From contig CAYWJO010000001.1 of the NCBI GenBank assembly GCA_964458565.1, positions 64,001-128,000 on the forward strand: a stretch of 64,000 bases of DNA. The letters run 5' to 3'. The notes beneath the pieces were generated by a model. It was given only the letters and a program-made list of their open reading frames with translations. It was not told the origin of the DNA and did not search any database. The translations under genes and the position numbers were made by a program. This document shows, in pieces, positions 1 through 64,000 of the stretch; positions within the stretch are counted from its first letter, which is position 1, and the number at the start of each line of letters is the position of its first letter. This DNA comes from an uncultured archaeon. Lineage in GTDB: Archaea > Asgardarchaeota > Thorarchaeia > Thorarchaeales > Thorarchaeaceae.

Positions 1-527
1 TAGGGTTCACCAATTCTGAAACGTCCCTCATCAATGATCTTACCACAAGTCCTACACTTTGACCGTCCGGATTTTGCAGCTTCGATTTTCCATACTGGTT
101 CAGGTTCCTTCTCAGGGTCCTTCAAGGCATCCAAAAAATCGATTGGTTTGTGCTTGACCATCTTAGATGTCAACTTCAAAACGAATGAGTCATACTCACT
201 CGGTTTGAACAGGATTTCAATATCTCCATTTTTCAAAAGATCTTTCGTAGACATTGCAGGAGGCCACTGTGCCTTGGTCTTCATATACTCCAACATTTGC
301 ATGCTCAGAATCCGATTTGCTTCCTTTTTGGGAATCTCTCTCACTCCACTAGATTCTGCAATCCCAAACGAGGTATCCACATATTTTATGCCTTCGTCTG
401 TCACGCCTCTAGTCTTTGTCAAGACGATACTACCAATGGGAATGGTTTTTTGGTGTTTCTTGAGTTTCAACGACTTCTGGTCAATCCAGTATGCCCATTC
501 GGAATCATAATCTATTCTTTCACTCAA
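1..527 (-). CDS. Partial protein (runs off window start) containing a PARP-type zinc finger
   Basis: Not in the ORF track; translated by hand from TTG at 527: MSERIDYDSEWAYW...WKIEAAKSGRSKCRTCGKIIDEGRFRIGEP, which fits the zf-PARP pattern (ExAKSGRSxCxxCxxxIxxGxxRIG). Confidence 0.8.
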   Translation of the reverse strand, partial: MSERIDYDSEWAYWIDQKSLKLKKHQKTIPIGSIVLTKTRGVTDEGIKYVDTSFGIAESSGVREIPKKEANRILSMQMLEYMKTKAQWPPAMSTKDLLKNGDIEILFKPSEYDSFVLKLTSKMVKHKPIDFLDALKDPEKEPEPVWKIEAAKSGRSKCRTCGKIIDEGRFRIGEP

Positions 528-570
528 TGCGATTCACTCGGTCTATTAGACTGTAGTAAAACAGTAGAAT

Positions 571-987
571 CTATTTTTCTAACAGAGTACGAAAGATATT
601 GTGATGGTCCTCTTCATCAAGTAGTATGCCTTCGAATAGTTTTTTTGTAACATAGTCCTTTTCTTCAAGCGCTTTTTCTATGATACTCTTATAGAAGTCG
701 ATTGTTTCTTCTTCAGCCATCATATCATTAGTAATCATTTGATCAGGTGTGTCACCAACGGTGATTTTTGCAGGATTAGTTGTAGGAATCCCTCCAAGAT
801 AATCTACTCTTTCAGCGATACTCTCAGCATGCTTCATCTCTTCTATTGCAACTTTTTTCAATTCTTCTGCAATAGCGAGATGATCAAAACCATAAATCCG
901 AACATGTTGCCACATGTACTGGATACTGACTTGGATTTCCAGGCTTATTGCTTTGTTTAACATCTCAATCAGTTGTTTAGAAACCAA
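571..987 (-). CDS. Ferritin-like / bacterioferritin-family protein
   Basis: Di-iron motifs EEMKH and DEEDHH; four-helix-bundle size; GGAGG RBS before the TTG start. Confidence 0.85.
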   Translation of the reverse strand: MVSKQLIEMLNKAISLEIQVSIQYMWQHVRIYGFDHLAIAEELKKVAIEEMKHAESIAERVDYLGGIPTTNPAKITVGDTPDQMITNDMMAEEETIDFYKSIIEKALEEKDYVTKKLFEGILLDEEDHHNIFRTLLEK

Positions 988-1106
988 CGCTAAACCTCCA
1001 TCGATGCATTATGTCACCCTTTCTTTATTAAATCAGCTATCTTTGTTTTGTAAAAATCACTCTCAGTACTCGGTCAACCGATGAGAGCGATGGATAGAAA
1101 TGAATC

Positions 1107-2759
1107 CTAGATCTTTGAGCGATATTTACGACGTAAGGTAGGTGATATCTCTGGACTGACGAAATCAGGATCCTCTGATTTATCGATGGATGGTTCATCC
1201 ATAGAATCATCTCTCATCAAAGATGATATCCGGTATCTCCAGAAGATGATGTAACATACAATGAATATTGACAATGCGAAGACTAAACCGATTACCATAT
1301 GAGTTGGACTCAGAAATGAAAGATCAGGCCCATCCTCTGCAATGGAGGCTGGTACTATCTTGAATCCTTCGTTGAGATAATTGATGAGTGTATGAGCAGC
1401 AATTGGTCCCATTAGACTTTTCTCTTCAGAGAACTTGACATACCACACACTGAACAGACCACCTAATATTCCACTGAAGGCGACCTTTACAAAAGCCTCA
1501 CTTGCTGGAAAAATACCCGTTTTCACAAAATCTTGAATAGGCCATGCAATATGCCAGAATCCAAAGATAATTGCCGCAGCAACTATAGCTCTATTGATTC
1601 CAAAACGCTCTTTGAAACCATGATATGTGAGACCGCGAAAATAGGTCTCTTCAAAGATCGCATTGATGAAGAATAATGCGAAATTGTATACAATGAGAAA
1701 GGAATCCATCGCAATAGTGAATTGAGCAGCGACACTAGAATCTAATAGTCCTGTATAGATGACAGTTGAAACAATATTCACCAGGAAGTACTCAAAAACA
1801 GCGAAGCATATTCCTATCAATACTAATGCTCTCAAATGGAATGTGGTCAATCCTAGTACAGGTTCGAATTCGTGATGCCGTAGATACCAGAAGATACCAA
1901 GGAGAACTAAAACCGAGAGGATCTTACTAGGCATGACATTGATTACGGTCTCATCGACATTCCAGATGTAGATGTCAATCTCACGAAAGATATAGAATAC
2001 CGGCAAAAGGAGAAGTGCTAGTGAAAGAAGACTACTACTTGCTACGCGATTCTTTACTCTAGAGACAGAAGAATCTAGGGTTTCGGACGGCCTTACTGTC
2101 TTTTGTCTTCTAAACCAAGGATTACTTAGCGCCAGCCCTGCAATCACAGTGGATACGCCGCGAATAATATGAGCGATGAATGCAAGCCCTTGTGTCTGGA
2201 GCGGAATAAGCACTAATTGACTAATTATCATGAGGACCATTGAGAAAACCATGATATCACTGCGAACTTCTTTGAGACGTCCCGTTCTCCAAGTGACAGC
2301 AAACATAGCTGTCAAAGCTAAAATAACTATCAAAACAAGGACTATGATTAGTGTCATGATAATTTGCTCAGAAGGACCAAATGTACTGACAGAGATGGCA
2401 TAGAGAGATTCTCCTAAAAGAATCTGGCGATGTCTATGTTTGATACGATATGCCCAGATATCTAACAGAACGATAGACATTGGAAATACGCTCAACCACA
2501 CCGAAAATGCTCTGATTTTGAAGATTTCAAGTGTATTGGGAATTAATCCCTGACTTATCGAGAAAAGAATGATTGGATTAATTGCAGCAAACAGAAAGGA
2601 TAATCCAAAGGCAAGCGGGAGATCTGTGGATAGACGATTTTCTTGCCGTTTCCAAAGTAAAAGCAAGTAAGCTCCAACAATAATGCTAACGATTATTGAA
2701 ACCAAGTTAGCAGCATCACCAAGAAGATAATCAAGGCCGATTTGTAGCAAATTCTTCAC
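1107..2759 (-). CDS. Multi-TM protein with C-terminal CPBP (Rce1/Abi CAAX-type) intramembrane protease domain
   Basis: FEETYFRG (EExxxR), FGFWH (FxxxH) and AHTLIN (HxxxN) motifs; extra N-terminal block of about 7 TM helices. Confidence 0.75.
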   Translation of the reverse strand: MKNLLQIGLDYLLGDAANLVSIIVSIIVGAYLLLLWKRQENRLSTDLPLAFGLSFLFAAINPIILFSISQGLIPNTLEIFKIRAFSVWLSVFPMSIVLLDIWAYRIKHRHRQILLGESLYAISVSTFGPSEQIIMTLIIVLVLIVILALTAMFAVTWRTGRLKEVRSDIMVFSMVLMIISQLVLIPLQTQGLAFIAHIIRGVSTVIAGLALSNPWFRRQKTVRPSETLDSSVSRVKNRVASSSLLSLALLLLPVFYIFREIDIYIWNVDETVINVMPSKILSVLVLLGIFWYLRHHEFEPVLGLTTFHLRALVLIGICFAVFEYFLVNIVSTVIYTGLLDSSVAAQFTIAMDSFLIVYNFALFFINAIFEETYFRGLTYHGFKERFGINRAIVAAAIIFGFWHIAWPIQDFVKTGIFPASEAFVKVAFSGILGGLFSVWYVKFSEEKSLMGPIAAHTLINYLNEGFKIVPASIAEDGPDLSFLSPTHMVIGLVFALSIFIVCYIIFWRYRISSLMRDDSMDEPSIDKSEDPDFVSPEISPTLRRKYRSKI

Positions 2760-2906
2760 ATACCTGTTTATTCAAACTACACTTCCGTCGTTTTCTTCGG
2801 TATTAAACACCACAAAAACTCGGAAAATTAAGGAGGGGTTAATAGGCGCAGGAATTATATGAAGGTACGAACATCTAGTTTCTTGTATAAATTAGGAGGA
2901 TAACAA

Positions 2907-3344
2907 GTGGCAGAAATACCCACACCAACTGGTTACTCATCTCAAGCGAAATCTAGACCACTAGGTATAACAATTCTAGCAATCCTCATGATTCTGGGAG
3001 GTCTTCTAAACCTCATGGGAATCAGCGGATCATTCTACTATACGCCCGTATATGGAATTTACACCGCAGTATCAGGCGTGCTAGGACTTATACTTGGAAT
3101 TGCTATGTGGCAATTGATTCCATGGGCTAGAAAGGCTGCAATACTCTGGTATATAATCAGTTTACTCATATCAGCAGTTCTGGTTTTTTACCTCGGAGCA
3201 ATCATCGATACAATATTGCCAGGTCTTGGGACGATGACAGCTATGATTTCAATAATACCCTCACTAGTGATAGGTTTAATCATCATCCTCTACCTCAATT
3301 CAGGTGGAGTGAAGGCGGCGTTTCAGGAAGTAGGTGGCTGGTAG
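2907..3344 (+). CDS. Small 4-TM membrane protein
   Basis: RPLGITILAIL N-terminal motif; four hydrophobic segments; GGAGG RBS. Confidence 0.7.
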   Translation: MAEIPTPTGYSSQAKSRPLGITILAILMILGGLLNLMGISGSFYYTPVYGIYTAVSGVLGLILGIAMWQLIPWARKAAILWYIISLLISAVLVFYLGAIIDTILPGLGTMTAMISIIPSLVIGLIIILYLNSGGVKAAFQEVGGW

Positions 3345-3366
3345 AGTCTAAATATTGAACAATATT

Positions 3367-3399
3367 GAGGGGTCAGTGACCCCTCGAAGTTTTTTTTTT
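3367..3399 (+). terminator. Hairpin plus T-tract terminator
   Basis: gaggggtc-agt-gacccctc stem followed by a T10 run. Confidence 0.75.
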
Positions 3400-3473
3400 A
3401 ACCCGAATGAGATTAATAGTGGATAGTAAAATAGATACTCAATTAACATAATGTAAGAATTGGGGGATTAACG

Positions 3474-3959
3474 TTGTATTCAGAGCAATTCGAGATTCCT
3501 AATGCAAGCATGGAAGAAGTAAAGGACAGAGTAAAATATTGGCTCTCTTCGTTTCAAGGCGCAGAATATCTAATGGAAGTTGTATCTGAGAGACACGTAA
3601 AGATATCCAAAACAAAACATGACCTAAAGATATGTGCGTATGGTTGTATTGTCTACATTATATCAATAGCAGCACTGCCATTCATTGTATTTCCTATGGT
3701 TACGTCCCCTGCTACAGCTCTAACCATGATCTTCACCTACATGCTCGTAATCCTCTTGGTATTGCCAATATTCATTGGATTATTTTGTTTGAAACCCAAT
3801 AAGGCAGAATTTGATGTCAGATTCAGTATGGAATACCCGATTAGAGTGATGATTGTGGCATCCGGAAATATGTTGAAGGATTCCATGTATGATTATGATG
3901 GCTTTAAGGAGGCACTCAATCCAAGCGGGTTTGTTGGAGGACCCGGACTCTCATCCTAG
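3474..3959 (+). CDS. Hypothetical 2-TM membrane protein
   Basis: 161-aa ORF with two central hydrophobic helices. Confidence 0.6.
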   Translation: MYSEQFEIPNASMEEVKDRVKYWLSSFQGAEYLMEVVSERHVKISKTKHDLKICAYGCIVYIISIAALPFIVFPMVTSPATALTMIFTYMLVILLVLPIFIGLFCLKPNKAEFDVRFSMEYPIRVMIVASGNMLKDSMYDYDGFKEALNPSGFVGGPGLSS

Positions 3960-4069
3960 ATGTTCATTACATTCCTCAACAGGTAGTACAGAAGAAATAT
4001 AAAACAAACAAATTCTCCGCATGCAGTACTCACTGGACTATGATTGTAAATTGTTGGAGATTTAGATAG

Positions 4070-4660
4070 ATGAGTGAATCAAGAAATGTCGTAATTGTCA
4101 CTGGGATCCCCGGTGTTGGTAAGACAACTGTCATAAACACAGCTGTAGATATGGTAAAGAAAGAACAGGGGGAGGATGTTCTTGTCCTAAACTTTGGAAC
4201 GGAGATGTTTGAAGTAGCATTGGAAAAGGGATTTGTGACAGATCGGGACCAGCTTCGCAAGATGCCTACTGCTAAGCAGCGGGATGTGCAGAAGATGGCA
4301 GGTGAAAGTATTGCAGAGAAAGCAAAATCTGCAAGAGTCATTGTTGATACTCATACACTTATCCAGACAGAAAATGGGTTTCTCATTGGTCTTCCGGAGT
4401 GGGTTGTACGTGCGATTTCTCCTAAGACAGTAGTATTGGTAGAAGCAGACCCAGCTAATATAGCAAATCGAAGATCAACAGATGAAACACGTACAAGGGA
4501 TGAACAGCTGACCGAAGATATAAGAACCCATCAAGAGATGTGTAGAGGTGCTGCAGTCACAGTTGGTACTCTTACAGGTTCAACAGCAAGAATAATCAAG
4601 AACCGTGATGGTCAAGTAGAGGAAGCTGCAAGACAATTAGCAGACACTTTGAAGGAGTGA
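4070..4660 (+). CDS. adkA: Archaeal adenylate kinase
   Basis: GIPGVGKTT P-loop; RDQLRK, IVDTH and GLP motifs; expected context upstream of DUF106-L34e-cmk-L14e. Confidence 0.95.
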   Translation: MSESRNVVIVTGIPGVGKTTVINTAVDMVKKEQGEDVLVLNFGTEMFEVALEKGFVTDRDQLRKMPTAKQRDVQKMAGESIAEKAKSARVIVDTHTLIQTENGFLIGLPEWVVRAISPKTVVLVEADPANIANRRSTDETRTRDEQLTEDIRTHQEMCRGAAVTVGTLTGSTARIIKNRDGQVEEAARQLADTLKE

Positions 4661-4664
4661 AATA

Positions 4665-5210
4665 TTGGTGCAAGATCTGATTGCGAATTTCGTTGAATTA
4701 ATGAGATGGCCTCCTTTCGCAGGCTTCTTTGTAGTCTTTGTGTCTGTTTCAATATCGTCAATGAGCAATCTTGCTATGAAACGCTTTGCTGATATGAGAA
4801 GACTTCGACGATATCAAACTGAGATAAAGCAGTATCAAGAGATGCAAAAGAAGGCTCAAGAGAGCCAGAATGAAAAGCTCTTGAGAAAAGTAAAGCGTAG
4901 AAAGGCATACATCGATCGAATACAGAGAGAGATGATGACAACACGCTGCAAACCACAGATTATTTTCATTATCCCATTTATGCTGATATTCGCTTTACTC
5001 AGGGGACTATATACTGGAGCTGATGGAATAAGTCAAATCATTGTAGCTGTTATTCCGTTTAATCTCCATAATCTTATCCCACTTCAAAGCTTCGGTCTTG
5101 GAGTTATTGTTCCGGGAGGATTCGGTCTTTATTTCTGGCCATTCTATTTCCTTGCTGGACTAGGACTCTCGTCTATACTGCAGAGAATTATGGGAACGCA
5201 GATAATGTAG
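4665..5210 (+). CDS. DUF106 / EMC3-TMCO1 (Oxa1 superfamily) membrane protein
   Basis: TM, coiled coil, TM, TM layout with a C-terminal WxFYF segment; conserved position after adk. Confidence 0.85.
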   Translation: MVQDLIANFVELMRWPPFAGFFVVFVSVSISSMSNLAMKRFADMRRLRRYQTEIKQYQEMQKKAQESQNEKLLRKVKRRKAYIDRIQREMMTTRCKPQIIFIIPFMLIFALLRGLYTGADGISQIIVAVIPFNLHNLIPLQSFGLGVIVPGGFGLYFWPFYFLAGLGLSSILQRIMGTQIM

Positions 5211-5290
5211 ATAAGCTGAAAGCGTTCAACCGCTCGCCTTTTAAGGGCAAGCCATAGGGACCTTTGAGAGAATACGTGAAGGTGCAATAT

Positions 5291-5566
5291 ATGCCAAGAC
5301 CTGGTCAATTAACAAGAAGTAGGGCAAATCGCACAGTGAAAACTCCAGGTGGAAGAACAACGGTCCATCGTAGAAAGATCTACACAACTCAAGGAACATG
5401 TGCAATCTCAGGTGCTAAGTTACAATTACCAAGAAGCGCTAATCAAGAACTTCGAATGACTTCTAGCCATTCAGCAAGAAGACCAAACCGTCCATACGGT
5501 GGATATGCTTCATCAAAAGCTACACGTCGAAGCATTATCAGAGCTACAAGAAAGCTGCACAAGTAA
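5291..5566 (+). CDS. rpl34e: 50S ribosomal protein L34e
   Basis: MPRP...VKTPGGR...RRPNRPYGG; ATG at 5291 preferred over upstream TTG. Confidence 0.9.
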   Translation: MPRPGQLTRSRANRTVKTPGGRTTVHRRKIYTTQGTCAISGAKLQLPRSANQELRMTSSHSARRPNRPYGGYASSKATRRSIIRATRKLHK

Positions 5567-5643
5567 TGCCATGACATTTATACGATGCTCTTTAGAGAAG
5601 TAAAGTACATTAATTGGCAGAGAGAGCAACATAGGCGACTGAT

Positions 5644-6180
5644 ATGAAACACGTGATAACCCTTGGCGGGTTGCATGGGACAGGCAAGAGCTCAGTTGCT
5701 GATAAAATTGCTCGAGAGTTCAACTTGCGAAGAACATCTGCAGGAATGATATTCAGGCAGATGGCAAAAGATAGAGGAATGACATTACAAGAATTTAGTG
5801 AATTTGCAGAGGAGAATGAAGATATTGACAGAGAACTTGATTCTACTCTTGCACGCGAAGCTGAGAAAGGTAAGATTGTTATTGACGGACAATTAGCAGC
5901 ATGGATGGCGAAAGACAATGCTGATTTTAGAATCATGTTGACTGCTCCTGAGAATGTGAGAGTCAGACGGATCGCTGAAAGAGATAGTGTTGATTTTGAG
6001 TTTGCAAGAAATGAAACATTGAACCGTGAGGAAAGCGAGAGAGCTAGATATATGGAATACTATCAGGTCGATATCACGGATTTGTCGATTTACGATCTTA
6101 TTATAAATACGGACAAATTCGCACTTGATGATGTTATAGAAATCATCTTTACTGCTGTTCGAATTCTTTGGAAAGCATAA
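5644..6180 (+). CDS. cmk: Cytidylate kinase (archaeal)
   Basis: GLHGTGKS P-loop; SAGMIFRQMA and YDLIINT motifs. Confidence 0.93.
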   Translation: MKHVITLGGLHGTGKSSVADKIAREFNLRRTSAGMIFRQMAKDRGMTLQEFSEFAEENEDIDRELDSTLAREAEKGKIVIDGQLAAWMAKDNADFRIMLTAPENVRVRRIAERDSVDFEFARNETLNREESERARYMEYYQVDITDLSIYDLIINTDKFALDDVIEIIFTAVRILWKA

Positions 6181-6309
6181 AGGGAGCAAGCGTAACGCTC
6201 ATATTGAGATTCTATTGTGCTTGGAACAATACTCCCTAACCAGAGGAATGGTATTCTGAGGCGACTTAGAGTAATCAGTTTGACCATGGGAAGGCGAGGT
6301 GTAGATAAC

Positions 6310-6585
6310 ATGAAGTTATATGAAACTGGAAGAGTCTGTGTAAAGACAACAGGCCGTGAAACAGGTAGCTACTGCGTCATAGTAGGAGAGAAGGATGGAA
6401 GCTTTGTAGAAATCACTGGTCCAAAGCATATAAGTGGAGTAAGGAGACGGCCCTGTAATATCCGTCATCTTGAACCACTAGAGATTAAGATTGAGATATC
6501 CAGTGGTGCTGATGATGATGCAGTACTTAAGGCTCTTGAAAATGCGGGATTGATTGAGAAATTCAGGTCAAAGGTCAGACTCTGA
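6310..6585 (+). CDS. rpl14e: 50S ribosomal protein L14e
   Basis: GRVCVKTTGRETG...GVRRRPCNIRHLEP; GAGGTG RBS before ATG 6310. Confidence 0.92.
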   Translation: MKLYETGRVCVKTTGRETGSYCVIVGEKDGSFVEITGPKHISGVRRRPCNIRHLEPLEIKIEISSGADDDAVLKALENAGLIEKFRSKVRL

Positions 6586-6609
6586 TAACCCTGTTTCTGA
6601 GGTGGTTAA

Positions 6610-7617
6610 ATGCTAGGGCGATTGCCTGCAGATCGACCCGATGACACAATTGTCTTAGTAAGTGATACGACAACTAATCCCGATTTCGGGTTTTCTGATC
6701 TTGATTCATTACCAATACAATATCTACTCAGAAATGGCGTGATATGTCTCGACAAACCAGCAGGACCAACAAGCCATGAAGTTGCGACATGGGTGAGAAA
6801 AATCCTGAAGTCTGATCGCGTCGGTCATGGAGGGACTCTTGATCCTGCTGTGACTGGAATATTACCAATGGGTATTGGAGATGGGACGAAGGTTATGCAG
6901 GCGTTATTACCAGCAGGCAAGGTGTACGTTTGCTTAATGGAGCTTCATGGTCCAGCAGATGAGTCAGATCTAAGGAGCGTAATTGCTGAATTTGTGGGAA
7001 AAATCTATCAAAAGCCCCCACTTCGATCGGCCGTCAAGCGTGTTCTTCGGGTCAGGGAAATTTACTATATTGATATTCTTGAAATTAAAGGTAGATTTGT
7101 ATTATTTAATGTTGGATGTCAGGCAGGTACATACATCCGGAAACTCTGCTTCGATATCGGAGAGGCAATTGGCCAAGGAGCGCATATGAGAGAACTACGA
7201 CGAACACGAGTTGGTAATTTCTTAGAAGATGAACATCTGTGTTCGTTGTATGATTTGAAGGATGCGTATGAGTTCTATATTGAGGATGGAGACGAAACAG
7301 AATTACGTAGATACCTTCTGCCAATAGAATTCGCATTGAAGCATCTCCCTATCATGAAACTTCGGGATTCTGCAGTAGATGCAATCTGTCATGGTGCAGA
7401 TCTTGCGGCTAGCGGTGTTGTGGAAATCTCTTCAGATATTATGAAAGGAGACCTCGTAGCTTTGAAAACCCTCAAAAATGAGGGGATAGCTATTGCGCGG
7501 AGTGAGCATCCAGCTTCCAAGATTTCCACGATGAGGAGCGGGATTGTAGCTAAGATTGAACGCGTGTTCATGGAAAGAGGACGATATCCACCTATGTGGA
7601 AAAAGAAAGAGGCGTAA
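6610..7617 (+). CDS. cbf5: H/ACA RNP pseudouridine synthase Cbf5
   Basis: DKPAGPTSHEV, GHGGTLDP (catalytic Asp), GTYIRKLC and a C-terminal PUA domain; uninterrupted. Confidence 0.96.
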   Translation: MLGRLPADRPDDTIVLVSDTTTNPDFGFSDLDSLPIQYLLRNGVICLDKPAGPTSHEVATWVRKILKSDRVGHGGTLDPAVTGILPMGIGDGTKVMQALLPAGKVYVCLMELHGPADESDLRSVIAEFVGKIYQKPPLRSAVKRVLRVREIYYIDILEIKGRFVLFNVGCQAGTYIRKLCFDIGEAIGQGAHMRELRRTRVGNFLEDEHLCSLYDLKDAYEFYIEDGDETELRRYLLPIEFALKHLPIMKLRDSAVDAICHGADLAASGVVEISSDIMKGDLVALKTLKNEGIAIARSEHPASKISTMRSGIVAKIERVFMERGRYPPMWKKKEA

Positions 7618-7632
7618 TTTGAAGCACAAGAG

Positions 7633-7642
7633 ATTATTTATA
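7633..7642 (+). promoter_or_regulatory. TATA box for the remnant RNase P RNA gene (copy A)
   Basis: attatttata about 25 nt upstream of the P1 5' strand at 7662. Confidence 0.5.
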
Positions 7643-7661
7643 GAAAAATAGTAATGAATTG

Positions 7662-7747
7662 ATGGCTCTGGAGCAGAAGCGCAACTGACGGTACTCATCT
7701 TTAGATGAGAGCTGAGGAAACTCCCGACTACTTGTCGACGCTGGTCC
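7662..7747 (+). pseudogene. rnpB: 5' remnant of an RNase P RNA gene (copy A)
   Basis: 7681-7729 matches 8117-8165 at 47 of 49 nt, including GAGGAAACTCC (CR-I); 7662-7676 is complementary to 10481-10495. Confidence 0.8.
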
Positions 7748-8099
7748 TGTGACCTCTTCCTATTCAAAGGAATAATATCCATGGATGAGAGAAAAGAAGA
7801 TTGACGCGATAAGTCTTGTTGAGAGAGTCAATTGGAGTTAATGTGACACAGTATAATAACTAGTACAAAAAAAAGCGATTGCACTATACCTATTATGCAA
7901 TTCTCAAGAGCCTCCAAAAGACCTTATGTGTAGTTCTCATTACAAGTGCTCTTTATTCATATATATCAAGTATCATTTAAAGATAGCATATTCTTTCACG
8001 AAACGAACTCATTACTGAGTCGCAGAAATGCAATAGCAAGAATACATGTTGAAAATGGCATTCCCAATCCTTATCAACAAAAAAAGAGCTAATGTTGAA

Positions 8100-8442
8100 A
8101 GCCTTGGAGCGAAAGAGCAACTGACGGTACTCATCTTTTGATGAGAGCTGAGGAAGCTCCCGACTCATACCGGCACCAGTCCATTCCGGAAGGTGAGAGC
8201 CTTGCTCTGGAAACAGAAACGACACCCCCAGACAGGATTTGACAATGATACGGTGATTGAATCCGTTGAGGATCCATCTGGTCAGGATGAAACGGTCCAT
8301 CACTGGTGAGCAATCTCAAGAATACATCAATGAAGAGCCGGTCTGAGATGTAGGGTAGAGAGCATAGTTCGATGTTGCAAGCCCATTACATGGTAACGTG
8401 TCATGGGGGAACAGAATCGGGGCTACTCTTCGGACCAAGGCT
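8100..8442 (+). ncRNA. rnpB: Complete archaeal RNase P RNA (copy B)
   Basis: CR-I GAGGAAGCTCC; ACAGAAA and TGAAACG loop motifs; CR-V AACAGAATCGGGGCTA; P1 agccttgg/ccaaggct; P2 gcaac/gttgc; P4 agc(t)cccga/tcggggct. Confidence 0.92.
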
Positions 8443-8579
8443 ACATTACAACATTTAATTGAAAGTTGAGGGGTTAGGAAGTAAAATTAACCAAAGATTT
8501 CTTTTTAATGATATCATGGACAGGGACCAATGGCAAGATAAGACCGAATAACTATTTCTTAATTTAAATTAAATAAAGG

Positions 8580-9488
8580 CTATTCATTCTTATCGAAAAC
8601 AAATCCTATGTCATTGAGTCTTTTCTTAAATTTCTCCTGAATTCTCTTTACTGGAAACCTGAACTCTTTTCCATCCTTTCCGATAACTATCAAAGAACGT
8701 TGCCACTTGTCCAGTAAACCCAGAAAATCTATGACCAGGAAGATTTGTTGATCCACTTTGATTGATTCCTTTACCTCTGATGGAGGGCCATAATAGTTGT
8801 ATCCTTGTGCATTCCAAATCATTTCATATTCTTCTCGTTGTTTCGAATTTAGATATGGGATATATGGTGGTATAACTGATTTGTATTTGTTCAAAATAGT
8901 GACCTTTAGGTTGTTATATATCCACCTTTCTAATTCTAGAAGTAAGAAACCTAAATCTCCCATTACAACTCTTTGTATTGCACCAATAAAGACCATTCCT
9001 TCAGAAAGATTCTTCATATTATCTAAGAATCCCAGAATTGATTCATCATCCAATAATCTCCATTCAGCATTAACTTGGTCAATGAAAATGAATCTGTAAT
9101 TATGGGCAAAGATATTTCTAACATCCTCATATTCATCCCAGAACTTTTATGAGTACCATACACAATCCATTATTCTATGAAAGACGTCTTTCAGAAGGCT
9201 TCTCAGTTCTTCTGCAATTGCATCATCCAAACGGGAAAAGAAAGGAATTGCAAACATCCGACATATATCTTTCTCAGTAAAGGACTCTTTGCGCATTTGA
9301 TTTTCTATATGTCCTCTTTGTCCTCTAGGATCTATTAATATTGACAGTATCTTTTCCAAATTCCTCTTTCCCGATGCTGTGAATTTCCATGCTGCTGCAA
9401 TTGCGCCCTGAAAACTCTCTATAATACCCAAGACTCTAAAAATAAAGTCTGCATGGATTGCATCATACATATCCTTGTTTTTTACCAC
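8580..9488 (-). pseudogene. HEPN-motif protein gene interrupted by one in-frame TAA (9147-9149)
   Basis: ORFs 9147..9488 and 8580..9053 are in the same frame. The linker reads ...VWYS*KFWDEYEDVRNIFAHNYRF... and contains RNxxxH. Visibly more AT-rich than the flanking core genes. Confidence 0.65.
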
Positions 9489-9546
9489 ACCTCCTTTTAT
9501 TGAATCGACTTCAACATTATTTGTGATATATTGTGAATAAAACTCG

Positions 9547-10449
9547 TTGATAAGTTTGAAATATTTCTCTCGAATCTTTGAAGACCGGATTAGCGACCTA
9601 AAGAAACAGATTCATGTCCTAAAAGATGTTCGTCGTTCGGCACCACCAATCATCAAGGTAGTTGGGACTCAAGCAACATTATTGATTCCCTTCATGCCTC
9701 CGGACAAATCACTTTTGAGAACTTCACTTCGTAATCTTGGAAGAAGGACTCGTAGAGCGGGTGTGGACCGAGGTCTAAGACACTCCATGGTGGTTTCAAT
9801 AAAGAATGGTGGGAGTAGGTATTCTGAACGAATGATTGGTAAGCAGGAACTATATGAAAAGAGAGAATCTCTACGACAACGAACAAGAGTTTTGATGTCA
9901 CAGATAGCAAAGAAACGAAACAACTGGGAGAGAAAACATTCGAGACTGCAAGATCCAGCCATCATACTGAAGAAGGAAAGAGAGCTGGAGTCAGTATGGA
10001 GAAAGATCCGTCGTCTCGATAAGGAAATCTCCCATCAAGTTGCTTCTGAAACCGTCTGGTTCTGCGAGCATCTAGCCGTGAAGACGATTTATTTTGAAGA
10101 CCTCAGGACTTTTCAGGGAAAAGGGGGAATGCGAAGACACAGCTGGAACCTCTCAACAAATCTCTGGGGTCAGATGATACAGGGAGTCACCTATAGACGA
10201 CATTCGATGGGTTACAAATCGGGTGGAGTCTGGATGGTCAATCCGTATATGACTTCCCAGATATGCAGTGTGTGTGGAAAAAAGGGAATCAGAGTTCAGA
10301 ACAGAGATTCTGAGGTAGAACAGAAAGGAGGAGAGTTTTTCTACTGCCCAAGTTGTGAAACCCGACTTCAAGCAGATGTTAATGCAGCTAGGAATATTAT
10401 GAGTGTTAAAATACAAGAACCCAGTGCCGTTCCTGGGTGGACAACATAA
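9547..10449 (+). CDS. tnpB: TnpB-family RNA-guided nuclease, N-terminally truncated
   Basis: RuvC-I GVDRG, RuvC-II FEDL, zinc ribbon CSVC/CPSC and RuvC-III ADVNAARNI. The RuvC-I Asp is at about residue 74, so the N-terminal lobe appears to be missing. Confidence 0.88.
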   Translation: MISLKYFSRIFEDRISDLKKQIHVLKDVRRSAPPIIKVVGTQATLLIPFMPPDKSLLRTSLRNLGRRTRRAGVDRGLRHSMVVSIKNGGSRYSERMIGKQELYEKRESLRQRTRVLMSQIAKKRNNWERKHSRLQDPAIILKKERELESVWRKIRRLDKEISHQVASETVWFCEHLAVKTIYFEDLRTFQGKGGMRRHSWNLSTNLWGQMIQGVTYRRHSMGYKSGGVWMVNPYMTSQICSVCGKKGIRVQNRDSEVEQKGGEFFYCPSCETRLQADVNAARNIMSVKIQEPSAVPGWTT

Positions 10450-10471
10450 GTTAGTCCAATCTATAATGAAT
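9547..10471 (+). mobile_element. Right-hand remnant of an IS200/IS605- or IS607-family element
   Basis: tnpB followed by two hairpins (acccag/ctgggt at 10419-10438; ggac..gtcc at 10439-10457), then an abrupt junction to host rnpB 3' sequence at a GG dinucleotide; no tnpA or left end visible. Confidence 0.65.
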
Positions 10472-10495
10472 GGTTACTCACTGCACCAGAGCCAT
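10472..10495 (+). pseudogene. rnpB: 3' remnant of RNase P RNA copy A
   Basis: ggttactcactgcaccagagccat parallels copy B's ggctactcttcggaccaaggct; pairs 14/15 with 7662-7676; followed by a pyrimidine tract. Confidence 0.75.
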
Positions 10496-10551
10496 TCTTT
10501 CTTCCATACATAAATTAAATACATAGTAAAGTAAATTGTGAAACGAGTGCG

Positions 10552-11376
10552 ATGCAGATATGGTCATGGGGTATTCGTGGTGCTTATCTCGGATTCCTCA
10601 TTGTAGGAATAATTTTGATTATGTCTATACTCATTCTATTATGGATTAGAAAATACAGAAAAGTCACAAGAGAGTTTTCCGCCGATGATGAATGGCTCAC
10701 TGATGAAAGGATAAAGATAACGCATGGCCAGTCAACTATCCTAAAATCAGGAATCGCTACATTGCGAAATCTTGGACCATTGAAAAAGGGCGTGACTATA
10801 ATCCTATTGTGCACCCTGATATTATCAACATCATGGTTCGTATGGAATCTTCCTCTTCGTTACGACAGTGGAGATATAGAAAATGGGGATACCCGAGTGT
10901 TCATTGTAACTTCAGTGGATTTTGAAACAGGATTACTTAGTGTACGGGGAATCCACGATCAATTCCTTGATGAGCGAAGTTGCAAGCTATTTTATTTTGT
11001 TCAATATGAACCAGAGATATTTAGACCCATAAATGTAAGCCTAACTTGGAATCTAACATGCGTGTTGTTTGCAGGAGTTGCAAGTTCAGCTCAACTCCGT
11101 GTGAGTATACTTCTTTCAGATTCTGACTATGATCACATCTATCTTCGAGATGTATATAGGAGAGATGTTAATTCTGAGCGCATTGAGATTCGTGAGCATC
11201 AGGCATCAGAAGTTCACATTCCATGGTATTGCAGTCCAGGTTCAATTTATTATGTTAGTATACGTTTGTTTGTGCTTTTGGAAGGAGATTCCTCTATAGA
11301 AGGACAAATACCTGGTACATCAGGTAATTTAGTTGTAAACAACATATCAATAGAAGCAGTAGAACCAATCGAATAA
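10552..11376 (+). CDS. Hypothetical membrane-anchored protein (2 TM plus beta-rich domain)
   Basis: 274-aa ORF with two hydrophobic segments. Confidence 0.6.
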   Translation: MQIWSWGIRGAYLGFLIVGIILIMSILILLWIRKYRKVTREFSADDEWLTDERIKITHGQSTILKSGIATLRNLGPLKKGVTIILLCTLILSTSWFVWNLPLRYDSGDIENGDTRVFIVTSVDFETGLLSVRGIHDQFLDERSCKLFYFVQYEPEIFRPINVSLTWNLTCVLFAGVASSAQLRVSILLSDSDYDHIYLRDVYRRDVNSERIEIREHQASEVHIPWYCSPGSIYYVSIRLFVLLEGDSSIEGQIPGTSGNLVVNNISIEAVEPIE

Positions 11377-11504
11377 ATCAAAGGCACATTCAAAATCAGA
11401 TTCAAAACACTACTAAACAGATATTCAAAGCCAAGAGGTTTTTCCATTGTATAGAATTTTTTAAAGCAGATGAGATAGTACATTATACGTGGATGGATTA
11501 GATA

Positions 11505-11978
11505 TTGAAGGCACGATATGTCGCGGTCATCATGTTCTTAGTTGCTATATTTATACCCGAAGGCATTTCGCTTTGGGAAAGGGAATCGAGTATTGCTTTT
11601 GCAATTTATGCATCATTCTGGGGATTAAGATATGACCCCATTTTCGGAGTTGAAATCTTATTTGTGGATATTCAAGCACTCATACTTGCAGTTCCATGTT
11701 TCTTTGGATTGAGTTTTATTTATGCAATACAGGTAGTCAGATATTACACTCATAAAGTAGGACATGAAAGCACTATTACCATCGGAATATTGAGTATGAT
11801 TCCAATAATGGTGATAAAAATCGGTTGGGGGCATTTTGGCGATTTGTTTAGTCACTTCAATACTATCATTTTACCACTACCAGTATTATTCATCATTGGA
11901 ATTGTTCTGATGAAACTAAGAACGGATTTAGACTCATTAGCAATCTGGAATGCAATTGAACCAGTTGGGAAAAACTAA
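11505..11978 (+). CDS. Hypothetical 4-TM membrane protein
   Basis: Hydrophobic helices with a C-terminal LPLPVLFIIG segment. Confidence 0.6.
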   Translation: MKARYVAVIMFLVAIFIPEGISLWERESSIAFAIYASFWGLRYDPIFGVEILFVDIQALILAVPCFFGLSFIYAIQVVRYYTHKVGHESTITIGILSMIPIMVIKIGWGHFGDLFSHFNTIILPLPVLFIIGIVLMKLRTDLDSLAIWNAIEPVGKN

Positions 11979-11979
11979 A

Positions 11980-12531
11980 TTAAATCTCTAAGTCTGACGC
12001 ATCTGATTTTGTGTGTTCTTCCATAATCTCTTTCTGCACTGCAACAATCTCAGTGCTGTCCTTGCATGCTACATAAGAATCCAGCCACTCTCTATTCAAA
12101 GTAAGAAAGGAAGGACCCCATTTGAAGACAGACATGATGTCCTTTGCCTCTTCATAGTATTCAAGGATATACAATGCTGCTGCGAGTGCCTCAGCTGTGG
12201 ATAATTTGATTGGTTTGTATGTGTTGATTGGATTGCCTGCAAGCAAGTATGGAAGTGCTCGTTGCTCACCACGTTTGGAGTTCTGGAAAATCTCTTCTGC
12301 TTGCTTCCATGAACAGTCAAGTGCAACCAGACCGGATTTTTTCACAGCCAATCTATCAGCATTAGAGAATGCAACCTCTGAAACTGGATTCAGGACAACT
12401 GCACCACGTGGAATCCTTCGCATATCACTAAGAAGTTCAGCCCGTTTCATCGAAATGAGCCTGATACCTGTGCACTTTTTTGGATCACATTGAGATGCAT
12501 GGTATACAAAGACTCTGAGCATTTCGTTCAC
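11980..12531 (-). CDS. tsr3: 16S rRNA aminocarboxypropyltransferase Tsr3
   Basis: QCDPKKCTG, LDCSW, RALPYLLAGNP and KLSTAEALAAA motifs. Confidence 0.95.
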   Translation of the reverse strand: MNEMLRVFVYHASQCDPKKCTGIRLISMKRAELLSDMRRIPRGAVVLNPVSEVAFSNADRLAVKKSGLVALDCSWKQAEEIFQNSKRGEQRALPYLLAGNPINTYKPIKLSTAEALAAALYILEYYEEAKDIMSVFKWGPSFLTLNREWLDSYVACKDSTEIVAVQKEIMEEHTKSDASDLEI

Positions 12532-12602
12532 TGACCTGACACTTCAACAACCAAATCAATAGATTTCTATGTTATCATGTTTGTGGGAATAGTGAAATCA
12601 AA

Positions 12603-12866
12603 TTGAAAATAACAACGTCTGACATGTTTTGTGAGATTTGTGGAGAGACGCTTGTCGAGTTAGAATCCTGTGAATCATGTAAAGGATTGTTTTGTACCGA
12701 TTGTGGTAATAGAGGAATATGTCTTGTATGTGAGGAGGCGAGATGTTACATATGTGGAGAATATCTGGCAGCTCGTGCTTGTAATGAATGTGGAAAATTA
12801 GTCTGCGAAGATCATGGCATAAAAATTGGTGAAGCAACCTTATGTGAACGATGTCAAGAGAGCTGA
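12603..12866 (+). CDS. Small multi-zinc-finger (Cys-rich) protein
   Basis: Eight CxxC/CxxH pairs in 87 aa; alternative ATG at 12624. Confidence 0.7.
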   Translation: MKITTSDMFCEICGETLVELESCESCKGLFCTDCGNRGICLVCEEARCYICGEYLAARACNECGKLVCEDHGIKIGEATLCERCQES

Positions 12867-12871
12867 CAGCT

Positions 12872-14203
12872 ATGTCTGAAGTGATCAATTTAGGTTTTGA
12901 TGACATTGATACACCAAGAGGAGGGTGTACGACTCATTTCGCTAGTATCTTAGTTGAATTCCTTTCAGAATTAGGAGCAGAATGGGCAGATTATCCTAAT
13001 CTTATTCGATTGAATCCTAACATTCCATATAGAACTCGAGGCAACGGTGCGGTAGCACTCAGATTTCATCTGGATAATTTTTCTATCAAAGACATTCTTA
13101 CTCAAGTTGAAGAGATGATAGGAGAATATGTGAAAGAGGACTATCCAAATACAAATCCAGGTGTGGTTTGCATTGAAGGGAATATACCTGCTAAGGTCAA
13201 ATGGATTGCAAATCAGGCACTGTGGAGGGTTGTGCCAACTGGTTACGCCAAACGTGTGATATCTGAGTTTGATATCAGCGCACATTCAGAGGGGAATAAT
13301 CGTGGATTGGTGGGGGCTCTTGCTGCTATTGGGAATCTACTTGATTCTGATTACACTTACGAATGCATAACATACAGAGGAATTGGAGAAACGGATGTAT
13401 CAAGAGGAGTAGATCACAAATCAGTAGTAGAAATGGATAGAATCACTGGCGAAAAAGTGTTCTCAAATCTAGATTATAATGATGGGCGTATTCTGATTGA
13501 ACCACATGGCCCAGATCCTGTCCTCTATGGAATTCGAGGAGAAACTGCGGAGGACGTACTCAAGGCGTCCAAGCTCGTAAAGAGTGTACAGGAAATAGAC
13601 AGATGGATGATATTCAGGACCAATCAAGGAACAGGCCAGCATCTTCAGAATAAGGTAGGTATCAATTCAGTAAGACCATACATGTCAGCCGTTGTTGAGG
13701 GAATTGTTTCCAATCAACCACAAATCAGTGAGGGTGGACATGTGTTCTTCAAAATAGGTGATGATTTTGGAGAGATTTCGTGTGCCGTCTATGAACCAAC
13801 CGGATATCTCAGAGAGATTGTGCTGCAGCTCAGCCCAGGAGATTCCATTAGAGCTTCATCTGGAGTACGTCCTTCTTCAAGAAATCATGGTTTAACTTTG
13901 AATATTGAAGGAATAGAAGTTGTAGAGCTAGCTGAAAATATGATGCAACTAAATCCTATCTGTCCAGTCTGTCTCAAACGTATGAAAAGTGCTGGAAGGG
14001 ATAAAGGTTTCAAATGTGTAAAATGTGGATTTAGGGATCGTGACGGGGTCAAGGTAGAAACATTAGTTGAGAGAAAATTATCTCCGGGGTACTACCTACC
14101 TCCAATAAGTGCTCAAAGACATTTGACAAGGCCGGAAGCGAGATTATCAAAGAATAACAAAGGTATTCCATCACTTCTGATTGATAAATGGCATTCTCCC
14201 TAA
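12872..14203 (+). CDS. tiaS: tRNA(Ile2) agmatidine synthetase
   Basis: GFDDIDT..GGCTT, LIRLNPNIPYRTRGNG, TNQGT, OB fold, zinc ribbon and RHLTRP; upstream ATG at 12851 is also possible. Confidence 0.95.
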   Translation: MSEVINLGFDDIDTPRGGCTTHFASILVEFLSELGAEWADYPNLIRLNPNIPYRTRGNGAVALRFHLDNFSIKDILTQVEEMIGEYVKEDYPNTNPGVVCIEGNIPAKVKWIANQALWRVVPTGYAKRVISEFDISAHSEGNNRGLVGALAAIGNLLDSDYTYECITYRGIGETDVSRGVDHKSVVEMDRITGEKVFSNLDYNDGRILIEPHGPDPVLYGIRGETAEDVLKASKLVKSVQEIDRWMIFRTNQGTGQHLQNKVGINSVRPYMSAVVEGIVSNQPQISEGGHVFFKIGDDFGEISCAVYEPTGYLREIVLQLSPGDSIRASSGVRPSSRNHGLTLNIEGIEVVELAENMMQLNPICPVCLKRMKSAGRDKGFKCVKCGFRDRDGVKVETLVERKLSPGYYLPPISAQRHLTRPEARLSKNNKGIPSLLIDKWHSP

Positions 14204-14230
14204 TAGAGAATAATTGTGATTGGTCGGAGG

Positions 14231-14635
14231 CTAAACTCTGCGACCTCTACGTCCACCAGGTTTTCGGGTACCATCATGTGGTAGGGGTGTGACTTCGTCA
14301 ATGATACCGATTCTCAAACCAGCTCTACTAAGTGCACGAATTGCCGCTTGGGCACCAGGACCCGGAGTTTTGGGACCATGTCCACCAGGAGCTCGTACAC
14401 GTATATGAATACCATAAATACCCTTATCCTTTGCCTCACGTGCTGCTTGGAATGCAGCTTGCATAGCTGCGTGGGGGGATGATTCATTTCTATCTGCTTT
14501 CACCATCATTCCACCGGAATAACGTGCAATGGTTTCAGCACCAGTTATGTCTGTCAGATGAACGATTGTATCATTGTAACTGGCAAAAATATGTGCTACT
14601 GCCCAAATCCTCTGTTCACTTGCATCCTTACTCAT
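14231..14635 (-). CDS. rps11: 30S ribosomal protein S11 (uS11)
   Basis: [22 protein letters not shown] and GGRRGRRV. Confidence 0.97.
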
Positions 14636-15246
14636 TCTTCTACCACCTCATCATCAGTAGCGATTGGTTCTCTATCCATATTCGTATCAACAGAACTAGT
14701 GGGTTCCTGAACTACTCTCTGTGCTACCATCGATGCCGCGATCCTAGCTGGATGGGAGGCATCATTCAGAGGGGAGGGTCCGGTGTATTCAATGCTCTCT
14801 TCTTCTTGGAGTGTAATAATTCTCGCAGGAGTTGTTGCTCTTGCTTTATTTAATGCAATATGACCATGAGTCACAAGCTGACGAGCGTGGTGTATTGAAC
14901 AGGCAAGACCTTTCCTAAATACAATGGTCTGCAGACGTCGTTCCAGAAGGTCTTCAGCGGTGAGATCAAGTACATTATCGAGGTTTGGTTCTTTCTTTAG
15001 AATTCCACGCCGGGTGAGCATTTGAACTAATTCATGCTCAACTTTTGCACGTTCTTCTTCTGACTGTGCAAGAAGATTACGTGCAGTACGTCTATAACGC
15101 GATAGCTCGGTACGATGTTTCCAGAGTTCTTTCTTATTTCGTAATCCGTAAAGTCCGATTAACTGAAGTTCTTGCTCAAAACGGTCACTGTCAAATGGAC
15201 GTTTGGGTGTAACATATTTCTTCTTCTGTCGCCGTGGATCTCCCAT
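14632..15246 (-). CDS. rps4: 30S ribosomal protein S4 (uS4)
   Basis: [21 protein letters not shown] and [10 protein letters not shown]. Confidence 0.97.
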
Positions 15247-15253
15247 TTCTTAA

Positions 15254-15706
15254 CTACACCTTCTTCCTTGACACACCCACAGCCATTCCAGCACGCCCGG
15301 TGGTTCTTGTATGTTGGCCTCTCACTTTCAGTCCGAGTGAATGTCTGACTCCACGCCAGCTACGAATACGTCTGAGTCGATCAATATCGTTTCTATGAGC
15401 AAATTGAAGGTCTCCACCGGTGAGGTGAAGATATCTTCCACTCAATCGATCACGTTGACGATTGACATACCATTCAGGAATTCCTACACTTATTGGATCC
15501 TTCAATACCTCCTCCATTCTAGCAATATCCTCCTCAGGAAGATATCCCAATCGAGAGTATGGATCTAGCCCTAGTTTGGCGAGAATGGTCTTTGACATCC
15601 TTAAACCAACTCCGCTAACACGGGTGAATCCTTGGAGGAGATTCTCCTGGCCATCGATGTCTTTATCGGCCAATCTTACAATGTATCTATATTCTTGCTC
15701 GGACAT
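15254..15706 (-). CDS. rps13: 30S ribosomal protein S13 (uS13)
   Basis: IPEWYVNR and RGVRHSLGLKVRGQHTRTTGR. Confidence 0.97.
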   Translation of the reverse strand: MSEQEYRYIVRLADKDIDGQENLLQGFTRVSGVGLRMSKTILAKLGLDPYSRLGYLPEEDIARMEEVLKDPISVGIPEWYVNRQRDRLSGRYLHLTGGDLQFAHRNDIDRLRRIRSWRGVRHSLGLKVRGQHTRTTGRAGMAVGVSRKKV

Positions 15707-15865
15707 GGTTGGTAACCTCATCCAGACTGATGTGAGGCGCTGTTCGTTTTTTGGAGATGCTTATAATAGTTACCATCAGGCAGCGTTCTGGAGTAATTAT
15801 GCGAGGGCTTTTGTTGGGTTTTAATATTCTGACAAGTATTCAAGGATGATATAGGGGACGCACGA

Positions 15866-16279
15866 ATGAGCAAATCGCTTGATTCCGAACCACTTTTGAC
15901 AGCTTCAGTGTTAGCTACAATTCCGGAGTGTCTGAAACGTACTCTTGGAGAGCCAATTGGCGAAAACATTAGACGGCAGTCTATATTGATATCTAGTAAT
16001 AACCTAGCAAATAGATTCATACTAGCTAGATGGGGAATACGTCCTTCCCAGAGAAAAAAATATCGTCATCTGTTTGATCGAATAAGAAAAGAATGCAGAG
16101 TAATTTTCAGAAACTACCATAACCGAGGTAGACTACAATGGAAGTATAATGAGGTGTTCCATACATTTGGAGTGTTCAAGTACGACGAAATTAGGGGAAA
16201 TTTGATTCTTGGTTTTGTCAAAATTCAGTCTCATGAGGAGTGGAAATTAACAATTAGATCATGCAAACAATCAATCTAA
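15866..16279 (+). CDS. Hypothetical basic protein
   Basis: 137-aa ORF filling the intergenic space, with a GGGG RBS-like sequence; no family recognised. Confidence 0.5.
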   Translation: MSKSLDSEPLLTASVLATIPECLKRTLGEPIGENIRRQSILISSNNLANRFILARWGIRPSQRKKYRHLFDRIRKECRVIFRNYHNRGRLQWKYNEVFHTFGVFKYDEIRGNLILGFVKIQSHEEWKLTIRSCKQSI

Positions 16280-17220
16280 TCTTCATTCTGTAAATCGAAT
16301 TCATCATCACCAGCTGATTCAAGCTCCTCTTCATCTATGAAACGTAGAAGTTCTTCAGCAGGCAAATCAGGAATGTGCACCTTAACGTGTTTTGCAGCTG
16401 TATCGAGGAGAATCTTAAGGATATCATCACGATAAGCTAAATCAATGGCAACCATTGGATAAGTTTCTGCTCCAATTATACGTTCAATAATTGAGGGGTC
16501 GAGAGCATTTGGTAAATCCTGTTTGTTAGCAATTATTACGATTGGAATATTTGGTGCGTCCTGTCGAATCATACGATACATTTCTTTTGAAATCAGGATA
16601 TTTCTCAGAGTAGAATCAGTTAACAAAAATACAATATCTGCACCCTTGAAGTAGAATTTCCAAAGCTTGCGAAACCGTTCTTGACCAGCAAAATCCCAAA
16701 TTACCAACGAATAATTTGCAAAGAATATGTTTTCTATCGACTCCATACCTAAAGCGATTGTAGGAATATATTGTTCTGGAGGTGGCTTCCCCATAAGAAG
16801 ATGAAGAGTCGTTGTTTTTCCCACACCACCTTCCCCAACGAGAGCAATTTTCAACTTGGATTGCACAAATGGAGAGATAATCCTAGAATAATTATCTTTG
16901 AGGTAGCGGGTTCCCTTTTCCTTCAAAATTACACTAACTGCTTTTGCAGCATTGCTTATTTTTTCATTTATCAGACGTTCATTCTCATCGATATCTGTAA
17001 CAAAAATTAACCGGATGTCACGGTCTACCAATCTACTAAAGTATTTGCAATCACGAACGTTAAGAGATACATCATCTCGCCCTTTTGTTACTGCGAGGAA
17101 TTTTTCAAGGCTGTCAAGATATTCAATAACATCATCACGTGGGACACGAATTGTCCAATACCTTGTAGATACCACCGTACGCCTACTTTTCATTCTAATG
17201 ATTACAGTGGTATGAATCAA
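16276..17220 (-). CDS. Arf/Rab-like small GTPase with N-terminal longin-like domain
   Basis: GEGGVGKT (G1), PTI (G2), WDFAGQERFRKLW (G3) and ANKQD (G4); ~120-aa N-terminal domain with longin-like strand/helix pattern. TTG at 17220 chosen; 17235 is possible. Confidence 0.88.
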   Translation of the reverse strand: MIHTTVIIRMKSRRTVVSTRYWTIRVPRDDVIEYLDSLEKFLAVTKGRDDVSLNVRDCKYFSRLVDRDIRLIFVTDIDENERLINEKISNAAKAVSVILKEKGTRYLKDNYSRIISPFVQSKLKIALVGEGGVGKTTTLHLLMGKPPPEQYIPTIALGMESIENIFFANYSLVIWDFAGQERFRKLWKFYFKGADIVFLLTDSTLRNILISKEMYRMIRQDAPNIPIVIIANKQDLPNALDPSIIERIIGAETYPMVAIDLAYRDDILKILLDTAAKHVKVHIPDLPAEELLRFIDEEELESAGDDEFDLQNED

Positions 17221-17337
17221 TGGAAGACCTCTCAACAGTGGTGGATTTGTGTACTCTAAATCAAATCAAACTCATCGTACATTTAAAGTGTATTAAGACG
17301 AAATGTAAATCTAATTCTTTATCTCTGAGGATAAAAA

Positions 17338-17456
17338 TGGCGCCGAGGGTGAGATTCGAACTCACGCGTCCATATGAACAACAGCTTACTATTCAACAGC
17401 CTGTATAGACAATTGTTTCCAGGCTGTCGCCGTAATCCGGGCTTGGCTACCTCGGC
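17338..17456 (-). tRNA. tRNA-Ser(GGA) with encoded CCA and a 30-nt intron at 37/38 (17387-17416)
   Basis: Acceptor GCCGAGG/CCTCGGC; anticodon stem ACAGC/GCTGT with loop CT-GGA-A; long variable arm; T arm GTGAG-TTCGAAT-CTCAC; G discriminator then CCA. Confidence 0.93.
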
Positions 17457-17517
17457 ATTGTTGAGCATGGAGGGTATAGAGTTACGTTTTAAGAATGTCG
17501 TTGAAGTAAAATCAGAG

Positions 17518-18567
17518 TTATGATCCCCTTAGTCCAACAGTACTGGAAAACGTTATTTCACCTGAATAATTTGTAAGCATCATCTCACGTACAGATTCCT
17601 TGTTTTTGGTATGGCCAAGTATCCACATCAATTTGACAGCAGCAGCCTCGGATGTCATATCAAACGCACTCAGAGCCCCAACATCTTGTGCAGCTTTACC
17701 AACCGCATATAGTGAGAGGTCAGCTTGACCAAATGCACACTGTGTACTCATGACTACAATAACACCTTCATCGAGTGCGTTTTTGATTGCACCTGTAAGG
17801 GCATTCTCCTTTGTGGGAATATTACCGGATCCGAATCCTTCAATGACAATTCCATGATATCCTAATTCAACTATTCGGGGGATTATACTTGGACGCATTC
17901 CAGGGAAGACTTTGAGCAAGTAAACCATATCATCCATCCTCGTATCGAAATTAGGTACAAGGTTATGACGTGGGGTTCGATTCTCATAAAATACGATATC
18001 ACGTGCTAGGAAACCCAAAGGTCTTCCATCAACAGAGTCAAATGCATCAAGAGCTCTTTCACGTATCTTTCGTGTCCTATTTGCACGATGAATTTCACCA
18101 TTGAAGACTATACAAGTTTCACCGATATCGCCCCATCCTGCAACTCTAAGTGCATCCACTAGGTTTCTTGGACCATCACTCCATGGAATGGAGGCGGGTA
18201 TCTGTGAACCAGTAAAGACAATTGGTTTCCCAAAATCTTGAACCATAAAACTGAGAGATGATGCAGAATAAACCATAGTATCGGTCCCATGCAGTATGAT
18301 AATCCCATCCAAATCTGGAATTCTTTCATGGATCTCCTTAACTTCTGTTGCGATTCGTCTCCAGTGATGCGGCTGAGCATTAGCGGAATCTATCTCAAAG
18401 AGTTCTCGTTTTATTAGTTCAATTCGCTGAAATTCAGGGGGCAGCGTTGATAATAATGCATCTATCTTGACGCCTGGGCGATATGCCTGTATCTCTTCAT
18501 CATAGACACTTGAGATGGTACCTCCAGTGGTCATTATGCATACTTTTGTTATCTTCGGTTCTGACAA
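17518..18567 (-). CDS. ansA: Type I L-asparaginase
   Basis: TTGGTIS, IDS, HGTDTM and FTGSQIP motifs. Confidence 0.9.
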   Translation of the reverse strand: MSEPKITKVCIMTTGGTISSVYDEEIQAYRPGVKIDALLSTLPPEFQRIELIKRELFEIDSANAQPHHWRRIATEVKEIHERIPDLDGIIILHGTDTMVYSASSLSFMVQDFGKPIVFTGSQIPASIPWSDGPRNLVDALRVAGWGDIGETCIVFNGEIHRANRTRKIRERALDAFDSVDGRPLGFLARDIVFYENRTPRHNLVPNFDTRMDDMVYLLKVFPGMRPSIIPRIVELGYHGIVIEGFGSGNIPTKENALTGAIKNALDEGVIVVMSTQCAFGQADLSLYAVGKAAQDVGALSAFDMTSEAAAVKLMWILGHTKNKESVREMMLTNYSGEITFSSTVGLRGS

Positions 18568-18649
18568 TGTCCTACACTAATAAGAATGAGATGAGAGATA
18601 TTTATGGATGTTATGATGAATAGAGGATTATAGTCAAGGAAGGAAATAC

Positions 18650-19858
18650 ATGTACGATTTGGTAATCGTGGGTAGTGGTCCCGCAGGATCGACTTGTGCA
18701 AGAGTAGCTGCTTTGGCTGGACTTGATGTGATTCTAATAGAGAGAAAGAAACATCCTCGTCCAAAACTATGTGGAGGCGCAATTAATCCCCGAATAAATC
18801 GACTTATTGATTTTGATTTATCAGCAGCAATAGACGTTGAGAGAAATGCGGCGAAAGTAATATCACCTCAGGGGAATATTGTTACTGCTGCTCGTCAGGA
18901 TTTCAAGGGTTATTTGGTAAAGAGAGCAAAATTCGATTCCTTCCTTCTCGATAAGGCAAGACAGGTAGGGGTAGAAGTCATAGAAGGGGAAAAGGTGATT
19001 TCAGTAGAACAACTCAAGAGAGGTGTTCGAGCACTTGTCAAAGGCGACTCATTCAAAGGACATATCTTAGTTGGAGCGGATGGAGTCAACAGTACGGTTG
19101 CGAAAGCATTGAATATAAGAAAGCAGTGGAAACCAGAAAATGTTACACTATGTATCGCTGCGGATGTACCATTGGAGCCATCGGAAATATCACGGATAAT
19201 GAGATTGAATGATAATGACTCTGAAATCGCGATTGAGATGTATCTTGGTGTATTGAAATGGGGTTTTGGCTGGTGTTTTCCAAAGCATGACGAGGTATCA
19301 ATTGGTATTGGAGCAAGGATGGACAAAGTAAAGAACCTAAGAATAGGATGGACGAACTTTATTGAGAGGCTGGAAAAAGAGAAAGATGTGAAATTTGATA
19401 TTTCCAATCGAAGTGCTCATAGAATTCCATTTGGAGATACAGCAGCTAGATACTCAGGAAGAAGGTCTATGTTGGTGGGTGATGCCGCAGGTTTTGTTTC
19501 ACCAATCACAGGAGAAGGAATCTACTATGCAATGCTTTCAGGAATTGTTGCTGCAGAAGTCGCAATAGAAACTGTGAAGCAAAAGAAACCTCTTCATGTT
19601 AGAACTTATGATGAGAGAATCAAAGCGAAAATAGGTGGCGAACTTCGTATTGCTAGATCTATATCCAATATGCTCTACAAATCACCAAATAATGTAGAAA
19701 TGGTTTGTAAGTTAGCAAATGATGATGATATTATACGCGATTTGATTATCGACCTTGTTACTGGAAATAAATCCTATTCTATTGTGAGAAGGGAGTTAGT
19801 AAAACGATTAATCAAATCACATCCCCTTAAGGCACTAAGCCTTGGATTATCGCTCTAA
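18650..19858 (+). CDS. Geranylgeranyl reductase family FAD oxidoreductase
   Basis: GSGPAGS, KLCGG, GADG, GWCFPK and GDAAGFVSPITGEGI. Confidence 0.9.
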   Translation: MYDLVIVGSGPAGSTCARVAALAGLDVILIERKKHPRPKLCGGAINPRINRLIDFDLSAAIDVERNAAKVISPQGNIVTAARQDFKGYLVKRAKFDSFLLDKARQVGVEVIEGEKVISVEQLKRGVRALVKGDSFKGHILVGADGVNSTVAKALNIRKQWKPENVTLCIAADVPLEPSEISRIMRLNDNDSEIAIEMYLGVLKWGFGWCFPKHDEVSIGIGARMDKVKNLRIGWTNFIERLEKEKDVKFDISNRSAHRIPFGDTAARYSGRRSMLVGDAAGFVSPITGEGIYYAMLSGIVAAEVAIETVKQKKPLHVRTYDERIKAKIGGELRIARSISNMLYKSPNNVEMVCKLANDDDIIRDLIIDLVTGNKSYSIVRRELVKRLIKSHPLKALSLGLSL

Positions 19859-19863
19859 TGGTT

Positions 19864-20799
19864 TTATTGTGTAATTATCTTATATCTACCATTCTTATCG
19901 ATAGTGATACGCATTAAGTCACGTGCTAGAATTGTGTTTGGAAAAATAGATTTCGCTTCCTCCTCAATAACTGAACCATCCTCGTATCTTGGACTATAAT
20001 GAGTCAACACAAGCAAATCCACATTTGACTCAAGGGCGATAGTTGCAGCTTCAATAGAAGTCATGTGACCACGTGGAGGAGCTAGGTGGGAATGCTCGGA
20101 TGAGAACATTGCTTCTGAAATTAAAATATTAGCATCCTTCGATGCGTTTCTTAGAGCATCACATGGACGTGTGTCACCAGAGTATACGATTTTGATTGGA
20201 TTCGGAGGTGGCCCGGTTACCTGTGAGGGGTCTATTACAGTCCCGTCATCAAGGACCACTCTTTCACCATCAGAAAGTTTTCCCCATAAAGGACCTTGAG
20301 GTATACCGAGTTCTTTTGCCTTCTCAGGCAAGAAAACGCCAGTTGGTCTTTTGTGAATTATCTGGTATCCCAATGCATAACCACGATGCTCTACTTCAAA
20401 GGCATTTACAATCAGTTCGTGATCTTCGTACACAGGTCCAGCTTCAATACTATATACTATACTCTCAAATGTTGTTCCGAGATTGATAGTCGCCTGATTG
20501 ACTTTTACGTATTCTATCAACTCAGGAGGACCATAGATATTCAGAGGCTTGAATCGGCCAAGGAGTGAAAAACGAAGGAGAAGACCAGGTAATCCTAAAA
20601 TGTGATCAGCATGCATGTGTGAGATGAATATTGCCATTCGTTTATTTAGACCAATACCAGCACGTTCGATTTGCCTCTGTAGATCTTCACCACAATCAAA
20701 TAATAGAATCTGTCCTTCATACTGAAATGCGATAGATGGTAAGTTTCGTCCTTCAGTCGGCATGCTCCCGCCAGTGCCAAGGAAAATCACATCAATCAT
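19864..20799 (-). CDS. rnz: Ribonuclease Z
   Basis: FLGTGG, HMHADHILG, GP-rich exosite, SGDT and THYSPRY. Confidence 0.95.
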   Translation of the reverse strand: MIDVIFLGTGGSMPTEGRNLPSIAFQYEGQILLFDCGEDLQRQIERAGIGLNKRMAIFISHMHADHILGLPGLLLRFSLLGRFKPLNIYGPPELIEYVKVNQATINLGTTFESIVYSIEAGPVYEDHELIVNAFEVEHRGYALGYQIIHKRPTGVFLPEKAKELGIPQGPLWGKLSDGERVVLDDGTVIDPSQVTGPPPNPIKIVYSGDTRPCDALRNASKDANILISEAMFSSEHSHLAPPRGHMTSIEAATIALESNVDLLVLTHYSPRYEDGSVIEEEAKSIFPNTILARDLMRITIDKNGRYKIITQ

Positions 20800-20842
20800 T
20801 TTTCAGACTCCATGAATAATGTTGTATTTGCTCGACTATCAC

Positions 20843-21427
20843 TTATCGCAGTTTTGATTTTGTATACCATTTGAGGAATTCACGAAATGCCTTTGTTCTG
20901 TGTGAGATTCTCACTTTTTCGGAGAAGTCAAGTTCAGCATACGTTCGATCATAGCCAGAGGGAATGAAAATGGGGTCATAGCCAAACCCACCAGAACCAA
21001 CTTCAATCTCAGATATTGAACCATGCATTGATCCAACGAATGTTTTTGATCCGGAACGATCCGCATATCCGACAGCAGTAGTGAAAATTGCTTCACGATT
21101 TTCTAAACCGTGCATTAGTTTTAGAATACCTTGAGTTCCTATTGTTTCAAGGACAAATGCAGGATATGTTCTTGGAAATCCATTCAGACTGTTAATATGT
21201 AAACCTGTATCATCAACTACAGTTGGATATTCAAGTGACTCAAAAGCATGTTCTGCGGCAATTCTAGCTATTTCTTCCACGGTATCAGACCTGATTTCGA
21301 ATTTCTCAATGGCAACAGGCTCAAATTTGATTTGATATTCTTCAAATAAAGGACGAAGCTCTTCAAGTTTGTGCTCATTTTGGGTGACAAGTGCTAATGG
21401 TCGTTTATGTAATTCATCTGGACGCAT
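20843..21427 (-). CDS. rdgB: RdgB/HAM1 non-canonical purine NTP pyrophosphatase
   Basis: TQNEHK, DDTGL, GFGYDPIF and ISHR. Confidence 0.93.
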   Translation of the reverse strand: MRPDELHKRPLALVTQNEHKLEELRPLFEEYQIKFEPVAIEKFEIRSDTVEEIARIAAEHAFESLEYPTVVDDTGLHINSLNGFPRTYPAFVLETIGTQGILKLMHGLENREAIFTTAVGYADRSGSKTFVGSMHGSISEIEVGSGGFGYDPIFIPSGYDRTYAELDFSEKVRISHRTKAFREFLKWYTKSKLR

Positions 21428-21478
21428 GAGTAAGATAAAGACAGTGTTCTATTTTAGTCATGAGGATAAGCATTTAAT

Positions 21479-22837
21479 TCATGTTAAATCAATTGGCAAT
21501 CTATCACCAATACATTCCCGTCGAACAGTTGTATACGTTCTAGCATCGATTAGATTTGCGTCCATTCTCCACTCTTTTTTCTTACGATCGTATAATGAGG
21601 TTATTCTAATACGTTCTTCAAATCCACCAGAGACCACATCAAATTGCGGTTTGGTTGCTTTGGACATCTCGGACTCTGCTGCATAAGTGAATTTTCGCGC
21701 GGATCCAGAGGGGAGCGCAGCCATGAAAAGCGCTCTTTTTTCAGATGTGTTCTCAATGTTCTCGCATTGTGAAATGTAGGTGTATGGGAGAATGTCGAAA
21801 GAAGCGAATATTTCACCTGCAGTGGAGGAATCGAGTAAACCGATAACCCTATCCTCTAGACCGGGAATATCAAGACCCGATCTTGGTAGAACATAATTCT
21901 TAGTCATAATCTCTTTACGGACTCTGAAGGCGGTTGCCTCGCTTATACCAATTATTTCAGATATCTGCTTCGCAGTGTATTCACAATTATCCTGAAGTAA
22001 TTCGATAGTTTTCAATTCGGAAGAAGAGAGGTCAGGAGCTGAAGTATCACCACGTGGAGGTGAACTCATTGTTAGTGTGTTTCCCAGACTAGAACGAAGT
22101 AATAGTTTCAAATGCATCCAATCAGGTTTCCAAGCTCCTAAACGCCGTTGATACCACAAACCATTGAATGCCATGCTACCTGATGAAAGCCTCCAGACTG
22201 TAGCGCCATGAGATACAGTTCTAAGAGCGCGGATTACAATGTCATTGAGGTTTTTTGTAGGGACTTTCAAGAGCTGATATGTTGTGGGTAAGGCTCCGTC
22301 AATGAACATAGTTGCTGCAACCCACGGACCTGTTAGAATGAATTCCGGATTTTCGAGGACTAGTAGTAGACGAGTTAATCCAAGTCGTTCACAATTTAAA
22401 GCACATCTTGTTCTAAGGATCTCAGTTTCGATCAAACGCTTACTTGCTCTCCTCGTCTGAGAATATGAAAGCCTTGAGATTGTAGATTGTGTCTTGAGTG
22501 GGGCTCCGTCAACATCAAATCTTGCTGAGAGAAATTTCAACTCGGTCTTTGATAACGAAGAGATATTATCCTTCCAGATATTCTCGGTAATTTGCATAAG
22601 ATCTTGTTGGGTGATTATACCTACGTTTCCTAAATCAATTAGGAAAATGATTCTATCACACAAATCTTTGTGTAACTTTCCACGATATGTCGAAACTATC
22701 TGTTCGATCCTATCTAATGAAGGGTCACGTTGAAAGAGATTGTCTAGACTCTCTCCTTTCTCAACTTTTTCGATTATGTTCAGAAGAGCTCGAGCACTCG
22801 GAGATAAGAATTGTTCAAACAGGGTTTCCCTAGACAT
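21479..22837 (-). CDS. Tandem wHTH (Lrp/AsnC-like repeat) DNA-binding protein
   Basis: Two HTH-like segments (LSKTELKFL...YSQTRRASKRL; LSSSELKTIELLQ...AKQISEIIGISEATAFR); ATG at 22837 preferred. Confidence 0.6.
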   Translation of the reverse strand: MSRETLFEQFLSPSARALLNIIEKVEKGESLDNLFQRDPSLDRIEQIVSTYRGKLHKDLCDRIIFLIDLGNVGIITQQDLMQITENIWKDNISSLSKTELKFLSARFDVDGAPLKTQSTISRLSYSQTRRASKRLIETEILRTRCALNCERLGLTRLLLVLENPEFILTGPWVAATMFIDGALPTTYQLLKVPTKNLNDIVIRALRTVSHGATVWRLSSGSMAFNGLWYQRRLGAWKPDWMHLKLLLRSSLGNTLTMSSPPRGDTSAPDLSSSELKTIELLQDNCEYTAKQISEIIGISEATAFRVRKEIMTKNYVLPRSGLDIPGLEDRVIGLLDSSTAGEIFASFDILPYTYISQCENIENTSEKRALFMAALPSGSARKFTYAAESEMSKATKPQFDVVSGGFEERIRITSLYDRKKKEWRMDANLIDARTYTTVRRECIGDRLPIDLT

Positions 22838-23017
22838 AACAGGAACTTCCTCGTATATATTCAACAAAATCACCAATACGACACTTTGTAATATAAGGTC
22901 CATTCTTGCCGCGGACTGACATTTTGGTGTGTTTTTTGAATGATATAAAGTCAGAGAGACCTTGAATGAAAGGTTTTTCAACTCGGATTATACCACTCAG
23001 TTTAGTGGTGGTAGCAA

Positions 23018-23770
23018 ATGACAGCGAGTGAAGCGACGCTAAAGGCACTGCGCGAACTGGGTTTGACAGAGTATGAAATGAATTCCTACCTCGCACTAAT
23101 TGATGGAGGGCAGACTTCTGCGTCAGAAATATCTTCCAAGTCAGGAGTACCTTATAGCCGAATATATGATACACTTGGAAATCTCGAACGTAGAGGATTT
23201 ATCATAGTATCAAAGGGACGACCAACATTATATCAAGCAAAATCACCCAAAGAAATTGTAAAACTCGTTCAGTTGGATTGGGAGGAGAAACTTGGTAGAT
23301 TTAGCAAAGTCATTGTAGAGGAGTTACAACCAAGATTTGAGCAGGAATCACCTGCTACAACTCGTGATGTCTGGCTAATGCACGGAAAAGCTGCAATCTT
23401 AGCAAAGGCACTTGGAATCCTTGAAGAAACGCGTGAGGAGCTACTGCTTTCACTGCCTAGTTTTGATCTTAAAGATGAGCAACTTAATTCGGTCATCGAA
23501 TCCGCCTTAGGGGTTAAAGCAAAAGTAAAGATACTAACATCAACGATACCTAAGAAGATGATAGATTTAATTCCCAATAATTTCGAAGTACGAACGAGAG
23601 ACCGTGTTTTTGGAGCCGGTGTTGTTTCAGATAGAAAGCATACACTGATTATGCTCTCTGAAGGCACCCAAGAAACAGACTCATTGGGCATCTATTCATC
23701 CCATTACATTTTCGCAGACATGGCTGCTGCATATTTTGAATCCCTCTGGAAGGATTCAAACCCGATATGA
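23018..23770 (+). CDS. TrmB family transcriptional regulator
   Basis: LGLTEYE..Y..L, SGVPYSRIYDTL and a C-terminal PLD-like effector domain. Confidence 0.92.
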   Translation: MTASEATLKALRELGLTEYEMNSYLALIDGGQTSASEISSKSGVPYSRIYDTLGNLERRGFIIVSKGRPTLYQAKSPKEIVKLVQLDWEEKLGRFSKVIVEELQPRFEQESPATTRDVWLMHGKAAILAKALGILEETREELLLSLPSFDLKDEQLNSVIESALGVKAKVKILTSTIPKKMIDLIPNNFEVRTRDRVFGAGVVSDRKHTLIMLSEGTQETDSLGIYSSHYIFADMAAAYFESLWKDSNPI

Positions 23771-23858
23771 TTGCTACGTCGCAAGCTAAATAAGAGGCTG
23801 ATAACTATCGTTATCTTAATAATTGGGAGATCCGCTTCTTACATGGTTGTGTAGAAAG

Positions 23859-24506
23859 ATGGTTGTAGAGATTGAAGACGAAATGAAGATCCAAATAGTT
23901 GAGTTATTTGAACCCATGATTAATGATGTAACAATCCACCTCTTTGTTAAAGATCATGATTGTCTCTATTGCAATGACACCACTGCATTAGTGACACAAG
24001 TAGCAGAACTATCAGATAAGGTTAAACTTGAAATACACAAGGGAGATGTGGATCAAGGAAAAGCTGTTGAATATGGAGTAAAACATGTTCCAGGTATTGT
24101 TCTACATGGAAAAGAGGAATACAAGGTCAGGTTTTATGGGATACCTGCAGGTCATGAATTTAGTGCATTAGTAGGTAGCATCGTTGATGTGTCTACTGGA
24201 ACGGCTCCATTGGAACCTGATATCATTGAGGATATCTCGGCGATAGACAAACCAATACATATCCAAGTTTTCACAACTCCTCAATGTCCTTACTGTCCCG
24301 GTATGGTACGTTTAGCACATCAGGCTGCGATACTTAATCCACTCATAGAAGCAGACATGATTGAAGCATTAGAATTTCAGGAATTAGCTACAAAGTATGC
24401 AGTTTTCGGAGTTCCGAAGACAATCTTCAACGAAACCGTGTCAGCTGAGGGACTTACTCCACCTGAGATGTTTCTTGAGAAGCTATTCGCAGCCATTGGA
24501 GAGTAA
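23859..24506 (+). CDS. Protein disulfide oxidoreductase (PDO, two thioredoxin folds)
   Basis: CLYC and CPYC active sites; GIPAGHEF. Confidence 0.9.
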   Translation: MVVEIEDEMKIQIVELFEPMINDVTIHLFVKDHDCLYCNDTTALVTQVAELSDKVKLEIHKGDVDQGKAVEYGVKHVPGIVLHGKEEYKVRFYGIPAGHEFSALVGSIVDVSTGTAPLEPDIIEDISAIDKPIHIQVFTTPQCPYCPGMVRLAHQAAILNPLIEADMIEALEFQELATKYAVFGVPKTIFNETVSAEGLTPPEMFLEKLFAAIGE

Positions 24507-24546
24507 TGATTCTTTTGAGAGTCAAACGCTCTCATTCATTTCGTTA

Positions 24547-25686
24547 TTAGCGGTTCTTGATATAATCAAGAATTTCTTTCATGACTTTGAATGAACTGCG
24601 AGTTCGTTCAAGGTCAAACATACCTGTGGTGTTCCAGAGAATTATATGTTGAAGTCCATTACGTACATATTCCTCAAGCATCTTGATGATTGTTTCAGAA
24701 CTACCACACATGTAGAATTCCCTAAGCACTTCATCAGGTACCAGCTCCATTGCATTCAAGGTCTGTTCTCTAGAATATCTCATAGGAATATAATCACGGA
24801 GTGAGTAGAAATCGCTCCCAAAAGGATGTTCGTATCCCAATCTTGACCACTCACTTGAAGGGTATAACAATGCAAATGCCCTAGCAAGGGGTGTTTGCAT
24901 CATCCTTTCACACTCTGATGGATCATCATCAAGGATACACCAGTTCCAAAGAGCCGCTGTAAATGAATTCTGTTTGTCCAACTCCTCTCGATGTTTTATT
25001 ATGGTCTTCAATTTATCTCCATAATCACGAGGCTGTAGGAGTGTAGGAAGCCACCCATCTCCAAATTGCGCTGTCAGTTTAAGCATCTTTGGACCATGAG
25101 CTGCAATCCAGATTGGGGGATTGCGTCCTTGTATTGCAGGACGAAGAGACATTACAGCATCCTTTAATTTCCAATATTTGCCATCATAAGAGAATGGCTC
25201 GTGAGTAGACCAAGCTAGATTGATAATTTCAAGAGCCTCATGAAGTTTTCCTACTTGATGCGAATAGTCCAAGCCATATGGTTTGATATTTTCAATCTCA
25301 CCAGCACCTATACCGAAGATTGTCCGTCCCTGAGATATATGATCCAGTGTAAGAAAACTCTGAGCAAGAAGTATAGGATGTCTTCTAATTGGTTCAGTAA
25401 CTGCTGAGATCAATCTGACATTCTCTGTGACTACAGCACATGCAGCCATGATGGTCATAACCTCAAAATACGTATGTGGACTCTGTTGCAAAAATGAGAG
25501 AGGCGTGATATCAGATGTCCAGATGCTCTCAGGAACAAAACCAGCGAAATGATCTGGAAAAGCCATGCTATCATAACCCAACTGATCAATTCTGCGAGCG
25601 TTCTTCTCAACATTATCCCATGGTGGAAGAAAAGGACCAGGGGCGCCTATTTCAAGCATACTAAGATCTGTCATTTTTCCGACCAC
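24547..25686 (-). CDS. LLM-class flavin/F420-dependent oxidoreductase
   Basis: PDHF, TLDHISQGR..FGIGAG, PPIWIAAHGPKML and GDGW. Confidence 0.88.
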   Translation of the reverse strand: MVGKMTDLSMLEIGAPGPFLPPWDNVEKNARRIDQLGYDSMAFPDHFAGFVPESIWTSDITPLSFLQQSPHTYFEVMTIMAACAVVTENVRLISAVTEPIRRHPILLAQSFLTLDHISQGRTIFGIGAGEIENIKPYGLDYSHQVGKLHEALEIINLAWSTHEPFSYDGKYWKLKDAVMSLRPAIQGRNPPIWIAAHGPKMLKLTAQFGDGWLPTLLQPRDYGDKLKTIIKHREELDKQNSFTAALWNWCILDDDPSECERMMQTPLARAFALLYPSSEWSRLGYEHPFGSDFYSLRDYIPMRYSREQTLNAMELVPDEVLREFYMCGSSETIIKMLEEYVRNGLQHIILWNTTGMFDLERTRSSFKVMKEILDYIKNR

Positions 25687-25736
25687 GGATTATAATATCT
25701 ACTGAAATAATCTTCTACTGGCTAAAGAATCTAGAT

Positions 25737-26927
25737 TCACGTGTATGTTTCAGCAAAGAGTATCAATGCGCTCTTTACCTTCTCAAAGTCTTCAACTGCA
25801 AGCCATTCATCAATTCCATGGAAATTAGAATCATCTACAATAGTACCATAACAGGCTGTAGGAATCCCAACACTCGTGAAATAATAGCCATCGTTTCCAC
25901 CCAAATCTGCGGATAATGGAATCCCAGGACTGACTGCCGTCTTGACTGCGTCATGAAAAGCCTTGATGAATTTGTTCTCAGGGTCAGAACCCCAACCATC
26001 GTGCTTAGTCTTGAATTTTAGAGATGCGTCAACACAAGTCTCATCCTTCGCTCTAGCTAGAAATGCTTCAATATCTTTTACTACATCTTCAACATCTTCT
26101 TCAGGTATTGTTCTACAATCAAATGAAATCTCAGCCTTTCCTGGAATTACGTTGGTCTTGCTACCAGCATTGTACATTGTTATTGAAAAACGACCCCAGA
26201 GTGTCTGATGTGGACTTCCAGGAGGAGCTGGAAACTTGGATTCCACCTTCCTTCTTACATCAACATAATCTAGAATTACTTGCATGAGAGGGACTGAGAG
26301 ATGAATTGCGTTATCGAATTTGAAGGGATATCCTGCATGTCCCTGAGTACCCTTTACTGTGATTGTGCCAGCGATAACACCACTTGCACCAATGCTGACA
26401 TAGTCTGGTGATGAGTCTACAACAAGTCCGAAATCACCGCGAATCTTTGGTGGACCATTTATCAGATAGTCAATCCCCCACTCACCCCCAATTTCCTCGT
26501 TTGGTGAAATCAAGCATTTAAGATTCACATTGGAGCTGTCTTTCTTCACAAGCTTACGCATAGCACTTACAGAAGCAACTATGTTTCCCTTGTTATCTGT
26601 AACACCACGACCGTATACTTTATCCTTCTCAATTGTCAGATCAAAAGGTGGTTTCGTCCAAGCTTCAACATCACCAGCAGGAACAACGTCATAGTGCGTA
26701 CATAAGAGCACAGTTTCTGCTGCACCAACATCTAGTGTTGCTACAACATTTGGTTGAGGTTTTCCATCGTTTTTTGAATCAAATACTTCCACAATCAATC
26801 CGGCTTCTTCGCAGTATCTAGAAATCACTTCAGCACATTCTGCATAGTTCTTTTTCTCATCACTGTTGGTATCAAGTCGTATAATATCTCTTAGAAAATT
26901 TGTTTCCCATTCATCCATAGCACTCAA
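25737..26927 (-). CDS. M20 family metallopeptidase/deacylase (ArgE/DapE-like)
   Basis: HYDVVP, GRGVTDNKG, NEEIGG and HGIDE. Confidence 0.9.
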   Translation of the reverse strand: MSAMDEWETNFLRDIIRLDTNSDEKKNYAECAEVISRYCEEAGLIVEVFDSKNDGKPQPNVVATLDVGAAETVLLCTHYDVVPAGDVEAWTKPPFDLTIEKDKVYGRGVTDNKGNIVASVSAMRKLVKKDSSNVNLKCLISPNEEIGGEWGIDYLINGPPKIRGDFGLVVDSSPDYVSIGASGVIAGTITVKGTQGHAGYPFKFDNAIHLSVPLMQVILDYVDVRRKVESKFPAPPGSPHQTLWGRFSITMYNAGSKTNVIPGKAEISFDCRTIPEEDVEDVVKDIEAFLARAKDETCVDASLKFKTKHDGWGSDPENKFIKAFHDAVKTAVSPGIPLSADLGGNDGYYFTSVGIPTACYGTIVDDSNFHGIDEWLAVEDFEKVKSALILFAETYT

Positions 26928-26983
26928 CTCACAAGCAGTATATTCATATCAATAGGTCCTTGATTAGTATTATGTCAAGACTG

Positions 26984-27790
26984 TTATTTCTGACAAGTCT
27001 GACAATAATTCGTTTTAAATCGATTCGATTTTGCCTCTGAAATTCTTCCTCCACACAATGGGCAAATACCTCCACCTTTTCCATGAATCATAAGAAAATC
27101 GCGTTTCTCTGAAGATAGCTCCTTAAGATTGTGATGTGAAACCAGTTCAGTGTATTTTTCAAGAACCTTCACCATTGAATGATAGAGACGAACAATCTCA
27201 CTCTCGCTAAGACTGGAACGACCTCGAAAAGGCATAATTCCTGCATAAAGAAGAATCTCATCAGCGTAAGCATTCCCAATTCCTTTTACGAATTTTTGAT
27301 TACGAAGTACGTTTTTGATTTGCCCCTGTCGTTGAACTAATCGCTTCTTGAAAATTTCTAAGGATAAGCCATTATCAAGTGCGGAGGGGCCACGTTCACA
27401 AAAGCCTGCGACATCCTCATAGCATCCCTTATCAACCAAATACACTCGACTCATTTGTTTTCGGTCGTTATAGAGCAAAGTACCGGATTCAGTGCGAAGT
27501 GTAAAGATAGTAGTCTTCATTGGTGGTTTTTGTTTATTTAAATATTGAAAGCGTCCTGTCAACATAGGATTGATTACAATCTCAAAACTATTGTCAATTG
27601 TCAGAATTATGAATTTTCCATCTGCTCGAAACGCTGTGAAACACATACCACGCGGTTTTCGTTCGAAGTCCGTAATCTCAATTCCATGGATGACAAGGTG
27701 ATTATGGACTTTTATCCATGATATAGTCTTACCAGCTAGTACTTCGCTCAATCGCATTGCTAATGCCTGAAGTTCAGGAAGCTCTGGCAG
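26984..27790 (-). CDS. mutM: Fpg/Nei DNA glycosylase/AP lyase, CTG start
   Basis: Extending the frame to 27790 gives (M)PELPEL; GIGNAYADEIL H2TH motif; C-terminal CPLC...CQTCQ zinc finger. Confidence 0.9.
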   Translation of the reverse strand: MPELPELQALAMRLSEVLAGKTISWIKVHNHLVIHGIEITDFERKPRGMCFTAFRADGKFIILTIDNSFEIVINPMLTGRFQYLNKQKPPMKTTIFTLRTESGTLLYNDRKQMSRVYLVDKGCYEDVAGFCERGPSALDNGLSLEIFKKRLVQRQGQIKNVLRNQKFVKGIGNAYADEILLYAGIMPFRGRSSLSESEIVRLYHSMVKVLEKYTELVSHHNLKELSSEKRDFLMIHGKGGGICPLCGGRISEAKSNRFKTNYCQTCQK

Positions 27791-27897
27791 AGAATATCAC
27801 CTGGTACGACCTTTAGTTGAATGTCACATTTTTCCTCTTAAGAGTCACGTATTTTGTACACATAGAACTTAAGGCTAAATGATGCACTGAAAAAATC

Positions 27898-28500
27898 ATG
27901 ATCGACGAACCAGTTGTATTTCACATTCAAAAAGGACGATTAGTGAAGATGCCTGATCCGGGTGTATTTGGAAGAGGGGACTGCTATCTAATTGATGCAG
28001 GTCCCAAAATCTATCTGTGGATTGGACCCAACTCGAGTGTTGATGAGAAATTCCTAACAGCTGCATCCGCAGTTATGAAAGATACAGCTAGAAAAGGACA
28101 TGCGGATATTGATAGAATCGAGGGCGGGAATGAACCTGATGGATTCAAAGCACTGTTCGATGATTTCAGGCTGACAGATGAAGATACTGAAGGTATTCTC
28201 AAACATGTTCAATTGCAAAAGAAAGAATTCAAACTGTGGCGGGTACATCATGAAGGAGATGAAACATTCTTTGCGGAGGTGCCATTGAACAAGTCGAGTT
28301 TACATTCAGATGATGTCTACATATTGGATACGTGGGAGGACATCTTTGTATGGCGGGGAAAGGAAGCAAGTGCCAGGGAGAGATTTGATGCCACGATACT
28401 AGCACGACGCTACGATGCCGAGCGTGTAGGTGTACAGGAAATAGAACTTATCGAAGAGGGAGAAGAACCTCAAGAATTCATTGTTGCATTACTCGACTAA
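27898..28500 (+). CDS. Two-domain gelsolin (Asgard 2DGel-like)
   Basis: Two gelsolin repeats: GDCYLID..IYLWIG...EGGNEP and LHSDDVYILD..IFVWRG...EEGEEP. Confidence 0.9.
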   Translation: MIDEPVVFHIQKGRLVKMPDPGVFGRGDCYLIDAGPKIYLWIGPNSSVDEKFLTAASAVMKDTARKGHADIDRIEGGNEPDGFKALFDDFRLTDEDTEGILKHVQLQKKEFKLWRVHHEGDETFFAEVPLNKSSLHSDDVYILDTWEDIFVWRGKEASARERFDATILARRYDAERVGVQEIELIEEGEEPQEFIVALLD

Positions 28501-28509
28501 ACTAAAGAT

Positions 28510-29949
28510 TCAGACCATTCTGAAGTGCCCAGGGCGTGGTTCGAAAACCACGCCATCATCTTTCATTTTCCCAAGCTCCCTCGCTGCAATATGTGTGGCA
28601 ACACCTGCTTCCTCAGCTATCTCTTTTATAGTGGGACCTAGAGACCCACTCTTCCCAGAATCAAGTCTTTTAATTGAGCGTAGTATTTTTGTGTTGTATT
28701 TGTAAGTTGGGTGCTCCTCACCCCAATCTTTCGCGGTTTCTGCTCGTAATGATGTTATCTCAATGTATTCACGTAAAGCTGGTTCGAGTATACTATCCCA
28801 TTCCTTTTTGATATCCTTGGCAGTCACACTCGCTCTCCATCCAGCCCTAGCAGTAGATCGTGCTAGACGAAGTGTACTAAGAGGTCTGCCAAATACATCA
28901 GCATCTAGCAAGTTCCCACGGGTAAGTACATCAGCTCTGAGATCAAAGCTATCTCTGAGATGTTCAAGACGCTCTATCACATGAGCGGTCCCATTATCTA
29001 CACTCTTCTGTGAAACGGTAGGTGAAAGCATTTGGAATGTAATAGCAGATTTGAGAATAGGGAGTCTTAACTCTCTAACATCAGTCCGTTCAATCCAAAA
29101 ATCCTCAGTGGTTAATGCCAGAGGAATGTCAGGGAGAGCAGCTGTGTCTGTATCAGTTAAACTACTAAGAGATACTTCTCGAAACCCGGAAGGATCCCTG
29201 CGTTGAACGCATAACATATCCATCTTCTTCTTGCTTATTTGTCCGACATCAAGACGCCAAATTTTGGGTATATTGACACGCATTCCTCGTACTGCACGGG
29301 TTTTCCAGCGAGTTGAGCGAAGTGAAGGAGGGAGGATTTCCCTCATGAATCTGAGAAGGCGTTTCACTTGAGGTTTTGAAGCTAGCGCTTGAATTCCAGC
29401 CGTGAGACCACCAACACTTTCAAGGTATGGAGGACTTGAAATGTATAGTCGTGCAAAAACACGTTTGCTACTCTCAGCCATTCCTACATGTTCAAAAAGC
29501 ATGCTTGATAATTCTCTGAGATTGAGGGGGGGTTTCATCTCAGAGAGGAACTCTAATTTCTGCGACTCTATTTTTTCAGCCAGGATAGTCCTAGTCACCT
29601 TTTGAGTACGTTCAAGTTGTTGAGGTGCCGCGATATTACGTCCGTATACCTCAATCATATCCCCCTCTTCAGGAAACATTGTCTCATCAGGCATGTAAAC
29701 AAAAATACCCTCTAGTAACCAAGGACTAGGAGTTAGTAGAATGATAGATTTGTTTCTTGTATGTCGCACAAAGCCTCTATATCTATAGTAGGGACCTCGA
29801 ACATGTTCTTCAAATTGATTAAGGAGCAGCCGCTCCCAATGAGTGAATTCAGTTCCCGTACCTCTATCAAAAATATCACTGACAGCAACAGCATCACCAA
29901 GCCGGTCTCGGGTAGTCATATATTTCTCTATGAGATCACGTGCATCCAT
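28510..29949 (-). CDS. Degenerate MCM-like protein (OB-like, inactive AAA+-like, C-terminal wHTH)
   Basis: PLSTLRLARSTARA..VTAKDI resembles the MCM sensor-2 helix; GVVFEPRPGHFR resembles the archaeal MCM WH tail; no Walker A or B. Confidence 0.55.
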   Translation of the reverse strand: MDARDLIEKYMTTRDRLGDAVAVSDIFDRGTGTEFTHWERLLLNQFEEHVRGPYYRYRGFVRHTRNKSIILLTPSPWLLEGIFVYMPDETMFPEEGDMIEVYGRNIAAPQQLERTQKVTRTILAEKIESQKLEFLSEMKPPLNLRELSSMLFEHVGMAESSKRVFARLYISSPPYLESVGGLTAGIQALASKPQVKRLLRFMREILPPSLRSTRWKTRAVRGMRVNIPKIWRLDVGQISKKKMDMLCVQRRDPSGFREVSLSSLTDTDTAALPDIPLALTTEDFWIERTDVRELRLPILKSAITFQMLSPTVSQKSVDNGTAHVIERLEHLRDSFDLRADVLTRGNLLDADVFGRPLSTLRLARSTARAGWRASVTAKDIKKEWDSILEPALREYIEITSLRAETAKDWGEEHPTYKYNTKILRSIKRLDSGKSGSLGPTIKEIAEEAGVATHIAARELGKMKDDGVVFEPRPGHFRMV

Positions 29950-29952
29950 GCT

Positions 29953-30915
29953 TCAAACATCCCCACTCGGATTCTTTAGATACTCTTTATAGGCTCGGGG
30001 ATATCTTTCACCAAGCTCTTCTATTGCTGGAATGCGTTCACTGTAGGGAATATAATGGGAACCAAGTTCTGTTCTCTTCAGTTCTGCATCAATAATCCGT
30101 TTCATTCTACGATTGATTTCAAACCCAATGAAATGTCTCCAATTTGCTTTAGCTGCAACTGCAGTTGTTCCATTTCCCATGAATGGATCCAATACAATAT
30201 CACCAGGTCTGGAAGAATAGTCGATACAGCGCTCTACAACATCTAATGGTAGTTTCGTTCCATTTTTCGTTTCACCAGCACGATACTTCCGTTTAACGGT
30301 CCAGACATCTTCTGGGTAATGCTCTAACTTATTAAAAAAGTACTCAGCTGTGTCTTTCACAAGAAGTAGAACATGGTAATGACTGGTCACGAATTTTCTT
30401 TGTGTGAAAACACCAAAAGGATAATGCCAAATTATGTGATTTAGAATGGAAAGGCCAGCTTTGCGGGCTCCATTGAGAACGGATTCTAGATTAGTCCACC
30501 CACTAAAAATGTAGACGGATCCATCATCTCTAAGAATTCTGGGAATTTCAGCAATCCAATCCCTTGTGAAAAACGTGTACGATCCATTAGCTTCTTCATA
30601 TCCTTCGACTACCAACGATTCATCTCGGTTGTAGACACTACTCTTTCCATCGAAATCGATCCCAAAAGGAGGGTCAGCAATAACAAGGTTGATTGAATTT
30701 GATGAGAACCGACGCATTCCTTGGATACAGTCTTCGTATAAGATTGAATCAAGTGCGGTTGCATCAGATGGATTGTTCGTATCCATGAAAAGCTGTGTTG
30801 CTTCGGATGTTGTCCAATCATGTGTAGGGTGGAAGTAAAACTCAGCAAGATTGGGGATATATTTTCGAGTGCGTTTTTTTCGCGGTTCGAGAGGTATATC
30901 ATCATCAACGGTCAT
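29953..30915 (-). CDS. Beta-class N4/N6 DNA methyltransferase (orphan)
   Basis: DPPF (motif IV) precedes DPFMGNGTT (motif I); no adjacent restriction endonuclease recognised. Confidence 0.9.
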   Translation of the reverse strand: MTVDDDIPLEPRKKRTRKYIPNLAEFYFHPTHDWTTSEATQLFMDTNNPSDATALDSILYEDCIQGMRRFSSNSINLVIADPPFGIDFDGKSSVYNRDESLVVEGYEEANGSYTFFTRDWIAEIPRILRDDGSVYIFSGWTNLESVLNGARKAGLSILNHIIWHYPFGVFTQRKFVTSHYHVLLLVKDTAEYFFNKLEHYPEDVWTVKRKYRAGETKNGTKLPLDVVERCIDYSSRPGDIVLDPFMGNGTTAVAAKANWRHFIGFEINRRMKRIIDAELKRTELGSHYIPYSERIPAIEELGERYPRAYKEYLKNPSGDV

Positions 30916-30939
30916 TCGCTAAGTCGTCCTTCATATTTC

Positions 30940-30979
30940 AAAATGGGATCATCTAATATGTACATTTTCATCCCATTTT
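30940..30979. repeat. Perfect 10-bp inverted repeat (terminator or operator) upstream of the methyltransferase
   Basis: aaaatgggat (30940-30949) and atcccatttt (30970-30979). Confidence 0.55.
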
Positions 30980-31005
30980 AGCCTGTGTAATAATACAAAG
31001 TTGCA

Positions 31006-32103
31006 CTACAGTAAATCGGATGGGTCAACTCCACGAGATATGGCTTTTTGAGTCATCCAATCCATTAGATTCTCTGGTTTCTCCTTGTGTTCAGCAACAG
31101 GGCGATCAATAAGTTTTAGTGCCGCTTCAGGGCATACGATAGCACATACACCGCATCCAACACATCTCTTCGTATCAACAACACAAACATCATCGGGGAC
31201 GCTCAATGCATTAAATTGGCATCGCTCTATGCATGATTCGCATCCTGAACATAAGTCCACATCCACATGAGCAATATAGTCGGATTTGACTACAGCGTGA
31301 GGATAATCAAACTCAGCGATACCTCTCAATATTCCACAGCAACAAGTGCAACAATTGCAGATGTAATTGATTCCATCTTTAACATTAGACGTACAGTGAA
31401 CAAGTCCGGCGGTTTCGGCATCTCGAAGGATTTTATGAGCTTCCTCTTTTGTTATTGTCTTTGTAAGCTCATCGTCATCAAAGGCATTTTCCGTATTAGG
31501 CGCAAGAATTAGACACACTGTAGTTGGATAAGAGCACGGCTCACCTATCAAAGCCTTCTGTTTCTTGCAAATACACTCACGGATGCCCCAAGAAGAAGAA
31601 TTTTCGACAATATCTTGAGCCACCTCATTAGGATATATTTCAAGTTCGGAATCCACAACTTCATTCACAGCTATTACTTTGAAGGGGGCTGGCTCTGTGC
31701 TCAAAACAGTTCTAAAACCATCCTTCAAATAGAATTCTTCGAATCTATGGGCAAAATCGGAATCCATACGTCCTAGTTGTTCTTCATATATTCCAACTGC
31801 AAAGGGCATCAATCCATATCTTCGAACTCCGGTACGCGATGAGGTCCACGCTCTAATCTGACCCTTTTGGTGCATGGTTTCTAGGAGATTCAGTAAAACT
31901 TCCGAATCATAGTCAACACGCTCACTAATCTCAACAAGTGTTTCTCCACGCAGTTTAAGCTCGCAGGCCAATTCTGCTTCTTCTTCGGTGAAAATCCATT
32001 GAAGCAAACGAATATGTTCGTCACCATCTGTTTTTGGGTATGCATTAGGCATCTTATCCAGAATTGCTGCCAAACGATTCCATACATCAGTCACAAATAT
32101 CAC
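31006..32103 (-). CDS. 4Fe-4S dicluster-domain protein with N-terminal HTH-like region
   Basis: CICK, ICNCCTCCC and two CxxCxxCxxxC ferredoxin motifs. Confidence 0.85.
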   Translation of the reverse strand: MIFVTDVWNRLAAILDKMPNAYPKTDGDEHIRLLQWIFTEEEAELACELKLRGETLVEISERVDYDSEVLLNLLETMHQKGQIRAWTSSRTGVRRYGLMPFAVGIYEEQLGRMDSDFAHRFEEFYLKDGFRTVLSTEPAPFKVIAVNEVVDSELEIYPNEVAQDIVENSSSWGIRECICKKQKALIGEPCSYPTTVCLILAPNTENAFDDDELTKTITKEEAHKILRDAETAGLVHCTSNVKDGINYICNCCTCCCGILRGIAEFDYPHAVVKSDYIAHVDVDLCSGCESCIERCQFNALSVPDDVCVVDTKRCVGCGVCAIVCPEAALKLIDRPVAEHKEKPENLMDWMTQKAISRGVDPSDLL

Positions 32104-32151
32104 TCCGGGGATTTCAAAACAGCATTATTCCTGCTTAATAACAATTGAGTA

Positions 32152-33495
32152 TTAGAAAATAGGACAAGTGAGAGTTATACTAAGAGGTTGAAGTTCCTCA
32201 TTTACCTTAATTACAGCTTCTTCACAACTCAGTCCCTTTCCTAGAAGGATATTAGTCATAAGCATTTGAAACGGAGGTAAGAATGGTAAACCACTGGCAG
32301 TGAGTATTTCTTTGTAACGTTTCTGAATTTCCGCATTATGTAGATAGGCTTCAAGTCGAGAGAGAGTTATTCCAGATTTGTGAAGCATATCAACAATCTT
32401 CTCTAGAAAGACATCTTTCGGGACGTTAACTGATGAGCCGAAGTATTGCGCTTTATTCATCTCAAACCACTTCTTAAGACGATCAACTGTACACACTGGA
32501 TGTAACGTGGGGTCATTATTCCCTTCTGAGAGTGATACAACTCGAACGAGACCTCGCTTTTCAGCAGAAGCTATAAAATCCTCTATTTTCGGAAAACCAA
32601 CATTCTGATATTCAACGCCTTGCTCATGCAAGTCCCCTGCTATTTCTGAGAGCGATGTTGACTTATCTGCTTCCACCCGATTTTCCAGTACCTTGACTAA
32701 CGAAGCGAAAGCGGTTTTCGTTGCCTCTGAGATACGTGTTGTTTCAGGAGTATGGGAATCAGGCAACCCGAGAATCGTGGAAGGAAGCTCGCCCTCCAGT
32801 GTCACATATCGCTCTGATTCGGCCCATTTGACGAAGTCCATCCAACTATCAAATCCAATAACCCTTTCATTAAAATTGGGATTGAGAGATTTTATCACAT
32901 GCTTGACGTGTCCAACACCAGGCTTATGACCCCCTTCAGTTACGATTCTGATTGCCTCTTGTAGTTTGACTGCAGCGATTTGTCTAGCTTCAGGACTTAG
33001 TGATTTGGCAGCACAATCCTCAGGATCTGTACAGTCTAAAGGAGAGGGTCTGAAGGAATAGATGTCGCTATACCGAGTTGCTAAATCTGAAAGCTCCGAC
33101 GAGGTAATGACCGGATTGCTGATTAACCAGAGATCGTAACCCTGTTCTTTCAAAGCTCCTGCAATAAGTTTGAAATCACCATCTCCGGTTACCATTATGT
33201 ATTCTCGGACCTCAGGAAAGTGGACAAGGTGCTCCATTATGTATGATGCCATCTTGTAATCACTAGCATTATCTCTTGAATCAGGAACATGAATCAAATC
33301 ATAACCAATTGAATAAAGGTGCTCAGCCATATTTCGGCGTGAGTCCCAATCTGCAAATGCATAAGCCTTCACTACTTCCCCAGATTCTTTAATCGCATTT
33401 GTCATAGCAGTATGAGTAGATTTTTCATCATGGACATTCTCTATGTCCCAGAAGATAGTAAGGCGTTTTTTTACTTCCTCGTCAGTCATTATCAC
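32152..33495 (-). CDS. NYN (PIN-like) nuclease with OST-HTH/LOTUS repeats
   Basis: IFWDIEN and TGDGDF NYN motifs; LOTUS-like FNERVIGFDSWMDFV and YQNVGFPKIEDFI segments. Confidence 0.8.
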   Translation of the reverse strand: MIMTDEEVKKRLTIFWDIENVHDEKSTHTAMTNAIKESGEVVKAYAFADWDSRRNMAEHLYSIGYDLIHVPDSRDNASDYKMASYIMEHLVHFPEVREYIMVTGDGDFKLIAGALKEQGYDLWLISNPVITSSELSDLATRYSDIYSFRPSPLDCTDPEDCAAKSLSPEARQIAAVKLQEAIRIVTEGGHKPGVGHVKHVIKSLNPNFNERVIGFDSWMDFVKWAESERYVTLEGELPSTILGLPDSHTPETTRISEATKTAFASLVKVLENRVEADKSTSLSEIAGDLHEQGVEYQNVGFPKIEDFIASAEKRGLVRVVSLSEGNNDPTLHPVCTVDRLKKWFEMNKAQYFGSSVNVPKDVFLEKIVDMLHKSGITLSRLEAYLHNAEIQKRYKEILTASGLPFLPPFQMLMTNILLGKGLSCEEAVIKVNEELQPLSITLTCPIF

Positions 33496-33679
33496 TACAG
33501 CCTTCAGTCATATGAATGTAAAATTGTACCTATAAACTTCAGGCTTTATCGATATAATAGATAGAATATCGGAGAGCTTCGCAGAGAGTGTGACATGAGG
33601 TCGTAGACATATCTTAGTGGACTCTATTAATGACCATCTGAAAAGTCAAGATAAGAGCACATCAAATTGGCGAATATAG

Positions 33680-34381
33680 ATGGTTCAGCACATCGTACAA
33701 ACAGATTACTCGTATCTCATGGGAGAAGCGAGAAAATACCTTCTTGTAGCACTTGTGTCTATACTTACAGCATTTCCATTTCTTTTCGTTCCAATGTATG
33801 GTGTTTTCATATCTGGAGGGCTACTGCTTTTTTCGGTAAACCAGTTGGGAAAATGGTTCTCTTATGTCAAAGGTGCTTCAGGTGAGAAGAAGGTCAGTAA
33901 AGCCTTACGAAGGCTTGATGATGAGTTTTATCTCTTGGAAGATATTGTTCTCTATCCACAGTCAGGCAATATCGATCACATAGTTCTTGGTCATAACGGC
34001 ATTTTTGTTATCGAAACGAAAAACTACAGTGGAATAGTAAGGTGCTTTGGTGATACTTGGTATCACGCAAGCAATCCGAATACAATGGGAATGAGGATTG
34101 AGAGTGTAAGTCTCCAAGTTAAGAAAAATGCAATTATGCTGAACGCGTTTTTGAAAAATCATATCGTTGGTAACTTTGTTAACAGACTATTCGTTAAACC
34201 TATCATCGTGTTCACCAATGGATCCATGCAAATTTCAAAAAAGAATCCAACAGTCACAATTACCACTTCCAAGAAACTTTCTAAACTTATTATGAATCTA
34301 GATACCGGAATATATTTCTCAAATTGGGAACTTGAAAGGATGTCGCAAGTCATCAAGAGTAAATCCGTCCAAAGTATATGA
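33680..34381 (+). CDS. Membrane-anchored NERD-domain nuclease
   Basis: Two TM helices, then GASGE, NIDHIVL..GIFVIETKN. Confidence 0.85.
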   Translation: MVQHIVQTDYSYLMGEARKYLLVALVSILTAFPFLFVPMYGVFISGGLLLFSVNQLGKWFSYVKGASGEKKVSKALRRLDDEFYLLEDIVLYPQSGNIDHIVLGHNGIFVIETKNYSGIVRCFGDTWYHASNPNTMGMRIESVSLQVKKNAIMLNAFLKNHIVGNFVNRLFVKPIIVFTNGSMQISKKNPTVTITTSKKLSKLIMNLDTGIYFSNWELERMSQVIKSKSVQSI

Positions 34382-34462
34382 TTTATGAACCAATCTTGGT
34401 GGAAGATGCATTTCTTGCGTAGAAAAAGTGGTTTAATATCCAAAAATCAAGATAGGGGGAAC

Positions 34463-36172
34463 ATGAAGCTAGGTAAAGAGAGAGTTCAATCAAGAGCTGT
34501 ATTCATGCTTGTTTTGGTGTTATTTATACTACCTCTACTCCCAAATAATGTTCGGAATCCAGCTGGTTCTATGATTGTAAAAGAATCGAATATCCTGGTC
34601 ACGAGCCAGTTTGATGCCAATTTCACGACATATCTCGGAGGAGATGGGCAGGAAGATGCATCAAAGATAGCGTTGGATGCTGAAGGAAGTACGATATTGA
34701 TTGGGCAGACAAAATCGGACGACTTTCCCGTTACCCCTAATGCGATCCAGCCGGAATATAGTGGAAGCGGCGAGTGGGATGCATTTGTTGCTAAATTCAA
34801 TCCGGATGGAACATTGAATTTCAGTACATACCTCGGAGGAACTCAATACGAACATATTACAACAGTAACATCTGATGATGACCTTAACGTCATAGTATCT
34901 GGTGTCACATATTCAGCCGGTTTTCCTGTTACTGAGGACGCATTACATGATGCTCCGTTGGGAAGTGGTGATGGATTTATCATGAAAATGAGTCCAAATG
35001 GAACTTTAATTTATTCCACATACTTTGGTAGCACAGGAGATGAATGGATATACGGAATGGAATTTGATGTTGAGGGCAACTACATGTTCTCAGGGTATAC
35101 TACCTCGTTTGGATTGTCAACATCTGGTGTTTATCAAGAATCGATTGGAGGCGGGGAAGATGCATTCGTGGCAAAGCTTAGTGCTGATGGACAATCCATT
35201 CTCGCGTTTTCATACTTTGGAGGGATTAGTAGTGATCGAGGTTGGTGTATGACAATTGATTCTGACTATAACTTCTTGATATCAGGAAGAACGTTTTCCA
35301 GTGATTTACCACTTGCGGGAAATACCTATCAAGAGTCTTATGGGGGAGGAGATGACGCATTTCTTGCGAAGATATCGTCTGACTGCACAACGTTGAATTT
35401 CTCCACATATCTTGGAGGAGTAGCAGATGATGTCGGAGGTGGGATAGACGTTGATGGACAAGATAACGTATTTCTAACTGGTTTCACTGCAAGTGATGCT
35501 TTTCCGGTGGTAAATGCATTGCAGAATTCATATGGAGGCGGATTATTCGATGGTTATTTTGCTAAATTCAACGCGAATGGATCAGGTGAATTTGTTTCAT
35601 ATTTTGGAGGAAATAAGAGTGATAGAATCTGGGATATGAGAGTTGATCAATCAGGTAATATGGCACTAATAGGACGCACATATTCGGATGACTTGCCAAT
35701 TCAAAATGCACTGCAGCCAGAACGAGCTGGTCTAGAAGACCTGTTTGCTACAAAAATCTGCTACTGTGGTCAAATAATTCAAGTATCCACATATTTTGGG
35801 GGTACCGGTACCGATTTTGGAGAAGGGATAGCTGCAAGTCCGGACGGTCACTTTGTTGTGAGCGGGATGACATATTCGAATGATATTCCAATTACTAATA
35901 ATGCGTATCAAGCAGTTCGTTCAGGCAGTACCGATGCCATAATAGTACACAATATTTTCGATCAACCTGAAAATCCAACGACTACTTCTTCAGTACCAAC
36001 CACTACATCAAGTGAAGCCACAACTACGTCAACAGGTTCCTTAACAGTACCTTCAGAAACCACATCCTCAACGACCCCTGTCACAACAGATAATACAGTA
36101 ATTCTCGTTATCACAGTGGGTTTCGGAGTAGTTTTTATTCTGGTGATTTTTATTGTAATGAAACGCAGATAA
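34463..36172 (+). CDS. Surface SBBP-repeat (beta-propeller) protein
   Basis: Signal/TM segment; repeated STYLGG / G.T.S.DFP / DAFVAK units; Thr/Ser linker; C-terminal TM plus KRR. Confidence 0.88.
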   Translation: MKLGKERVQSRAVFMLVLVLFILPLLPNNVRNPAGSMIVKESNILVTSQFDANFTTYLGGDGQEDASKIALDAEGSTILIGQTKSDDFPVTPNAIQPEYSGSGEWDAFVAKFNPDGTLNFSTYLGGTQYEHITTVTSDDDLNVIVSGVTYSAGFPVTEDALHDAPLGSGDGFIMKMSPNGTLIYSTYFGSTGDEWIYGMEFDVEGNYMFSGYTTSFGLSTSGVYQESIGGGEDAFVAKLSADGQSILAFSYFGGISSDRGWCMTIDSDYNFLISGRTFSSDLPLAGNTYQESYGGGDDAFLAKISSDCTTLNFSTYLGGVADDVGGGIDVDGQDNVFLTGFTASDAFPVVNALQNSYGGGLFDGYFAKFNANGSGEFVSYFGGNKSDRIWDMRVDQSGNMALIGRTYSDDLPIQNALQPERAGLEDLFATKICYCGQIIQVSTYFGGTGTDFGEGIAASPDGHFVVSGMTYSNDIPITNNAYQAVRSGSTDAIIVHNIFDQPENPTTTSSVPTTTSSEATTTSTGSLTVPSETTSSTTPVTTDNTVILVITVGFGVVFILVIFIVMKRR

Positions 36173-36182
36173 TCTAACACGT

Positions 36183-36204
36183 GGACGGAGTGTCTTCTCC
36201 GTCC
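36183..36204 (+). terminator. Hairpin after the SBBP gene
   Basis: ggacggag-tgtctt-ctccgtcc. Confidence 0.5.
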
Positions 36205-36331
36205 TACATATAATTTTCACACGTATATTTATGCGGCTATAATGAAATCATAAACCTATCAAAATCCAATTCTTTGGTCCAAGTTGGTTTTTGTTCAATA
36301 AAGTTAAGAAGCCTATCCTATTTGTAATCAC

Positions 36332-37420
36332 ATGGATTTAGATAGCCGTCTCAGGCTCATAATGGGCGTTGGTGAAGAAGTCGTCACTCCAGAAGAATTG
36401 AGAATACTACTCGAAGAAAAGAAACATCCTATCGCATATGATGGATTTGAGCCATCTGGATTAGCACATTTACCATTTGGAGTATTTAGAGCACTTCTCT
36501 TGAAAGACTTGATCAAAGCAGGAGTTAGATTCAAGCTGTGGCTAGCAGATTGGTTCGCATGGATAAACAAGAAAATGGGTGGAGATTTAGAGAGAATTCA
36601 GAGAGTTGGAGAATACTTTGCAGAAGTCTGGAGAGCTGCTGGAGTACCAATGGAAAAAGTGGAAGTACTTCAAGCATCCGATGCGATGAATTCGATTGAA
36701 TATTGGGAACGCGTTGTTCGGATAGCCAAGGTTACATCAGTTGCACGAGCAACAAGAGCGCTAACTATCATGGGAAGAAAAGAAGGAGAGATGACAGAAG
36801 TCGCACAATACTTCTATCCAATGATGCAGGTGGCAGACATATTTCATCTCGAAGCAGATATTACACAACTTGGACTTGATCAAAGACGTGCAAACATGTT
36901 AGCAAGAGAAGTGGGTCCCAAGTTGGGATGGTGGAAACCTGTTGTGATAAGTCATCACATGCTGATGAATCTTGAAGGTGCTGCTGAACCTGAAGGTTAT
37001 GATGATGAAAAGGTTATGGACGTACAAATTGCATCTAAGATGAGCAAGAGCAGACCAGAGTCAACAATCTTTGTTCATGATTCCTTTGACGAGATAAAAG
37101 ATAAGATCAAAGGTGCATTTTGCCCACCCAAAGATGTGACTAACAATCCACTACTTGATTATGCGAAACATTTAGTCTTTAGGTCGTTTGATAGTATGAA
37201 AATAGAACGCCCGTCCAAATTTGGAGGCGATTTGGAATTTGTTTCATATAACGAACTTGAGAACACGTATAGTGAGGGAAACCTACATCCAATGGACCTA
37301 AAGAATGCAATGACCGTATACATCGACAAGATGATTGAACCTATTAGGTCACATTTTGAGAAGAAAAAAAGTGCACACAATCTATTTGAACTTGTGAAAT
37401 CATTCGAGATAACTCGATGA
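36332..37420 (+). CDS. tyrS: Tyrosyl-tRNA synthetase
   Basis: YDGFEPSG, YPMMQVAD, GLDQR, KMSKS and LHPMDLK. Confidence 0.96.
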   Translation: MDLDSRLRLIMGVGEEVVTPEELRILLEEKKHPIAYDGFEPSGLAHLPFGVFRALLLKDLIKAGVRFKLWLADWFAWINKKMGGDLERIQRVGEYFAEVWRAAGVPMEKVEVLQASDAMNSIEYWERVVRIAKVTSVARATRALTIMGRKEGEMTEVAQYFYPMMQVADIFHLEADITQLGLDQRRANMLAREVGPKLGWWKPVVISHHMLMNLEGAAEPEGYDDEKVMDVQIASKMSKSRPESTIFVHDSFDEIKDKIKGAFCPPKDVTNNPLLDYAKHLVFRSFDSMKIERPSKFGGDLEFVSYNELENTYSEGNLHPMDLKNAMTVYIDKMIEPIRSHFEKKKSAHNLFELVKSFEITR

Positions 37421-37426
37421 TGGAAG

Positions 37427-37822
37427 TCATTTTGGCGGCCAGCTGATATAGTCAGTGTTAGGTTCAGTCCCTGAGAAGATGTAAATGATAACATATACAG
37501 AATGAGAGCAATCCTCACAGGTATAAGAGTTCAATCTGACACCCATACCATCCGCACCCCGAAAGCCATATTTTTTGGCAAATTTCTGGGTGTCATCTAT
37601 CTTTACCTCATCAACCCAATCCCATCTAAGAGTACCTGAGCATTTAGGACAAAGCGTTGGTTCATCAGCCCTTGGATTCAATTCGAGGTAGCATGTTCGA
37701 GTATCATTAGGTGGTAGTAATTCAGTCCCCCTCGACCTAGGTAGAAGCTCACGTTTGATGTAGTCATATGTGAATTTTTTACTCATTAGATTGCCTCTGT
37801 TCATATTTGTTGATTCTTTCAT
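37427..37822 (-). CDS. Hypothetical zinc-ribbon protein
   Basis: CPKC...CEDC; start codon uncertain. Confidence 0.55.
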   Translation of the reverse strand: MKESTNMNRGNLMSKKFTYDYIKRELLPRSRGTELLPPNDTRTCYLELNPRADEPTLCPKCSGTLRWDWVDEVKIDDTQKFAKKYGFRGADGMGVRLNSYTCEDCSHSVYVIIYIFSGTEPNTDYISWPPK

Positions 37823-37848
37823 ATAGAGTCTTGGTCATACCATTAAAG

Positions 37849-38241
37849 TCACACGGTTGAGTTGGATAATTCGATGTGTACAATATTTAGTTCTTCAGCA
37901 TCTAATTGATGTCTATGTCGTGCAAGTAATCCTGGTATTGACGCGATTTCAGGATTCTTGAGTTCTTCATCCAATAGAAATGTGAGGATGTCCTGATGAT
38001 AGTAAGTAACTAGCATACCTGGGGGATTTTCTGATATATTTTGATCGAAATTACCAGCGGGAGTTCTAGGAACAATGAAACCATATTTTTTCAGTATATC
38101 AATGGCATAATCTTCTGGCTTATAGGTCGCCTCATCCCAGAAAACACAGGTTCCATGTTCAAACAATATCCAAGTTCTTCCCTCTTTAGCTAGAATTCTC
38201 CATGCTTCAATACGACGCAGGGTTAGCTCCTCTTTATTCAT
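37849..38241 (-). CDS. Hypothetical protein
   Basis: 130 aa with a WILFEHGTCV segment; family not identified. Confidence 0.6.
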   Translation of the reverse strand: MNKEELTLRRIEAWRILAKEGRTWILFEHGTCVFWDEATYKPEDYAIDILKKYGFIVPRTPAGNFDQNISENPPGMLVTYYHQDILTFLLDEELKNPEIASIPGLLARHRHQLDAEELNIVHIELSNSTV

Positions 38242-38345
38242 GGAATCAAGAAAGTAATAATTCTTGATAAAGAAATCTTAGAGAATATTGAATCCATTGG
38301 GAATACTATGAAATAGATGCTCAGCTATACATTTTGTTGTGATTA

Positions 38346-38888
38346 ATGATGGCTAAAGACCAAAGGAATACAATCCTGCTAGAGCAAGTGGAAGAATTGA
38401 CCCCACGTGTAGGATTTCTCTTCTCAATGATGCAGAAAATTAGGGAGAAACTGCTTCGCAGGATAGACGAGCTAGGTTTCGAAGAAATGCACTATAGTCC
38501 CCATGGTAGAAGGATAGAAACTATTGGTACGTCATTACTTCATATTGCAGCAGTCGAATGGTCATGGATCTTTGAAGATATCGGAGATACTCCGATGGAT
38601 TATGAGAAATGGAAACATGCATTTCCGTTGAGAGAAGATATAGATCAACTGACGGGGAAGGATAAAGATTTCTATCTCCAACGACTTTCTGAAGTGCGAA
38701 AAGAAATTTTTGATTGGTTAAAATCAATCGATGATGATACGCTTGATAGAATGGTACCCCTCGGAGATACGGATGTCAGTATTGAATGGATACTGTTCCA
38801 TCTCATAGAACACGAGGCTATGCATCTAGGACAAATTTCAATTCTTTCACGTATGTACGACATGACTAAGGTAGAGGTTCAGGAATGA
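38346..38888 (+). CDS. DinB/DUF664 family protein
   Basis: TIGTSLLHIA..E..W and HLIEHEAMHLGQI. Confidence 0.85.
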   Translation: MMAKDQRNTILLEQVEELTPRVGFLFSMMQKIREKLLRRIDELGFEEMHYSPHGRRIETIGTSLLHIAAVEWSWIFEDIGDTPMDYEKWKHAFPLREDIDQLTGKDKDFYLQRLSEVRKEIFDWLKSIDDDTLDRMVPLGDTDVSIEWILFHLIEHEAMHLGQISILSRMYDMTKVEVQE

Positions 38889-38909
38889 TAAAATCGTTCT
38901 AACATTTTA

Positions 38910-39485
38910 TTATGGACCTATTTCTTTTCCAATAGACCACGCTTGACCTAGTTCATTTCCAATTGTCCAATACGTACCATCAGATCCACGCTTAGTGAAT
39001 ATTATTGGATCCATCTTTTTTGGGTCAAGAACTCCTTCGGTTAAATATCGTTCATCTGTGTATATGTGCTTAACCTCGCCAAGTACAATGACATGATCAG
39101 ATAATTCAACATAGTCGTGCACAACGCACTCAAAACAAACTGGGCATTCTGCGATCATGGGAGCTGATTTCAAGAAACCATAGAATATTTCAAAGAGCTT
39201 CGATTTATCCACATCTTTACCAGACACCAATCCACAATAATCAGTGATTGCAACTAAAGAAGTATCTGGAAGATTGATACTGAATGTATTATTTTGACGT
39301 ATCCCTTTCAAGGTATGGTGCTTCTTGTTCAATGAAGCCCCCCATATGTTTGGACTTCGATTCATTCTATTAAACCATACAATATCCATGAAATTAGGAC
39401 GACCATCAACAAGTGCACCAATCAATGCGGTGGGTTTGGGGAAAGGCGCTAGCTCTGGATTTAATTCAATCTTATTCATCTTCAA
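38910..39485 (-). CDS. Flavin reductase family protein (flavoredoxin-like)
   Basis: FSINLP, DYCGLVSG and APMIAECPVCFEC. Confidence 0.88.
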   Translation of the reverse strand: MKMNKIELNPELAPFPKPTALIGALVDGRPNFMDIVWFNRMNRSPNIWGASLNKKHHTLKGIRQNNTFSINLPDTSLVAITDYCGLVSGKDVDKSKLFEIFYGFLKSAPMIAECPVCFECVVHDYVELSDHVIVLGEVKHIYTDERYLTEGVLDPKKMDPIIFTKRGSDGTYWTIGNELGQAWSIGKEIGP

Positions 39486-39649
39486 TCCACCTATTTATCA
39501 TCGAAGAAACTACTTTAGAAGATACATTCGCGCAATCAGCTTCATAATGGACATAATATTTCAGCAACGTCTTTTTAGGGAGGGGAATAGTTATTCTAAA
39601 TCGTAAGGAATTACAATTATGAGTGAGTCCCTGATTTCCTCTAAATTGC

Positions 39650-41122
39650 ATGGTGATGAATATGAATGGATTCAGTATATCGAAATATCATGACACAGCA
39701 AAAATCTACGAGAAAATAGACAGACTGATGCAACTTCCTATTTACAGCATCAACAAATCTGCTATGGAGAAATATATCATTCACTTTGATACGAAATGTA
39801 GTCAATCAAATAAAATCATCACCAAAGCGAAGAAGCGAATCCCTGGAGGCGTTCAACATAATTTAGCATTTAACTATCCATTCCCCATTGTGATTGAGAA
39901 GGCAGATGGCGCATATCTCTGGGATGCTGATGGTAACCAATACATCGACTTTCTACAAGCAGGTGGACCAGTCATGCTTGGGAATAATTATGCACCCGTC
40001 CGCAATAAAGTGATAGAAGTAATCAATGAAGTAGGGCCGGTGACGGGCCTGTTCCATGAATATGAATTGAAGCTCGCTGAAGAAATCAATAGACATATGC
40101 CCTCAGTTGAAATGTTTCGAATGCTAGGAAGTGGTACGGAATCTGTAATGGCTGCAATCAGAGTAGCAAGACTTGCCACTAAAAGAAAGAAAGTAATCAA
40201 GATGGGAGGTGCGTATCACGGATGGAGTGACCAAATGGTCTATGGTCTACATATCCCAAGGACTGGGGGTTTTGAAGCTCATGGGATACCAGGAAGCTGT
40301 AGAAAACATACGCAGGAAGTCTACCCAAACAAGATTGAGGCTTTGAGAAAAAATCTCTCAAGAAACAGAATAAAAGGTGGAACCGCTGCAGTGATTGTTG
40401 AGCCAATTGGACCTGAATCAGGTACGCGACCTGTTGATGAGGATTATAATTCCCAGATAAGAGAACTCTGTGATGAGCGTGATGTGTTGCTCTTATTTGA
40501 TGAAGTGGTGTCTTTTGGTCGAATAGGATTAGCTGGAGCACAGGGTTATTTTGGAGTTAAACCGGATTTGACAATATTCGGAAAAGTCGTTGCGGGAGGA
40601 TATCCAGGAGCAGGAGGTTTGGGAGGAAGGAGAGATTTAATGGAACACCTAGCTGCAGGAATAGAAGGTGGAAAGAAGAGGGCATATGTAGGGGGTACTC
40701 TTTCTGCAAATCCAATGAGTTCTGCAGCAGGATACTACACAATTCAAGAAATAGAGAAAACAAATGCATGTGAAAAAGCTGGAAGAGCTGCAGATCTTCT
40801 AACGAAAGGGCTCAATGAATTCATAGATGAGATGAGCCTCCCATTTGCCGCTTATAATCAGGGGGCAATTTGTCATCTAGAAACCGCAGGTGCGATGTTT
40901 GTCAAACTCAATTATCTCAAGATTAGAGCTGTATTGAGAGAAATCAATGCACGCAAACATGCTATGGAGGAGATAGGAGCAGCCTACATGGCAGAGAGAA
41001 TAGTGACACTTGCAGGGTCGCGTATGTACACTAGCATGGCTGATACTGATGAAGTAATTGAGGATGCACTATCAAGATTTAGAAATGTCTTCGCAAACAT
41101 TGAACCGAAGAGTGAGCTCTAA
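39650..41122 (+). CDS. Class III aminotransferase (GSA-aminomutase-like)
   Basis: SGTE, YHGWSD, FDEV, DLTIFGK (PLP lysine) and GGTLSANP. Confidence 0.88.
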   Translation: MVMNMNGFSISKYHDTAKIYEKIDRLMQLPIYSINKSAMEKYIIHFDTKCSQSNKIITKAKKRIPGGVQHNLAFNYPFPIVIEKADGAYLWDADGNQYIDFLQAGGPVMLGNNYAPVRNKVIEVINEVGPVTGLFHEYELKLAEEINRHMPSVEMFRMLGSGTESVMAAIRVARLATKRKKVIKMGGAYHGWSDQMVYGLHIPRTGGFEAHGIPGSCRKHTQEVYPNKIEALRKNLSRNRIKGGTAAVIVEPIGPESGTRPVDEDYNSQIRELCDERDVLLLFDEVVSFGRIGLAGAQGYFGVKPDLTIFGKVVAGGYPGAGGLGGRRDLMEHLAAGIEGGKKRAYVGGTLSANPMSSAAGYYTIQEIEKTNACEKAGRAADLLTKGLNEFIDEMSLPFAAYNQGAICHLETAGAMFVKLNYLKIRAVLREINARKHAMEEIGAAYMAERIVTLAGSRMYTSMADTDEVIEDALSRFRNVFANIEPKSEL

Positions 41123-41256
41123 TAGTAAGTAGGAAGAATCCTGTATGGAAAGTGTGTTGATTCTAAGTCATTCTGTTCATTTATTGATTTAGCAAATATT
41201 TACAAGAGTGTGTGAGTAATAGTTATTCGTTTTAATGAAAGATGGGTGATTGATGT

Positions 41257-42369
41257 TTGAAGGATTGTCCAAAATGTGGAAGGGCAAATAGCCCAACCCG
41301 AAAATTCTGTGTACGATGCGGAGCATCTCTTTTGAAGCCATTGGAAGAAGAGTCACCAGTTATAGAACCACAGCGTCCGACTCCGGAGGTACGGAAACCT
41401 GATTTAGGTACATCAGAACCTGTTAGTGTATCTACAGATGATAAATGGGCAAGACCAAGTGAGATTGACAAGGACCGAATAAGAACAACCCCTCAAAGGG
41501 AGATAACTGAAACCGAGAAAGCGATGCAGGCGTTTTCCAGAGCAGATCATATCACAACGACTGAAAGTAAATCAGGGATTGTAGAGGAGAGAATGCTTAG
41601 GGCAAGTGAAGTACACGAAATGTTAGAAAAGATGGCCGCAGAACCTGAACCACAAGAACCCGAACCAGAGATAGTTGAACCAATTGTAACATCACCCCCA
41701 GCTGCGGCTGAACCGTATATATCACCTGCTACCACTCCGGATTTAGTGACTGAAGAAAGACATGTACCTGTCATTGATAAACCTAAAATTATTCCAATCA
41801 TTGATGAACCTATAGCAAGTCCAATCATTGAATCCGCACCTGAACCACTCAAACAACAAGCCCCTGCAGCATCAGAATCTGTTATGCCCTCCACCTCTCC
41901 AACAATGGAACCCGTACCAGCATCACCTATTTCAAAACCAGCTGTTGTTTCTGTGGATAAATCCTCATTTGATAAGTCAGTACCAGAAGTTGATGCAATT
42001 TTATCGAAGATTAAGGAACATCTTGCAGATGAAAAAATCAAGGATTATGTGACAAGATTAACACCACTTTATGTTGAATTGAAGCTTGTGAGATCAGAGA
42101 TGGAAACCGTATTATCTCAGCTAGATGAAGAGTTGCGAAATTACCGTAACACAGCTGAAGTAAAGAGAATAACCTACGAGAATTTAGAGGAGCAGATACG
42201 TCTCGCGAAAGAATCGTATGCAGATGCTAAGAAAGAGTTTGAACGCGCTGAAAGCCGAAGAGAAAAGGAATGTTCAACCAGACAGAAACGTATCAAAGAT
42301 ATTGAAAAACGTATAGGCAGAGGGGAAGACGCAATCGAGAAACGTGTTCATGAATTGGAGAAAAGCTAG
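41257..42369 (+). CDS. Zinc ribbon, Pro/Glu-rich linker and coiled-coil protein
   Basis: CPKCG..FCVRCG N-terminus; low-complexity middle; heptad-rich C-terminus. Confidence 0.75.
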   Translation: MKDCPKCGRANSPTRKFCVRCGASLLKPLEEESPVIEPQRPTPEVRKPDLGTSEPVSVSTDDKWARPSEIDKDRIRTTPQREITETEKAMQAFSRADHITTTESKSGIVEERMLRASEVHEMLEKMAAEPEPQEPEPEIVEPIVTSPPAAAEPYISPATTPDLVTEERHVPVIDKPKIIPIIDEPIASPIIESAPEPLKQQAPAASESVMPSTSPTMEPVPASPISKPAVVSVDKSSFDKSVPEVDAILSKIKEHLADEKIKDYVTRLTPLYVELKLVRSEMETVLSQLDEELRNYRNTAEVKRITYENLEEQIRLAKESYADAKKEFERAESRREKECSTRQKRIKDIEKRIGRGEDAIEKRVHELEKS

Positions 42370-42675
42370 CAAAATCAGCTGATCTAATAGATAAGATATA
42401 GATAACAAGACCAATTGAAAACTCGATCTTGTTAAATCCATTTTCAAGTCCCTCTTAATATCTTCAATCAGTAATTGTATCTCTTGCGTCGAAAATTTGA
42501 GTTATATAGAGAGATGAGATGAAACGCATCGAGGCTCACAACGATGAGTAACTAACAAAGACCAAGTCACTCTCCAAGCTTAGAAGAGTCTATGGTCTTT
42601 GGGATTCTTTCTTTAGAACAATCTTAATGCAGGGAGTGAGTATGGTCTATGAGCTTCAACAGGAGTAAGTAGAAG

Positions 42676-43719
42676 ATGTCAACCACAGAACAACCAACAT
42701 ATAGATCGTACTTACTTAGATTAAGGAATCTTGCAAAGATTGCACTTGGGAAGTATGGAATAACTCAAGCTAAATTGAAGTTGAAGACTCCAGGAGGTAA
42801 TGGACTCTACCAGGTCACAATTTCTTCCAATAAATCAAAATCAAATATTCATCCAGGACGATATGCACTCAGATTGCACCAACCAGGATACATGAAGCCA
42901 GAGGCAATCATCTCAGAGATGGACTGGTTGTCATCTTTACGTGAGGCTGAAATAGATGTACCAAATCCTTTCAGAAATCTGAATGGTGAATGGTTGACTC
43001 TAGCAGATGGGGGATACGAGATTCCACAGGCTAGAACATGTACTCTTCTCAGTTGGACTGAAGGAAGACTGCTGATGAAGAATCATAAACCGCATCATAT
43101 GAAATCATTAGGTAGAGTGATGGGTAAGATGCATGAACAGTCCTTAAATTGGAAAAAGCCCAAGGGATTCACTCGGCCACATTGGGACTGGGAGGGTCTC
43201 TTCGGAGATGGGTTTGGTTATGGCGTTCCAGCAAAGGACGCGTGGGAAGCTATTCCACAAAAGTATCAAGGCATATTCAATGATACTTTAAGGCTTGTTC
43301 AGGAAGCCAGCCAAGAGCTAGGCAAGGGCAAAAGTGTGTATGGGTTGATTCATGCAGACCTAGGCGTAGATGGCAATGTAGCATTTCATGCAGGAAAAGC
43401 ACGACCATTTGACTTCGATGACTGTGGTTTTGGCTACTGGATGTTCGATTTGGGCGTAGCTTTGGCACATTACTTAAGTGATTGTGAGGGTAGTTCACCC
43501 AAAATGCTGGATTCATTGATTGAGGGATATCAGGAAACTAGTCCATTACCAGAATCAAACCTAGAGACTCTTGATCTCTTCATAGCTGCACGATATGCTC
43601 AATTGATATACTTCTGGCAGGCAAGCTCACTAGTACATCCTCAGCATCGTGTAGAGGCGATGAGAGAGGTCAATCATTATGGGAAGTATTTGAAGCGCAT
43701 TCTCAAGAAACTATCATGA
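42676..43719 (+). CDS. APH / type II homoserine kinase-like phosphotransferase
   Basis: GLIHADL and FDFDDCGFGYW. Confidence 0.85.
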   Translation: MSTTEQPTYRSYLLRLRNLAKIALGKYGITQAKLKLKTPGGNGLYQVTISSNKSKSNIHPGRYALRLHQPGYMKPEAIISEMDWLSSLREAEIDVPNPFRNLNGEWLTLADGGYEIPQARTCTLLSWTEGRLLMKNHKPHHMKSLGRVMGKMHEQSLNWKKPKGFTRPHWDWEGLFGDGFGYGVPAKDAWEAIPQKYQGIFNDTLRLVQEASQELGKGKSVYGLIHADLGVDGNVAFHAGKARPFDFDDCGFGYWMFDLGVALAHYLSDCEGSSPKMLDSLIEGYQETSPLPESNLETLDLFIAARYAQLIYFWQASSLVHPQHRVEAMREVNHYGKYLKRILKKLS

Positions 43720-43741
43720 TCTCAGATATCGATTTTATGGA

Positions 43742-43933
43742 TTAGTTCTCGCTAAATAACGCATCCGCAATCATATAGAACCCCAAGAAACCGAGTAGTA
43801 ATCCCAGACCACCAAAATTAATCAACAATCCAAGATTCAGTGTCGGAAAACTTCCAAGAATTACAATCCCTATAAAGAGAAATGCTACTAGAATTAGTAC
43901 ACCACCTAATGAAAACTTTATATTTCTTGACAA
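43742..43933 (-). CDS. Small 2-TM protein
   Basis: 63 aa with two hydrophobic helices; co-oriented downstream of the flavoprotein gene. Confidence 0.5.
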   Translation of the reverse strand: MSRNIKFSLGGVLILVAFLFIGIVILGSFPTLNLGLLINFGGLGLLLGFLGFYMIADALFSEN

Positions 43934-43973
43934 TATTCGAAATCCCTACAAACAATATGAACAAATATGTATT

Positions 43974-44693
43974 TTAAGTATTTGAAGAATCATTCTCCTG
44001 GTTTTCTCTTCTTGATGCACTATATTCATTGTGTCTGGATATAAGTTCCATCTTCATCTCATCCGAGTATATCATTTGAAGAGATTCTCGTAATTGAGTG
44101 GGTATGTTCACTCCGCTTGACATGAGAGCACCGACTTCTCGAATCGAATCTAGGAAATCAGAGAGAAATTCTTGTCCATTATCCGAATGTAAAATTTGAG
44201 ATGCAGGTAGTAGAATGAATAATGCACCGGGATATAGCTGCTTTATGATTTCGAAGTTAGACTCATCAGGAAACCCACATGTAGAGACCAATACGAGTTG
44301 TGGTATCTTTCGGAATCTATGAGGGTGCGTTGTTTCCCCCTCATGAACAGCCATTTCGGGCAGACTGAAAGAAAAGGTTCGTTCTAGAAGACGTTGAATG
44401 TAATGAGTCACATTCCGGCCATACACAGGAGTGCCTAGTACAATAATATCCGCGTTTACTATTTGTGGGAGAAGCCAGTCCATGTCATCACGATGAACAC
44501 AGCGTCCGGGTGTTGTCCACCAACAGGTGAAACAGCCCCTACAGCCATTAATATTCAAATCAACAATATGATGCTTATTCACATCTGCCCCCCCATCCTT
44601 TGCACCAGTGATAAACTGGTCCAATAATAGATTCGTCGTGCTCTTCTCTTTTCGCGGGCTACCATTGAAGACAATGACCTTCATTATGACCAA
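43974..44693 (-). CDS. Flavodoxin-fold iron-sulfur flavoprotein / FMN reductase
   Basis: NGSPR, CRGCFTCW..C..DDM and GTPVY. Confidence 0.88.
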   Translation of the reverse strand: MVIMKVIVFNGSPRKEKSTTNLLLDQFITGAKDGGADVNKHHIVDLNINGCRGCFTCWWTTPGRCVHRDDMDWLLPQIVNADIIVLGTPVYGRNVTHYIQRLLERTFSFSLPEMAVHEGETTHPHRFRKIPQLVLVSTCGFPDESNFEIIKQLYPGALFILLPASQILHSDNGQEFLSDFLDSIREVGALMSSGVNIPTQLRESLQMIYSDEMKMELISRHNEYSASRRENQENDSSNT

Positions 44694-44826
44694 GATTGAT
44701 TCATAATCTTCACTTTAAAGTACCTATTTCTGAGCAAAAGCTAGTTTGCGGCACAAACTGCAATGCAGTTCAAAGATTGTCTACTTCTTATATTCATTCA
44801 ATACTAGTTCAAACTCGTGATTTACA

Positions 44827-45462
44827 ATGACAAAATCTGTTATCAAACTAAATAGTCTAACAAGACATATCGATATAACAGTCCTGAGTGGAAGCCTCTT
44901 CTTAATTGGAGGTATCCAATGGTTTCTGGGCATTCTTGCTGCAGAGTCATGGTATGAAGGCTACAGTAGTCGTATCGATTATGTCAGTGAACTTGGAATA
45001 GGACCAACAGCGCTCTTATACAATCTATCTGTTTTCATAATGGGAGTGTTCGTTGTAGCTGGAGCTTTCTTTCTGTATAAGTCTCAAGAGAAACAACTTC
45101 TACCAACTCTGTTGACAATATCCGGAATCGGTGCTATGGGAGTGGGAATATTTCCAGGGTACCTACAACCAATGCACAGCATTTCTACCCTGTTGGCAAT
45201 TCTATTTGGAGCGTTTGCTGCAATTGCATCATACACTCATCAGAAGAAACCTATGTCCATCATTGCGATTGTACTTGGGTCAATGTCTTTGATATTGTCA
45301 CTTGTGTTTATTCCCTACCTAGGTCTTCCAACAGGTTCTACAGAAACTTTTCTTGGAATGGCAAAGGGATCATTGGAACGTTGGGCAATCTACCCCATAC
45401 TTGCTTGGATCATAGGCTTTGGTAGTTATCTTATTGGTTCAGCTGCCAATACTGAACAGTAG
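44827..45462 (+). CDS. DUF998-like membrane protein
   Basis: YS..DYVSELG, GVGIFP..H and G..ER..YP motifs. Confidence 0.75.
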   Translation: MTKSVIKLNSLTRHIDITVLSGSLFLIGGIQWFLGILAAESWYEGYSSRIDYVSELGIGPTALLYNLSVFIMGVFVVAGAFFLYKSQEKQLLPTLLTISGIGAMGVGIFPGYLQPMHSISTLLAILFGAFAAIASYTHQKKPMSIIAIVLGSMSLILSLVFIPYLGLPTGSTETFLGMAKGSLERWAIYPILAWIIGFGSYLIGSAANTEQ

Positions 45463-45480
45463 AATCCATAAACCGATTTT

Positions 45481-45526
45481 AATGAAAAATGAGAGTTAGA
45501 AGGGGAGTCTTGCTGACTCCACCTTC
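45481..45526 (-). terminator. Terminator downstream of actin
   Basis: gaagg-ggagtc/gactcc-a-ccttc hairpin at 45499-45526 followed on the minus strand by a T-rich tract. It lies just after the exon-2 stop, consistent with exon 2 being part of the transcript. Confidence 0.65.
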
Positions 45527-45541
45527 ATAAACTAGTCCTGC

Positions 45542-46711
45542 TTAGATGCACCGGTGTATAACTTCAGGTCCTGCTTCTTCGAACTCTTTCCTTGAGACCC
45601 ACATTTACCAGGCTACAACGGGAATCGCTGCAGCATTCTGGAAGGTCTTCAAGGATGCGAGTATTGAGCCACCAATCCAAACTGAGTACTGTCTCTCAGG
45701 AGGAGCGATGATTCGGACTTCAACATTCTCAGGTACAAGTTCGGTAATCTCCTTATGGAGTCGTTCCTTGAGTCCTGGGAACATGGTTGAACCACCAGAA
45801 AGTACGATGTTTGCGTATAGGTCACGTCGCAAGTCAACGTCACAGTCCTTGATAGCCTCGACAATATGCTCATCGAGTGGCTTGGTGTCAAGTCCAATAG
45901 CACTTGGGTTGAAGAACAACTCAGGTCCTGTGAACCTCTCTGCACCAACTGTGATAACGTCACCATCAGGGAGCATGTATGGCTTGTCTACACCAGCCTT
46001 GTCTGCTACTGTCCTCTCACGCTCAGGGTCGAGGGCTACGTAACAGAGTTTCTCCTTGATATCACGGACGATCTCTTTCTCTGCACCGCTTACGAATGTA
46101 TAACCTCTCTGTCTGAGAAGTCTTCGCAAGTACTCGGTGATGTCACGGCCTGCTAAGTCAATACGCTTGATTGCGTGCGTGATGGCGAAACCTTCGTACA
46201 AAGGTACGATGTGTGTGACTCCGTCACCGCTGTCAACAACCAGACCTGTGGTTCTGCCAGATGCGTACAATGATAGAACTGCCTGTGTTGCTACATATAC
46301 TGCAGGAACACCGAAATTCTCAAACATGACTGATGCCATGCGTTCTCTGTTTTCTCTAGGGTTGAATGGTGCCTCTGTTAGGAGGACTGGGTTCTCACTG
46401 GGATCTACTTTCAAGTCGTTATAGAATGTATAGCTCCAAATCTTCTCAATTGCATCCCAGTCGTCGATTACACCGTGGGTGATTGGGTAAACCAATCGAA
46501 GTACACCACGGAGGTTGATTGCTTCTTCGCCGATGTAATAGTCTCGCGTGTAGTGGTCGACGTCGGTCATGATACTCTCGTATCGTGGGTAACCGATGAG
46601 TGTTGGCCAAACACTTCGAGGCTGATCTTCGCCGGCGTATCCGTTTTTGCTGAGCCCAGTACCGTTATCAATAACGATGGGCTTAGCTCCAAGAAATTCG
46701 TCTTCAGCCAT
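45542..46711 (-). CDS. Actin (Lokiactin-type), two exons: 46711-45636 and 45605-45542; 379 aa after splicing
   Basis: [41 protein letters not shown] and [19 protein letters not shown]; the C-terminus [20 protein letters not shown] lies in frame after a 30-nt insert. Confidence 0.93.
45606..45635 (-). other. 30-nt bulge-helix-bulge (tRNA-type) intron in the actin coding sequence
   Basis: Minus strand: ..UU CCAG AA^U GCUGCAGCG AUUCC CGUUGUAGC CUGG UA^A AUG..; 4-bp central helix CCAG/CUGG, two 3-nt bulges and a 9-bp intron stem. Confidence 0.85.
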
Positions 46712-46819
46712 TTTATTTCGGTCCTCTTTTTATTCAATCAGTTCTTGTGCAAAAGTTGTGCAGCAAGACAATTGCAGCGAGTATGAGAACTCTATGCTAA
46801 GGTACAGTTCCTTCCGTTG

Positions 46820-46828
46820 CTATTTAAG
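46820..46828 (-). promoter_or_regulatory. Putative TATA box of the actin gene
   Basis: cttaaata on the minus strand about 110 nt upstream of the ATG, implying a leader of about 85 nt. Confidence 0.45.
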
Positions 46829-46860
46829 GCTTGTTTGGATTGTATTCGAATTTCTTAGAA

Positions 46861-46989
46861 ATATATAATACCTATGTATGTTTTATATAATAAAACCTAC
46901 CGCAAATGGCACAAAATTAACCTCAGAAGCAATTTTGGAAGGTATATTTTGTGTAATAGTATTTCATGCTATACATAGGAATTATATAT
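46861..46989. repeat. AT-rich nested inverted repeats between actin and the wHTH-CARF-like gene
   Basis: 46861-46879 vs 46971-46989 (18/19 complementary); 46909-46923 vs 46940-46954 (imperfect); palindrome at 46880-46896. Confidence 0.6.
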
Positions 46990-47046
46990 ATATAATATAT
47001 GTATCTTAAGAAATTGATTGAGATGTTTTGGCGAACTACAGATGAA

Positions 47047-47820
47047 ATGATTAGAGAGGAAATCGAATCAGTCCGAGCGAGACGTGTAATACTAGACCAA
47101 TTGGAGGGAGGTCCAAAGACAGGTAGTGAATTACGGGATAGTATAAGGAAGGATATGGCTGCACAAACTGTCAGGACAAAAGGAAAGAAGAAACTTAATC
47201 CTAAAGACTTCAAGGTAACAGATCCAAAACTCTACTTCAATACAAAGCATCTTGAAGGACAGGGGATTATTGCTAGTGCTAAGGTATCACAGCAGCGAAT
47301 ATTCGAGATGAATCCAAAGGCAATACATCCGGTGCGGAGAGTTCTAAACATCACAAGACCTATCGCACTCTTCACCTCACTATCCCGTGCAGAGGAACAG
47401 AGGTATTTTGTCAGATGGTTAGCAACATCAAAAGAGATTCAACCCAAGATGCTCTTTCTGTTTATCGATCCAACGAGTCTTCGAGGGGCATCAAAGAACT
47501 TAGATAGATACGTTCCCGACGGATCCAAGAAGAAGTGGGAGAGTGAGTGGATAGATATTGATGCAGAACAAGCGGGAGAAACTGGAACTGCAGGAGAGGG
47601 AAACATAAAGGGTACTTACCATCAAATAGAGCAAGTTCTTCTAGAAAAAATTGATGATTATACAGTAATCGTGGACCTCACTCAAGGAGTCACTACTATC
47701 CTAGCCGCACTCTCTCTCGTAGCAATTGATTATTCTCTGCAAGCCATTCATGTACTGCGTCCAAGAGGAGATGATGCAGTAGTATCATGGATATATCCGA
47801 GAGGATGGAGTGATAGATGA
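47047..47820 (+). CDS. N-terminal wHTH plus C-terminal CARF-like domain protein
   Basis: RRVILDQLEGGPKTGSEL...LYFNTKHLEGQGII wHTH; VIVDLTQGVTTILAALSLVA resembles the CARF DxTxG motif; start uncertain (46999 possible). Confidence 0.55.
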   Translation: MIREEIESVRARRVILDQLEGGPKTGSELRDSIRKDMAAQTVRTKGKKKLNPKDFKVTDPKLYFNTKHLEGQGIIASAKVSQQRIFEMNPKAIHPVRRVLNITRPIALFTSLSRAEEQRYFVRWLATSKEIQPKMLFLFIDPTSLRGASKNLDRYVPDGSKKKWESEWIDIDAEQAGETGTAGEGNIKGTYHQIEQVLLEKIDDYTVIVDLTQGVTTILAALSLVAIDYSLQAIHVLRPRGDDAVVSWIYPRGWSDR

Positions 47821-48500
47821 GTCAAATCGCAAAGAAACTTGCTCTTGATGAAGTTGACATTGAAGACAATGTGTTCCTACTTACTGATGTTCTTAAACGA
47901 GATTTGAATGCAATCCCAAAAAAGAACTCAAGAACAATAAGACGGGTTAAAAGATGGTTAGAGCAATTGGAGTATATATCAACAGCACTCAAAGGAATAT
48001 CAGATAATCTTAAGCCAAGATTGGAGATGGAACTTGATTGTATCTTTCCAGATAGTGAATTGCTTCACATTGTGATGTTTCAGCCTAGTACCAGAAATCT
48101 CTTCATGGAGTTGCGGATATACTTCCAAAACAACGAAACACTCCCAATTCAAATCGAAGATTTTGAAAATCTGGAAGCAATAAGTGATATGGGGAGTGTT
48201 ATTGCCATGTTGGGGGATGCAGCTATATCGATTGCTATACTCCATCATCTCTGGCGTAATCGGACTTCGGATGCAGGGGAAATCACTCAGAAGAGAGCTA
48301 ATTTGGTCAGCAATGAAAACATGGCTCGATTGTGTGATAGATGGGGACTCTACAAAGCAAGGATACACTTTGATCCACCCACAAAGACAAAATCAGAAAT
48401 GGAGCACATCAAAGGTACATTGTTGGAGGCCATCTATGGAATCATCTACATCAATGAAGGTTTTGAAAAGATTATAAAAACGGTTCAACTCTTGAAGTGA
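47817..48500 (+). CDS. Ribonuclease III-domain protein (no dsRBD)
   Basis: LGDAAI, GEITQKRANLVSNENMA and GTLLEAIYGIIY; ATGA overlap with the upstream gene. Confidence 0.8.
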   Translation: MSQIAKKLALDEVDIEDNVFLLTDVLKRDLNAIPKKNSRTIRRVKRWLEQLEYISTALKGISDNLKPRLEMELDCIFPDSELLHIVMFQPSTRNLFMELRIYFQNNETLPIQIEDFENLEAISDMGSVIAMLGDAAISIAILHHLWRNRTSDAGEITQKRANLVSNENMARLCDRWGLYKARIHFDPPTKTKSEMEHIKGTLLEAIYGIIYINEGFEKIIKTVQLLK

Positions 48501-50021
48501 CTAATATTCGGTGAGGTCGTAATCATCTTCTCGATAACTTGGTTTTTCACTACTAGGAAATAGTTTCTCAAACCGTTTTCTAACGTTGTTAGCAATTGAA
48601 GGATCGGAATAAACTCTTACTGAAGGAATGCTCTTCTGTTGTTGTTTTAGTAATTGCATAAGCGGTTTTCCTTCCTCAGTTTCACTTAGCTGAACCATAT
48701 CAAATCCGGTTTCACCCCCCGCAAGAACTGGTATTTTACTTAGGAAGTAAGCACCCAAAGGAGGGTCTACAATATCAATAATAACGGTACCAGGAGTTTC
48801 ATTCAATTCGAGTTCTGCTTCAATTAATCTCTCAATATCATGTTCCATTCTGGATATGCGCTCACGTACTTCGTCTTCGAATAGGGCAATGGGTCGCGCT
48901 GTCACCACTTTGAATAGATGGCGATATCGAATACGAGCTGCATAATCTCGGATGAAATCAGTTTCAGAGCGTTCCAACCAACGATATAGATCTCCATCCG
49001 TCATCCTGGTAAATAACCCGATACATTCATTTCTTGTCAAATCATCCTCCTTCATTCTGAAGTAAGTGGCTTTGGATGTAAGTGCCTCAGCGACTCTTAC
49101 TGCGTGGTGGAAATAGAGATCAGAGAACATCCAAGATCTGCTCAGGATCAGTGCTTCGAGAGAGTGCAGTGCTTTTAACATAAAGGCGCGACGATACCGT
49201 CCTGTTTCGTCTTTGATGACACGGTTTGTCATAAGAACCCGTTCTGCTGGAAATATTCCAAGTTGTACTCCACTGAAATGGGCATCACGGATTAGATAGT
49301 CTGTCTTATCTATGTCGAGAGGGCTATCGATAAAATCACTTATGAGCGACATAATGGGGTCGGTTGTTCTACGTTTCAGAATATCCACAATGTGACGCGG
49401 TTCGATATTGTGTCGCTCAAGAATATCATTCACACCACTATGAAGGATGAGGAATTCTCCCAGGTCAATGTGAGATAACCCAATGTATGACTCAAGCGCA
49501 AATTCAATGGTATGTGAAGTAGGAGGGTGACCAACATCATGAAGAAGGCATACGGCCCTGAATAATTTTTGATGATATGGATCGAGCAAATCTGATAACG
49601 ACACAAAGGTCGCTGTATCTAGGTCATCACAATAGGTAACAACCCTAATGCATTTTTGAGCGAGAAAACTTGTGCCTAAGCAGTGCTCAAAGCGTGAATG
49701 AGTTGCGCCGGGATATACGAGATGCGCAGGACCTAGTTGGCGAACATAACGAAGTCTTAACATCTCCCATGAGCTGATTAAATCAAGTTCCCAGGGGTCA
49801 AAAATAATTGCGCCGTGAACAGGGTCTTGAATTGCTTTTTGTCTAGTATGGCGTTCTGTCTGTCTTAGCATTCTTGTGTGTTCATTAATTGAGCCCTGAA
49901 TTTCATCCCACCGTCGTTCACGAAGTTCCTCTGTTGTTAATATCTCATGCTCGCGAATACCAGTAATGCGAATCATATTGATTAGGTCAAGTGGATCATT
50001 ATCGAACAAAGACTCAAACAT
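48501..50021 (-). CDS. HD-domain phosphohydrolase (dNTPase/SAMHD1-like family)
   Basis: IQDPVHG, LRYVRQLG, ATHSRFEHCLG, LLHDVGH..SH and DIDKTDYLIRD. Confidence 0.9.
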   Translation of the reverse strand: MFESLFDNDPLDLINMIRITGIREHEILTTEELRERRWDEIQGSINEHTRMLRQTERHTRQKAIQDPVHGAIIFDPWELDLISSWEMLRLRYVRQLGPAHLVYPGATHSRFEHCLGTSFLAQKCIRVVTYCDDLDTATFVSLSDLLDPYHQKLFRAVCLLHDVGHPPTSHTIEFALESYIGLSHIDLGEFLILHSGVNDILERHNIEPRHIVDILKRRTTDPIMSLISDFIDSPLDIDKTDYLIRDAHFSGVQLGIFPAERVLMTNRVIKDETGRYRRAFMLKALHSLEALILSRSWMFSDLYFHHAVRVAEALTSKATYFRMKEDDLTRNECIGLFTRMTDGDLYRWLERSETDFIRDYAARIRYRHLFKVVTARPIALFEDEVRERISRMEHDIERLIEAELELNETPGTVIIDIVDPPLGAYFLSKIPVLAGGETGFDMVQLSETEEGKPLMQLLKQQQKSIPSVRVYSDPSIANNVRKRFEKLFPSSEKPSYREDDYDLTEY

Positions 50022-50084
50022 CCTCTAATCCTTGATGGGCATGGATAATTGGGAAAATAGATACCTGATAAAATATGTGATGCA

Positions 50085-50795
50085 TTATTCTCTAGAGAGG
50101 TCTTTTGAAATTTTGATTTTGTCACGTGCTGCATTGTAGTAAAGGGTGTTTTCTCGTTCCATGGCATTACAATAGTCATCAGGTTTGCAGTATCCCCATC
50201 TTTGCATTGCCCTGCATGAAGGAGCACTTCGTACTTGATAAAAAGGTGGGGATATTAGGTTTATTTTCGAAAAGTAATTGGCAACGGTTTTGATATTTTT
50301 CTTCGCGTAAGCATATCTAATACAAGGAGGCGCCCTTTCGACCATATTCCATGTTACCAATTTAAAGAGCCGATACCACAATAAACATTGTTTTGCCTTA
50401 TACAGATAGTTGCACTTAGGACAGACCTTGTAATGAATTGCCACTTCACAGAGCTCATCACGTGTTTCTTGAGTCAATCCCTCCTTCTTCAGAAGATGAA
50501 ATTTGACCTCTGCAAACCATTCTGGAGTGAACGCATCAAACTCAATTACAAAAGATGTTAGTTCTTCAGCCACCTGTTCGGGTGTTGCATACCACTCCGA
50601 TTCATTTAATGTGAGTTCAGGTAGTTCAGAAGGCATTAGCGATTCAATTCCTTGTTCAACAACACATCTCTTAAGTTCATCAGTTTGGGGTGTACATGCT
50701 GGAATAACTCTTAAATTGCGGCGACATGGCAAGCATAACCTGTAGACTTCTGATTCCAAGAGGTCATCATAAATGGTGCAATTCAATATTATCAC
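50085..50795 (-). CDS. Protein with a primase large-subunit (PriL) C-terminal Fe-S-like domain
   Basis: APPCI...PSCRAMQRWGYC..DDYC...NTLYY Cys spacing; extra CPKC; start uncertain (TTG at 50759 possible). Confidence 0.6.
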   Translation of the reverse strand: MIILNCTIYDDLLESEVYRLCLPCRRNLRVIPACTPQTDELKRCVVEQGIESLMPSELPELTLNESEWYATPEQVAEELTSFVIEFDAFTPEWFAEVKFHLLKKEGLTQETRDELCEVAIHYKVCPKCNYLYKAKQCLLWYRLFKLVTWNMVERAPPCIRYAYAKKNIKTVANYFSKINLISPPFYQVRSAPSCRAMQRWGYCKPDDYCNAMERENTLYYNAARDKIKISKDLSRE

Positions 50796-51774
50796 AGAGT
50801 ATGACTATGAAGAGTCAATTGCATCACTTGATATTGCAGATTTAACTGGCGATGGAGTCGAAGATATTGTTATTACTACAACGAATGGGTCACTGAGAAT
50901 TCTCAATTACAATGAAAGCGAAGGATTCTTTGAAGTTACCCGTCTTGAAGGCCTTCCGCCCATTGCAACGCTAGGTCACGGAAAAGTGCTTGGACAAAAG
51001 AGCTATGAGTTCGTTTTAGGGCATATTGATAATACATTAAGAATTGTGGCATATCTGGACAATGAATTGGAGATAGGAAGTCGTACACCACTTGGCGCAT
51101 TACCGACATCAATTTGCGTTTTGAATGTTGTTGGAGACTCCTCAACAGAAGTTATTGTATCTACGAACGACAAAACATTGAGATGCTACGGTTGGTTTGA
51201 TGTGGCGCTGGACAAACTTGCTCACAAAGTAATTGAGAATCCAACATATACTATGAGGCCAATTCATAGTAAAGGTATATCATATAGCAGATTTGTTTTT
51301 GGTGATGATACCGGAGCGCTTTATATCTATCAATATGCAGATGACCGTTTACATGAGAGAGCAAAAAGCAAGGTGAAAGGGAATATTCAGCATATTATGA
51401 CCGGTGATATTACTGACAATCGAACAGATGATATAGTGACTATTTCTGATGGGAGAAGTGTTACACTCTTTAGATATGAGCATCCAGAAATAAAGAGAAT
51501 TGATTCCCTCAAAGCACCAAGTTCAATTACATCACTTCGAATTGGATCATTTCTCAGAAATTCTGAGGAAGGACAAATTTTAGCCACTCATGACAACTCC
51601 TCACTTGCCCTTCTAAGATACGAAGGAAATAGACTACACCACATTGGGTCCATCAAGACAGCAAAGAAATCAATAGAGTCTCTTGTAGCTTATGGGGATT
51701 TAACAGGTGACAAAAGTCCTGAGATTGTACAAGCTGTTGGTAAAAAACTCCACATGATTAAGGTTGAAGAGTAA
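50773..51774 (+). CDS. Cytoplasmic FG-GAP-type beta-propeller protein
   Basis: Repeated DLTGDG.EDIV-like blades; no signal peptide. Confidence 0.75.
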   Translation: MVQFNIITEYDYEESIASLDIADLTGDGVEDIVITTTNGSLRILNYNESEGFFEVTRLEGLPPIATLGHGKVLGQKSYEFVLGHIDNTLRIVAYLDNELEIGSRTPLGALPTSICVLNVVGDSSTEVIVSTNDKTLRCYGWFDVALDKLAHKVIENPTYTMRPIHSKGISYSRFVFGDDTGALYIYQYADDRLHERAKSKVKGNIQHIMTGDITDNRTDDIVTISDGRSVTLFRYEHPEIKRIDSLKAPSSITSLRIGSFLRNSEEGQILATHDNSSLALLRYEGNRLHHIGSIKTAKKSIESLVAYGDLTGDKSPEIVQAVGKKLHMIKVEE

Positions 51775-51782
51775 AATTTCTG

Positions 51783-52199
51783 TTAATCAAGTCTAGGCAT
51801 GTATACTTGATCTGGAGTCAGTACTTGTATAGTATCAACACTCACTTTCCGTTCTATACGGGGAACGAACTCACTTTCCACCCAACTTTTAATCTTCATA
51901 CGTGCATCTTCGATATCATTACCTTCAGCATTTACATCAATTCTTATGAAGAGATTGTAGGGCTCTCGGTCAGTAATTTCGTTTTTCACCATAGCCCAGA
52001 AGGCTTTTGATCCAGCTGGAATGTCAATTCTACCAAGAATCTCGCGCCATTGCCTACCCTCTAGTTTCCTAGTGACTATGGCAAGGTCTTTGAGCTCAGG
52101 TAATTCTTTCAAAGCATCTAGAATCTTTTCACCATCTTCTTTGATGTTAGGTTCTTTCAATTTCGCAATTAGGTAGTGATCGGCCCTAAATTTAGCCAT
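51783..52199 (-). CDS. Hypothetical protein
   Basis: 138 aa, GAGGAG RBS, last gene of a minus-strand run. Confidence 0.6.
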   Translation of the reverse strand: MAKFRADHYLIAKLKEPNIKEDGEKILDALKELPELKDLAIVTRKLEGRQWREILGRIDIPAGSKAFWAMVKNEITDREPYNLFIRIDVNAEGNDIEDARMKIKSWVESEFVPRIERKVSVDTIQVLTPDQVYMPRLD

Positions 52200-52249
52200 G
52201 AATCCAGAACTCCTCAATGATTCTACAGGCGGCCTAATGATGATGACTC

Positions 52250-52876
52250 TTAAACGTGCTGGTTTGAATCATTGGATTTCGTTGTAGATTTAAGTTGAGT
52301 GCCATAGTAGGAAAAACGATAGGCAGCAGTGAGAATACCAATTCCTGTGATGATCACGACTCCCAGAAAAAGTAGCAGTATAATTGAGGAGAGAGAGAGA
52401 ATGAAAAGACGCTCCGAACGGGCACCAAGACCTACATCGAGGTCAGATACACCGAGATTTTCAGCTCTTGAACGAGTGTAACTTGTGAGTAACCAGCTTG
52501 CCATACAGATTAGGACCCATAAAGAAATTGGTATCCCAAGTATAGTTGCCATTGGATATGCCATTACTATAGCAATTAGTAGAATCACCTCACACACTTT
52601 ATCCACAATAGAATCTGTGAATCCGCCAATTCTAGTACTTCGGTCAGAGAGTCTAGCAACAGCACCATCTACACCATCAAAGAATCCCACCAGGAACACA
52701 AAGATGCCGTAGACAATTTGGCTTTGAGTCATCAAAGCTAAAAATGCGAATAACGCGAAGAGAAGAGTTAGATATGTGATGGTAGTTGGTTTTACATTAC
52801 GATCTGCTAAGGGTTGTGCTACACGAAGAATTGGCCCACGAAAAATAGTTCTAAGTCTGAATTTACTTGGAGAGAT
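52250..52876 (-). CDS. CDP-alcohol phosphatidyltransferase, non-canonical start
   Basis: DGVDGAVAR...GGFTDSIVD signature, SYTRSRAE and RSER. The frame stays open upstream through SPSKFRLR...VKPTTITYL to ATC 52876 / CTG 52885. Confidence 0.85.
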   Translation of the reverse strand: MSPSKFRLRTIFRGPILRVAQPLADRNVKPTTITYLTLLFALFAFLALMTQSQIVYGIFVFLVGFFDGVDGAVARLSDRSTRIGGFTDSIVDKVCEVILLIAIVMAYPMATILGIPISLWVLICMASWLLTSYTRSRAENLGVSDLDVGLGARSERLFILSLSSIILLLFLGVVIITGIGILTAAYRFSYYGTQLKSTTKSNDSNQHV

Positions 52877-52881
52877 TTCGA

Positions 52882-53904
52882 TCAGCTCCTCTCAATTCCA
52901 CCTTCGTGTACAACAACTCCATCCAATGTCCGATTTGCTGGTGCTACAACAGAATCAAATAGAATGCTATTGCTAATTGTGCATTCTTCACCGATCGAAG
53001 AGCCCGTACCTACACTGACATATGGCCCCACTATGGCATTTGATGCAATACGAGATTCCCTTGAAATGACAAGGGGACCAACAAGGCTTACACCAGGATG
53101 TACAACAATATCAGCAGCTAGGTTCATGCGGTCGCTAATTTCAATTGTATCTCCACTTGGGACGAATATTGTTTCAGCAGAGTGCTGAGTAAATTCATTC
53201 AGGAGATATCTATTTGCAGCTAGTAAATCATGTATTGTGTCGAGGTCAAACCAGGAACCGTCAACAAATGCGGGACGAACAGGCTCGTTATACGCAATCA
53301 TACGATTGATAGATGATAAAATCCTATTCTCTCCAGCTTGCTTAGCAATATCACAGTATCTCAGGAATCCTCTGTTTGTTGCTATGACCATAGTACATCG
53401 GCCAATCGCAGAGGAAGATTTGGATAAATTGAGTCCTGAAATTAAATCGCTTTCATCACTATGAACCGTTGCACCTATCTGAGAGGCTCTATCAACTCCG
53501 ATTGTCATTATTCGAGGTGTTGCTCCATAAAGATGTGATGAGATGACAGCATCAATTATTGTCTTATCTAAAATGAAATCGGCTGGTAGAATTAAGAAAG
53601 GTTTCTCCTCGTTCAAATGAGAACTAGCAGCCATAAATGTTTGAAGAGGTCCTTCCTCATAGTTCTCAGCATTTACAACAAGAATATCTTTAGATCGCTT
53701 CATCGTTGAAATATGTGAATGAATCATATGTCCAAGCCAACCAACACCAACGATAATATGGTCTACTCCTGATGAGAAGAGTGTGCTTATTGTTCGCTCA
53801 ATTAATGTGGACCCTGCAATAGGTAGGAGAGCCTTTGGTAGATTCTCAGTTATTGGATTCAGACGTGTTCCACGTCCAGCTGAGAGAATCACCGCTTGTA
53901 TCAA
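52882..53904 (-). CDS. Sugar-phosphate nucleotidyltransferase with hexapeptide C-terminal domain
   Basis: AVILSAGRGTRL.P.T...PKALLP, WFDLDT and LbH repeats. Confidence 0.88.
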   Translation of the reverse strand: MIQAVILSAGRGTRLNPITENLPKALLPIAGSTLIERTISTLFSSGVDHIIVGVGWLGHMIHSHISTMKRSKDILVVNAENYEEGPLQTFMAASSHLNEEKPFLILPADFILDKTIIDAVISSHLYGATPRIMTIGVDRASQIGATVHSDESDLISGLNLSKSSSAIGRCTMVIATNRGFLRYCDIAKQAGENRILSSINRMIAYNEPVRPAFVDGSWFDLDTIHDLLAANRYLLNEFTQHSAETIFVPSGDTIEISDRMNLAADIVVHPGVSLVGPLVISRESRIASNAIVGPYVSVGTGSSIGEECTISNSILFDSVVAPANRTLDGVVVHEGGIERS

Positions 53905-53987
53905 TAAAACCTCCTGATTTTAACCAATTATGTATCAAGAAATGGGTTCATATGTTTGTTTGTACTCGATTGAAATGGGTCATTTAT

Positions 53988-54677
53988 TTGACAATCGATG
54001 TCTTGAGTATCGAGGATGAGAACCAAATAAAGGATGCAGTCAAGGCTGCAGCCAAGATAATTCTAAACGATGGTCTTGTGGTAATCCCCACCGATACCAG
54101 CTATGGTCTTGCTTGTAATCCAATATCTTGCGACGCAATTGATAAACTGATTGAAGTTAAAGAACGCGACAGAAATTTAGGATTACCACTTCTGTTCTCA
54201 AATCTAGAGCAATCTGAATCATATCACCATTTCTCAAGTCTGGAACGGGTGATTGCACGTCTATTTTGGCCAGGTGCCTTGACATTAGTTGTTTCAGCCA
54301 AGGAGAACGTACCGGAGCATCTCACTGTTGGGAGAAACTCTCTAGCGATTCGAGTTCCTAATCATGATTTACCACGGTCAATAGCAAAAGAGGTTGATGG
54401 TGCGATAGTTGGAACAAGTGCAAATAAAACTGGAGGTCCAAGTCCATTTAGCATTGATGTAGCTATAGAGCAGCTAGGGGAGAACATCGATTTGTATATT
54501 GATGGTGGTCCTTCAGCCGCCACCAAGAATTCCACAATTGTTAGAGTTGAAGAGGAAGGGAGTATCAAAGTATATCGAGAAGGGGAACTCTCCATCGAAC
54601 TTCTAACAGAGAACTTGAAAGTTGACTCTGACGCACTAAAATTCTGGACGACGCGAATAATATATGCAGACATGTAG
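53988..54677 (+). CDS. sua5: Threonylcarbamoyl-AMP synthase Sua5/TsaC
   Basis: PTDTSYGL, KER, FWPGALT, AIRVP, GTSAN and STIV; TTG at 53988 preferred. Confidence 0.92.
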   Translation: MTIDVLSIEDENQIKDAVKAAAKIILNDGLVVIPTDTSYGLACNPISCDAIDKLIEVKERDRNLGLPLLFSNLEQSESYHHFSSLERVIARLFWPGALTLVVSAKENVPEHLTVGRNSLAIRVPNHDLPRSIAKEVDGAIVGTSANKTGGPSPFSIDVAIEQLGENIDLYIDGGPSAATKNSTIVRVEEEGSIKVYREGELSIELLTENLKVDSDALKFWTTRIIYADM

Positions 54678-54688
54678 GAGGAGTTCAG

Positions 54689-55222
54689 CTGCACAATTAC
54701 AACCTTCTTGTTGGCTGTCCAAGAAATAGAGAGAAAGCTGCGATTTCAGAGATTGGATATTTCATAAGAGACCTCATGGATGATGATGAACTGAAAATAT
54801 CGCGTACCCCCATTTCAGGTCTATTGGCATGTCGAACCGGAATCGATCCATTCGATGTTGTGCATAGAATTCACGACTTTGCTTTAGAGAATCCCTATCA
54901 ATTCAGATTTGCTATCAAGTTCATTCCTTTTGAGAGATGTGTTCTGAGCGAACTGGAGCTTATTATCGAAGCAACTAATGAAATAAAGGATAAAATAACC
55001 ACGGAGGATACTTTCAGAGTTTCTGTTCGAAGAAGACACACCGATTTAGAACATATGGAAATAGTAAAGGAAGTAGCTCATGTTATAGACAGGGATGTGG
55101 ATTTGGAAAATCCAGACTGGACCGTATGGATTGAGGTTGTGGGAGAATGGACAGGAGTATCAATTCTCAAACAAGAGAGAGATATTATATCAATAATGAC
55201 AATGCGAGATGATATGTATTAG
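54689..55222 (+). CDS. THUMP-domain protein, CTG start
   Basis: TFRVSVRRR and VDLENPDW.VWIEV THUMP motifs; the N-terminal YNLLV..PR..E segment requires starting at CTG 54689 behind GGAGGAG. Confidence 0.82.
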   Translation: MHNYNLLVGCPRNREKAAISEIGYFIRDLMDDDELKISRTPISGLLACRTGIDPFDVVHRIHDFALENPYQFRFAIKFIPFERCVLSELELIIEATNEIKDKITTEDTFRVSVRRRHTDLEHMEIVKEVAHVIDRDVDLENPDWTVWIEVVGEWTGVSILKQERDIISIMTMRDDMY

Positions 55223-55800
55223 GAGTCTAAGGAAACCATAGAGACCCTGCTTACGATACATTTAGTTAATGCACTCCTCTTTGATTCGATGTCATCCGAC
55301 GTTTCTAATAGATCTATTTCTGAAGTGGATACATCGAACTGCCTTGCAGTTTCTCTTATCTCCTCAAACGATTGCGCAAAGGGTGGATCAATACCATGAC
55401 CTACAGAGGATATAATGCGGTCCAACCGTTTTTGAACAAGGTCTCGATCTATGCCTAATATAACAAGCCCAACTGATGTCTGTTCATCATTAACACCTAT
55501 GATGTCTATAGCTCGACCAATCTGTCTTTGTAATGATGCGTATACCAATATCTCTACGTCAAGACTACGTGCAAGTGCGTAATTGCCATTATGAGAATTT
55601 AGAGCATTTTGAGCTGCAGAGATAAGATGGAGCCCTCCTGCAATAAGGGAAGCTTTCAGAAATTGAGTTGCAAGAATTCCATCTGAGGGGTGGGCTGCCA
55701 AAGCAATCAATTCGTCTTTTGTAAGATTCCTAGTATTTTGAATTTCAGCGATACCAACAAACACATCGTTTGAATTACAAAAGAGGGATTCAATAATCAT
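55219..55800 (-). CDS. cgi121: KEOPS complex subunit Cgi121
   Basis: ARSLDVEILVYASLQRQIGRAI..IG. Confidence 0.85.
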   Translation of the reverse strand: MIIESLFCNSNDVFVGIAEIQNTRNLTKDELIALAAHPSDGILATQFLKASLIAGGLHLISAAQNALNSHNGNYALARSLDVEILVYASLQRQIGRAIDIIGVNDEQTSVGLVILGIDRDLVQKRLDRIISSVGHGIDPPFAQSFEEIRETARQFDVSTSEIDLLETSDDIESKRSALTKCIVSRVSMVSLDS

Positions 55801-55815
55801 TACATCACTTCGGTA

Positions 55816-56406
55816 TCATAAGCGTTTAATGAAGTAGTCTGCTACAGTAGGATCAAATCCGACTTCAAATACTAACTTATCGCGAATCTGTTTTGAAGTA
55901 AGTGAAGAGTCAGCTTCCTTGAATATTCGGACTAGTGCAATTATAGACTCACGATGCTCCCAAGGATATACAGTCCATTTTTCAGTTTTAACCATATAAT
56001 AGTCAGGTATCATTCGTGATGTGGGTTTCAGATGAATGACAGCAGTGCGTACTTCTCTGGCACCAAGCGTTTTTGCATGTTCGACTGCATGAAAAAGACT
56101 ATCTCCAGAGTCTGCAACTTCATCAACAATCAGAATTCGTTTGTTTTCGATTGATCCCGTGACAGGTTGAATGATTTTGGGTTCATTGCCTCTGATTCCT
56201 ACATCACTATAGTATTCAATTCTAACATTCATCATCTGATTTGTATATAGAACATCAGATAATATTCGAGCGGGAATCCAACCACCTCTGGCGATACCTA
56301 TTATGATTTCAGGAGCATAGTTACTCTCCACAATAATCTCTGAAAGGCGCAGGGTTAGGTTGTAGATATCATCCCAACTGATCATCTCGTACTCCATAGT
56401 GCTCAA
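55816..56406 (-). CDS. Purine phosphoribosyltransferase (type I PRTase)
   Basis: IARGG..PAR, ILIVDEVADSGDS and W..YPWE. Confidence 0.9.
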   Translation of the reverse strand: MSTMEYEMISWDDIYNLTLRLSEIIVESNYAPEIIIGIARGGWIPARILSDVLYTNQMMNVRIEYYSDVGIRGNEPKIIQPVTGSIENKRILIVDEVADSGDSLFHAVEHAKTLGAREVRTAVIHLKPTSRMIPDYYMVKTEKWTVYPWEHRESIIALVRIFKEADSSLTSKQIRDKLVFEVGFDPTVADYFIKRL

Positions 56407-56518
56407 CCAATAGCAGTCTTGTGTTCCCTCTGACGAACTTCCATATTAACAAACCGTTTTCATCGCCGCCACATAACCTAAATCAGTGTTAGGTTAATGA
56501 AGAAGACATGTGTTTATC

Positions 56519-57784
56519 ATGAAAGCTGACCTTCTTCTCAAGGATATCGGGCAAATTGCAACACTTGCAGGACACAGTAAGAAACCAAAAGCAAAGAATG
56601 AATTGATGGATCTGTCTATCATTGAAGATGGAGCTATTGCAATCACAGAGGGGCATATAATTGCGATAGGAAAATCAGCCGAGGTTATAGCACAGATAGA
56701 TAATGCAGATAATATACCAACAATACAATTTCCCGATATGTTGGCAATCCCAGGTTTTGTTGATAGTCATACACATCTTGTATTTGGAGGCTCCCGTGAG
56801 AACGATTTCTCAATGAAGTTAGAGGGAAAAACATACATGGAAATTCTTGAAGCAGGCGGGGGAATACTCAATACATTGAGGTCAACTCGAACTGCAACTA
56901 AAGAAGATCTAGTACGGTCTGCATTTTCATATGCTAGTAGTATGATTTCAAACGGAACAACTTGTGTGGAAGTGAAGAGTGGATATGGACTCGATATTGA
57001 AAATGAGATAAAAATGCTACAGACAATAGAATTACTTAGAACACGTGTTCCAATGATTATACCAGCAACATTCATGGGAGCTCATGCAATCCCACCAGAA
57101 TACAAGGGCAGACCTGATGATTATGTTGACCTTCTGATTAACGAAATGATCCCAGCAGTGGGAGAAACAGGACTTGCTGAATTCTGTGATGTGTTCTGTG
57201 AAGAAGGAGTGTTTAGTGTTGAACAATCGCGGAATATACTTCGTGCAGCAAGGAATGAGGGAATGGAGCTTAAGATACACGCAGACGAAATCGTAGAACT
57301 AGGGGGAGCAGAACTGGCTGCAGAGATGAATGCAGTTTCAGCAGACCACCTCCTCATGGCGTCAGATGACGGTCTCGAAGCAATGGTGAGGGCAGGAACA
57401 ATAGCAACACTTCTTCCAGGAACTGCATTTAGTCTTGATACAAATTATGCAGATGCCCGTAAGATGATAGATATGGGACTTCCTGTTGCTCTGGCAACTG
57501 ATTTCAATCCAAACTGTGCTAATGAGTCTATGTTCTTCACGATTGCACTTGCATGTTACAAAATGAAGATGCACCCAAGAGAGGCTCTTTCTGCAGCTAC
57601 TATCAATGGGGCACATGCAGTAAATCGGGCATCTGAAATCGGTAGTTTGGAAGTAGGAAAAAGAGCAGATATAGTTGTTTTAGAATGTAAGTCCCCGGAA
57701 TTCCTGAGCTATAGGTTTGGAATGAATTTAGTTCACTCTGTGATTGTTAATGGTGAAGTGGTCCATACAAAGTTGGGACCTTAG
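56519..57784 (+). CDS. hutI: Imidazolonepropionase
   Basis: PGFVDSHTH, EVKSGYGL, DVFCEEG, HADE and ALATDFNP. Confidence 0.95.
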   Translation: MKADLLLKDIGQIATLAGHSKKPKAKNELMDLSIIEDGAIAITEGHIIAIGKSAEVIAQIDNADNIPTIQFPDMLAIPGFVDSHTHLVFGGSRENDFSMKLEGKTYMEILEAGGGILNTLRSTRTATKEDLVRSAFSYASSMISNGTTCVEVKSGYGLDIENEIKMLQTIELLRTRVPMIIPATFMGAHAIPPEYKGRPDDYVDLLINEMIPAVGETGLAEFCDVFCEEGVFSVEQSRNILRAARNEGMELKIHADEIVELGGAELAAEMNAVSADHLLMASDDGLEAMVRAGTIATLLPGTAFSLDTNYADARKMIDMGLPVALATDFNPNCANESMFFTIALACYKMKMHPREALSAATINGAHAVNRASEIGSLEVGKRADIVVLECKSPEFLSYRFGMNLVHSVIVNGEVVHTKLGP

Positions 57785-59313
57785 TCTTCAAGCAGTGGAC
57801 CTGAAACTGATTCTACTGCGGATATGATCTCTCCGGAGTTCACTAATTCCCGAATTTTTTCTACATCAACCTGTAATACTCTATCATCTACAAGTTTTTC
57901 CACAACTTGCCTGATAGTCGAATGAGCTTCTATCAAAGGTACTGATGGTTTAAGAGGGCTAAGTAAATCGATACCTTGTGCGGCACACATGTACTCAATA
58001 GCAATGACGTTTCGAACGTTACCCAATATTTGACGCGCTTTTCGTGCAGCAATTGTACCCATACTTACATGATCCTCTTGATCTGCACTCGTAGGTATTG
58101 AGTCAACGCTAGCTGGATGGGCGAGAATCTTGTTTTCGGAGACCAAAGCAGCAGCGGTATACTGTGCAATCATCATACCTGATTCTAAGCCACTTTCATC
58201 GATGAGAAAAGCTGGTAATCCACTAAGATGTGGATTTACCAATCGATTAATTCTACGTTCTGATATATTAGCAATCTCGGACAAGGCAATACCAAGAAAG
58301 TCCATCACTAACGCGATTGGTTGACCATGAAAGTTACCACCTGAGATGACCTCGCCTTCATCGGAAAATACCAGTGGATTATCAGTCACAGAATTAATCT
58401 CGATTTCAAGTACACTCCGTACATAACGCATTGTATCAAGAGAGGCTCCAAGAACTTGAGGAATGCATCTTAGAGAATAAGCATCCTGAACTTTGCCACA
58501 GTTGGCATGCGACTGGTTAATCTCGCTGTCGTCGAGTATGTGTTTCAAAGCTTTTGCAATATCCATCTGCCCTTCATGAGGACGAATACTATGGATGCGA
58601 GCGTCAAATGCAACTCTTGTACCTCGCAATGCTTCAAGGCTTAAAGCGGAGGCGATAATTGCATCGCGCACAAGGTCGAGCGCATCAAAAATAGTGATAA
58701 CACCCAAGGAGGTCATTGGTTGAGTTCCGTTTATGAGCGCAACACCTTCTTTCGCTTCAAGGGTGAGTGTTTCAATACCCGCGGATTTCATGGCTGATTC
58801 CCCATCTATGGTCTTTCCACGATATCTTGCCTTTCCTTCACCTATCATCACTAAGACCATATGAGCTAATGGTGCGAGGTCACCACTAGATCCCACAGAC
58901 CCCTGTTCTGGAACAATTGGAGTCACGTGTTTGTTTAGCATATCGAGCAGTGTGTCCACAACTTCCAAGCGCACTCCGGAATATCCCTTTGCAAGTGAAT
59001 TAGCTCTGAGAAGCATCATTCCTCTAACAATCTCATCTGGAAAAGGATCACCAACTCCTACACTATGGCTTCGAATTAGATTAACTTGAAGACGACCTAA
59101 ATCCTCACGACCTATTGAAATACTTGCTAAATCCCCAAACCCTGTATTCACTCCATACACTGTTTTGCCTTCATCAACTGCAGTTTCAATGATTTGTCGG
59201 CTTTTTTGTATTCTCTCAATAGCGCTTTTTGCCAATAGACACGGTTCATTGAATCGTGCTACCTGTACAACATCTTCAATTGTGAGATTATTACCATCAA
59301 CTTCAATGACCAT
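57781..59313 (-). CDS. hutH: Histidine ammonia-lyase
   Basis: YGVNTGFG, GSSGDL (MIO-forming SSG variant), QDAYSLRC, GGNFHG and QEDHVSM. Confidence 0.95.
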   Translation of the reverse strand: MVIEVDGNNLTIEDVVQVARFNEPCLLAKSAIERIQKSRQIIETAVDEGKTVYGVNTGFGDLASISIGREDLGRLQVNLIRSHSVGVGDPFPDEIVRGMMLLRANSLAKGYSGVRLEVVDTLLDMLNKHVTPIVPEQGSVGSSGDLAPLAHMVLVMIGEGKARYRGKTIDGESAMKSAGIETLTLEAKEGVALINGTQPMTSLGVITIFDALDLVRDAIIASALSLEALRGTRVAFDARIHSIRPHEGQMDIAKALKHILDDSEINQSHANCGKVQDAYSLRCIPQVLGASLDTMRYVRSVLEIEINSVTDNPLVFSDEGEVISGGNFHGQPIALVMDFLGIALSEIANISERRINRLVNPHLSGLPAFLIDESGLESGMMIAQYTAAALVSENKILAHPASVDSIPTSADQEDHVSMGTIAARKARQILGNVRNVIAIEYMCAAQGIDLLSPLKPSVPLIEAHSTIRQVVEKLVDDRVLQVDVEKIRELVNSGEIISAVESVSGPLLED

Positions 59314-59498
59314 GGGAATCACCATAATTAACCAGATGATATCAAAATTGGGTCTACATTTCAAAACTAAAGGTCTCTTTAGTAATTATCGTATAGTCCA
59401 GTATAGAAATTTAATAGACAGATGTCTTAAATTCTATATTCACGTATAGACATATACACCTGTTATGTGATTCATGATAGGTTGTCAAGGTGTGAGGA

Positions 59499-60326
59499 AT
59501 GGATCTTACTATTGAGTCATGTGCGACATTGAACAATGGTGTTAAGATACCGTATTTAGGATTTGGTACATATCTTCTGGGTACAGGAAGAATCACTCAG
59601 AGTGCAATCTTACATGCACTCTTAGCAGGATACAGACATATTGATACTGCTAAGTTTTATCGAAATGAACGCGATATCAGTATCGCGATTAAACAGACTG
59701 AAATTCCGCGAGAAGAGATATTCATTGCGACCGAATTATGGAATATAGATCAAGGGTATGATTCAACCCTTGCAGCATGTGATCAAAGTCTCTCACAACT
59801 AGAAACAGATTATATTGACCTCTATCTCATGCATTGGCCAGTAACAGATATTCGACTTGAAACATGGAAAGCGATGGAAAAATTATTCGATGATGGAAAA
59901 TGTCGAGCCATAGGAGTAAGTAATTTCACAATCAAACATCTGGAGGAGCTGCTTGATAATTCGAGTGTAGTTCCTACAGTGAATCAAGTCGAGTTTCATC
60001 CATTCCTGTATCAAAAGAAACTCTTGGAATACTGCCGAAGCAATAGTATACAACTAGAGGCATACAGTCCTTTAACAAAAGGAAGAAAACTCAACGAACC
60101 AGTCTTGCAGACAATTGCCCAACGGTACGAGAAGACTCCGGCACAGATTCTTATTAGATGGGTATTGGAACATAGAGTTGTCACAATCCCAAAATCCAGA
60201 AATCGAGAGAGAATTCGAGAGAATGCAGATGTGTTTGATTTTTCAATCTCACCTGAAGATATGACTGTTCTAAATGTACTTAATGATAATTTTAGGGCTA
60301 GTTGGGATCCGACGTTTGTGGTTTAG
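59499..60326 (+). CDS. Aldo/keto reductase
   Basis: GYRHIDTA, DLYLMHWP, IGVSNF, NQVEFHP and IPKS; the usual catalytic ITTK segment reads IATE. Confidence 0.9.
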   Translation: MDLTIESCATLNNGVKIPYLGFGTYLLGTGRITQSAILHALLAGYRHIDTAKFYRNERDISIAIKQTEIPREEIFIATELWNIDQGYDSTLAACDQSLSQLETDYIDLYLMHWPVTDIRLETWKAMEKLFDDGKCRAIGVSNFTIKHLEELLDNSSVVPTVNQVEFHPFLYQKKLLEYCRSNSIQLEAYSPLTKGRKLNEPVLQTIAQRYEKTPAQILIRWVLEHRVVTIPKSRNRERIRENADVFDFSISPEDMTVLNVLNDNFRASWDPTFVV

Positions 60327-60335
60327 ATATTGTTT

Positions 60336-62360
60336 CTATTTTAGTCGCTTCTTCACAATATCTTCAACAAAACCTTCTTCGGAAATATACGGTAAGGTGA
60401 TGTGCCCTTTGTCACCCATCATCTGATTCCATTCAAATACGGTTTCTAGGGCATGCTCGTTACGAGCCCACGCACGCCGTGCTACGCCCCCCATTACATC
60501 CCAGTCAAGCGCGATCCGGATAATGTCATCAACTCTCTGGCTACCATCTAGTACTAGGCCAAAACCACCATTAATCGCTTTCCCAATTCCAACTCCACCA
60601 CCATTAGAGAGAACGCAGAGTGTCATTCCTCTGGTAGTGTTACCCGCCCATACCTGATGTGCCATATCACTGGTAATGTTACTTCCATCATGGATGTTAG
60701 CAGTTTCCCTGAAGGGAGAATCAGTACCGCCCGTATCATGATGGTCTCTACCAAGCATGATAGGACCACACTTGCCTTCACGTACTGCTTTATTGAACTC
60801 CAATGCTGTTTTTACACGTGTACCTGCATCTGCATAAAGTATTCGTGCTTGGGAGCCGACAACAAGTGAGTTCTTCTCAGCATCTCTGATCCAGATGTAG
60901 TTGTCACGATCTTGTCCACGTCTATTTGGGTCCATACAGGACATTGCAATCTGATCGGTAGTTCTTAGATCTTCATGTTTTCCACTCAAACATACCCATC
61001 TGAATGGACCATAACCATAATCAAAACAAAGAGGCCCCATAATATCTTCCACATAGGAAGGAAAGATGAATCCTTCAGATGTATCCCTTCCGTTCTTTGC
61101 GATCTCTACTACACCAGCATCAAACACTGCTTTCATGAAGCTGTTTCCATAGTCCCAGAAGAAGGTGCCACGATCGGACATGTGTTTGATTAGTTCGAAC
61201 TGTCTGCGAAGAGATTTGTCAACAAGTTGGTTGAACTTTTCCCGATTGGTCTTTAACAGTTCACGGCCTTCTTCAAAGGTTACTCCTTGTGGTGTATATC
61301 CTCCTTCATAGACAGCATGACATGAAGTCTGATCGGACGCAAGTTCCACTACAATATCTTTCTGGACTATGTACTCCCAAAGGTCAACAATATTGCCATA
61401 GTAACCAATCGAAACTGCTTCACCGTTTTGCCGATATTCCTCCACCCATTCAAAGACTTCATCCAGACTAGCAGTCCACCTACCTAACCAACCCTGTTCA
61501 CTTCTCGTTTCGATACGACTCTTATCGACTTCAGCGATAATCCCTATACCACCAGAGATTTCCACTGCCTTAGCTTGTGCTCCACTCATTCCACCCAGAC
61601 CGGAAGTTAGGAAAACGATCCCCGACAGATTCTTGTCCTCAGGGATTCCAAGGTACATTCTGCCAGCATTGAGTAGTGTGATGTATGTTCCATGAACAAT
61701 CCCCTGAGGTCCTATATACATCCAGCCACCAGCTGTCATCTGACCATAGTTATTTACACCCATCTGTGAACCCCAGTGAAAGTCCTTGGGATTGTCAAAC
61801 ATGCCGACCATTAAGCCATTTGTAGAGATTACTCTGGGCGCATCACGCTTTGTAGGAAAGAGACCGATTGGATGACCAGAACTGACAACAAGAGTCTGTT
61901 CCTCAGTCATTACTTCCAAATATTTTTTGATTAACTGGTACTGCATCCAATTCTGACACACCTGACCGCTTTCACCATATGTAACAAGCTCATATGGATA
62001 CAGAGCTACATCAAAATCTAGATTGTTGTCAATCATGAGCTGGAGCGCACGAGCCTCAACAATGCCACTGTAATTATCAATAGGTTTGGCTCTAATGGCT
62101 TCCTTTGGACGATATCTATAACCATAGATTCTACCTCTTATAACAAGCTCTTCCAAAAATTCTTCTGCAAGTACAGAGTGTAAACTGTTAGGTACATATC
62201 TCAAAGCATTTTTCACTGCAATAACGGTTTCAGTTTCAGTTAGATTGTACTCTCTATTTGGAGCCCGCCTATATTTTGGATTAAACGTGGCCTCAGAAGG
62301 TAATTCGGAATCTAATTTTATGATCATTGCTTTGGATAGATTATGCTTCATAGGCATCAC
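60336..62360 (-). CDS. hutU: Urocanate hydratase (long, eukaryote-like type)
   Basis: YGQMTAGGWMYIGPQGIVHGT, GLGGMSGAQ, SDQTSCH and GRDHHD; 674 aa. Confidence 0.95.
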   Translation of the reverse strand: MMPMKHNLSKAMIIKLDSELPSEATFNPKYRRAPNREYNLTETETVIAVKNALRYVPNSLHSVLAEEFLEELVIRGRIYGYRYRPKEAIRAKPIDNYSGIVEARALQLMIDNNLDFDVALYPYELVTYGESGQVCQNWMQYQLIKKYLEVMTEEQTLVVSSGHPIGLFPTKRDAPRVISTNGLMVGMFDNPKDFHWGSQMGVNNYGQMTAGGWMYIGPQGIVHGTYITLLNAGRMYLGIPEDKNLSGIVFLTSGLGGMSGAQAKAVEISGGIGIIAEVDKSRIETRSEQGWLGRWTASLDEVFEWVEEYRQNGEAVSIGYYGNIVDLWEYIVQKDIVVELASDQTSCHAVYEGGYTPQGVTFEEGRELLKTNREKFNQLVDKSLRRQFELIKHMSDRGTFFWDYGNSFMKAVFDAGVVEIAKNGRDTSEGFIFPSYVEDIMGPLCFDYGYGPFRWVCLSGKHEDLRTTDQIAMSCMDPNRRGQDRDNYIWIRDAEKNSLVVGSQARILYADAGTRVKTALEFNKAVREGKCGPIMLGRDHHDTGGTDSPFRETANIHDGSNITSDMAHQVWAGNTTRGMTLCVLSNGGGVGIGKAINGGFGLVLDGSQRVDDIIRIALDWDVMGGVARRAWARNEHALETVFEWNQMMGDKGHITLPYISEEGFVEDIVKKRLK

Positions 62361-62415
62361 CTTGGAACAGAATTGAATGTTGTTTGGTATAATTTATGCA
62401 TTCCTGAACATAGTG

Positions 62416-63369
62416 TTATGGTTCATTAAGTGGTTGAATCTTAGGTAGCTTATCTGCGAAACCACCTTCGAGAAGCATAGTTTTCAATTCTCGAGTGCGG
62501 GGTCCTTCAAAGTAATCGTGATAAATCCCTATCAACGCTTGAGCACTCTTGATGAAAGTTTCTCGTCTAAGAGACCGGACTACTTCTTCGAGTTCAGTCA
62601 GATTATCTACCGCCATCAAGCAGAAGAATACTGGTTCTGTAGCTGAGATATATATCTCCCAGAAAGGAAGTGTGTAAGATGATTCTAATTTCTGGTGTAT
62701 TTCTGAAGGTATTATCTGTCGCTCGTCATAAGTGCACTTGACAAGGAATGGAAGACTATTTGCAGCTCCCAACTCCAATAGCGCTGTGAAACGTATACCT
62801 TCACCGTTTATGAGCTCGTTTAGTGCTCTGCGAACTCTACGAGCTGAAAATCCTGTTTCCTTGACTATTTCAACGATTGACATCCGTGCATCTTTGATCA
62901 AAGGCGATATTACCTGCAAATGCAATTTTGAAAGGTTCATTTTCTTACCGGGATTGCCTAGAAATGTGTGAAATTCCACAGATTCCACACCATCAAGACC
63001 CCGAAGGAAAGATCCAATACTAGCTAAATCAACTGAGGTAATATATTCAGCAATTAGTGCGTAGTTTCCATCGGTGTATGCTGCAGCTGCCACTACAAAG
63101 GGATTTTGCCCTATGGTATTCACATACTCACGTTCATCTATTGACCCATTGGACTTTATGAGTCCAAAGAGGGCATTCGCATTAATCATTGCAGGCCGCA
63201 GGGTAATAGAATATCCTGCAATGACACCGTTCTCTTCTAGTTTCTGAACGCGTCTCTTGATTGCATTGGCGGTAATTCCAAACTTGCGGGATAGTTCTTC
63301 ATACGTTATTCTACAATTAGATGCTAACTGTGCCAGAATTCCCTTGTCAATGATATCCACGAATATCAC
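62416..63369 (-). CDS. Duplicated Lrp/AsnC-type regulator
   Basis: Two HTH-plus-effector units (DIIDKGIL..NCRITYEELS; DARMSIVEIVKETG). Confidence 0.8.
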   Translation of the reverse strand: MIFVDIIDKGILAQLASNCRITYEELSRKFGITANAIKRRVQKLEENGVIAGYSITLRPAMINANALFGLIKSNGSIDEREYVNTIGQNPFVVAAAAYTDGNYALIAEYITSVDLASIGSFLRGLDGVESVEFHTFLGNPGKKMNLSKLHLQVISPLIKDARMSIVEIVKETGFSARRVRRALNELINGEGIRFTALLELGAANSLPFLVKCTYDERQIIPSEIHQKLESSYTLPFWEIYISATEPVFFCLMAVDNLTELEEVVRSLRRETFIKSAQALIGIYHDYFEGPRTRELKTMLLEGGFADKLPKIQPLNEP

Positions 63370-63483
63370 CTATCTCGAAGACAACTATCATCGGATAACT
63401 CCTGCCTCATAAGATATTCGAATTGGAAAGAAGATTTGTATCTGAAGCAAAGACCTTTACGCCCAGATGTGATTGGAGTCTTC

Positions 63484-63828
63484 ATGGCAAGTTCAAGAAA
63501 AAACCTTGCATCCCTGACATGCATTCCATGCAGAGGTGGAATACCCCCGTTGACTCCTGAGAAGATTGAGAAGATGATGATACTTGTCGAGGGTTGGAAT
63601 CTAAAAAATGGGCCTGATCAAATCATCAGAAAATACAGATTCAAAGACTTCAAGGAAGCTATGGTGTTCGTAAACCGTGTAGCAGAAATAGCAGAGGAAC
63701 AGAATCATCATCCCGACATCTCAATTCACTGGAATGAAGTGACTCTCACTCTCTGGACACATGCAATAAATGGGCTTTATGAAAATGATTTCATTGTTGC
63801 TGCAAAAATCGATGAAATGATGAATTGA
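63484..63828 (+). CDS. Pterin-4a-carbinolamine dehydratase
   Basis: CIPCRGG, FKDF, AEEQNHHPDI and WTHAINGL..NDF. Confidence 0.93.
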   Translation: MASSRKNLASLTCIPCRGGIPPLTPEKIEKMMILVEGWNLKNGPDQIIRKYRFKDFKEAMVFVNRVAEIAEEQNHHPDISIHWNEVTLTLWTHAINGLYENDFIVAAKIDEMMN

Positions 63829-63846
63829 ATCCGAAGGCGAGTAAGG

Positions 63847-64000
63847 ATGAGTGGTATAATTTTCTTTAGAACGAAGATGCTTGATGAATTGGTTGATTTC
63901 TATGTCACAAGAATCAAAATGAGGGTTTGGCTTGAACAGAGTGGTTGTACAATTCTTCAATACGGGGGGTTACTCGTTGGATTCTGTCAGAGAGAGATAG
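63847..64000 (+). CDS. VOC/glyoxalase-family protein (partial, runs off window end)
   Basis: Translated by hand: MSGIIFFRTKMLDELVDFYVTRIKMRVWLEQSGCTILQYGGLLVGFC. Confidence 0.6.
   Translation, partial: MSGIIFFRTKMLDELVDFYVTRIKMRVWLEQSGCTILQYGGLLVGFCQREI

Follow-up and report, generated by a model that had tools for sequence, protein, structure and literature searches.

Few ribozymes are universal, and RNase P RNA is among them; its gene (rnpB) is commonly taken as a single-copy marker with strictly vertical inheritance. Mosaic operons with xenologous gene displacement in situ were reportedly described by Omelchenko et al. in Genome Biology in 2003. In the model of Williams from 2002, genomic islands and prophages are said to integrate in the 3' ends of tRNA and tmRNA genes. 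TnpB elements of the IS200/IS605 group insert 3' of a short target motif, which also serves as the TAM, and the guide is read from the flank of the right end. Synthetic Cleave-and-Rescue gene drives were reportedly described by Oberhofer, Ivy and Hay in 2019. The locus presented in this study resembles xenologous displacement in that an essential gene appears to have been swapped at its own locus for a homologue from another lineage while the neighbours stay; it differs from the described cases in that a catalytic RNA and not a protein gene is concerned, and in that the nesting recurs in another genus. The event is directly readable because the two ends of the displaced gene survive around the newcomer, and the locus probably records an RNase P RNA that was swapped between Asgard genera, with the old ends left as witnesses.

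The window analysed is a 64,000-nt stretch of contig CAYWJO010000001.1 from an uncultured archaeon of the Thorarchaeaceae. In 17 of 18 genomes of the family, the rnpB slot consists of cbf5, about 50-70 nt, rnpB, and then convergent tsr3, and the gene order L14e-cbf5-rnpB-tsr3 is kept across the family genomes. In the window, the conserved left neighbour is cbf5 (6610-7617, forward strand; H/ACA pseudouridine synthase with Pfam TruB_N, TruB_C_2, PUA, and DKCLD), and the conserved right neighbour is tsr3 (11980-12531, reverse strand; Pfam Ribo_biogen_C, E = 7.6e-44); both assignments agree with the synteny. An nhmmer profile of the rnpB genes of 19 relatives (18 of the same family and 1 of a sister family, with the complete copy of the window left out) has exactly three matches within 7000-12600, i.e., one complete gene (B) and two fragments of another (A5' and A3'). 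The nesting of a complete rnpB inside the shell of a second one, which a sequence-only reading of the window had claimed, is thus confirmed.

A5' (7658-7752, forward strand; E = 1.1e-23, profile positions 5-100) is the 5' quarter of the old gene and lies in the native slot behind cbf5. Alignment to the relatives shows that it contains the 5' strand of P1, P2, P3, CR-I, and the start of P5-P7, and that homology ends past CCTGTG(A). The separate TATA box seen by the sequence-only reading (TTTATA, 7637-7642, forward strand) is located 22 nt before P1 of A, and relatives have a box of the TTTTTAT type at an equal spacing. A3' (10475-10499, forward strand; E = 0.004, profile positions 340-367) contains the 3' strand of P1 and a T-rich trailer. 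The unambiguous rnpB part starts at 10475 because the preceding GGT (10472-10474) doubles as the conserved final triplet of a transposon (19 of 20 copies); with this triplet included, the fragment spans 10472-10499, which is the extent of the nhmmer match. Of the 3' end that had been placed at 10472-10495, the GGT is thus ambiguous, whereas the rest is upheld by the profile match and by the pairing of 7662-7676 with 10481-10495, the two P1 strands of A, at 14 of 15 positions. About 240 profile positions are missing between the two fragments, in agreement with the loss of some 230 nt noticed earlier, and A, of which only positions 5-100 and 340-367 are left, is a gene remnant. Rfam cmscan gave no RNase P match in 7600-8100 or 8440-10560 at E values up to 10; nhmmer was used for the pieces of A because cmscan does not model internal truncated pieces. 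A has the N-type state at all eight diagnostic columns that it covers, including those in A5' and A3'. The native slot, the retained TATA box, and the common N type support the view that A is the old resident. An intact A-type rnpB behind cbf5 in close relatives, a comparison raised by the sequence-only reading, was found neither in the genome set, which holds no second species of the genus of the window, nor in one metagenome scan, which gave only a contig of the same strain. The nearest cbf5 (81%) is on a 1.7-kb contig that ends 21 nt past the gene.

B (8100-8442, forward strand) is the only complete rnpB in the 3.7-Mb assembly. The archaeal RNase P RNA model of Rfam (RF00373) matches it once and in full at 8105-8437, covering model positions 1-288 without truncation and scoring 142.2 bits (gathering score = 84), which bears out its earlier description as complete, and the nhmmer match spans 8101-8447 (E = 3.5e-94). 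The Rfam score is the lowest among the 31 genomes first compared. B has the M-type state, which is that of the cbf5-adjacent copy in three g8 genomes (G037, G038, and G041) and of the inner copy in G071, at 13 of 16 diagnostic columns, a count that leans towards this result because the M set was partly chosen for its likeness to B. B is on a long branch (0.31) in an unresolved part of the rnpB tree, and the M group is one clade in 37% of the bootstrap trees, i.e., it is not a supported clade. The flanks of B have no resemblance to anything adjoining other M-type genes. The source of B is thus best worded as a putative M-type lineage of the same family, with no narrower naming.

B is found in RNA libraries. 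One contig has an insert of 8109-8432 with adapters at both ends, and a second one spans 8024-8432; both match B with no mismatch, and both are assembled contigs in which DNA carry-over is possible. In fifteen RNA runs, about a tenth of the 3.3-kb stretch is present, which is about the length of B. In two RNA runs, no contig covers A5', the TnpB stump, or the transposon right end, and such missing cover is not evidence of silence.

The two copies differ in their helices and in their affinities. P1 of B pairs with itself at 12 of 14 positions, and the cross pairings between A and B, in one register each, reach 5/15 and 6/15. P4 reads GAAAC / GGTTAC in A and GAAGC / GGCTAC in B; this covariation, pointed out by the sequence-only reading, follows a family-wide association in which a 5' G goes with a 3' C in 13/13 sequences and a 5' A with a 3' T in 25/31. 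The match of 47 out of 49 nt in the P2-P3-CR-I region (7681-7729 of A and 8117-8165 of B, forward strand) was reproduced, yet A5' and B agree at 13 of 20 positions in the 5' strand of P1. Over the columns covered by A, identity is up to 83.5% between A and other genera and 73.5% between A and B, which is lower than the identity of A to 12 genomes of other genera. These comparisons, together with the diagnostic columns (M at 13/16 in B, N at 8/8 in A, the M clade itself being unresolved), support the assignment of B to a lineage different from that of A, and the earlier statement that B is no recent tandem duplicate holds. As for the phylogeny of B, the nearness of A to other genera and the M-type states of B agree with a foreign origin, whereas the long branch and the unsupported M clade leave the placement of B loose.

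A purely local history, in which rnpB was duplicated, B diverged fast, and the other copy decayed with no horizontal transfer, is improbable. It would account for the near identity of the P3 hairpin and CR-I tract, for the weak likeness of the 18 nt upstream of both copies, and for the long branch of B, but, the tract aside, other genera are closer to A than B is, and the derived M-type states of B are also found in genes of other genera. In addition, a tandem duplicate would not leave the 3' end of A beyond B, and the shell and inner copies of G071 are in different, supported parts of the rnpB tree. The 47/49 tract is probably a product of gene conversion between co-resident A and B and not of shared descent, because the P3 hairpin of B is unlike those of other M-type genes and nearly identical to that of A. 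In G071, the shell and inner copies likewise agree over a similarly long tract, with no difference seen in the alignment. The newcomer thus appears to have taken the P3 hairpin of its host, which offers a handle on RNA-protein co-adaptation in multi-subunit RNase P.

The locus is not an assembly chimera. The sequence-only reading had seen a need for long reads and coverage across 7747, ~9550, and 10471. Positions 1-11099 of the window are matched at 100% identity by a Logan contig of SRR9710542 (this run may be the source sample of the window itself), a JGI contig of 3300031364 spans 6444-8898, two JGI contigs of 3300031585 span 6554-8097 and 8100-11649, and contigs of run X4 bridge 7752, 8099, and 10471. 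A chimeric metagenome assembly of the rnpB alleles of two strains might be suspected from the fact that the genome is a 93-contig MAG with 5% contamination and that one JGI assembly breaks exactly at the 5' end of B; it is extremely improbable, since the same layout and junctions recur on contigs of no fewer than three further samples, made by two assemblers, one contig being 100% identical over 11 kb. In practice, metagenome assemblies break at such loci, and rnpB can look missing or duplicated because of them.

Between A5' and B lies an AT-rich spacer of 346 nt (7753-8098), which has no rnpB signal in the profile search and no match elsewhere in its own genome or in 86 related genomes. It probably holds the promoter or leader of B; a TATA-like TTTAAA is located at 7976-7981, and one RNA-library contig begins at 8024. 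Two other candidates for the spacer were rejected. A cbf5 remnant was suggested by weak tblastn matches of 18 cbf5 proteins to 7740-8110 (best E = 0.003 in a 371-nt target), the frame of which clashes with another apparent C-terminal match seen by eye, and decayed rnpB was suggested by an 18-nt likeness of 8030-8047 to P10/11-P12 of B, which the profile search did not support.

Behind B is an accessory pseudogene on the reverse strand (8580-9488) in three reading-frame pieces (9147-9488, 9023-9163, and 8580-9053), the intact open frames of which in relatives have about 330-410 aa. The pieces match no Pfam, PHROG, or NCBIfam family; homologues are present in 8 of 85 other family genomes, none of them on contigs where rnpB was found. 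Family searches with the ORFs of 7753-10471 gave no recombinase, transposase, or other vehicle for B. The sequence-only reading had B arriving with AT-rich cargo, but the interval between B and A3' is made up of the frameshifted accessory gene and a TnpB stump. This calls for a minimum of one deletion and one more, separate insertion, because the right end of the transposon meets A3' at a canonical GGGT site and the transposon gene is a stump. The proposed xenologous replacement in situ thus stands in that A looks like the old resident, B is of another lineage, and the nesting recurs in G071, whereas an arrival of B and cargo in one block is not borne out.

G071, a genome of another genus, called the sister genus, has the same nesting as the window. 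The 5' part of its shell adjoins cbf5 and groups with its own subclade (support = 98/94), the matching 3' fragment with the subclade-specific AGCTC/GAGCT P1 is 7 kb away, and an M-type full copy lies in between. In G060 (contig C224), an M-type gene has an N-type tail directly behind it. The window and the insertions of G071 and G060 share no homologous ORF in either direction, and no recombinase was found in the insertions of either genome. Against a replacement in situ, it is conceivable that A3' was carried along by the transposon stump, as short rnpB pieces in G071 and G060 seem to have been.

We consider it probable, with some reserve, that an essential ribozyme gene was replaced in situ by a xenologous copy and that the old gene then decayed. 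Points that count against this reading are the lack of a vehicle for B in 7753-10471, the dissimilar flanks of other M-type genes, the long branch of B, the unsupported M group with its partly B-guided choice, and the failure to find an intact A-type locus in the genus. The ancestral locus would have had the order cbf5, N-type rnpB (A), and, further on, tsr3. DNA with a complete M-type rnpB from another lineage of the same family would then have come to lie inside A, after which B may have taken over the function and A become dispensable. The co-resident copies would have exchanged the short P2-P3-CR-I tract by gene conversion. A transposon of the ~701-aa TnpB family presumably inserted in the tail of A directly past GGGT, so that its right end abuts the last 21-24 nt of A, and one or more deletions would have cost A its middle, some 240 nt long, and the transposon its left ~60%. 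The interval also holds the accessory gene, which has broken since. We infer the order of these events, the way in which B entered, and the gene conversion, while the anatomy of the locus, the different lineages of A and B, the occurrence of B in RNA libraries, the transposon end next to GGGT, and the recurrence in other genomes are directly observed.

The structural-RNA docking site, the displaced 3' piece at the far side, the incoming sequence that restores function, and the arrays of tail copies in relatives are all shared with the islands in tRNA and tmRNA genes. On the other hand, unlike in those islands, a whole gene and not a matching 3' end is supplied, the left break is at position 100, and the tail abuts a transposon end, with no att core. 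The tail of B and A3' differ at 8 of 20 positions, so that an att core at both ends is lacking, and the literature searched contains no account of rnpB serving as an integration target in archaea. It is quite unlikely that the rnpB tail is a landing pad for gene cassettes moved by an unknown trans-acting recombinase, with B as one cassette that carries a whole gene. Extra 3' tail copies between rnpB and tsr3 or behind rnpB in G067, G051, G058, G060 (two), and G071 (two), as well as the different single genes between the tail copies of relatives, are consistent with such a pad; however, the left break in the window, at profile position 100, is outside the tail, there is no tail copy between B and the cargo, and the only tail copy abuts the transposon end. 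The tail copies, moreover, start at many positions (274 to 340), and no integrase was found.

The TnpB-family ORF (9547-10449, forward strand) encodes 300 aa with a RuvC-like nuclease and TNB zinc finger domain (Pfam Cas12f1-like_TNB, PF07282, E = 1.5e-13; OrfB_IS605 matches weakly). It matches positions 195-387 of the 389-position NCBIfam profile guided_TnpB with 69 bits, below the cut-off of 100. Full-length homologues have about 701-713 aa and the alignment to them starts at about residue 402, i.e., the ORF is a stump that retains the C-terminal 43% of the gene and has lost about 400 N-terminal residues. It is the sole copy of this TnpB subfamily in the genome of the window. About 460 N-terminal residues of the full-length family (~701 aa) match no Pfam family. 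The transposon family runs on through a conserved divergent partner gene of >525 aa, which has no Pfam match over its first 339 residues; the stretch read ends before the left end.

The transposon right end (10420-10474, forward strand) begins with a conserved hairpin, CCCAG...CTGGG (10420-10437), followed by a second stem and ...ATAATGAAT-GGT. In the window, it stops at ...AATGAAT-GGT; 19 of 20 further copies end in ...AAC-GGT and then diverge. The two stems show compensatory changes across 10 aligned copies, and homology to an empty site begins directly past GGT. Hairpins, a sharp boundary, and a variable flank are thus present, as in an IS200/IS605-type element. A3' is in the guide position of the TnpB element because the conserved right end stops at GGT just before it. 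GGGT precedes the flank at three sites, namely, in G044 compared with the empty site in G010 and at rnpB profile positions 273 and 343, with the reservations that three sites are few and that GGT is also the last triplet of the element itself; the putative TAM was derived from the empty site in G010, which ends in GGGT, and not from the left flank. The RuvC/TNB nuclease domain, the hairpin right end that is conserved to a fixed base, the apparent insertion past GGGT, and the lack of a visible target duplication are like those of IS200/IS605 elements. Unlike in these elements, the family has ~701 aa and a divergent partner of >525 aa, no Y1 TnpA was seen, the copy in the window is a stump, and the target, unlike the usual one, is an essential RNA gene.

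Four of the 31 right ends surveyed (those of the window, G062, G071, and G060) abut rnpB sequence, and in each case an rnpB gene or fragment lies no more than about 3 kb away; rnpB makes up about one ten-thousandth of a genome; the 27 other copies have unrelated flanks. A pattern search of 86 genomes for junctions between the right end and rnpB position 273 found exact ones only in G062 and G071 and a degraded one in G060. In G062, the only rnpB detected, which may be interrupted, is on a contig that ends 3 nt past GGGT.

This association raises the possibility that TnpB drove the replacement, as a natural form of "cleave and rescue" or by homing into an essential RNA gene, which we consider unlikely. 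The transposon would have inserted past GGGT in one chromosome copy of a polyploid cell, and its guide would have matched every intact A allele; cutting and copy-repair would have spread the lethal insertion, and only cells with a resistant rnpB (B) would have survived. The break would have favoured capture of B at the locus and loss of the middle of A, with decay of the nuclease after fixation. The exact guide position of A3' and the GGGT at three independent insertion sites point in this direction, as does the fraction of right ends that abut so small a part of the genome when the window genome has a single copy of the subfamily. An intact N-type allele would offer GGGT and the full target, whereas B has GGGC there and mismatches the target at 8 of 20 positions; likewise, the surviving full copy of G071 is again of M type and mismatches the adjacent sequence in the guide position. 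However, both TnpB genes that adjoin M-type copies are stumps (300 and about 126 residues), because of which no TnpB activity is claimed. The three g6 junctions share one position and may be a single ancestral event, so that the number of independent hits may be as low as two; the stretch read includes neither the left end nor a TnpA, and the 27 unrelated flanks also count against this possibility. The cutting itself and the entry of B through it are hypothetical. The likeness to Cleave-and-Rescue is therefore one of layout only, i.e., a nuclease guide that matches the resident essential allele beside a resistant copy, here with a broken nuclease and a hypothetical cutting of rnpB.

A broader version of the same idea is rather unlikely. 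A TnpB-family transposon would home on the RNase P RNA gene with the resident rnpB allele as its guide, and lineages would survive by means of a resistant rnpB at the cut locus, in which the TAM has gone from GGGT to GGGC through a compensated P4 pair and the target has changed. The nested gene would then be a fossil of cleave-and-rescue, and the rnpB tail copies of Asgard genomes may have arisen as side products of that single-strand transposition chemistry. The close and recurrent association of the large TnpB family with rnpB, with GGGT as insertion motif, the old allele in the guide position, and a replacement allele that lacks the motif, leads to a testable question, namely, whether RNA-guided transposon nucleases can drive the turnover of essential RNA genes.

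Outside the nesting, the interval between A3' and tsr3 contains two membrane-protein-like ORFs of 274 and 157 aa (10552-11978, forward strand; taken from the ORF list). The 157-aa ORF has a weak homologue in G008, where it is also located between rnpB and tsr3.

The complete archaeal RNase P RNA gene of the window (copy B, M-type, 8100-8442, forward strand; 142 bits with Rfam at 8105-8437) is the sole complete rnpB of the genome and lies between the two remaining ends of an older N-type gene, copy A. A profile of the rnpB genes of 19 relatives (18 from the family and 1 from a sister family), from which B was left out, was searched against 7000-12600 and identified exactly three rnpB pieces, i.e., B (E = 3.5e-94), the 5' piece of A at 7658-7752 (profile positions 5-100, E = 1e-23), and its 3' piece at 10472-10499 (positions 340-367, E = 0.004); the certain rnpB part of the latter begins at 10475, because GGT at 10472-10474 is common to the transposon end. 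The 5' piece is preceded by a TTTATA box at a distance of 22 nt and occupies the rnpB slot of the relatives. The P1 strands of the two pieces of A pair with each other at 14 of 15 positions and with the P1 strands of B at 5-6 of 15 (one register each). The nesting proposed in the sequence-only reading is thus confirmed, and the 47/49 tract shared by A and B, their differing P1 helices, and the P4 difference were found again as described there.

The named relatives of the cbf5 protein are nearly all Thorarchaeota MAGs, and the assembly consists of 93 contigs (3.7 Mb, completeness of 93%, contamination of 5%). The order L14e-cbf5-rnpB-tsr3, with tsr3 on the opposite strand, is kept in 17 of 18 same-family genomes; in the family, rnpB starts approximately 50-70 nt after cbf5 and is followed by the tsr3 end at approximately 20 nt. 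In the window, the interval between cbf5, which ends at 7617 on the left, and tsr3 (11980-12531) on the right is 4.4 kb, compared with approximately 0.45 kb in relatives. A 274-aa membrane-like ORF after the 3' piece of A (10552-11376) has a paralogue with 32% identity near the end of the same contig (G000:C1:254382-254864).

The junctions, whose contiguity the sequence-only reading had left to be checked, are spanned by contigs of other samples. The Logan contig of SRR9710542 is identical to the window over 1-11099, a JGI contig from another metagenome spans 6444-8898, a third metagenome provides two contigs (6554-8097 and 8100-11649, the latter with three mismatches), and contigs of run X4 bridge all junctions. 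The MAG itself may derive from some of the matching samples, but not from all of them. An assembly artefact is extremely improbable.

Two recurrent rnpB types, N and M, were observed among 47 family sequences. The N-type P1 is GGCTCTGG/CCAGAGCC, and the M-type has the P1 GGCCTTGG/CCAAGGCC, ACT-CATACCG after CR-I, and GAGCAATCTCAAGAATACATC. Over the columns of A, the identity between A and B is 73.5%, whereas A reaches up to 83.5% with genes of other genera; a local duplication of rnpB is very unlikely to account for the pair. At 16 diagnostic columns, which distinguish six M-type genes from 20 genes of genus g6 (nearly all N-type) and were chosen with B excluded, the N state is present in A at each of the 8 columns that it covers, and B shows the M state at 13 of 16, a count biased in that three of the six M genes were chosen as the best matches of B. 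In the maximum-likelihood tree, the branch of B is long (0.31) and falls, together with the other M-type genes, in an unresolved group; the M set forms a single clade in 37% of the bootstrap trees. The earlier claim that B is xenologous therefore stands on shared derived M states, and not on a resolved clade. The P3 hairpins of A and B are nearly identical, whereas those of other M-type genes are very different, which points to putative gene conversion between A and B once both copies shared a genome.

In 15 salt-marsh metatranscriptome runs, approximately a tenth of the 3.3-kb stretch is contained, which is approximately the length of B. One RNA-library contig carries an insert of 8109-8432 with zero mismatch and an Illumina adapter on both sides, and a second covers 8024-8432 (both in the two runs examined); B thus appears to be represented in RNA libraries by a discrete molecule, and its ends and levels are only hints, as the data are contigs. 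One of these contigs reaches 76 nt upstream of the P1 of B (8024-8099). B lacks the TTTTTAT-type box located 25-30 nt upstream of other rnpB genes, and TTTAAA is found upstream at 7976-7981. B may be transcribed together with a 5' leader in need of trimming, either from this TTTAAA or by read-through from the promoter of A.

The ORF at 9547-10449 (forward strand) contains TNB and OrfB_IS605 domains and matches the last half only of TnpB profiles. Its DNA homologues, with approximately 70% identity, occur in many family genomes and encode proteins of approximately 701-713 aa, in which residues 469-686 form the RuvC/TNB part, so that the window retains the last 43% of the gene. The approximately 460 N-terminal residues of the homologues (L047:612-2714 on the reverse strand, L043, and L046) match no Pfam family. 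The element also carries a conserved divergent gene of >525 aa, which has no Pfam family in its first 339 residues, and begins with M-A/T-R-x-R/K-G-R-P (L061:1-1017, reverse strand; L057:427-1200, forward strand); the TnpB homologues are always paired with this gene. The pair is present in several copies per genome in many Thorarchaeota and could represent a two-gene TnpB element not yet described. In G071:C24, a serine-recombinase-like ORF with a resolvase motif (L064:1-345) was observed upstream of a further TnpB copy, which indicates that IS607-type elements coexist with this large TnpB family.

Past the stop codon, two stems in which compensatory changes occur are common to all copies, as is the terminal ...ACAATGAAC-GGT; beyond this point, the copies diverge. 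When the copy in genome G044 is compared with the orthologous empty site in G010, which reads ...AAAAGGGT before the junction, homology resumes directly after GGT. The window junction reconstructed in an N-type gene is ...TTGGGGT followed by TACTC, that of g6 is ...GTAGGGT followed by AGGAAGC, and GGGT is common to the three insertion sites. In TnpB systems, the guide is read from the flank just past the right end, and the 20 nt at this position in the window (10475-10494) are the tail of A. B has GGGC at the GGGT site, where the altered base is the P4 base that covaries with CR-I (AAC..GTT vs AGC..GCT), and differs from the A target at 8 of 20 positions. If the transposon came first, its guide might have attacked intact A alleles, and B might then have rescued the lineage. 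This order of events would fit the TAM and target differences in B, as well as the position of B at the A locus, but both nuclease genes beside M-type copies are stumps, and we consider it unlikely. One idea in this case is sharp and testable and could prove much more novel.

Plain displacement of A by B followed by decay is the probable history. B would have entered A, or the A locus, and taken over; the P3 tract would have been exchanged between the two; the transposon would have inserted after GGGT in the tail of A; deletions would have removed the middle of A and the left part of the transposon; and the accessory gene in the interval would have been broken.

The same nesting is found in G071, a genome of genus g6, in which cbf5 is adjoined by a 5' rnpB piece (profile positions 10 to approximately 299), followed by a 743-aa ORF, a complete M-type rnpB, an inverted TnpB stump, a 1222-aa ORF, and a 3' rnpB fragment (positions 305-367). 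The 5' piece groups with the subclade of G071 itself (support 98/94), and the special P1 of this subclade (AGCTC...GAGCT) is found in this piece as well as in the distant 3' fragment. Within the first half of the gene, shell and inner copy are identical in alignment over a long tract, which is again conversion-like. In G060:C224, cbf5 is followed by an M-type gene and, 5 nt on, by an N-type tail. Additional N-type tails were observed in G067, G051, G058, and G060:C26, either behind rnpB or in the stretch that separates it from tsr3. Most of the approximately 46 inspected loci are simple. A generic cassette array at rnpB is a quite doubtful account. In G060:C26 (L056:1848-2973), a GNAT acetyltransferase gene and a 136-aa ORF sit between cbf5 and rnpB, where the spacing is elsewhere approximately 60 nt; insertions thus hit the 5' side of rnpB too.

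Four of the 31 transposon right ends surveyed adjoin rnpB sequence: that of the window at profile position 343, G062:C40 with positions 273-369 attached, and two inverted ends, G071:C7 (273-297, 22 nt from the M-type gene) and G060:C26 (273-293, beside a tail copy). Since the three g6 cases have their junction in common and may go back to a single ancient event, the independent hits were counted as two. Chance is a poor explanation, because rnpB makes up approximately a ten-thousandth of a genome; the window's genome has one copy only of its TnpB subfamily. Candidate explanations are a preference for the structured, highly transcribed rnpB, the prolonged persistence of insertions within a tolerated "junkyard," and a causal role of the nuclease. 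In G062, the only detected rnpB runs into a contig end 3 nt beyond GGGT (L114, end of G062:C50), and its remaining positions (273-369) follow a TnpB right end at the start of a separate contig (L112, G062:C40); this reflects either an interruption of the gene in a fraction of the population or an assembly break at a 97-nt repeat. In G073 and G050 (91% complete, with several copies of this TnpB family), rnpB was not found in either whole genome, and the same cause may have kept the loci from being assembled.

The nested rnpB is real and recurrent and is a new variant of known processes. The locus works like xenologous displacement in situ and is in part like islands at tRNA/tmRNA genes, whereas it differs from integrase-borne islands in two defining features, as no recombinase was found in the ORFs of 7753-10471 and no att core is shared. 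The transposon has the TnpB nuclease and right end of IS200/IS605-type elements, although the window copy is a stump and the family is unusual in size and partner gene. Among the papers searched, none reported rnpB as an archaeal integration target or TnpB linked to RNase P RNA. The broken accessory gene (8580-9488, reverse strand, three frame pieces) has no family match in Pfam, PHROGs, or NCBIfam; relatives with open frames of approximately 330-410 aa are limited to 8 of the 85 other family genomes, and none of them shares a contig with a detected rnpB. Just past its 3' end lies a 58-nt AT-rich imperfect palindrome (8537-8594) with arms 77% complementary, which may act as a bidirectional terminator.

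Follow-up and report, generated by a model that had tools for sequence, protein, structure and literature searches.

How did a transposon end come to lie inside rnpB, the essential, single-copy gene for RNase P RNA, with a second, diverged rnpB in the same break? The locus that raises this question lies in the window analyzed here, a 64,000-nt stretch of a 3.7-Mb archaeal draft genome (G000) that is 93% complete and so far the only one from its genus. Behind cbf5 are the two ends of one rnpB (copy A), and between them stand a complete rnpB (copy B), a gene with a HEPN motif and the C-terminal part of a tnpB (Table 1). A first-pass annotation had proposed that this may be a cleave-and-rescue element, in which the TnpB nuclease could have cut uninvaded rnpB alleles while the cassette supplied a resistant one. 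All of the elements that it described at the locus are present, with coordinates adjusted by 1–3 nt. Our own reading, to which we give slightly better than even chances, is that the locus preserves a fossil IS607-family insertion in the resident rnpB together with a diverged rnpB that replaced it, and that the insertion needed this guide-mismatched copy in order to persist.

Table 1. Features of the cbf5-rnpB locus, in window coordinates
Feature	Coordinates	Strand	Basis
cbf5 (pseudouridine synthase)	6610..7617	+	Pfam TruB_N, TruB_C_2, PUA, DKCLD; conserved upstream neighbor of rnpB in the family
5' remnant of rnpB copy A (P1, P2, P3, CR-I region; 88 nt)	7664..7751	+	80–86% identity to the 5' part of relatives' rnpB
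AT-rich spacer, 33.5% G+C	7752..8100	.	No homolog in any fetched locus or in the own genome
rnpB copy B, predicted working RNase P RNA gene	8101..8441	+	RF00373, 142.2 bits, model positions 1–288
HEPN-motif gene, single frame with one in-frame TAA (9147–9149)	8580..9500	-	RNIFAH motif after the stop
C-terminal 300 codons of tnpB, IS607 family (RuvC and zinc ribbon)	9547..10449	+	Pfam Cas12f1-like_TNB, E 1.5e-13; OrfB_IS605 weak
3' part of guide-RNA scaffold and element right end, GG core at 10472–10473	10420..10473	+	Shared by 24–29 homologous loci, with compensatory base-pair changes
3' remnant of rnpB copy A (3' strands of P2 and P1; 20 nt)	10474..10493	+	Aligns with the 3' end of relatives' rnpB

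Two ends of a resident rnpB enclose a complete, diverged copy

Because the layout is nested, we asked whether it is real. DNA near-identical to the window occurs in salt-marsh metagenomes, and contigs from another such metagenome, of the same year and not flagged as the window's source, cross both junctions with zero differences, which excludes an assembly error as the cause of the arrangement. In relatives, cbf5 and rnpB are 45–75 nt apart, and copy A sits behind cbf5 with native-like spacing. The likeness of its 5' piece to relatives' rnpB breaks off abruptly at 7751, and its 3' piece begins exactly at the end of the TnpB-type transposon, where the conservation of the right end stops. Singly, both fragments fall below every threshold of the archaeal RNase P RNA model RF00373; they align to relatives' genes nonetheless. 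The P1/P2 strand in the 3' piece is complementary to 7664–7680 in the 5' piece and not to copy B, which carries compensating differences where the two A pieces pair. Since the pieces are mutually complementary in P1/P2, they are the ends of one former gene, and this complementarity, together with the native spacing behind cbf5, identifies copy A as the resident rnpB. A comparison of how closely the A pieces and copy B resemble relatives' genes does not tell which of the two is native. A DNA contig from another salt-marsh sample (run X5) matches the window from 7663 (first base of the A remnant) onward and is unlike it before that point; this contig may carry a relative's A-type rnpB.

Copy B encodes a full archaeal RNase P RNA. 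Its match to RF00373 covers the full length of the model and exceeds the gathering cut-off of 84 bits, and it is the sole complete rnpB in the assembly. A metatranscriptome contig of 333 nt equals 8108–8440 without differences, and a second contig from an RNA library covers 8024–8432. Copy B is therefore probably expressed, with contigs from RNA libraries counting as support and not as proof. The covariance score, the status as sole complete copy and the exact RNA-library contig together indicate that copy B works as the RNase P RNA gene of this genome. Contigs from RNA libraries cover copy B only: the A remnants, the HEPN-motif gene, tnpB and the right end are uncovered, an absence that does not equal silence. 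One of these contigs begins about 80 nt upstream of mature B (8024–8107), behind a TTTAAAG-like box near 7978, and copy B may have a promoter of its own and be transcribed with a leader, in which case the last ~80 nt of the spacer would be that leader.

The flanks of copy B are peculiar to this locus. Neither the spacer nor the stretch after B matches any fetched locus, and comparison with the cbf5 tail and with the GNAT-like ORF that lies upstream of rnpB elsewhere showed that they are neither. A tree of rnpB genes (33 rows, bootstrap not settled) names no donor for B and groups it, on a long branch, with some sequences of genus 6 and genus 8. The HEPN-motif gene matches no family in Pfam or NCBIfam, and its RNIFAH is of the Rx4-6H type; an intact homolog with 45% identity occurs in genome G064, where it is linked neither to rnpB nor to the insertion sequence (IS).

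The transposon end belongs to a truncated IS607-family element

The tnpB frame of the window corresponds to residues ~414–703 of open frames of ~700–750 aa, with identity of at most 69%. Because it aligns only to the last ~290 residues of its homologs, its N-terminal ~410 codons have been lost. Full-length homologs are present in 40 of the 85 other family genomes, as many as 13 in a single one. One of them matches the NCBIfam models guided_TnpB and IS607_TnpB, both below curated cut-offs, and by Pfam and NCBIfam the family groups with TnpB/Cas12f-like nucleases.

Behind tnpB, a hairpin (10420–10437) and a stem (10439–10442/10454–10457) are kept with compensatory changes across 24 aligned right ends; the window's right end is without the inner hairpin found in most copies. 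At 26 of the 29 homologous loci, conservation ends with ..ACGG followed by T, and the sequences diverge beyond. The window reads ..ATGG at 10470–10473, and its alignment to the homologs holds through 10473. From the point at which conservation stops in these loci, it follows that the window element ends at the GG at 10472–10473. The first-pass annotation had noted two hairpins and a right end beside the 3' end of copy A and had suggested that full-length copies be sought to define that end; the homologous loci place it as predicted.

To define whole elements of this family, we compared filled with empty sites, using the orthologous uninterrupted sites in G000 as reference; the left end was found only by this comparison. 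Both ends could be defined for a 2.7-kb copy in a TldD-like gene of G009 and for an 8-kb copy on contig 20 of G068. Both insertions fall precisely at GGGG or GGG and duplicate nothing beyond the shared core; the rnpB insertions of G068 and of the window agree with this GG-core pattern. The 8-kb copy encodes a 205-aa TnpA just inside its left end (Resolvase, E 3.6e-24; MerR, E 3.9e-10), and the G009 copy carries a truncated tnpA. At five sites of this family, NGGG (AGGG, GGGG or TGGG) precedes the insertion point. For another IS607 element, experiments established a strict GG core, TGGG as target and target-adjacent motif (TAM), and a guide-RNA scaffold ending in UCGG (bioRxiv 10.1101/2023.11.20.567912). 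With a MerR-HTH/resolvase TnpA in its relatives and GG-core junctions that lack target duplication, the window element is, by sequence, of the IS607 family, as had been proposed. A search of two full elements against Rfam found no group I intron and no other family, so that an IStron-like reading is unsupported. In the G009 copy (contig 1, L100:6669–9343), which splits a TldD/PmbA-like gene, the 5' part of the gene ends in a stop codon at the junction.

The window's own copy is without left end, tnpA and the first ~410 codons of tnpB. The first-pass annotation had likewise described a TnpB without its N-terminal lobe and without tnpA, and had supposed that it was either a relic or dependent on a copy in trans. 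The former is what we found. Searches of the G000 assembly returned no TnpA homolog, no full TnpB of this family and no other DNA copy of 9547–10495, and thus no intact partner; what the genome holds otherwise is a tnpB fragment of 64–92 aa on contig 25 and weak matches to distant TnpB-like sequences on contigs 7 and 68. The element is dead and inert. Its tnpB fragment is still open and the A remnants still pair perfectly, which suggests that the truncations of both the element and copy A are recent.

The predicted guide matches the lost allele

In IS607 elements, the guide is the flank just past the right end. By this grammar, the guide slot of the window copy is 10474–10493, the last 20 nt of the old A allele, and its predicted guide RNA would be directed at that allele, in agreement with the earlier proposal that the flanking host sequence serves as guide. 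In relatives with A-type 3' ends, GGGG directly precedes the sequence homologous to the guide, and so the TAM of an uninterrupted copy A would resemble the ones at the other insertion sites. This candidate TAM fits both the NGGG found at the five family sites and the TGGG measured for another IS607 TnpB; the expectation that a reconstructed A allele would carry a suitable TAM is borne out to that extent.

Copy B has 8 mismatches to the 20-nt guide, 5 of them among the first 12 positions. It retains GGGG at the same place (8419–8422), so any resistance would rest on guide mismatches only. Thus, of the idea that B had escaped the guide, the many differences stand and the loss of a TAM does not. 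An arbitrary allele from the family would usually mismatch the guide anyway, which makes the mismatches of B weak evidence of selection.

Related elements have entered rnpB in other genomes

We wanted to know whether this insertion is an isolated case. In G068, the right end of the IS adjoins rnpB at about nt 254, where the intact form would read the TAM AGGG; the first 254 nt of that gene lie at the end of another contig, beside cbf5, and no complete rnpB was found in this bin (90% complete). The locus of G077, a 97% complete genome from another genus, is contained in a 139-kb contig. Its order is cbf5, nt 1–260 of the old rnpB, a 744-aa ORF, a full rnpB, an inverted IS remnant, and the old rnpB from about nt 272 to its end; the right-end flank of the inverted remnant is nt 255–271 of the old gene. 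Once a single inversion is reversed, the order agrees with that of the window, with an old 5' piece, a full diverged rnpB, an IS remnant and an old 3' piece. The full rnpB of G077 equals the old copy over nt ~10–200 and has B-type ends (P1). Against the guide of that element it is mismatched at positions 4–5 and has one extra base.

In both genomes with a fully assembled locus, then, a diverged spare rnpB lies in the same break. The genes between the pieces differ between G000 and G077, and the G064 homolog of the HEPN-motif gene is unlinked. Of the rnpB-HEPN-tnpB cassette that the first-pass annotation had suggested looking for in other genomes, a similar layout recurs in G077. By a post hoc estimate, two independent hits in rnpB among roughly 150–300 right-end loci compare with 0.03–0.06 expected if insertion were at random GGGT sites.

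Unrelated insertions also accumulate at rnpB

Remnants of rnpB beside full copies are not confined to loci with this IS. Contig 46 of G080 (L089, about 1987–4629) carries cbf5, a 34-nt rnpB 5' remnant, a duplicated cbf5 C-terminal tail, a 379-aa ORF and a full rnpB, with no TnpB nearby. Contig 316 of G064 (L110:3238–4126) has a full rnpB, a 119-aa ORF, a repeat of the last ~65 nt of rnpB and then the native downstream flank. The 119-aa ORF contains a GIY-YIG-like motif, with no match in Pfam, and the arrangement looks like an insertion of the free-standing homing-endonuclease type that brought its own rnpB 3' end. G066 provides two cases of a 3' remnant behind a full rnpB. The 3' remnants of G064 and G066 measure 29–66 nt, and the gap to the full rnpB is 18 nt in one case and holds unrelated ORFs in the others. 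On contig 91 of G068 (L109, minus strand), three serial 3'-end remnants of about 30, 33 and 60 nt (849–874, 2584–2612 and 4168–4222) are separated by unrelated ORFs, and behind the last one come the native flank and a Tsr3-like gene, a pattern that resembles island-like accretion at rnpB. Because no IS607 element is near the remnants of G080, G064, G066 or G068 contig 91, replacement of rnpB does not require TnpB. As judged from these layouts, the rnpB locus is a general insertion hot spot, also for insertions unrelated to this IS.

Order of events

From the junctions, the identities of the parts and the status of copy B, we infer the following course of insertion, cleavage and selection. An IS607 copy would have entered copy A at GGGG, 20 nt from the end of the gene. 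The intact element, if it worked as IS607 and IS605 elements do, would have made a guide RNA with 10474–10493 as guide, and its TnpB would have cut uninterrupted A-type alleles (GGGG plus the guide sequence) on sister chromosomes or incoming DNA, which is ordinary retention homing. Since rnpB is essential, the interrupted A would have lasted only where a second rnpB, unmatched by the guide, was present alongside. Copy B, acquired from another lineage, would have filled this role in cis. Later deletions would then have taken away the central part of A as well as the left portion of the element, leaving the system inert. We regard it as an even bet whether selection for a guide-mismatched spare ties the fixation of B causally to the insertion or the two merely coincide. 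Several points weigh against our reading, among them the rnpB replacements without TnpB and the weak evidence from the mismatches of B. The sequence does not reveal in which order the events took place. At 7751|7752, the left junction was not formed by a transposase, and a left-end motif or TnpA remnant was sought both in the window insert and in the G077 locus without being found. In other genomes, no tie of the spacer, of B or of the HEPN-motif gene to the IS could be detected.

The insertion might instead have come late. In that account, a foreign segment with B and the HEPN-motif gene landed in copy A at nt 88 and took over, an IS607 copy later entered the dead 3' part at GGGG as a neutral passenger, and one deletion removed the rest of A along with the left half of the IS, so that the match between guide and old allele is accidental. 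Only three simple events are needed, this IS family enters many genes (such as the TldD-like gene of G009), and the IS607-free remnants described above show that a full rnpB can come to lie beside an old piece by other routes. The dead remnant would have been a tiny target of ~240 nt, yet three genomes have a member of the family in rnpB sequence, at two sites. The old gene of G077 is preserved on either side of the insertion point as far as its ends, which means that the IS went into a full-length rnpB in that genome; the spare copy is at most a few nt away from this break. The interrupted rnpB of G068 is, moreover, the only one assembled in that genome. We consider a late, neutral insertion somewhat unlikely, and prefer an insertion into the working resident gene.

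A bolder account is that of the first-pass annotation, a true cleave-and-rescue or intronless-homing cassette. Copy B, perhaps with cargo, would have traveled linked to TnpB and its guide RNA; A alleles would have been cut, repair would have copied both the nuclease and the resistant rnpB, and the unit would have spread. Several parts of such a cassette can be recognized. The guide slot is the end of the A allele, intact A-type genes offer a candidate TAM, and B, mismatched to the guide and the sole complete rnpB, lies between the two A remnants and within 2 kb of the right end; its resistance is predicted from sequence only. In G077, the parts follow the same order at another rnpB site and the spare copy mismatches the guide of the element there, and IS607 copies of the family carry large cargo between tnpA and tnpB. 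What speaks against the cassette is the lack of a mobile unit: no genome examined has an intact element with rnpB inside, the flanks of B are unique, the intervening genes differ between G000 and G077, and the G077 spare copy is outside the right end as that locus now stands. Additionally, B-type copies form no tight clade of recent spread, B itself being on a long branch; the left junctions were not made by a transposase; and the window's nuclease is truncated. Of the first-pass proposal, the guide, the TAM, the mismatched B and a recurrence in G077 are supported; the union of B, the HEPN-motif gene and tnpB in one mobile unit is unsupported. We find this account quite improbable. Equally doubtful is its extension to the whole family, by which IS607-type TnpB elements home into rnpB and travel with, or select for, a guide-mismatched spare, and so form an RNA-guided natural counterpart of intronless homing or cleave-and-rescue that drives allele replacement between lineages.

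Finally, it is highly improbable that the insertion was tolerated at the RNA level, the element being removed from the transcript or RNase P RNA being pieced together from two transcripts, of which the 3' one is a fusion with the guide RNA, with no spare needed and B unrelated: the element is sense-oriented in G000 and G068, as IStrons are, and G068 and G054 assemble only interrupted or truncated rnpB genes, but these two are draft bins of 85–90% completeness whose contigs break at the site, the two full elements match neither a group I nor any other intron model, and copy A of the window, without about 220 nt of its core, cannot work.

Relation to known systems

The element closely follows the IStron-type IS607 of Clostridium botulinum (bioRxiv 10.1101/2023.11.20.567912). 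Shared features are a serine-recombinase TnpA with an N-terminal MerR-type HTH, a tnpB that reads toward the right end with the guide just past it, a GG core that is present once in the empty site and at both junctions of the filled one, an NGGG-type target and TAM, and a scaffold ending in CGG, by virtue of which the element does not cut itself. Unlike the C. botulinum IStron, the family described here has a TnpB of ~700 aa with some 280 extra N-terminal residues, many of its copies carry an ORF of 1560–1690 aa, and it has no group I intron; the window copy, in turn, is a truncated relic in an essential RNA gene.

In the retention homing of IS605 and IS607 elements, the TnpB nuclease aims at the element's own uninterrupted site, which is then repaired from the element-bearing copy (PMC13565253). 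The predicted guide of the window is aimed in the same way at the uninterrupted form of its own insertion site. That site, in contrast, is inside an essential single-copy RNA gene, so that retention requires a second gene unmatched by the guide. To our knowledge, cutting of empty own sites by TnpB has been known only at dispensable sites. The closest natural process to cleave-and-rescue is the intronless homing, or marker exclusion, of SegF and SegG, free-standing homing endonucleases of T-even phages (PMC13565253). There too, a nuclease stands beside a variant of a conserved gene and cuts the other variant, and repair co-converts the neighborhood. SegF and SegG, however, read DNA by protein contacts and act between co-infecting phages, whereas the system at rnpB would have been RNA-guided and chromosomal, with co-transfer hypothetical.

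Synthetic cleave-and-rescue (ClvR, or toxin-antidote) drives are engineered and act in diploid sexual organisms. The window shares their logic of a programmable nuclease directed against an essential gene together with a recoded, uncuttable copy in cis; unlike them, it is a decayed natural arrangement, with no evidence of drive. The duplicates of the rnpB 3' end (26–66 nt) that flank cargo in several family genomes recall integrative elements that target the 3' ends of tRNA and tmRNA genes. In the window, by contrast, the 3' remnant begins at a transposon right end, no integrase was seen, and the locus also holds a 5' remnant and a whole second gene, neither of which results from integrase-type insertion.

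A literature search found no papers that link TnpB and rnpB. The element itself belongs to the known IS607 family, its TnpB being unusually long and large cargo being frequent among its relatives; the novelty lies in its target and the consequence, namely an essential RNA gene that has been hit repeatedly and a diverged spare in the same break. If the causal link is true, a selfish RNA-guided nuclease forced the replacement of a core housekeeping RNA gene, which would be a natural precedent for cleave-and-rescue and would offer an explanation for mosaic or xenologous rnpB genes. Even a conservative reading yields a concrete pair of guide and target, with a sensitive (A) and a putatively resistant (B) allele, for a previously uncharacterized family of ~700-aa TnpB nucleases from salt-marsh archaea.

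Other features of the element family

In the ~700-aa proteins, the TnpB core begins near residue 280 and is thus preceded by a long N-terminal extension (L039:1498–3606, minus strand, and about 100 homologous loci). Many IS607 copies of the family have their large ORF of 1560–1690 aa between tnpA and tnpB, divergent from tnpB (L096:27–5006, plus strand; L094:725–5416, minus strand; L097:1372–6432, plus strand). This cargo ORF has no match in Pfam, NCBIfam or PDB, and we do not call it a Cas1 homolog. A downstream motif has been reported for Cas1-linked TnpB loci of Asgard archaea (PMC10691335); it was sought behind the guides of this IS family and not found. Direct alignment around and beyond the stop of the large ORF revealed no sequence conserved between loci. 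Over the first ~1350 residues compared, the cargo ORF itself is ~60% identical between genomes.

The genome of the window contains a second relic of this IS family on contig 11 (32365–32819; L111:2366–2820), where a solo right end is joined to a 122-aa fragment of the cargo ORF. Solo right ends of ~65 nt occur by the dozens across the family.

Follow-up and report, generated by a model that had tools for sequence, protein, structure and literature searches.

The window analysed here is a stretch of 64,000 nt from the genome of an uncultured archaeon of the Thorarchaeaceae, and on its minus strand it carries an actin gene that is interrupted close to its 3' end. The open reading frame (ORF) runs from 46711 to 45605 (minus strand) and encodes 368 aa, ending in a tail of 10 residues foreign to actin and a TAA; the remaining 20 C-terminal actin residues lie in frame directly 3' of this stop (45604 to 45542, minus strand). 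The Pfam Actin profile (PF00022, 410 positions) matches the first piece over positions 5-390 (E = 1.5e-121) and the 20-residue second piece over positions 390-407. Since the profile is covered across both pieces, the gene is complete apart from the interruption, and this full-length match, which includes the C-terminal segment over two exons, places the product in the eukaryote-like Actin family of Asgard archaea. Its identity to the Thorarchaeota actins named in public records is 93-96%, and the genome has no second close actin (its only other actin-like match is 42% identical).

A preliminary description of the window, made from its letters, had proposed that the interruption is an intron of the bulge-helix-bulge (BHB) type known from tRNA genes. 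In the cbf5 pre-mRNA intron cleavage falls between bulge nucleotides 2 and 3 (PMC2738675). Application of this bulge rule to actin removes exactly 30 nt (45606-45635), and the in-silico product reads TFQ-K-MW and has 379 aa, which is the length of the intronless orthologues. The sequence statements of that description (an interrupted actin ORF with its C-terminus in frame behind) all hold on inspection of the ORF, its translation and the Pfam matches. It had also expected automated annotation to report a truncated actin, and indeed in the public record the gene stands as a truncated protein of 368 aa, encoded on a 255-kb contig (NCBI and JGI). The gene is laid out as follows.

45636 to 46711, minus strand: actin exon 1, 358 codons plus AA (the first two bases of a split Lys codon); from the ORF, Pfam and a 100% match in RNA contigs
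45606 to 45635, minus strand: putative BHB-type intron of 30 nt, consisting of U, a 9-bp hairpin with AUUCC loop, CUGG and UA
45542 to 45605, minus strand: actin exon 2, the third base of the Lys codon plus 20 codons and the stop; Pfam profile positions 390-407
45537 to 46787, minus strand: span of the spliced actin message seen in RNA-derived contigs, starting 76 nt ahead of the ATG and reaching 5 nt past the stop (limits of contigs, not of mapped RNAs)

Placement of the intron at 45607-45636 is equivalent, as an A stands at both boundaries; given this 1-nt A/A ambiguity of the junction, the exact cut sites are not fixed by the contigs.

The RNA around the junction is predicted to fold stably. 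For 81 nt the minimum free energy (MFE) is -32.5 kcal/mol, against -18.05 +/- 3.3 for shuffled sequences (z = -4.4; none of 200 shuffles folds as stably). The elements of the fold are listed here.

45638 to 45641, minus strand: CCAG in exon 1, 5' strand of the central helix, with the 5' bulge AAU next to it at 45637-45635; from the MFE fold
45608 to 45611, minus strand: CUGG in the intron, 3' strand of the central helix, with the 3' bulge UAA next to it at 45607-45605; from the MFE fold
45612 to 45634, minus strand: intron hairpin GCUGCAGCG / AUUCC / CGUUGUAGC, 9 bp; from the MFE fold and covariation
45643 to 45655, minus strand: exon-1 strand of the exon-exon (outer) helix; from the MFE fold
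45589 to 45600, minus strand: exon-2 strand of the exon-exon (outer) helix; from the MFE fold

The 4-bp CCAG/CUGG helix, the AAU bulge and the 9-bp intron stem with its 5-nt loop, all proposed beforehand, are reproduced in the MFE fold. Two details had to be adjusted. The exon-exon stem, first given as AGACCU/GGGUCU, is present but longer than described (12 bp with one bulged A in the MFE fold). Of the two 3-nt bulges originally claimed the AAU bulge stands, whereas the MFE fold leaves 7 nt unpaired on the 3' side (UAAAUGU) where a regular bulge would have 3; a strict UAA bulge would require one extra U-A pair, which all alleles can form and which is invariant. Two bulges on opposite strands thus flank a 4-bp helix at the exon-intron borders, strictly on the 5' side and in relaxed form on the 3' side, and given the non-canonical 3' side together with the invariant U-A pair the motif is best named a relaxed BHB. 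The UAA at 45607-45605 doubles as the in-frame stop of the unspliced message. We rejected a group I/II or spliceosomal intron as a candidate, as the insert is only 30 nt long, starts with UGC, ends with GUA and has neither a ribozyme core nor GU...AG borders. An Rfam search at the locus gave no family match.

The window's stretch occurs in salt-marsh metagenomes and metatranscriptomes, and four sequencing runs were aligned to the locus: X2 (DNA), X5 (RNA), X9 and X11. Run X2, whose sample is not the possible source, contains a 2449-nt contig across 45300-46298 without a gap, so that the 30 nt are kept in independent DNA. In the metatranscriptome run X5, by contrast, an 812-nt contig over 45537-46378 shows 0 mismatches and lacks 30 nt at 45606; the contigs of this run are confined to 45537-46777, which are transcript-like limits. 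A second contig (JGI Ga0393225_009461, here L295, 1221 nt) equals window positions 46787 to 45537 with 0 mismatches and one 30-nt gap. At the site L295 reads TTCCAGAAAATGTGGGTC, and the spliced junction sequence is TTCCAGAA|AATGTGG. The 379-aa protein P0130, found on this single contig, has 0/379 differences from the in-silico spliced product. In these RNA-derived contigs the predicted 30 nt are thus missing exactly as expected for excision between bulge nucleotides 2 and 3 and exact exon ligation, bar the A/A ambiguity. The two contig sets share the 3' end 45537 and probably stem from one campaign, so they represent two assemblies of possibly one data set, and L295 is counted as RNA-type although the metatranscriptome status of its sample (JGI 3300036164) is unconfirmed. 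Being assembled contigs, they do not tell in what ratio spliced and unspliced message occur, nor that the unspliced form is absent. The matches of runs X9 and X11 carried mismatches, as from relatives, and were confined to conserved stretches of the gene, so that they do not inform on the junction.

It might be argued that the spliced-looking contigs represent an intronless allele of a near-identical co-occurring strain, through DNA carry-over or its RNA, and that the intron-bearing gene is truncated or decaying. DNA may contaminate RNA libraries, a single DNA run (X2) was aligned, and the patchy presence of the intron even inside single genera (g2, g8 and g10) makes such a polymorphism conceivable. 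Nonetheless, a second strain would have to show 0 mismatches over 1221 nt, and the closest intronless full-length protein among the matches listed differs at 17/379 residues. Moreover, the contigs end at transcript-like limits whereas DNA contigs extend over more than 100 kb. Decay fits poorly with an exon 2 that is perfectly conserved at the protein level behind the stop in six genera, and with a genome that holds no other close actin. Altogether we consider this explanation very improbable. An assembly or scaffolding artefact is hardly credible: the same assembly does have a scaffolding gap with duplicated flanks inside EF-1alpha, but the actin insert is found in the independent DNA run and, at the same codon, in five other MAGs of other studies.

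Relatives were searched over the family's 86 genomes and 400 genomes of the phylum. Family genomes with a match whose 3' part is not cut by a contig end are mostly intronless: about 65 members have an uninterrupted gene over the 3' part, reading ...SLKTFQKMWVS(R/K). The TFQKMW of these relatives is exactly the predicted spliced product, which bears out the register proposed for the junction, and the Lys codon at the site is AAG in 7/7 intronless relatives examined. A 30-nt insert at the same codon was found in six genomes of six genera, namely our own (g1), G002 (g2), G006 (g3), G007 (g4), G014 (g8) and G025 (g10). All six inserts contain an in-frame stop (in five alleles a TAA or TGA that spans the 3' junction, in G014 a TGA within the central helix), and behind it exon 2 is conserved at the protein level in 6/6 genera; its peptide is kept in all relatives, intron-bearing and intronless alike. 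Apparent larger insertions at the site in G048 and G051 proved to be contig ends. Split matches checked in G241 and G285 (family f22) were only actin paralogues (about 40% identity), and a metagenome scan with a loose pattern anchored on both exon borders gave no actin gene among the matches listed and fetched.

The six alleles, a small sample of related sequences, form a gap-free alignment (A1) on which covariation was counted. With the proposed structure 88.7% of the cells pair, against 36-49% when the partners are slid by 1-3 columns, and none of 500 shuffles reaches any of five covariation measures. Six pairs are changed on both sides, two of the four in the central helix and four of the nine in the hairpin; the hairpin is paired in 96% of cells across the six genera and the exon-exon helix in 81%. 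The clearest case is G014 (bulge AAA), where synonymous exon-1 changes from TTC CAG to TTT CAA are matched by a change from CUGG to UUGA in the intron, giving a central helix UCAA/UUGA. Among these six related alleles the structure has thus been kept in evolution by compensatory changes, and the early suggestion that relatives might carry an insert at this codon with such changes is borne out in five other Thorarchaeota genera, with exon 2 fully conserved. As judged from aligned sequences, the covariation gives good support, yet would not be overwhelming taken alone. The exon-exon complementarity AAGACC/GGGUCU, which encodes K-T and W-V-S, is present in intronless genes too, so that the site appears pre-adapted to close a BHB.

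These comparisons also bear on the idea that the insert is retained and translated, by stop-codon read-through or recoding, as an insertion of 11 residues in actin. As this idea needs, the insert length is divisible by 3 and exon 2 stays in frame. But the insert is missing from the RNA contigs, the stop differs in identity and position between alleles, and it is the RNA pairing, not the encoded peptide, that is conserved among them; in addition, sister inserts in EF-1alpha and ahcY have 31 nt and shift the frame. We therefore attach next to no weight to it.

The maximum likelihood tree of the actin coding sequences joins (G006,(own,G025)) and (G014,(G016,(G017,G013))) in a supported clade (96/96). 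Four of its members have the intron and three nested g8 members do not, so that the intron must have been precisely lost at least once, or else gained additional times. The supported branches force at least two intron changes; the placement of G002 and G007 is not settled by this tree.

Enzymes for BHB splicing had been predicted for the host, and both a two-subunit EndA and RtcB are encoded. The single RtcB (contig C2, 139736 to 141046) matches with 589 bits, and EndA is encoded twice, both paralogues having the N- and the C-terminal EndA domain.

Contig C1, 27246 to 27500: EndA alpha-like, 187 aa, with a His at the catalytic position (DHAPFLV)
Contig C5, 17476 to 17736: EndA beta-like, 212 aa, in which the catalytic His is not aligned (ASADQLV)

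To judge from these residues in their pairwise alignment, the pair fits a catalytic alpha and a structural beta subunit, i.e. an (alpha-beta)2 enzyme. Asgard EndA is known as the (alpha-beta)2 type with an L1 loop, whose broad specificity allows relaxed motifs (PMC5829648). Presumably, EndA and RtcB are the enzymes that act on the actin message.

Given that the insert is present in DNA and absent from RNA at the exact borders, that its structure is conserved and covaries and that the enzymes are encoded, we conclude with high confidence that the 30 nt at 45606-45635 are a BHB (tRNA-type) intron that is spliced out of the main actin pre-mRNA. In the mechanism that we propose, the end of exon 1 (CCAG) would pair with the end of the intron (CUGG), this central helix being flanked on one side by the 3-nt bulge and the 9-bp hairpin of the intron, and on the other by the relaxed bulge and the long exon-exon helix. 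A heteromeric (alpha-beta)2 EndA would cut after the second nucleotide of each bulge and RtcB would ligate the exons, by which the split Lys codon AA|A would be restored; the 30-nt intron would probably be set free as a circle. The product would be an actin of 379 aa with the same layout as the intronless orthologues (TFQKMW), whereas an actin translated from unspliced mRNA would have 368 aa, lacking the C-terminal 21 residues and ending in 10 foreign ones.

The preliminary description implied that the actin intron is unique, and here the genome tells otherwise: EF-1alpha (with two inserts) and ahcY carry similar inserts of 30-31 nt.

Contig C45, 20259 to 20289: EF-1alpha insert 1, 31 nt, hairpin plus 4-nt helix
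Contig C45, 20426 to 20455: EF-1alpha insert 2, 30 nt, hairpin plus 4-nt helix

Both EF-1alpha inserts have a G-AUUUC-C loop like that of the actin alleles. The ahcY gene is interrupted by 31 nt, removal of which restores GHPSEVMDLSF. A third break in EF-1alpha was rejected as an intron, as it consists of a stretch of N between duplicated flanks and is hence a scaffold gap. Among ten relatives EF-1alpha has one insert each in G014 and G024 and none in G002, G006, G007, G025, G013, G016 and G004 (G017 was left unscored, its match being split over two contigs). With introns allowed, ARAGORN reports 32 tRNAs of which 22 are interrupted, at lengths scattered from 10 nt up with 30 nt as the commonest single value. 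A strict genome-wide BHB scan (4/4 central pairs, perfect stem of at least 6 bp) gave counts near background and no 30-nt peak; its ORF-merging filter dropped the actin intron because of the late in-frame stop. A hairpin scan on the ATT[TC]C loop finds the actin intron, both EF-1alpha inserts and a few tRNA-like candidates, the other matches being mostly noise-like.

The differing distribution of EF-1alpha and actin inserts, together with the interrupted tRNAs, suggests that the actin intron is one of a set of turning-over micro-introns rather than a dedicated switch. A regulatory role would add to the splicing described above: the ratio of spliced to unspliced message would set the amount of functional actin, with the conserved stop making a harmless truncated product from unspliced mRNA. 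In its favour, the in-frame stop occurs in 6/6 alleles and is a different codon in G014 (UGA inside the central helix), and a role as negative regulator has been proposed for the cbf5 intron (PMC2738675). Nonetheless, about 4 in 10 random in-frame inserts of 30 nt would hold a stop, and the six alleles are homologous. The RNA assembly yielded the spliced form only, and the intron is absent from most of the family's actins. Furthermore, the similar inserts in EF-1alpha and ahcY preserve the frame in some cases and not in others, and the different distribution of the EF-1alpha inserts among relatives looks like neutral or selfish intron turnover. We regard such a switch as unlikely; splicing of the actin message is presumably constitutive and not regulated.

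That Thorarchaeota carry turning-over BHB micro-introns of about 30 nt in highly expressed coding genes (actin, EF-1alpha, ahcY) as well as in tRNA and rRNA genes is a proposal for which we see an even chance. If true, these relatives of eukaryotes, which have no nucleus, would routinely use their tRNA-splicing machinery on mRNAs when expressing genes, and competition between splicing and coupled translation could be studied in them as a living system. Already the actin case would mean that a close prokaryotic relative of eukaryotes depends on mRNA splicing to make a cytoskeletal protein. The conflict of slow splicing with fast translation figures in hypotheses on how the nucleus arose, and a nucleus-free archaeon that splices abundant mRNAs would make these directly testable. 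Opened to experiment are the amount of truncated actin, the exclusion of ribosomes from the unspliced message and its possible masking by the exon-exon helix. On the practical side, Asgard actins, and apparently EF-1alpha and ahcY as well, are deposited as truncated or fragmented genes, which distorts gene catalogues, phylogenies and completeness estimates; Asgard gene callers need a BHB-aware step.

The mechanism itself is already known. A BHB intron in crenarchaeal cbf5, the dyskerin homologue, was reportedly described by Watanabe in 2002 and by Yoshinari in 2006. As of 2009, archaeal pre-mRNA splicing had been confirmed for cbf5 only (PMC2738675). Our literature search found no case later than cbf5 inside a coding sequence and no paper on BHB introns in Asgard protein-coding genes or actin, with subscription journals mostly outside its coverage. 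What seems new is the actin gene and the Asgard lineage, with RNA evidence. The cbf5 intron of Crenarchaeota (Yokobori 2009, PMC2738675) resembles the actin intron in being short and without an ORF (16-44 nt there, 30 nt in actin), in its relaxed BHB at the borders, the same cut rule and a hetero-oligomeric EndA of broad specificity, and also in its patchy distribution by gain and precise loss and the mis-annotation of its genes as truncated or frameshifted. Unlike cbf5, the actin host gene encodes a eukaryotic signature protein and belongs to the Asgard/Thorarchaeota phylum; the cbf5 intron lies in a catalytic codon (Asp) whereas that of actin lies 21 codons before the stop and is one of several similar inserts of about 30 nt across the genome's genes. 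In the window cbf5 itself (6610-7617) is an uninterrupted ORF of 335 aa that covers the whole NCBIfam Cbf5 profile, so that actin provides a separate instance of this kind of intron. In plants, actin genes have an intron at a similar place, near codons 355/356; searching the literature for the positions of eukaryotic actin introns gave no result.

Asgard tRNA genes are heavily interrupted (PMC11291895; bioRxiv 10.64898/2026.10.13.758758). These papers cover tRNA only, the 2026 preprint being without mRNA or actin (bioRxiv 10.64898/2026.10.13.758758). The actin intron shares with these tRNA introns the motif, the presumed enzymes and the size class, but sits in an mRNA, so that its splicing must be coordinated with translation. 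A BHB intron in the 5'-UTR of a Haloferax volcanii mRNA was reportedly found by Schwarz et al. in 2020; it is likewise an EndA substrate in an mRNA, but in an untranslated region and in a euryarchaeon, whereas the actin intron lies in coding sequence. In eukaryotes the HAC1/XBP1 mRNA is spliced in the cytoplasm by the IRE1 endonuclease and the RtcB or Trl1 ligase. Here, too, a short mRNA intron is removed by protein only and without a spliceosome, the exons are joined by a tRNA ligase and the C-terminus is altered. The difference is that IRE1 acts on twin hairpins with 7-nt loops and is regulated by stress, while in actin EndA presumably acts on a BHB. The actin intron might thus provide a possible evolutionary context for the RtcB-dependent mRNA splicing of eukaryotes.

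The alignment of the six intron-bearing actin alleles (A1; window 45605-45637) shows that the Lys codon is split AA/A in all six, that its third base is always the final bulge nucleotide, and that an in-frame stop is kept in every allele, G014 having a different stop codon. The corresponding codon is AAG in all seven intronless actin genes inspected. In two other Thorarchaeota assemblies (L067 in G048:C205 and L068 in G051:C12) the 3' part of the gene is cut by a contig end, with the rest located at the end of another contig. Strain heterogeneity, perhaps in the presence or absence of the intron itself, could have disrupted assembly here.

The surroundings of the window's actin gene contain the following features.

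46821-46827, minus strand: TTAAATA element, some 34-40 nt upstream of 46787, where the RNA-derived actin contig begins
46999-47820, plus strand: 273-aa protein without a Pfam match, divergent to actin
44827-45462, plus strand: DUF998 membrane protein, convergent with actin
43974-44693, minus strand: FMN-reductase-like flavoprotein

If transcription actually starts a few nucleotides upstream of 46787, the TTAAATA element could be the TATA box of the actin promoter; the ends of a contig do not locate those of the RNA. Among the three neighbouring genes we found no homing endonuclease or mobile-element gene adjoining the intron.

Inserts of similar size also interrupt other protein-coding genes of the same genome, namely EF-1alpha (locus L082) and ahcY (locus L293).

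L082:1470-1500 (C45:20259-20289): EF-1alpha insert 1, 31 nt, predicted BHB-like fold
L082:1637-1666 (C45:20426-20455): EF-1alpha insert 2, 30 nt, predicted BHB-like fold
L293:2543-2573 (about C1:187509-187539): ahcY insert, 31 nt

Both EF-1alpha inserts have a G-AUUUC-C hairpin loop like that of the actin intron alleles. The split gene matches the TIGR00483 profile piecewise (2-54, then 55-136), the second piece containing one internal TGA. A third intron was considered at C45 ~20578-20696 and rejected: the run of N at this position, with the duplicated peptide EFEAGIGPGGQTKEHAYL on both flanks, is a scaffolding gap. The ahcY gene is frame-shifted and split (profile 1-349, then 346-416), and in silico removal of the 31 nt regains the conserved GHPSEVMDLSF; the junction is predicted to lie within a stable hairpin, flanked by a putative GGUCACC/GGUGAU helix.

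We surveyed EF-1alpha in ten relatives (loci L282-L292), leaving G017 unscored as its gene is split over two contigs. One insert each was found in G014 and G024, and none in the EF-1alpha loci of G002, G006, G007, G025, G013, G016 and G004, a distribution that differs from that of the actin intron. Intron presence is patchy and specific to each gene, which suggests frequent gain or loss.

Interrupted tRNA genes are predicted as well.

17338-17456, minus strand: tRNA-Thr(GGU) with a 30-nt intron (ARAGORN, introns allowed)

Scanning the window for tRNAs with default settings missed this gene, and so did Rfam at the gathering score. Given that ARAGORN with introns allowed reports just 32 tRNAs genome-wide, 22 of them with introns, many more tRNA genes are probably hidden through non-canonical introns.

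The window also holds cbf5, the classic host gene of archaeal mRNA introns, followed shortly downstream by the RNase P RNA gene.

6610-7617, plus strand: cbf5
8105-8437, plus strand: archaeal RNase P RNA (Rfam, 142 bits)

Here cbf5 is one uninterrupted ORF.

What the first reader, a model, noticed from the sequence alone, without database searches (positions are those of the whole stretch)
45602..45640. Stop codon built across the 3' splice junction: possible splicing switch for actin
Seen: the intron is a multiple of three with no internal stop; the TAA comes from the last two intron nucleotides plus the first exon-2 nucleotide. Unspliced mRNA therefore gives a 368-aa actin whose last 21 residues are replaced by [10 protein letters not shown]. 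Established: the actin C-terminal helices are part of subdomain 1 and the barbed-end face used by profilin- and gelsolin-type proteins, and eukaryotic HAC1/XBP1 use tRNA-ligase-dependent splicing as a switch. Inference: output of full-length actin could be tied to EndA/RtcB activity (and so to tRNA/rRNA maturation), or two actin isoforms could exist.
Basis: inference. Interest (0 to 1): 0.7.

Follow-up and report, generated by a model that had tools for sequence, protein, structure and literature searches.

The report
Spliced tRNA-type mini-intron in Asgard actin
The main actin gene of this Thorarchaeota (Asgard) archaeon carries a 30-base intron of the kind archaea cut out of tRNAs, and a public metatranscriptome shows the message with exactly those bases removed; the stop codon at the junction is real but looks like a by-product or fail-safe, not a regulatory switch or a second actin form.

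Summary
The intron is window 45635-45606 (minus strand, 30 nt), a bulge-helix-bulge with a 9-bp stem. Its 3' bulge UA|A is the stop: unspliced gives 368 aa, spliced 379 aa, collinear with intronless relatives. A salt-marsh metatranscriptome contig matches the genome at every base but lacks exactly these 30 nt; no unspliced contig was laid (one sample, depth about 7). Five other Thorarchaeota genomes carry a homologous intron with compensatory changes; 69 lack it. EndA (two paralogues) and RtcB are encoded. The switch and isoform readings are not supported: the unspliced peptide is not conserved, one carrier lacks the junction stop, a Loki-type actin has an unrelated frameshifting intron at the same codon, and the flanking exons fold more stably in carriers, as expected for efficient splicing. 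All six carriers still end the unspliced frame, a weak hint of fail-safe selection. The scan noted this intron before in at least four other genomes, and similar ones in EF-1alpha, ahcY and oppB of this genome; none of the earlier notes I saw reports spliced actin RNA. In the papers I could search, only cbf5 has such an intron in a coding sequence.

The parts
45636..46711 (-). Actin exon 1 (codons 1-358 plus the first two bases of Lys359)
   Evidence: ORF list and Pfam Actin; 92.8% identical to the intronless orthologue of complete relative G044
45606..45635 (-). 30-nt bulge-helix-bulge intron, phase 2
   Evidence: Left out in an RNA-library contig with 0 other differences; JGI contig L425 equals the in-silico spliced window at 1221 of 1221 bases
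45542..45605 (-). Actin exon 2 (last base of Lys359, 20 further codons, true stop at 45544-45542)
   Evidence: In-frame actin C-terminus, same as in intronless relatives
45638..45641 (-). Central helix H, exon strand (CCAG)
   Evidence: Fold; 95.8% of cells paired and 2 of 4 pairs with two-sided change over 6 genomes
45635..45637 (-). 5' bulge AA|U, 5' cut site
   Evidence: Sequence, fold, RNA junction
45612..45634 (-). Intron hairpin h' (9-bp stem, 5-nt loop at 45625-45621)
   Evidence: 96.3% of cells paired, 4 of 9 pairs with two-sided change
45608..45611 (-). Central helix H, intron strand (CUGG); it supplies the Trp codon that ends the unspliced peptide
45605..45607 (-). 3' bulge UA|A, 3' cut site; read as the stop codon if unspliced
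   Evidence: TAA in 4 carriers, TGA in 1, AAA (no stop) in 1
45589..45655 (-). Exon-exon helix h (arms about 45655-45643 and 45600-45589) closing the motif; after splicing it is a hairpin with the junction in its loop
   Evidence: Consensus fold; most stable of 368 37-nt windows of the spliced CDS; mean -12.3 kcal/mol in 6 carriers against -6.8 in 20 non-carriers
45537..46787 (-). Span covered by spliced transcript contigs (76 nt before the start codon to 5 nt after the stop)
   Evidence: X1 contigs 45537-46378 and 46349-46777, no cover on either side of the gene; L425 covers 45537-46787

Best explanation
This is an archaeal BHB pre-mRNA intron that is removed as a routine step. Shown: the pre-mRNA can fold a 4-bp helix flanked by two 3-nt bulges, and RNA-library sequence exists with exactly the predicted 30 nt removed. 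Inferred: the tRNA splicing endonuclease EndA cuts after the second base of each bulge and RtcB joins the exons, giving the normal 379-aa actin. The stop is an accident of phase: the intron splits a Lys codon after its second base, so the 3' bulge is read as one codon, and UA|A is a bulge this organism also uses in tRNA introns, where there is no frame. It may be kept as a mild fail-safe, so that ribosomes on unspliced messages release a truncated, probably non-functional chain and not a 389-aa actin with a 10-residue insert. The intron is probably a neutral or slightly selfish member of a family of about 30-nt hairpin introns that land in tRNAs and a few very conserved mRNAs, at sites whose exons already form a hairpin; the route of gain and loss (reverse splicing, cDNA recombination) is inference only.
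For: RNA contig with 30 nt left out at 45606 and 0 other letters over 812 nt; bin depth 4.88 equals 7.45 x 40/61, so nothing was laid on the intron. L425 is identical to the spliced sequence and keeps the junction codon AAA, whereas 66 of 69 intronless genomes use AAG. Compensatory changes in H and h'. Intron identity between carriers is 0.53-0.93 while four-fold exon sites are 0.36-0.62 identical. Exon hairpin stronger in carriers (Mann-Whitney p 0.007, kin not independent). EndA x2 and RtcB present. TA ends 2 of 16 tRNA introns of this genome, and a third of frames of tRNA introns hold a stop by chance. Same-codon, unrelated, frameshifting intron in Loki-type G262, absent from 7 congeners. 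Only 4 coding-sequence introns found against 74% of a complete relative, in genes ranked 3, 4 and 9 of 1314 by identity.
Against: One RNA sample at depth about 7, assembled contigs only, no matched DNA run: the unspliced share is not measured and a constant splicing rate is not shown. All six carriers keep a stop in the last two intron codons, and both changes at the junction keep termination (TA to TG; TA to AA with a new TGA upstream), which is more than pure accident predicts, though on two events. EndA cleavage was not tested.
Confidence: 0.74

Rival explanations
1. Regulated switch: splicing is limiting under some conditions, so actin output follows EndA/RtcB capacity, in the manner of HAC1/XBP1 or the negative-regulator idea proposed for cbf5.
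For: Full-length actin does need the splice; EF-1alpha and ahcY of the same genome are also interrupted, so key messages share the pathway; every carrier terminates the unspliced frame; the idea was proposed for cbf5 (PMC2738675).
Against: Only the spliced form is seen. The motif is close to ideal and the exons add a strong closing helix, which favours efficient cutting. 69 of 75 family genomes lack the intron, carriers do not form one clade (p-AU 4e-7) and congeners differ, so it is dispensable. No alternative fold or regulator site was found.
Confidence: 0.12
2. Two functional isoforms: the 368-aa form is a stable actin with changed binding to gelsolin- or profilin-type proteins.
For: The frame stays open through the intron; five of six tails end in Trp, and MAFFT aligns it with the conserved Trp.
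Against: That Trp codon is the complement of the exon strand of helix H and is lost in G022. The tail changes at non-synonymous positions. The removed part holds a Trp found in 125 of 127 fetched actins and corresponds to residues 354-375 of muscle actin, which by my own knowledge pack on subdomain 1. The Loki-type intron at the same codon frameshifts.
Confidence: 0.03
3. No splicing: the RNA contig comes from an intronless sister strain, and this genome's gene is truncated, read through or an assembly error.
For: No DNA run of the RNA sample could be laid; intron presence varies between close relatives; three intronless genomes have AAA at the site.
Against: 1221 of 1221 bases are identical outside the intron; cover is confined to the gene; it is the only full-length conventional actin found in the genome; exon 2 is fully conserved in all six carriers, the stop varies (TAA, TGA, shifted), and the structure covaries.
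Confidence: 0.05
4. Real intron, but removed by something other than EndA/RtcB (another nuclease or ligase, or self-splicing).
For: No biochemical test exists; an RNase III-domain gene lies nearby at 47817-48500.
Against: The cuts fall where the BHB rule puts them; 30 nt is too short for group I or II ribozymes; the ends are UG...UA, not GU...AG; no Rfam match.
Confidence: 0.05

Closest known systems
cbf5 pre-mRNA BHB intron of Desulfurococcales and Sulfolobales (Watanabe 2002; Yokobori 2009, PMC2738675)
   Same: Short BHB-type intron (16-44 bp there, 30 here) inside an archaeal coding sequence, splitting a codon, with patchy presence; some cbf5 introns are also multiples of three.
   Different: Different gene (actin), phylum (Asgard) and intron sequence; here presence varies within genera, and an unrelated intron sits at the same codon in a distant Asgard lineage; several coding genes are hit in one genome.
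Asgard tRNA introns (PMC11291895; bioRxiv 10.64898/2026.10.13.758758)
   Same: Same motif, same size class (29-34 nt for most in this genome), repeated gains, same EndA inventory.
   Different: Those papers describe tRNA genes only; the preprint says none of its newly identified intervening sequences has been shown spliced in an Asgard cell.
Haloferax HVO_1309 mRNA BHB substrate (PMC7714728)
   Same: An mRNA processed by the splicing endonuclease.
   Different: The sites are in the 5' UTR, not in the coding sequence.
HAC1/XBP1 unconventional splicing (own knowledge)
   Same: Short non-spliceosomal mRNA intron, exons joined by a tRNA ligase, changed C-terminus.
   Different: HAC1/XBP1 use a stress-activated nuclease (IRE1) and are mostly unspliced at rest; here the motif is a housekeeping EndA substrate, the spliced form is the one seen, and the intron is absent from most relatives.

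Membership tests
Archaeal BHB (EndA-type) intron | [quoted passage not shown] | tested here: met
   H = CCAG/CUGG, bulges AAU and UAA; H 95.8% paired over 6 genomes
Archaeal BHB (EndA-type) intron | Cuts after the second base of each bulge restore the exons | tested here: met
   RNA contig lacks 45606-45635; product equals P0011, 379 aa, 0 mismatches; 1-nt ambiguity in placement
Archaeal BHB (EndA-type) intron | Flanking intron helix and exon helix | tested here: met
   9-bp intron stem; the exon helix has an internal loop next to the 3' bulge, so that side is slightly relaxed
Archaeal BHB (EndA-type) intron | Host encodes splicing endonuclease and RNA ligase | tested here: met
   PF01974 on C1 and C5, PF01139 on C2
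Archaeal BHB (EndA-type) intron | Cleavage by EndA and joining by RtcB | not testable with these tools
   Needs an in vitro assay
Archaeal BHB (EndA-type) intron | Excised intron is circularised | tested here: inconclusive
   No contig or joint on the intron; a 30-nt circle would not be expected in these libraries
HAC1/XBP1-type regulated splicing switch | Unspliced message dominates until a signal arrives | tested here: not met
   Only the spliced form in the one sample that covers the junction; other conditions unseen
HAC1/XBP1-type regulated splicing switch | Intron conserved across the lineage | tested here: not met
   6 carriers against 69 intronless genomes; not one clade
HAC1/XBP1-type regulated splicing switch | Dedicated signal-activated nuclease | not tested
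   No search for an IRE1-like sensor was run
Alternative protein isoform by intron retention | Retained sequence under protein-level constraint | tested here: not met
   Variable columns at codon positions 1, 2, 3: 5, 8, 9 of 10; changes follow base pairing
Spliceosomal, group I or group II intron | GU-AG ends or a ribozyme core | tested here: not met
   Ends UG...UA, 30 nt, no Rfam hit up to E 1

The most novel reading that the evidence does not exclude
Asgard archaea use tRNA-type splicing as a post-transcriptional control layer on a few central mRNAs (actin, EF-1alpha, ahcY): unspliced messages are made unproductive by a kept stop or frameshift, and the spliced share changes with EndA/RtcB load, coupling cytoskeleton and translation output to tRNA/rRNA maturation. 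The same actin codon was recruited independently in Thor- and Loki-type lineages for this purpose.
Probability: 0.1. Interest if true: 0.88.

Novelty: new variant of a known kind. Interest (0 to 1): 0.6.

Why it matters
In the papers I could search, cbf5 is the only archaeal coding sequence with a BHB intron. [quoted passage not shown] The practical effect is that public databases hold the 368-aa truncated translation as the gene product, which would mislead structural work on Asgard actins. Independent insertion at one codon in two Asgard lineages gives a testable model for how BHB introns pick their sites. The switch reading would matter more, but the evidence is against it.

Tried and rejected
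Pattern scans of metagenome and genome contigs were swamped by chance matches and gave only copies already in hand. The G071 match is not actin (G071 has an intronless actin), so the carrier count is 6, not 7. A de novo strict BHB scan of the genome was too noisy (12,349 motifs with stems of 6 or more) and missed the ahcY and EF-1alpha introns, which have relaxed motifs; a homology census replaced it but covers only 74% of one relative, and did not recover the oppB intron noted earlier. Both AlphaFold2 models of the unspliced form were poor overall (mean pLDDT 35 and 53), so the low score of the tail is no evidence. Viral contigs gave only distant actin relatives, which I did not examine further. 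RNA runs X2-X4 do not cover the junction. L425 ends at the same base as the X1 contig and is probably the same sample, so I do not count it as independent. My outer helix was out of register by one; one search gives the right pairs. Profilin and reverse transcriptase Pfam models found nothing in the genome (not proof of absence). Stop read-through or another genetic code was rejected: the stop differs among carriers and the RNA shows a deletion. The promoter scan is for sigma-70 and was uninformative. A phylum-wide protein search listed too few rows to survey other actin introns.

Full report
What is there. The window comes from a Thorarchaeota (Asgard) genome: the protein's 90% cluster is annotated as Thorarchaeota actin. 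The ORF at 46711..45605 (minus) is a 368-aa actin and the only full-length conventional actin found in the assembly (a divergent paralogue lies on C7). After its stop the frame continues with the normal actin C-terminus. The intervening RNA folds as a bulge-helix-bulge: central helix CCAG/CUGG, bulges AAU and UAA, a 9-bp intron stem with a 5-nt loop, and an exon-exon helix; z = -6.3. Cutting after the second base of each bulge removes 45635..45606 and rebuilds a Lys codon (AA|A), giving 379 aa.

It is spliced. In metatranscriptome X1 (salt marsh), an 812-nt contig lies on 45537-46378 with no other differing letter and 30 nt left out at 45606. The depth of the bin 45566-45626 is 4.88, which is 7.45 x 40/61, so no other contig lay on the intron. 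There is no cover beyond the gene on either side. A JGI contig (L425, 1221 nt) is identical to the in-silico spliced window at every base and encodes exactly the 379-aa protein; it ends at the same base and is probably the same sample. The junction codon there is AAA, as splicing predicts, while 66 of 69 intronless genomes have AAG. Limits: one sample, low depth, contigs drop rare forms, no matched DNA run. The earlier notes on this intron in other genomes that I could see mention no RNA evidence, and one says none could be obtained.

Relatives. Six of 86 family genomes (this one included, six genera) carry a 30-nt insert at the same site and 69 carry the uninterrupted codon (one hit was chance). 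Helix H is 95.8% paired with two double changes, the intron stem 96.3% paired with four; RNAalifold finds 6 of 22 pairs with two-sided change. Intron identity between carriers (0.53-0.93) exceeds that of four-fold exon sites (0.36-0.62), and carriers do not form one clade on the exon tree (p-AU 4e-7; at least 3 changes forced). That fits an old gain with many losses, or spread between lineages; I cannot tell which. The genome encodes two EndA paralogues and RtcB, and most of its tRNA genes are interrupted by introns of similar size.

Is the junction stop a switch? Against: (1) only the spliced form is seen; (2) the stop is TAA in four carriers, TGA in one, and absent in G022, where the junction reads AAA and a TGA one codon earlier comes from a compensatory change in helix H; (3) TA also ends 2 of 16 tRNA introns here, where no frame exists, and a third of frames of those introns contain a stop by chance; (4) the exon hairpin closing the motif is the most stable of 368 windows in the spliced CDS and is stronger in carriers than in non-carriers (-12.3 against -6.8 kcal/mol), as expected if efficient cutting is selected; (5) most relatives do without the intron; (6) a Loki-type actin (G262, another family) has an unrelated 31-nt BHB insert at the same codon and phase, frameshifting, with bulge AA|A, and 7 congeners lack it. 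For some function of the stop: 6 of 6 carriers terminate within the last two intron codons, and the 30-nt EF-1alpha intron keeps an internal TGA in 4 of 4 genomes, although there the TGA is part of the stem-loop motif. A counter-example is the second, 30-nt, in-frame and stop-free insert in the G262 actin, whose BHB is weaker (z -0.8). I read this as a weak fail-safe at most.

Is the 368-aa form an isoform? The six predicted tails differ at first and second codon positions nearly as often as at third (5, 8, 9 variable columns of 10), always in line with base pairing. The intron sits at the codon equivalent to residue 354 of muscle actin. The lost segment matches the eukaryotic C-terminal segment and holds a Trp present in 125 of 127 fetched actins. 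From my own knowledge, residues 354-375 pack on subdomain 1 and form part of the profilin site; the 2DGel first domain binds the cleft between subdomains 1 and 3 (PMC7444086). A stable isoform is unlikely. The structure predictions were too poor to add anything.

Other coding-sequence introns. Against 2.34 Mb (74%) of a complete relative, I found four in this genome: actin, two in EF-1alpha (31 nt frameshifting; 30 nt with TGA) and one in ahcY (31 nt). These genes rank 4, 9 and 3 of 1314 orthologues by identity. So the introns are rare and sit in very conserved, probably abundant messages, which fits an RNA-mediated route of gain (inference; no reverse transcriptase domain was found). All four make the unspliced message unproductive, by three different means, so the junction stop is not a shared design.

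Comparison with what is known. It works like, and meets every testable feature of, an archaeal BHB intron. The only coding-sequence precedent in the papers I found is cbf5 (PMC2738675, PMC7714728); Asgard intron papers cover tRNAs and no paper found mentions an actin intron. It fails the membership tests for a HAC1/XBP1-type switch that I could run. The scan has noted this actin intron in at least four other genomes and the same class in this genome; those notes are leads, and I rechecked the ones marked as tested.

Verdict. A real spliced intron, a new variant of a known kind. Routine splicing with an incidental or fail-safe stop: 0.74. Regulated switch: 0.12. Functional second isoform: 0.03. 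Interest 0.6, carried by the RNA evidence for mRNA splicing of Asgard actin and the recurrent insertion site, not by the switch idea.

Noticed in passing
L426 (G262), about 1510-1540, minus strand: Loki-type actin with an unrelated 31-nt BHB insert at exactly the same codon and phase as the window's intron (central helix 4 of 4 pairs), absent from 7 congeners: an independent gain at one site.
   Followed up: yes
L426 (G262), about 1458-1487, minus strand: Second insert in the same actin gene, 30 nt, in frame, no stop, 7-bp hairpin, central helix 3 of 4 pairs; absent from 7 congeners.
   Followed up: partly
L016 (G009); also G088 and G098: The only three intronless genomes with AAA at the intron site. 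G009, congener of carrier G023, has the codons that splicing of the G022 form would give: possible scar of precise intron loss, or just codon bias.
   Followed up: no
own genome C45, about 20259-20289 and 20426-20455: Two mini-introns in EF-1alpha (31 nt frameshifting; 30 nt with an internal TGA that is kept in G022, G009 and G079).
   Followed up: partly
own genome C1, about 187500-187540: 31-nt hairpin insert that frameshifts ahcY.
   Followed up: partly
window 27967-28482 (+): Two gelsolin domains in one ORF of about 205 aa (2DGel type), 17 kb from the actin gene.
   Followed up: no
window 46999-48500 (+): Divergent from actin: a 273-aa ORF without a Pfam hit, overlapping by four bases with an RNase III-domain gene; a convergent HD-domain gene follows.
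   Followed up: no
L002/L003 (own genome C7:61505-62293): Divergent actin paralogue (about 40% identity) in a 298-aa frame that lacks the middle part (query residues 184-267), next to a tRNA gene.
   Followed up: no
own genome, tRNA genes on C5, C7, C11, C69: Several tRNA introns share the loop motif of the actin and EF-1alpha introns (ATTTC or similar, after a G-rich stem), which suggests one family or a shared binding motif.
   Followed up: no
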